Positions 1 through 3,918 of a stretch of 3,918 nucleotides of DNA are shown piece by piece. Within the stretch, counting starts at the first letter, position 1. Every line of letters begins with the position of its first letter. The position numbers were made by a program, and so were the translations under genes. Below the pieces are notes generated by a model. The model did no database searches. It saw nothing but the letters and a program-made list of their open reading frames with translations, and was not told the DNA's origin. This DNA comes from a virus (lineage: Duplodnaviria > Heunggongvirae > Uroviricota > Caudoviricetes): positions 1 to 3,918 of the IMG/VR virus record IMGVR_UViG_2636415416_000003. One strand, written 5' to 3'.

Positions 1-361
1 CGGAGGTGATGTCCCTTGCTTCATTCAGCAGGCTCTGGCGCTGTTTTTCTGCCAGCCGCAAATAATCAACAGGAACAGGAAGAACTTCGCCGTTTTTATA
101 ATACCAGCAGGCTTCAATGCCAAAGCCTTCCGGCAGTTCATCCACTTCCACAATGGTAAAACCAACGGGATAAAGACGGGATACGTCTTCCGCCATCGAA
201 TAAATCACGCCGGTTTCAGGATGCGTGCACAGCTTGTATTTCTTCGTGAATTTATCCAGGGATTCATAAAAGTCCTGCCCGTCTTCACTGCGGAAATACT
301 GAATGCCTTCACCATAAGGCATACCTTCAGGGTAATAACGCGTAACATTTCTGAGTTCCAT
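1..361 (-). CDS. Tail fiber assembly protein (Tfa/gpU-like), N-terminal ~120 aa; 3' end lies beyond the window start
   Basis: Seen: ATG at 361..359 on the minus strand, open frame to position 1 with no stop (my own translation: MELRNVTRYYPEGMPYGEGIQYFRSEDGQDFYESLDKFTKKYKLCTHPETGVIYSMAEDVSRLYPVGFTIVEVDELPEGFGIEACWYYKNGEVLPVPVDYLRLAEKQRQSLLNEARDITS...). Strong SD AAGGAG at 368..373 (minus), 6 nt before the ATG and 14 nt after the tail fiber stop. Established knowledge: position directly after a tail fiber gene and the motif layout (PxGF-hydrophobic-VEV, then W..NG.., then a Q/E/K-rich helix) match tail fiber assembly chaperones of Mu, lambda and e14-type phages. Not listed in the ORF track because it is truncated by the edge. 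Confidence 0.72.
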   Translation of the reverse strand, partial: MELRNVTRYYPEGMPYGEGIQYFRSEDGQDFYESLDKFTKKYKLCTHPETGVIYSMAEDVSRLYPVGFTIVEVDELPEGFGIEACWYYKNGEVLPVPVDYLRLAEKQRQSLLNEARDITS

Positions 362-375
362 TATTTTCTCCTTAA

Positions 376-1473
376 TTAACCGGATACAGAGCGCCATGCG
401 CCATTGATATAAATCTGAGCCTGTTTGTAATACACACCACCGATATTGTCTGCTGTATTTTTTCCCGTATCCTGAACATAAATGCCTGACAACTGGCAGC
501 CAGAAGGTGCGCGAAACCTCCAGGTAATTGTGGTACTGCCCGGGTTGTAAAACACCTCATTGGTGTACTGGAAATTACGCACAGCGCCGGGCTCGGTGGT
601 GTTGATGGTGATATCGCGGGTGCCATCAAACAGCACATTGTTAATCCTGCGGGCAGTCTGGAGTCTGGTTGCTGAGACCGCATTACCGTTTGCGGGGAGT
701 GCCCCCACGTCCGATGCTGTTGGTTTGTTTCTGGTATTGTACTCACGTCGCCATCCGGGAGAGTAGGCGTCTCCGTGGTTGATGTAGGTGAACTGTGAGC
801 TTGTCGTGCCGTTCGTGGCCGTTGTTGGTGTGGTCACCCTGATGGTCATGGCTGATTTGACGCCCATTACCTCAACAACTGCACCGGCCAACTGAATATT
901 GCCGCAGCCGGTATCGGTGATGATTTTATTGCCCGCATAAGCCCAGGAGCCTTTGCACATCCAGTAAGAATGGTTAAATGCTCCCTGTGAATCCAGCCAG
1001 TCAATAAACTGCGCCGTCGTCCAGGCTCCACTGTCGCCACCAATACTTACAGAACCACTGAAAGCACGGCCTGCTCCGATGTCTTTAACAAAATCGCTGG
1101 CGCTGTTTTTTCCGAGAATACCGCGAACAAAAGCACTGAGCGGCGTTAATGCCATTGTGTCTTTGCCGGTAAAATAAGGGAATGTATTATTCTGACCGGT
1201 TAATCCGGCAATAGCTCCGGCTGAACCACTGTTCGTAATAAACAGTTTTTTCAGCGCTGTCATAATCTGGTCGGTTGTGTTTTTATCCGGTTTGATATTT
1301 GCCTGCCGGAGTATTTCCAGTAATTCAGACTGAATAATATTAAACCAGTCCGGCCCCGGATACGTGGGCGGAATACCGTTCCCGCCTTCGGTGAAATAAA
1401 GCGTTGTTTTGCTTAATTCAGCCGCGACAGGTGGCATTACCGGCACACCCGTCGGGTTATCCACATAAAACAT
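376..1473 (-). CDS. Phage tail fiber protein (P2 gpH / Mu S family), 365 aa
   Basis: Seen: 365-aa ORF in the track; SD GGAG at 1482..1485 (minus), 8 nt before the ATG at 1473..1471. Translation begins MFYVDNPTGVPVMPPV and has a PGPDWFNIIQSELLEIL N-terminal region, an internal FPYFTGKD motif and a C-terminal YINGAW. From memory, P2 gpH contains RFPYFTGND and ends with YINGTW-containing sequence, and Mu S has a similar N-terminus. Established: gene order J-I-fiber-Tfa. Confidence 0.85.
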   Translation of the reverse strand: MFYVDNPTGVPVMPPVAAELSKTTLYFTEGGNGIPPTYPGPDWFNIIQSELLEILRQANIKPDKNTTDQIMTALKKLFITNSGSAGAIAGLTGQNNTFPYFTGKDTMALTPLSAFVRGILGKNSASDFVKDIGAGRAFSGSVSIGGDSGAWTTAQFIDWLDSQGAFNHSYWMCKGSWAYAGNKIITDTGCGNIQLAGAVVEVMGVKSAMTIRVTTPTTATNGTTSSQFTYINHGDAYSPGWRREYNTRNKPTASDVGALPANGNAVSATRLQTARRINNVLFDGTRDITINTTEPGAVRNFQYTNEVFYNPGSTTITWRFRAPSGCQLSGIYVQDTGKNTADNIGGVYYKQAQIYINGAWRSVSG

Positions 1474-1476
1474 AAA

Positions 1477-2061
1477 TTATTCTCCGGTGTAATAATATTC
1501 ATATTCCGTGCCCGCCAGCCGGTAATGCTTCAGCAGGCATTCCAGCTCACGGGTGCGTTCGCTGATTAATGGTGTCATGACGCCATCAATACAGGTAAAC
1601 CGCCCGGCATCTTTACCCGGGACGTTCACTTTCAGCATCCAGCGATACCGCGCCGGATGCAGCGGATACATGCAGTCGCGCAGACAGTGGTGCGGCAGAA
1701 CGGCTGTCACCTTAATGGTGAAGCCCAGCGCCGCTGCTGCGGCTTCAGTCTGCCAGGTTGCCAGCCCGCCCCTGCGACGGTATTTCTCCACCACGGCACG
1801 GCGGCGGGCTTCCCTGGTGGTGGGGGCAATTCCGCATTCCGGCAGCGCCAGATACTGCTCCCACTCCGGCAGCAGCCGGAGCGTGGTTTCCGGTCGCATC
1901 TCCACATGCAGACGCGAGGCGTCGTATTCAGTGCGGTTTAAACGTTCTGCAAGCGCCCTTAAAAAGCGGTTTAAATCCGCGTCGTTATCACGCGGCCATG
2001 CCTTACCCCGTGGCATGACCTGTTGCAGTGCGGCCAGCCATTCCGTCACGCTGTGAGCCAT
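1477..2061 (-). CDS. ymfQ: Phage tail protein I-like (DUF2313; Mu gp48 / E. coli e14 YmfQ family), 194 aa
   Basis: Seen: 194-aa ORF; ATG at 2061..2059 preceded by GGAGG (2066..2070, minus); start overlaps the 3' end of the J-like gene by 16 nt; stop TAA lies 3 nt before the tail fiber ATG. Translation (MAHSVTEWLAALQQVMPRGKAWPRD ... LLPEWEQYLALPECG ... RRRGGLATWQ) matches what I recall of the DUF2313 family and of e14 YmfQ, which is also 194 aa. The symbol is given by family resemblance and is from memory; the gene need not be the K-12 orthologue. Confidence 0.85.
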   Translation of the reverse strand: MAHSVTEWLAALQQVMPRGKAWPRDNDADLNRFLRALAERLNRTEYDASRLHVEMRPETTLRLLPEWEQYLALPECGIAPTTREARRRAVVEKYRRRGGLATWQTEAAAAALGFTIKVTAVLPHHCLRDCMYPLHPARYRWMLKVNVPGKDAGRFTCIDGVMTPLISERTRELECLLKHYRLAGTEYEYYYTGE

Positions 2062-3122
2062 GTCACCTCCCCGATGGTGATAAGCTCATCCACATCACTG
2101 GTGGTGTCCTCCCCGATGTTAAGGAAGTAATCCGTGATGCCGGACGTCATACCGATGGCCGTGCGCAGCGAGGACACCGGCAGCGTCTGACCGGGTGCCA
2201 GTGTCTTCTGTAACGCGGTCAGGTTTGCCCGGACGGCGCTCCTGTTCGCCAGGCTGTCCGGTGTCAGACGGATGGATATGCTGACTTTCTTCAGCCTGAC
2301 CTGTACCGGCCAGACCTCAATGCCGCCCGGTTTACCCACCATCACGCCCGTGGCCGGGTGTTTGTGGCAGAACAGATACTGCTCCATTGTCTTCAGGTCT
2401 TCGCGGGTTGGCACGATGTTTTCCCGGTCATCATAAAGCCATGCCAGCCCGACCGTGCCGGGGCCGTGCCATGCATCCCACGCCCACGCGCGGCTGACGC
2501 CCGGCACTTCACGCGCCCATATCACGTAGTCATGCAACGCGCCGCCTGTCGGTGGATTGCGGCGCACATACAGCAGACGGTCCAGCAGCGCTGCGATGGA
2601 TTCAGTGTCTGCGCCACCGGTGATGCCACCTTCAGCCACCGCGCCTGTGCTGGCCGTTCCGGGCAGCGGGGACAGCAGGGTGAGTACGGCACCGGCAGCA
2701 AGATTGCCCTCCACACCGGCTTCTTCAGCCTGCACGATGACGGTGACCTCGCCGTCCTGCACCTCGCCGGACGTGAGTACCTGATACACCTGGTTCGTGT
2801 CGGACTGCATCCGGGTTTCTGCCGGAAGGGGGGACTGACTGGTGAAGGTCACCCGCCCGCTGGCAAAGGTGGCCTGCTTGCGGATAACGCCTTCATACTT
2901 TGCTGTTTTGATAATGGTTTCATCATCAGACGTGGTGGACGGGATTATCTGGTCCTTAATCCAGCTCTGATGGTCGTATAAATCCCGGACCTGACTGCTG
3001 AATGACACGTTCAGCGCCTGCTCAACACTGACAGGCGGCAGCTTTTGCAGGCCGAGTTCATACGCAATATCTTTTTCGCCGTCGGCAATCAGTTTGCCCA
3101 GCGTGGGGATTTCATACGGCAT
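2046..3122 (-). CDS. Baseplate assembly protein J-like (Mu gp47 / P2 gpJ family), 358 aa, apparently intact
   Basis: Seen: 358-aa ORF; ATG at 3122..3120 with SD GGGAGG at 3132..3137 (minus), 9 nt upstream. Translation contains glycine/alanine-rich segments (AEGGITGGADTESIAALLDRLLYVRRNPPTGGALHDYVIWAREVPGVSRAWAW) typical of baseplate J proteins. Established: it sits immediately upstream of the gpI-like gene, as in Mu (gp47-gp48-S-U) and e14 (jayE-ymfQ-stfP-tfaP). Confidence 0.85.
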   Translation of the reverse strand: MPYEIPTLGKLIADGEKDIAYELGLQKLPPVSVEQALNVSFSSQVRDLYDHQSWIKDQIIPSTTSDDETIIKTAKYEGVIRKQATFASGRVTFTSQSPLPAETRMQSDTNQVYQVLTSGEVQDGEVTVIVQAEEAGVEGNLAAGAVLTLLSPLPGTASTGAVAEGGITGGADTESIAALLDRLLYVRRNPPTGGALHDYVIWAREVPGVSRAWAWDAWHGPGTVGLAWLYDDRENIVPTREDLKTMEQYLFCHKHPATGVMVGKPGGIEVWPVQVRLKKVSISIRLTPDSLANRSAVRANLTALQKTLAPGQTLPVSSLRTAIGMTSGITDYFLNIGEDTTSDVDELITIGEVTWLTA

Positions 3123-3184
3123 TAATGGTGGCCTCCCATCGACGGGTGATTTCGATTCTGAGTGTGGTTTTGTCCGGGCGGGTT

Positions 3185-3532
3185 ATGCAAACAGCAACCA
3201 AACCATCAAACAAGGCCTCAAAAGCTAATGAGTTAATGAAAATAATGGATTCTCTAAGCGAACAAGAAAAAGAGATCGTGATCCATACGCTCAAACGAAA
3301 AGGTGTTGAAAAGTTGCTCGAATTTTGCAGCCAAGAAAACCAAGAGTTGATTAGTTTAACGGGTATTCGAAGATTAGCTGCTTTAAGCCTAAATAACCTG
3401 TCAGAACAAAAGGTTAGAGAGATTTTGGCGGGAAATGAAGCTGAGGCCGATCTCATCCAACTAACCAACAAGGCAGTTAGCATAGCTGTGCTTAACTTAC
3501 TTGGTCCATTTCTACAACTTCTGATAAGCTAG
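3185..3532 (+). CDS. Hypothetical small protein in AT-rich segment (115 aa from ATG 3185; 98 aa if the in-frame ATG at 3236 is used); no family recognised
   Basis: Seen: the plus-strand ORF 3125..3532 in the track; its first 20 codons lie in GC-rich sequence overlapping the J start on the other strand, so I place the start at the first ATG inside the AT-rich block (3185) or at 3236. Both have only weak SD-like sequences. Translation is K/E/Q/L-rich with a hydrophobic C-terminal stretch (AVSIAVLNLLGPFLQLLIS) and uses AT-rich codons (aga, cga, tta, cta, ata). The overlapping minus-strand ORF 3112..3483 is S/F/L-rich and looks like an antisense shadow. Coding status is inferred from composition only. 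Confidence 0.45.
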   Translation: MQTATKPSNKASKANELMKIMDSLSEQEKEIVIHTLKRKGVEKLLEFCSQENQELISLTGIRRLAALSLNNLSEQKVREILAGNEAEADLIQLTNKAVSIAVLNLLGPFLQLLIS

Positions 3533-3571
3533 TTTTAAAAGCCTTTAAAAGGTCAAAATAAACAAGACGCT

Positions 3572-3736
3572 TTATCTTGAATGTTTTATTGTTCTGAACA
3601 AACTAAACGGCCCTTGCCCATTTTATCTTGAATACAACTAGTAGCTAAGTTATTGAATCCAATCAAATCCCGTCTTTTTTAATCTCTTCCCGGTTATCTT
3701 GAATAAATTACCTAGTCATAGTCACTTAATCTTGAT
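3572..3736. repeat. Array of short direct repeats: exact 11-bp TTATCTTGAAT three times plus one degenerate copy
   Basis: Seen directly: TTATCTTGAAT at 3572..3582, 3623..3633 and 3694..3704 (the first two share 12 bp, TTTATCTTGAAT), and a variant TTAATCTTGAT at 3726..3736 sharing the ATCTTGA core. Start-to-start spacings are 51, 71 and about 32-33 bp, close to whole numbers of helical turns. All copies are in the same orientation, in AT-rich non-coding DNA downstream of the small ORF. Confidence 0.6.
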
Positions 3737-3820
3737 GTCGCGTTACTGGATATTAATGATGTTGGGGGGCTGGCTGATTTTGTGGTGGAGTGGATGCAAA
3801 ATCAGGACGGATAAGCAAGA

Positions 3821-3858
3821 GTAGGCTGGATCAGACGCAGCCAGCGTCGCATCCGACC
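3821..3858. repeat. REP-like (repetitive extragenic palindromic) element
   Basis: Seen: GTAGGCTGGATCAGACGCAGCCAGCGTCGCATCCGACC. Its reverse complement (GGTCGGATGCGACGCTGGCTGCGTCTGATCCAGCCTAC) closely resembles the enterobacterial REP consensus GCCTGATGCGACGCTGGCGCGTCTTATCAGGCCTAC, recalled from memory. The preceding CAGGACGGATAAG (3803..3815) may be a partial second unit. Confidence 0.6.
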
Positions 3859-3872
3859 TTTTTCTGCACCAG

Positions 3873-3903
3873 CGCAAAAAGGCCCAGTCTTCCGACCGGG
3901 CCT
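3873..3903 (-). terminator. Rho-independent terminator for a minus-strand transcript entering from the right
   Basis: Seen: on the minus strand GGCCCGGTC-GGAA-GACTGGGCC followed by TTTTTGCG, a 9-bp GC-rich stem (one G.U pair) with a GNRA-type tetraloop and a U5 tract. On the plus strand the stem is followed by the weaker T-rich TTCTGCTTAATTT, so some bidirectional activity is possible. Confidence 0.6.
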
Positions 3904-3918
3904 TCTGCTTAATTTGAT

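Follow-up and report, generated by a model that had tools for sequence, protein, structure and literature searches.

A 23-codon gp46 remnant at a probable internal deletion scar in a defective Mu-like prophage of Shigella dysenteriae

In Mu-like tails the gene for baseplate protein J is preceded by a further baseplate gene whose end overlaps the J start; what, then, became of that gene at a locus in which J lies close to an AT-rich block? We addressed this question in a window of 3,918 nucleotides, i.e., the whole stretch of DNA analysed here, which corresponds to positions 1 to 3,918 of the IMG/VR record IMGVR_UViG_2636415416_000003. The original prediction, made from the letters alone, held that the short GC-rich stretch upstream of J is the retained 3' end of a gp46/W-type gene whose body was lost at a breakpoint near position 3185. 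Our collective results suggest, with a probability of about 0.93, that the scar is an internal deletion of ~27.5 kb within a defective Mu-like prophage of Shigella dysenteriae.

The gp46 remnant and the surviving tail genes

The minus-strand frame that runs into J is open from 3483 to a TGA at 3114..3112 (ORF 3112..3483, 123 aa, starting with ATG), while J starts with an ATG at 3122..3120, so that the stop/start overlap amounts to 11 nt (3112-3122). The same 11-nt overlap is found in E. coli STEC719 (L001; gp46 CDS 8824-9276, J CDS 7758-8834) and in E. coli RM9088 (L002), where a 150-aa gp46 overlaps J. Thus, the predicted open frame of ~60 bp, its stop and its coupling to J are confirmed and match the arrangement of intact prophages. 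In the 63 nt directly upstream of the J ATG (3123-3185) the G+C content is 54%, and over 3186-3724 it is 36.7%.

Over 3112-3185 the window is identical, at 74 of 74 nt and 23 of 23 codons, to the 3' end of the intact 150-aa gp46 gene carried by the contigs L005 and L006. What survives of the gp46-family baseplate wedge gene (minus strand) is its final 23 codons and the stop, together with 2 nt of the codon before them. Its translation, TRPDKTTLRIEITRRWEATINAV, had been quoted correctly in the original prediction; gp46 of L005 and L006 terminates in ...VVLTRPDKTTLRIEITRRWEATINAV followed by the stop codon, and the gp46 C-termini of STEC719 and RM9088 agree with the remnant peptide at 22 of 23 residues. 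Because of the complete nucleotide and codon identity to L006, we regard the 23-codon peptide as an authentic gp46 C-terminus and place the breakpoint at 3185/3186. The prediction that ~23 codons of a gp46/W-type gene were retained, with the body lost near 3185, is therefore borne out, the homology ending at 3185 and the peptide being identical to gp46 C-termini rather than dissimilar to them.

The family assignment comes from the intact gp46 of the relatives, which matches PF07409 (E=3.8e-32), PHROG 180 ('baseplate wedge subunit') and PDB 9KI1 ('Baseplate protein gp46', E=6e-24, residues 5-139); the PF07409 profile spans residues 29-133 of the intact protein, and the 23-codon remnant is too short to score alone. 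A complete coding sequence for the wedge subunit is not present in the window, 127 of the 150 gp46 codons being missing. Hence, judged from the alignments, 3112-3185 is best described as a pseudogene fragment of non-functional character and not as a gp46 gene. We conclude that the 23-codon tail has no function and that its survival is an accident of the breakpoint position.

The genes that follow on the minus strand are preserved. The J gene (Mu gp47; 2046..3122, 358 aa) is intact (PF04865 Baseplate_J, E=8.7e-60) and has a ribosome-binding site, GGGAGG, 9 nt upstream of its ATG, just as the earlier claim of an intact J with a good Shine-Dalgarno sequence had stated. The identical J protein is encoded within the intact tail modules of L005 and L006, and the closest J protein of an isolated phage, that of Klebsiella phage Kp4866-3, is 57% identical. 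The J gene is followed by an intact baseplate gene of the Mu gp48/YmfQ family (1477..2061, 194 aa; PF10076 Phage_Mu_Gp48, E=3.4e-30) and by a tail fibre gene of 365 aa (376..1473), which shows a weak Gp34_trimer match and is annotated 'phage tail protein' in intact relatives. Finally, the 5' part of a tail fibre assembly gene (Tfa/Mu U-like; 1..361) runs off the left edge of the window. In the source chromosome (L003), where a position equals 13123 minus the window position, the fibre gene occupies 11650-12747 and the full tfa gene 12762-13292 (176 aa, PF02413 Caudo_TAP). Past the window, L003 continues with the rest of tfa, a second fibre gene, a DUF4376 gene, com and mom; there, Zn_ribbon_Com and Mom were matched together with Caudo_TAP. 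Among phage records, the only near-identity match of the window is one of 85% to the tfa region of a Rac-like phage.

The AT-rich block, the phage terminus and the chromosomal flanks

The frame of the gp46 remnant continues past 3185 into what had been described as an S/F/L-rich antisense stretch, and this description proved apt: the stretch is the antisense of a plus-strand repressor remnant and matches no family. The remnant is a 5'-truncated Mu-type repressor gene (c; 3188..3532, plus strand) that specifies the C-terminal 99 residues and an extension of 15 codons. Within the plus-strand ORF 3185-3532 (115 aa), 93 of 99 residues are identical to residues 70-168 of the 168-aa repressor of RM9088, and the remnant covers positions 71-176 of the 176-position PHROG 7148 profile ('transcriptional repressor'). 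Relative to RM9088, 10 bp are deleted at about 3500; the normal stop is thereby lost and the frame is prolonged by the 15 extra codons. The ATG at 3185-3187 is a product of the junction. Missing from the remnant are the N-terminal DNA-binding domain (~69 residues) and the promoter/operator region.

The identity of the full-length protein is evident in RM9088, where the 168-aa 'DNA-binding protein' adjoins a Ner-like HTH gene, MuA and MuB. It matches PF02316 (Mu DNA-binding domain, E=1.7e-9) and PHROG 7148 (E=4e-63), and its residues 7-59 match the DNA-binding domain of Mu c (1G4D/1QPM, E=4.9e-6) and the N-terminal domain of MuA (1TNS, E=2.6e-5). The repressor of Mu and SfMu lies at the left end of the genome and reads outward (PMC4406740). 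The place and orientation of the remnant fit a Mu-type repressor of this kind, the defining domain being seen only in the RM9088 homologue. Relatives of the block are few: 3188-3720 alone has a full-length match in only one of 5,426 complete E. coli genomes, RM9088, and no match among phage records; no closer full-length relatives of the repressor were found in species-representative genomes, and the sole IMG/VR match is the same scar.

Between the repressor remnant and the chromosome lies the left terminus of the phage (attL region; 3533..3720, minus strand), delimited from three independent insertions and an empty site. Here ATTCAAGATAA is present three times without mismatch on the minus strand, at 3694-3704, 3623-3633 and 3572-3582 (TTATCTTGAAT at 3572, 3623 and 3694), against 0.03 expected by chance, and these copies are conserved in RM9088. 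The complete 35.2-kb prophage of STEC346 carries three copies of the motif at its left end and three in inverted orientation at its right end, with no further copy in 40 kb. This prophage splits yhfX, and comparison with the empty yhfX site puts each of its termini 16 nt beyond the outermost motif copy and reveals a duplication of ATTC. The arrangement is that of L1-L3 and R1-R3 in Mu, and the three copies in the window are, by inference, binding sites for the transposase that correspond to Mu L1-L3. Mu-like prophages of this group are mosaic, in that different repressors are found alongside the same terminal 100 bp. Taken together, sequence comparison identifies the AT-rich block as apparently the left end of the Mu-like prophage itself and not foreign DNA.

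The terminus is followed by GTCA (3721..3724), which matches neither the phage end nor E. coli mobB (GCCG in DH5alpha), and then by the last 29 codons and the stop of chromosomal mobB (3725..3814, plus strand), which match the end of the DH5alpha mobB CDS (L009 1501-1590). The prophage is therefore inserted within mobB, 90 nt before its stop. The remainder of the window (3815..3918) is the spacer between mobB and rrf with the end-of-operon hairpin of a complete rRNA operon; the 5S gene begins one base past the window (5S rRNA, L003 9089-9204; window position 3918 is L003 9205). To the right of the window, both L003 and a second locus, L004, carry 5S, 23S and 16S rRNA and then hemG, trkH and pepQ, with no phage genes in the 9 kb beyond. 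At the opposite end of the element, homology of L003 to STEC719 stops 37 nt past the mom stop, within the terminator hairpin; from there an IS4 copy takes over (L003 16252-17677). This copy has intact inverted repeats and no flanking duplication, typA/glnA lie beyond it in place of the rest of mobB and mobA, and the right phage terminus, expected after the mom terminator, is absent from L003. All told, the element keeps ~0.5 kb from its left end and ~6.3 kb from its right arm. The original prediction of a tail module truncated upstream of J stands as far as the body of gp46 is concerned; it does not stand for everything upstream, for the prophage left end and the c remnant were retained.

Origin and recurrence of the junction

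Homology on the tail side to intact E. coli Mu-like prophages extends from base 1 to exactly 3185, among the matches listed in a megablast search of 5,426 complete E. coli genomes, and the final feature under those alignments is annotated 'phage GP46 family protein'. Alignment to intact Mu-like prophages, as the original prediction had proposed, thus placed the breakpoint at 3185/3186. Homology on the repressor side starts at 3188. The two bases in between (3186..3187, TG) agree with neither parent, so far as the available relatives represent them, and form, with A3185, an ATG. Since the closest full-length repressor and left end, those of RM9088, are ~93% identical, the junction can be placed only to 3185-3188.

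The two segments of the window are collinear and oriented as in one prophage when RM9088 is taken as the reference, and they have diverged from it to the same extent (92.8% identity for 3188-3720 against L002 38165-38707, 92.7% for the tail genes). The interval between them in RM9088 measures 30.2 kb, including a 2.7 kb IS66-family (ISCro1) insertion, which leaves ~27.5 kb as the missing interval; the coordinates of STEC346 also give ~27.5 kb. Given this shared order, orientation and degree of divergence, a single internal deletion is the simplest history and probably made the scar. As to the route, the junction lies within c and gp46, away from any phage terminus, and IS sequence is absent at 3185-3188; hence, neither the phage transposase nor an IS is likely to have made it, and we rejected transposase-mediated and IS-mediated deletion. 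Illegitimate recombination would be the plausible route.

According to this scenario, a Mu-like prophage of ~35 kb would have inserted into mobB, 90 nt before its stop, and a deletion of ~27.5 kb would then have joined c (~69 codons in, reading leftward) to gp46 (23 codons before its end). The deletion would have removed the DNA-binding domain of c with the operator/promoter region, ner, the transposase genes A and B, the early, middle (mor) and late regulatory genes, the lysis genes, all head genes, the sheath, tube, tape-measure, hub and spike genes, and the first 127 codons of gp46. Left behind, in order, would be the left terminus with its three sites, the c remnant, the gp46 remnant, gp47 (J), gp48, the fibre gene and tfa, after which the second fibre gene, the DUF4376 gene, com and mom come in the source chromosome. 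The 123-aa minus-strand ORF at 3112-3483 would be a chance fusion of the gp46 tail with the antisense of the repressor remnant. Consistently with these proposed losses, MuA (DDE transposase) and MuB (ATPase) are absent from the locus, and their genes in RM9088 and STEC346 fall within the interval lost here.

The junction is not confined to one record. The window is found letter for letter in four assemblies, CP027027.1 (a closed 5.04-Mb chromosome), UYIS01000011.1, AMJQ01000104.1 and AAMJ02000094.1, the last of which belongs to Shigella dysenteriae 1012 (AAMJ00000000 / GCA_000168075.1), and an IMG/VR contig carries the same junction, which makes at least five records in all. Because at least five records contain the identical scar, we consider the junction real; an assembly artefact was rejected, given that five independent records share it. 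The exact J protein occurs in 42 blocks of the sequence collection, in 29 of which the longest carrier is only 2-5 kb. An exact-match scan of species-representative genomes for the 33-nt junction returned no match.

Could the junction have another origin? The abrupt change of composition at 3185 might equally be an insertion boundary, and on this sole ground the AT-rich block could be taken for a small insertion in gp46, with the 5' part of gp46, gp45, gp44, and the tube and sheath genes continuing rightward. However, what follows rightward in L003 and L004 is the terminus, the 3' end of mobB, rRNA, hemG, trkH and pepQ, without a phage gene in 9 kb, and the block itself is Mu-like prophage DNA from the opposite genome end. 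Further tail genes to the right, which the original prediction had named as the finding that would speak for an insertion, are excluded because the end of mobB and then the rRNA operon come after the phage terminus; the chromosomal context already refutes this reading, and the chance that it is correct is next to nil. An origin in which the junction joins two elements, or results from a rearrangement other than a deletion (recombination between co-resident Mu-like prophages, or an inversion with the reciprocal product elsewhere), is unlikely but deserves more weight. The genome is indeed rearranged nearby, as the IS4 copy at the mom end lacks a duplication and is adjoined by typA/glnA where the rest of mobB and mobA would be expected, and the group is mosaic, the same terminal 100 bp being found with different repressors. 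However, both sides of the junction are equally diverged from RM9088 and collinear in the orientation of a single prophage, an IS and a repeat are both absent at the junction, the breakpoint falls within both genes and not at the end of a transposon and is thus no transposase product, and an exact-protein look-up found J at a single place per complete genome.

A different objection concerns the 123-aa ORF at 3112-3483, which might be a real, expressed fusion gene whose translation is coupled into J and which keeps the tail genes expressed. Its frame is open, begins with an ATG and has the native coupled end with J, and J, gp48 and the fibre gene are intact. Nevertheless, its first 100 codons are antisense to the repressor remnant, which is 94% identical in protein to its homologue, and the plus strand is thereby marked as the coding one. 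Moreover, the ORF has no Pfam or PHROG match, the consensus scan found no promoter-like site for it, and J would have no partner structure, as the locus is devoid of hub, tube and sheath. We consider a genuine fusion gene extremely unlikely, and retain an internal deletion as the explanation of the whole scar.

Expression, implications and comparison with known systems

The original prediction allowed that the tail genes could still be expressed if a promoter existed in the AT-rich block. This suggestion found no support: in a consensus scan of 2900-3918, which weak or non-sigma-70 promoters could escape, no sigma-70-like promoters or terminators were seen on either strand. The native tail promoter region and Mor, as positioned in the relatives, fall inside the deleted interval. 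So does the gene for the late activator C, which in Mu has a regulatory role. The consensus scan and the missing genes together suggest that the remnant genes are not expressed, and we conclude that the gp46 fragment is an inert scar. The rRNA operon runs in the same direction as the tail genes, and read-through transcription from it into them is conceivable.

Why, then, are the J, gp48 and fibre ORFs intact? L006 is 100% identical over 1,820 nt, and because of this identity a recent deletion appears to be the most likely reason, selection being the less likely explanation. Mu 'vir' repressors are dominant-negative and drive degradation of the wild-type repressor. Possibly, the repressor remnant (3185-3532) could be expressed as a DNA-binding-deficient protein that keeps the oligomerisation part and has an altered C-terminus, much like these 'vir' repressors, or read-through from the rRNA operon might maintain the J, gp48 and fibre genes for use by another Mu-like phage; we consider this very unlikely. 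If the remnant were expressed in this way, phages that share its rare immunity type, whether incoming or co-resident, could find their immunity disturbed.

Several practical points follow for those who use these records. Two ORFs that have been called in public genomes should not be annotated as genuine genes: that of 123 aa on the minus strand is a chance fusion, and that of 115 aa on the plus strand is a truncated repressor. The locus, which IMG/VR lists as a viral contig, is a grounded prophage incapable of transposing, lysing the cell or building a tail. The scar provides a clean lineage-specific marker common to several S. dysenteriae assemblies, and the end motifs are now defined for a group of E. 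coli/Shigella Mu-like phages without a close cultured representative. The 'grounding' of prophages by deletion and IS activity is well known (PMC6379469), and remnants of Mu-like prophages have been described as frequent in Shigella (PMC4406740). The scar is ordinary prophage decay, and it leaves the current understanding of phage or host biology unchanged.

Compared with Mu itself, the parental gene of the remnant is a clear member of the gp46 family (gene V product, PF07409), located directly upstream of J/gp47 and overlapping it, whereas the window keeps only the last 23 of 150 codons and lacks the start codon, the promoter and the core of the wedge domain. Similarly, the RM9088 homologue shares with Mu repressor c (1G4D, 1QPM) the N-terminal winged-helix domain, the left-end position and the outward reading, whereas the copy in the window has lost that domain and has a C-terminus altered and extended by the 10-bp deletion. 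The surviving genes show the order of a Mu-type block, i.e., gp46-gp47-gp48, fibre and Tfa, then com-mom, and on gene content the element is a remnant of a Mu-like transposable prophage and not an active member of that class. It is none of Mu, D108 and SfMu: its left end matches no phage record, and its closest isolated-phage J protein is only 57% identical.

The prophage e14 of E. coli K-12 keeps a baseplate-J/gp48(YmfQ)-like/fibre/Tfa block without sheath, tube or head genes. The original prediction of a J-I-fiber-Tfa remnant like e14 is, for the survivors, a fair analogy, both being remnant-type baseplate-J/fibre/Tfa blocks. It fails as a classification: e14 belongs to the lambdoid-type integrating elements and has both an integrase and an invertase, neither of which was called in the 21-kb L003 locus, whereas the present element is Mu-like rather than of e14 or P2 type, with a Mu-type terminus and a repressor remnant, and also keeps the second fibre gene, the DUF4376 gene, com and mom. 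The nearest counterparts are the Mu-like prophages of E. coli (RM9088, STEC346 and STEC719), to which the window segments are 92-94% identical in DNA and which share the gene order of left end, repressor, ner, MuA, MuB ... gp44-gp48, fibre, tfa, com and mom; those prophages differ in being ~35 kb long and essentially complete. In its reduced state the element resembles the SfMu remnants of Shigella flexneri, which are likewise prophage remnants that retain the baseplate-J/gp48/fibre/Tfa block.

Open reading frame across the deletion junction and the repressor remnant

The plus-strand ATG at window positions 3185-3187 is a product of the deletion junction itself, at which the repressor gene c has been joined to gp46. 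The same frame stays open further back, to an ATG at 3125 (ORF 3125-3532), where it is antisense to the gp46 remnant and to the start of J, the baseplate gp47 gene. In public genomes, gene callers report the 115-aa form of this ORF, without a family assignment. Among its fragments of viral genomes, IMG/VR includes a 6.6-kb contig with the identical deletion scar (L011, IMGVR_UViG_2874920711_000007); this contig represents the grounded prophage remnant, not a virus.

The 3' end of the repressor ORF is altered as well. Compared with the prophage of E. coli RM9088, it has lost its stop codon and gained 15 codons (...SIAVLNLLGPFLQLLIS), owing to a deletion of 10 bp that lies between two short repeats, GCTAGC (window about 3495-3532). 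This extension looks secondary, because the PHROG repressor profile ends at the same point as the RM9088 protein. The repressor (immunity) type is rare: among the 5,426 complete genomes of E. coli searched, a single one has the segment 3186-3617 whole, and the type was absent from the phage records and species-representative genomes searched. Unlike the repressor, the terminal 100 bp are common to six other E. coli records, which carry different repressors.

Chromosomal surroundings of the remnant

The prophage end cuts mobB 90 nt ahead of its stop codon, so that window 3725-3814 holds the last 29 codons only; neither the remainder of mobB nor mobA is present on the far side of the remnant in the source chromosome locus (L003). 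Four nucleotides, GTCA (3721-3724), separate the conserved end of the phage from the mobB homology and match neither of the two; with them, the minus strand reads TGACTA-TGACTA in tandem. Their source may be a target copy that has since diverged, or else a small duplication. The left end of the RM9088 prophage truncates nrfA (L002 38695-38711), and the CDS as annotated there reaches its stop codon only inside the phage terminus.

The rRNA operon directly to the right of the window (L003 4104-9204) and the remnant tail genes share one direction of transcription. [quoted passage not shown] Given this arrangement, transcriptional read-through from the operon into J is conceivable.

On the other side, a 1426-bp IS4 copy with intact terminal inverted repeats (L003 16252-17677) interrupts the terminator hairpin of mom within its loop. 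No target duplication flanks this copy, and typA and glnA, which come next, have their order inverted with respect to E. coli. Taken together, these features indicate that an IS4-mediated inversion or deletion took the right terminus of the prophage away from this locus.

End motifs and module mixing among relatives

In their tail, com and mom genes, the STEC719 and STEC346 prophages of E. coli both share about 90-94% identity with the window, whereas their right ends (L001 2061-2125 and L010 36500-36590, respectively) are unlike. Hence one and the same late region occurs with differing transposition modules in these Mu-like prophages. The STEC346 right end is of the ATTCAAGATAA type, an 11-mer (phage orientation) that marks the ends of the E. 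coli/Shigella Mu-like phage group to which our prophage belongs. Copies lie at window positions 3572-3582, 3623-3633 and 3694-3704, in the left end of the prophage; the complete STEC346 prophage has three at its left end (L010 1363-1496) and three, inverted, at its right end (36508-36575), with 16 nt between each terminus and the outermost copy. The STEC719 right end (...CGTTTTTCGTGCGCCGCTTCA) is nearly identical to the R-end of classical phage Mu. The STEC346 termini are TA...TA, compared with TG...CA in Mu, and the flanking duplication is apparently 4 bp (ATTC) rather than the 5 bp of Mu.

Follow-up and report, generated by a model that had tools for sequence, protein, structure and literature searches.

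Shigella and Escherichia coli carry "grounded" prophage remnants, such as e14 with its jayE and ymfQ genes, in which a baseplate and tail-fibre block is kept together with truncated regulators and IS elements at the edges, and which are immobile. Mu-like transposable phages are a second point of reference. The two ends of phage Mu carry the sites L1-L3 and R1-R3, respectively, with spacings that differ between the ends (PMC3145075), and the repressor of Mu, which has a DNA-binding domain in common with the transposase, is a weak binder of the phage ends (PMC3820752). The 3,918-nucleotide stretch of DNA analysed here (the window; Table 1) bears a likeness to both kinds of element.

The AT-rich block of the window (GC 0.33-0.41 over 3200-3700, versus 0.55-0.67 in the tail genes) holds a plus-strand open reading frame (ORF) at 3185-3532, which was called from an ATG at 3185 to a TAG at 3530-3532 and would specify 115 amino acids (aa). 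Alternative in-frame ATGs lie at 3125 (135 aa), 3236 (98 aa), and 3245 (95 aa). A first-pass annotation had proposed a coding ORF of 98-115 aa in this block, and such an ORF is present, with the same translation. It had also considered the product to be an orphan with a hydrophobic C-terminal tail, perhaps a membrane-anchored exclusion, abortive-infection, or toxin-like factor, or else a small regulator of the adjacent repeats. The findings described below lead to another explanation. In all probability, the ORF represents the defunct remains of the gene for the lysogenic repressor in a Mu-like prophage, a decaying pseudogene fragment that we infer to be unexpressed or without function. As such, it belongs, in truncated form, to a known family and lies in an already known kind of element, the defective Mu-like prophage.

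Table 1. Features of the window (coordinates in nucleotides; a full stop marks features with no strand)
Feature	Position	Strand	Basis or remark
Tail-fibre assembly gene, 5' part	1..361	-	Weak Caudo_TAP match; 176 aa in full, cut by window edge
Tail-fibre protein gene, 365 aa	376..1473	-	ORF; weak Gp34_trimer match
Mu gp48/YmfQ-family baseplate gene, 194 aa	1477..2061	-	PF10076 Phage_Mu_Gp48, 3.4e-30
Baseplate J/Mu gp47 gene, 358 aa	2046..3122	-	PF04865, 8.7e-60
gp46 baseplate gene remnant, last 23 codons and stop	3112..3185	-	Collinear with RM9088 gp46-gp47 up to 3185
Junction-made ATG (break between 3185 and 3186)	3185..3187	+	A from gp46 side, TG from Leu69 TTG
Repressor gene fragment, codons 69 (part)-168 of 168, C-terminal helical domain only	3186..3484	+	DNA and protein alignments, phrog_7148
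Read-through extension AVLNLLGPFLQLLIS and TAG	3485..3532	+	10-bp deletion after 3484 took native TAA
Left end (attL) of Mu-like prophage, tip at 3720 (...CCTAGTCATA)	3533..3720	+	Conserved to this base, then host DNA
Repeat TTATCTTGAAT (L3 by analogy with Mu), putative end-binding site	3572..3582	+	
Repeat TTATCTTGAAT (L2), putative end-binding site	3623..3633	+	
Repeat TTATCTTGAAT (L1), putative terminal end-binding site	3694..3704	+	16 nt from tip
GTCA, neither phage tip nor mobB	3721..3724	.	E. coli mobB has GCCG; target-duplication slot
Host mobB, last 29 codons and stop	3725..3814	+	3' end matches all 5426 E. coli genomes; translation LNLDVALLDINDVGGLADFVVEWMQNQDG, then stop, versus MobB C-terminus
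Host mobB-rrf intergenic DNA	3815..3918	.	5S rRNA gene directly next in E. coli

Relationship of the ORF to Mu-type repressors

Pfam yields only sub-threshold noise for the ORF alone (e.g., KH_PARP14_6 and RAD51D_N), and NCBIfam contains no match for the ORF or for its full-length relative. A family can be recognised all the same. The ORF matches phrog_7148, annotated as "transcriptional repressor", at 2.4e-30, although only over profile positions 71-176 of 176, and phrog_3037 at 5.7e-13. Its product is 98% and 94% identical to 168-aa proteins that carry PF02316, and the full-length protein matches both PF02316, the "Mu DNA-binding domain" (1.7e-9), and phrog_7148 (4e-63). The full-length protein of S. 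sonnei (P0010) is 98% identical to the ORF product over the common part, and its residues 7-60 align to the DNA-binding domain of the Mu repressor (1G4D/1QPM, 9e-6) and to the N-terminal domain of MuA (1TNS, 3e-5). At the DNA level, the ORF is about 99% identical, from position 3186 onward, to the 3' two-thirds of the 168-aa repressor gene of S. sonnei (L010). Furthermore, tblastn picks up c genes at the left ends of four phages, Mu, D108, SfMu, and PhiR68_1, and the window ORF itself aligns to residues 87-158 of D108 c (pairwise E 0.002). Given this homology to PHROG 7148, to the PF02316 relatives, and to D108 c, the ORF is, as judged from sequence, part of a Mu-type lysogenic repressor gene (c/Rep; PHROG 7148) and not an orphan.

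S. sonnei and E. coli RM9088 have intact Mu-like prophages in which the 168-aa gene is located at the left end. In RM9088, where the insertion point of the complete element is the end of nrfA, this left end carries an outward-pointing gene for a 168-aa "DNA-binding protein", which diverges from the genes for an HTH_35 (Ner-like) protein, a Mu transposase, and an AAA ATPase. After these come, in this order, Gam, Mor, lysis, head, and tail genes, gp46, gp47, YmfQ, tail fibres, Com, and Mom, and the "hypothetical protein" that follows YmfQ there corresponds in position to the 365-aa tail-fibre gene of the window. The tail-fibre assembly gene, which the window edge cuts, is complete in the source chromosome (L005, 6647-7177) and carries PF02413. 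For the repressor locus, the position is partly kept in the window: the orientation and the placement at the left end are those of the family, with the ORF stop 188 bp from the tip, whereas ner, A, B, and the intergenic control region have been deleted. The setting is an immunity/left-end region and not the accessory position that had been supposed. In its intact form, the gene specifies 168 aa, with an N-terminal winged-helix domain for operators (in Mu also for the ends) followed by a helical C-terminal domain that closes with a conserved ...K-x-(A/V)-S-(I/A); it is the gene nearest to the left end, reads outward, and diverges from ner-A-B.

What the window copy has lost is the DNA-binding part. 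The ORF has no match to PF02316, the N-terminal winged-helix domain, and the deleted residues 1-68 comprise everything that aligns to the solved DNA-binding domain of the Mu repressor. Because this domain is absent, the ORF is a fragment of a family member rather than a functional member. This loss bears directly on the idea that the ORF encodes an active small regulator of the adjacent TTATCTTGAAT repeats. That idea was right about ancestry, as the parent protein is a DNA-binding repressor, and the weak binding of the Mu repressor to the phage ends through a domain common to the transposase (PMC3820752) would give it a precedent. However, the domain in question is the one that is gone, and the repeats, laid out as the inverted terminal sites of a transposable element, are primarily of the transposase type. 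Such a regulator is therefore most improbable, and the ORF is better regarded as what remains of a repressor gene after its DNA-binding part was removed.

The part that does remain, the C-terminal domain, has 36 invariant columns among the homologues. By analogy with Mu Rep, it may be a multimerisation/regulatory domain. Within a set of relatives (P0057, P0106, P0056, P0131, P0036, and P0139), it is seen to be a module: it is also found behind a different N-terminal helix-turn-helix in 197-aa proteins, and a few short proteins consist of the C-terminal domain alone (P0036 and P0139, in the 50%-identity library). Distant members of the family, those with the other helix-turn-helix included, mostly end in K-x-A-S-A, which is reminiscent of C-terminal ClpX degrons.

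The sequence itself has a narrow distribution. The window is identical, base for base, in the Shigella records CP027027.1 (L005) and UYIS01000011.1 (L007), 6817-10734, and other S. dysenteriae and S. boydii records contain it with a few differences. Among 5426 complete E. coli genomes, only RM9088 has a match to window positions 3188-3720, at 93% DNA identity, while positions 3725-3918 are matched in all 5426, by the mobB 3' end and the spacer that leads up to a 5S rRNA gene. A search of 5.8 billion cluster representatives returned 7 homologues, namely, one Shigella fragment and six PF02316 proteins of 168-174 aa.

Two deletions and a read-through tail

Comparison with the intact relatives reveals two lesions. 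The first is a large internal deletion. Reading rightward, collinearity with gp47-gp46 of RM9088 stops at 3185, and collinearity with the repressor gene begins at 3186, within codon Leu69. As measured in RM9088, the segment missing at this junction is 30.2 kb; since it includes one IS66-family insertion, about 27 kb of phage DNA is concerned. Repressor codons 1-68 have gone with it, together with the GGAGG ribosome-binding site, the PF02316 domain, and the promoter/operator control region, as have ner, the transposase and MuB genes, the early, lysis, and head genes, and most of the tail genes. In CP027027.1 (L005), the 68 N-terminal repressor codons are not present in frame elsewhere. In the ATG at 3185, the first base comes from gp46 and the other two from the Leu69 TTG; the start codon as annotated thus arose by chance where the two sequences met. 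A 123-aa ORF on the minus strand (3112-3483) was also considered as a gene and was rejected as a chimera, its last 23 codons being the gp46 C-terminus and the rest being antisense to the repressor fragment; gp46 of RM9088 ends in ...TRPDKTTLTIEITRRWEATINAV, and this minus-strand ORF ends in ...TRPDKTTLRIEITRRWEATINAV.

The second lesion is small. RM9088 and the near-identical S. sonnei copy carry an extra 10 bp (TAATCAGCTA or an equivalent register) after position 3484, and these 10 bp contain the TAA stop that follows ...AVSI or ...TASI. All six full-length homologues (168-174 aa, with identities down to 49%) end at this same position, and the tail is confined to the Shigella cluster. In the window copy, positions 3485-3529 code for 15 additional residues, AVLNLLGPFLQLLIS, and the native carboxyl terminus, ...K-x-(A/V)-S-(I/A/P), is buried under this extension. 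Given that the tail DNA is non-coding in every full-length relative and that the stop has been deleted, the hydrophobic tail is evidently a derived read-through, a product of the 10-bp deletion and not a conserved membrane anchor.

The tail is nonetheless hydrophobic, as the first-pass annotation had stated. The last 19 residues have a Kyte-Doolittle mean of 1.89, the highest of any 19-residue window in the protein and above the usual threshold of 1.6. The description of the product as charged also holds, since the remainder contains 14 K+R and 14 D+E in 100 residues. An AlphaFold2 model of the 115-aa product (from an 8-sequence alignment) is all-helical, with residues 96-114 drawn as a helix, but its confidence is too low for use (mean pLDDT 45, pTM 0.29). 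Could the product then be a small tail-anchored membrane protein that acts in phage exclusion or abortive infection, or as a toxin? Its hydropathy and predicted helix are compatible with this, but 15 of the 19 tail residues come from DNA that is non-coding in all of the full-length relatives and owe their translation to the 10-bp deletion. The segment also includes N, G, P, and Q, and what precedes it is a soluble repressor domain. In addition, the locus is an immunity region rather than a moron slot, and PADLOC finds 0 defence families for the ORF and for its full-length relative. A membrane-bound or toxic function of this kind seems to us extremely unlikely, and the affiliation of the ORF with the Mu-type repressors is retained instead.

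The ORF is open, and its protein sequence is identical, across the S. dysenteriae and S. boydii records. Databases list exactly this 115-aa product under the name "hypothetical protein [Shigella]", and the 95-aa version under "putative regulatory protein [Shigella dysenteriae]". An ORF that is kept open across Shigella records is expected for a recent clonal remnant and is no proof of lost function. Signals around it were also sought. A crude consensus scan of 2900-3918 gave 0 sigma-70-like promoters versus 1.8 expected (a fortuitous promoter might still drive the ORF), a consensus scan of the same segment for terminators found none, and Rfam (whole window, E<=1) returned zero RNA families.

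A further hypothesis is that the fragment is translated, from the ATG at 3185, 3236, or 3245, and serves as a poison subunit, a C-terminal domain with a changed carboxyl end and no DNA-binding domain. It would co-assemble with a homoimmune Mu-like repressor and make this weaker or less stable, much as the Mu "vir" repressors would with their trans-dominant 3' frameshifts. The retained part is indeed the conserved C-terminal domain, with its invariant columns, and this domain recurs behind different N-terminal DNA-binding domains. Homoimmune intact prophages, which could supply the partner, exist in S. sonnei and E. coli. For Mu itself, the title of Geuskens et al. 1991 (as cited in PMC8541194) speaks of repressor frameshifts that are trans-dominant virulent, and a passage in PMC10584840 refers to a C-terminal ClpX recognition determinant in the Mu repressor. 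However, the fragment has neither a promoter-like site nor the native ribosome-binding site, its start is accidental, and the remainder of the element is decaying; moreover, the argument is one by analogy, with the multimerisation by the C-terminal domain carried over from Mu. A poison subunit is thus improbable, if less so than the two functions discussed above. It is slightly more doubtful again that a translated fragment alters the stability or ClpXP sensitivity of incoming or resident homoimmune repressors, that is, that it acts as a natural "vir-like" trans-dominant fragment. If it did, a dead prophage would modulate the lysogeny of its live relatives.

Taken together, these results favour a pseudogene: the DNA-binding domain, the native translation signals, and a promoter-like site are missing, the start is accidental, and the C-terminus is altered. 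In outline, mobB of a forebear of these Shigella strains received a Mu-like transposable prophage. One lesion, the internal deletion, fused the 3' end of gp46 to repressor codon 69, and the A|TG junction happens to spell a start codon. The other, the 10-bp deletion, dropped the native stop, and consequently the frame continues for 15 codons into left-end DNA that is normally non-coding and yields the hydrophobic tail. A tail that arises from a 10-bp loss of the stop codon, together with a loss of about 30 kb, points to ordinary prophage decay. In close relatives the frame is disrupted at both the tail and the start codon, an outcome that the first-pass annotation had itself named as evidence against a conserved protein.

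The left end of the prophage and its insertion in mobB

The position of the prophage tip can be fixed to the base. At 12 distinct left-end insertion sites, including that of the window (from Shigella, E. coli, and IMG/VR contigs), the similarity breaks at the same base and unrelated DNA follows, and 5 distinct right-end insertion sites likewise break at one base. As all 12 left-end sites end in ...CCTAGTCATA, the tip corresponds to window base 3720. The TTATCTTGAAT repeats lie inside it. In RM9088, this sequence is found three times at the left end and, inverted, three times within about 85 bp of the right tip (two of these three with one mismatch); altogether there are 7 matches in 47.5 kb versus 0.4 expected. 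The terminal copy is 16 nt from the tip at both RM9088 ends, inverted at the right. These arrangements suggest that the repeats are transposase-type end-binding sites of the left end, to which the transposase would presumably bind.

Left ends of this type are also present elsewhere. In several loci (L014, L017-L019, L026, and L029), the last 100-150 bp of the left end are 80-90% identical to the window (3380-3720), and the repressor genes of these relatives are unrelated or only 74%-similar. A conserved end that is joined to differing repressor genes indicates that the immunity regions on that end are mosaic. Three left ends but a single right end are present in S. flexneri SFBU1023, and likewise in E. 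coli ECMA0423, which suggests that these strains harbour further one-ended remnants.

The sequence that follows the tip belongs to the host. The 29 C-terminal residues of MobB, one of them G in place of the E of E. coli, are specified by positions 3725-3814, and therefore the prophage interrupted mobB, the gene for molybdopterin-guanine dinucleotide biosynthesis protein B. The four bases in between, GTCA (3721-3724), may represent two transitions, the leftover flank of a previous host, or an adjacent deletion. In three prophages with both ends in view, 4-bp duplications can be discerned (CTTA, TATC, and AATA), although for the last of these (S. flexneri/ECMA0423) it is an assumption that the two ends belong together. 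The evidence on tips and duplications lies at window positions 3694-3724, at L003 3427-3510 and 46681-46707, in L015/L020, and in L023-L030. The Mu target consensus and a 5-bp duplication were both tried at the junctions, and neither fits.

Decay of the remnant and comparison with known systems

The other end of the prophage has been lost. In CP027027.1 (L005), an IS4 copy (2275-3700) sits in the terminator hairpin just after mom and replaces the phage right end, and the 20-kb Shigella locus contains no right-end repeat. Beyond IS4 lie typA-glnA (L005 1-2223), in what we take to be an orientation inverted relative to the gene order of E. coli K-12. These features fit an IS4-mediated inversion that took attR and the 5' part of mobB away. 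With one end, without a transposase, and without a complete repressor, the remnant cannot move. In other Shigella strains, there is a 1-bp deletion in the tail-fibre assembly gene at window position 108 (L004), and the tail-fibre genes are fragmented (L004/L006, 5000-7200); these lesions indicate that the remnant is still decaying. An intact mom (231 aa) is called in all four of the large Shigella loci, and calls of com (61 aa) are confined to L005 and L007, with none in L004 and L006.

For databases, this means that the entry for a "hypothetical" or "putative regulatory" protein stands for a gene fragment whose start is accidental and whose tail is read-through, and its proper annotation would be that of a pseudogene in a defective Mu-like prophage that disrupts mobB. 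The locus provides a worked example of how two lesions can yield an ORF that mimics a tail-anchored accessory protein. In addition, the ends of this Escherichia/Shigella group of Mu-like phages are now defined, with TA tips and an apparent 4-bp duplication, which may be of interest to specialists in transposition.

Of the described systems, the e14-type remnants resemble the window in their kept baseplate and tail-fibre block, truncated regulators, edge IS elements, and immobility. The window remnant differs from them in its origin, a transposable phage of the Mu type, and in the one transposon end that it has preserved.

The closest counterparts of the gene are the c genes of Mu and D108. The full-length relatives align to D108 c from end to end (168 versus 174 aa) with 25-26% identity (2e-11), and they occupy the same position as Mu/D108 c, first inside the left end, pointing outward, and divergent from ner-A-B. 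The window copy departs from c in that it is without residues 1-68 and without the native C-terminus. Since the repressor is only about 25% identical to D108 c, its allele would, by sequence divergence, constitute a distinct immunity type; the closest isolated phage in the phage collection reaches 35% identity at most. The Mu "vir" alleles, which are 3' frameshifts of c, offer another parallel, in that a 3' lesion exchanges the native carboxyl terminus for unrelated residues. However, in the "vir" alleles, which are expressed, the promoter and the DNA-binding domain are still in place, whereas the window copy has neither the domain nor the promoter.

The ends, too, are both like and unlike those of Mu. 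As in attL and attR of Mu, three repeats occupy the terminal ~150 bp, inverted between the ends, with the terminal site near the tip and an AT-rich composition. The spacing of the sites in the RM9088-type element is 51 and 71 bp at the left and 22 and 35 bp at the right, and so the two ends differ as they do in Mu; furthermore, the right tip of the RM9088-type phage, TAAAGCGCGCA, resembles that of D108, TGAAGCGGCGCA. In contrast, the site sequence is ATTCAAGATAA here, which is different from the Mu consensus annotated in D108 (YMyNwRAARYRCGAAAR), the tips are 5'-TA...TA-3' rather than the TG...CA of Mu and D108, and the target duplication is apparently 4 bp rather than the 5 bp of Mu.

Follow-up and report, generated by a model that had tools for sequence, protein, structure and literature searches.

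A 3,918-nt stretch of DNA from a Caudoviricetes record (IMGVR_UViG_2636415416_000003, positions 1 to 3,918; hereafter the window) carries three exact copies of TTATCTTGAAT, which are very probably the left-end binding sites L1, L2 and L3 of a Mu-type (MuA-family DDE) transposase. They are best read as putative transposase-binding sites because related elements carry three such sites at each end, in inverted orientation, and because the motif co-varies with one segment of the transposase. By alignment with related elements and with uninterrupted host genes, the window is a dead Mu-like transposable prophage with an internal deletion of ~27.6 kb, inserted in Escherichia coli mobB. The array is most likely a feature of a familiar kind, in a phage lineage that has been little described, and this reading replaces an unexplained array with a precise annotation: an element that ends at 3720, an interrupted mobB and the remains of a dead Mu-like prophage.

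Element boundary and gene content of the remnant

The sequence shared by 14 left ends (the window and 13 others, made up of an alignment of seven ends plus seven more from Shigella, E. coli and IMG/VR contigs) stops at ...CCTAGTCATA, that is, at window position 3720, with unrelated host genes beyond. On the host side, window 3725-3918 comprises the 3′ end of mobB and the spacer before a 5S rRNA gene, and is present in 5426/5426 complete E. coli genomes. The four intervening bases, GTCA at 3721-3724, differ from the GCCG of K-12-like hosts. When the empty site is rebuilt with GTCA, 307 E. coli genomes match it at 100% identity over 64 nt, which makes GTCA a natural mobB allele. This empty-site comparison, which the first-pass annotation had put forward as a way of placing an att core, thus locates the end of the element at 3720 and the start of mobB at 3721, as judged by sequence identity on both sides. 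Two other placements were rejected. A terminus at 3724, which would give a Mu-like ...CA end and has megablast host matches from 3725, fails because GTCA belongs to mobB; a tandem duplication of TAGTCA, or retained old flanking DNA, fails as the source of GTCA on the 307-genome match. Carried by 307/5426 complete genomes, GTCA is a minority allele, with Ser in place of the Pro encoded by the common GCCG. The insertion cuts mobB 94 nt ahead of its stop codon, leaving a plus-strand 3′ fragment at 3721-3814. Further into the host DNA are a REP-like palindromic unit (~3820-3870) and, between mobB and the adjacent 5S rRNA gene, a GC-rich hairpin (3879-3889 with 3894-3904), which is probably a terminator for mobB, the rRNA operon or both. 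The first-pass annotation was right to place the array between phage genes on one side and host DNA with REP sequences on the other.

At 93% identity, window 3188-3720 matches the left-hand tip of an E. coli RM9088 prophage; this tip follows the gene for a 168-aa ‘DNA-binding protein’ and abuts nrfA. Adjoining it on the opposite strand are genes for a small HTH protein, a ‘Mu transposase C-terminal domain’ protein, an AAA ATPase and Gam. Remoter copies of the last 100-180 bp form the edges of similar prophages in yhfX, fliH and narI and beside cusS. The insertion sites of related elements (nrfA, yhfX, fliH, narI, a vgr gene and mobB) are unrelated to each other, and at least ten different flanks occur among these elements, with short target duplications. 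No complete E. coli genome covered ≥80% of window 3100-3918, and other insertions of related elements were all that turned up when species-representative genomes and viral contigs were scanned. Searched against the phage collection, the left-end DNA gave no match; the nearest phages were reached through the transposase protein.

Intact relatives establish the type of element. The relative in STEC346 is an intact 35-kb prophage with the gene order c, ner, A, B, gam, mor, lysis, head, tail, baseplate (gp46, gp47, gp48), fibre, com and mom, and the VL40 relative has the same order. The STEC346 transposase (695 aa; WP_235411750.1) matches Pfam HTH_Tnp_Mu_1 and Mu-transpos_C, its B protein is a MuB-like ATPase matching Phage-MuB_C, and its Ner matches HTH_35. 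A MuA-family DDE transposase and a MuB-type ATPase are therefore both encoded in this intact relative, and both genes are deleted from the window. The relatives also encode Gam, Mor, Com and Mom, in Mu gene order.

The window retains two blocks of such an element, which meet at the internal deletion junction (3185-3188). The first block, on the minus strand, contains a tail fibre gene (376-1473), of which the N-terminal part is kept in relatives and the remainder is divergent; a Mu gp48-like (YmfQ family) gene (1477-2061; Pfam Phage_Mu_Gp48, E = 3.4e-30); a Baseplate J/Mu gp47-like gene (2046-3122; Pfam Baseplate_J, E = 8.7e-60); and the last 74 nt of a gp46-like baseplate gene (3112-3185; 99% identity to the VL40 prophage). 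Across window 1083-3185, which takes in the 74-nt end of gp46, then gp47, gp48 and the beginning of the fibre gene, identity to VL40 is 99%. Window 1-1083, covering the distal tail fibre and a fibre assembly gene, has 69-87% identity or no match to VL40, a divergence consistent with exchange of a host-range cassette. The second block holds a truncated repressor (c) gene on the plus strand (3185-3532), 94% identical to residues 70-168 of the RM9088 homologue, followed by the left end (attL) of the prophage. This non-coding end (3533-3720) reads outside-in from 3720 on the minus strand, is matched by the 13 other left ends and can be aligned with Mu attL.

The repressor gene has kept its 3′ two-thirds and lost residues 1-69, and with them about half of the Mu-type DNA-binding domain; the full-length RM9088 homologue matches HTH_Tnp_Mu_1 and the truncated window ORF has no Pfam match. 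The ~27.6 kb lost comprises the 5′ part of c, the operator/enhancer, ner, A, B, early genes, and head and tail genes up to gp46. With the transposase, B protein and enhancer gone and the repressor truncated, the prophage is dead, and its end sites would now be relics that could be used only in trans, by the transposase of a related phage together with a surviving right end. The deletion joins repressor codon 70 to the last 74 nt of gp46 with no obvious microhomology at 3185-3188, and the fused reading frame begins with an ATG created at the junction. The truncated repressor ORF is 15 codons longer than its RM9088 counterpart owing to a ~10-bp length difference near the 3′ end (window 3480-3532 versus RM9088 locus L001, 6290-6300).

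Six-site inverted layout of the repeats

The three exact copies of TTATCTTGAAT lie on the plus strand at 3572-3582, 3623-3633 and 3694-3704, in the single orientation described by the first-pass annotation. Its judgement that the array is improbable by chance also held: among 200 dinucleotide-preserving shuffles of the window, none gave even one exact copy. A repeat-finding run recovered the same family, with start-to-start spacings of 51 and 71 bp. These correspond to 4.86 and 6.76 helical turns, with offsets of ~50 and ~85 degrees; relatives have L2 and L3 51 or 52 bp apart, with spacings of 22 and 35 bp at the opposite end of the element. The same-face, helically phased spacing claimed earlier is not borne out. 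The degenerate fourth copy also falls away. The sequence at 3726-3736, TAATCTTGATG, matches the motif at 8/11 bases, and with three mismatches it is absent from a search allowing two or fewer. It is a chance resemblance within the coding sequence of the mobB fragment, in a stretch found in 5426/5426 complete E. coli genomes with or without a prophage. An Rfam scan of the window gave no matches.

Read outside-in from the terminus on the minus strand, the core is ATTCAAGATAA. The predicted L1 (3694-3704) occupies bases 17-27 from the terminus, is invariant in all left ends and stands in the same register as R1 of the relatives; L2 (3623-3633) occupies bases 88-98 and L3 (3572-3582) bases 139-149. 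All three sites thus fall within ~200 bp of a transposable-phage terminus, their cores spanning bases 17-149. The motif search in related prophages proposed with the first annotation gave a simple result. At one mismatch or fewer, two intact prophages (43 kb of sequence for STEC346 and 41.5 kb for VL40) each contain six copies, three per end on opposite strands. For STEC346, six copies compare with a chance expectation of 0.53, and 0/100 shuffles reached six. The cores, ATTCAAGATAR from the terminus inward, occupy bases 17-27, 88-98 and 139-150 at the left ends of relatives and 17-27, 39-49 and 74-84 at the right. STEC346 and VL40 therefore have the inverted partner sites (3 + 3) with equidistant outermost cores, and every element examined has its outermost core at bases 17-27, counted from either terminus. 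The right end of the window's own element lies beyond the window and would be expected to read ...ATTTTGCGCGCTTTA.

Conservation follows the sites. Left ends with only 75-80% identity elsewhere all have the three cores unchanged, the reverse of an array lost while its flanks persist, which the first-pass annotation had named as a refuting outcome. Comparable motif density elsewhere, its other such case, was likewise not seen: only two stray matches with up to one mismatch occur outside element ends in ~200 kb of related and host DNA. The L1-L2 spacer (3634-3693) is highly conserved and Mu-like in its L1-proximal part (AACCGGGA.GA ... CGGGAT.TGAT.GGAT) and possibly holds a site for a host bending protein, by analogy with HU in Mu. 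The same spacer contains TTATTGAAT at 3650-3658, which resembles the core minus two bases and is kept among relatives; it may be a degenerate extra site or belong to a bending-protein site.

By analogy with Mu, we infer that transposase monomers would bind the six sites, three per end and inverted between ends, through the region of the protein that matches the position of the MuA end-binding domains. The transposase would then pair both ends and cut at the termini, which lie 16 bp beyond the L1 and R1 cores, and the cut ends would be joined to staggered positions in the target. An identical register of L1 and R1 is what a transposase requires for placing its active site at both termini.

Covariation with the transposase and alternative readings

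Comparison of relatives suggests which protein reads the motif. Operator-like sites for the repressor of the adjacent small gene, or another regulatory array, would suit repeats lying just downstream of a repressor gene remnant, but this reading is very unlikely. The repressor is of the HTH_Tnp_Mu_1 type in RM9088 and of an unrelated, CI-like HTH_3 type in STEC346, yet motif and layout are the same in both, so a repressor is disfavoured as the reader; moreover, the motif is missing from the c-ner intergenic region of intact relatives, where Mu-type operators lie. It is the transposase that changes with the motif. Identities were calculated in 40-residue alignment bins with the STEC346 transposase as reference (L010, 2060-4147); the other genes compared were those of VL40 (L013, 1960-4056), RM9088 (L001, 3251-5335), vB_YpM_5 (L029, 5930-8023), L009 (39876-41981) and L020 (3-1727). 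Transposases of elements with ATTCAAGATAA ends are 66-92% identical to the reference in columns 41-80 and 92-100% in both columns 81-200 and columns 201-600. In vB_YpM_5 and an O157 prophage, whose ends carry GTATCAAA, the transposases are only 35-70% identical to it in columns 41-200, versus mostly 85-100% in columns 201-600, where a single 40-residue bin falls to 72%. Residues up to ~40 instead follow the repressor/immunity type. In these alignments, the motif co-varies with transposase residues ~41-200 and not with the repressor type or the N-terminal domain that follows it. From their position and the known organisation of MuA, we take residues ~41-200 to be where the end-binding domains of MuA lie. 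Against MuA, BLASTP aligns the transposase at 24% identity over the catalytic/C-terminal part and 28% over the N-terminal domain but detects no similarity in the end-binding region, and the Pfam Mu end-binding domain model was not reported in the transposase at E ≤ 0.001. The transposases appear modular, with residues ~1-40 going with immunity type, ~41-200 with the end motif (AAGATAA versus GTATCAAA) and the rest mostly 85-100% identical.

The reading favoured in the first-pass annotation, arm-type sites of a tyrosine integrase beside an att core, draws on the direct repeats and on their position at an element boundary. The boundary role for sites bound by the element's own recombinase stands, as the array occupies the last 150 bp of the prophage; the integrase and att core do not, and we regard them as extremely improbable. 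The search for an integrase, Rep or ParB gene near the array found none in the window or its relatives, and the elements encode MuA-like and MuB-like proteins. Their insertion sites are many and unrelated, each with its own 4-bp duplication and with no common core, and the motif recurs inverted at the other end at an equal distance from the terminus. The lack of Rep and ParB genes in the window and relatives also tells against replication-origin iterons or a partition centromere, which direct repeats in AT-rich DNA might otherwise suggest. Repeats at both termini of an integrated transposable phage, inverted between ends, count against both, and Mu-type phages replicate by transposition (PMC8705779); iterons or a centromere have scarcely any probability, and these options, like operators, found no support. 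Low GC content in the array region (33-38%) is the one point in favour of a compositional artefact of AT-rich DNA, but the absence of any exact copy from 200 shuffles, the two strays in ~200 kb and the invariance of the cores in diverged relatives make the probability of chance practically negligible. Transposase end-binding sites accordingly remain our preferred reading of the array. We note as a caution that arrays at AT-rich prophage edges need not indicate integrases or origins.

Termini, target duplications and comparison with known systems

Elements of this clade end in TA on both sides, with 5′-TATGAC... at the left and ...GCGCTTTA-3′ at the right. A 4-bp direct repeat flanks the element at 5/5 complete junction pairs (ATTC, CAGG, TAAG, TTCA and TATA), and the uninterrupted alleles of yhfX and fliH confirm two of these duplications. 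TG-CA termini or a 5-bp duplication were considered and rejected, as no boundary placement giving either fits these two verified empty sites. The evidence for termini and duplications lies at window 3719-3724, STEC346 (L010) 846-851 and 36086-36095, loci L014-L018, and vB_YpM_5 (L029) 4640-4745. In the window, the terminal dinucleotide of the element is the TA at 3719-3720, where Mu has CA, and the plus-strand host bases GTCA at 3721-3724 would be one copy of the 4-bp target duplication expected from the 5/5 relatives, with its partner beyond the window.

In Mu, three MuA sites stand at each end with unequal spacing, MuA monomers occupy L1-L3 and R1-R3, and HU bends the L1-L2 spacer (PMC3145075). 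The elements described here resemble Mu in having three sites per end, inverted between ends, with L1 near the terminus, a spacer before L2 and L3, and closely packed right-end sites (R1 and R2 are 22 bp apart). The gene order c, ner, A, B ... com, mom is that of Mu, and the left end can be aligned with Mu attL, the L1-L2 spacer included. The sites themselves differ. The core is ATTCAAGATAR here, whereas the Mu consensus, checked by eye against the Mu sequence, is TGNTTCAYTNNAARYRCGAAAR. The repeats do not match the 22-bp MuA consensus, and they are therefore not Mu or D108 sites; they would be sites of the same kind with a different specificity. The L1-L2 and L2-L3 distances are 71 and 51 bp, versus ~105 and ~40 bp in Mu, and R3 is direct here and inverted in Mu. 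The present elements have TA-TA termini where Mu has TG-CA, and they duplicate 4 bp of target instead of the 5 bp of Mu or the 6 bp of B3.

Among phages, the Yersinia vB_YpM_5/6 transposase is 85% identical, and Mu-like inserts in Stx-phage records are at ~74%. Both vB_YpM_5 and the O157 prophage (strain F8492, in ypdA) have three direct repeats per end, with the core GTATCAAA instead of AAGATAA and with transposase columns 41-200 correspondingly divergent. vB_YpM_5 shares the right-end terminal sequence ...TTTTGCGCGCTTTA and the TA termini, and its core is in the same register. The paper describing the vB_YpM_5/6 phages does not discuss genome ends or duplications. Up to 2021, every Mu-like and B3-like phage described was said to have conserved TG-CA ends, except for a TA-TA group in Leptospira, and the paper that first reported TA-TA ends left open whether such elements occur in other bacteria (PMC8705779). 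The Leptospira transposable prophages have a MuA-like transposase and TA at both termini, as here; in contrast, they are B3-related with 6-bp duplications (PMC8705779), whereas the present clade is Mu-type (c/ner/A/B/mom), has 4-bp duplications and belongs to Enterobacteriaceae. In the part of the literature accessible to us, we found no description of TA-TA ends with 4-bp duplications in this clade.

On balance, we favour a broader reading in which these elements form an enterobacterial true Mu-type clade, spanning E. coli and Shigella prophages and the plaque-forming vB_YpM_5/6, whose transposase would cut after TA, with a 4-bp stagger in the E. coli prophages, and whose end-recognition module (residues ~41-200 plus an 8-11-bp core) would have been swapped between close relatives. 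If true, the clade would offer a natural system for studying how MuA-family transposases set terminal-dinucleotide choice, stagger length and end specificity. Close Mu-type transposases with two end motifs are convenient for studying how MuA-family enzymes recognise ends and choose cleavage sites, and the two-motif set could possibly be used for orthogonal mini-Mu tools.

The ‘circular’ vB_YpM_5 record joins its right and left ends through ~83 bp (4652-4734) foreign to either end; this is presumably host DNA packaged with the genome, in which case the circularity is an assembly artefact. In STEC388, two halves of a related prophage, each beside one half of fliH, lie ~0.9 Mb apart (2.85 Mb versus 1.94 Mb). 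The left half runs as far as an IS66-family element, where it stops, and borders on an e14-like prophage, a configuration suggestive of a large IS-mediated rearrangement.
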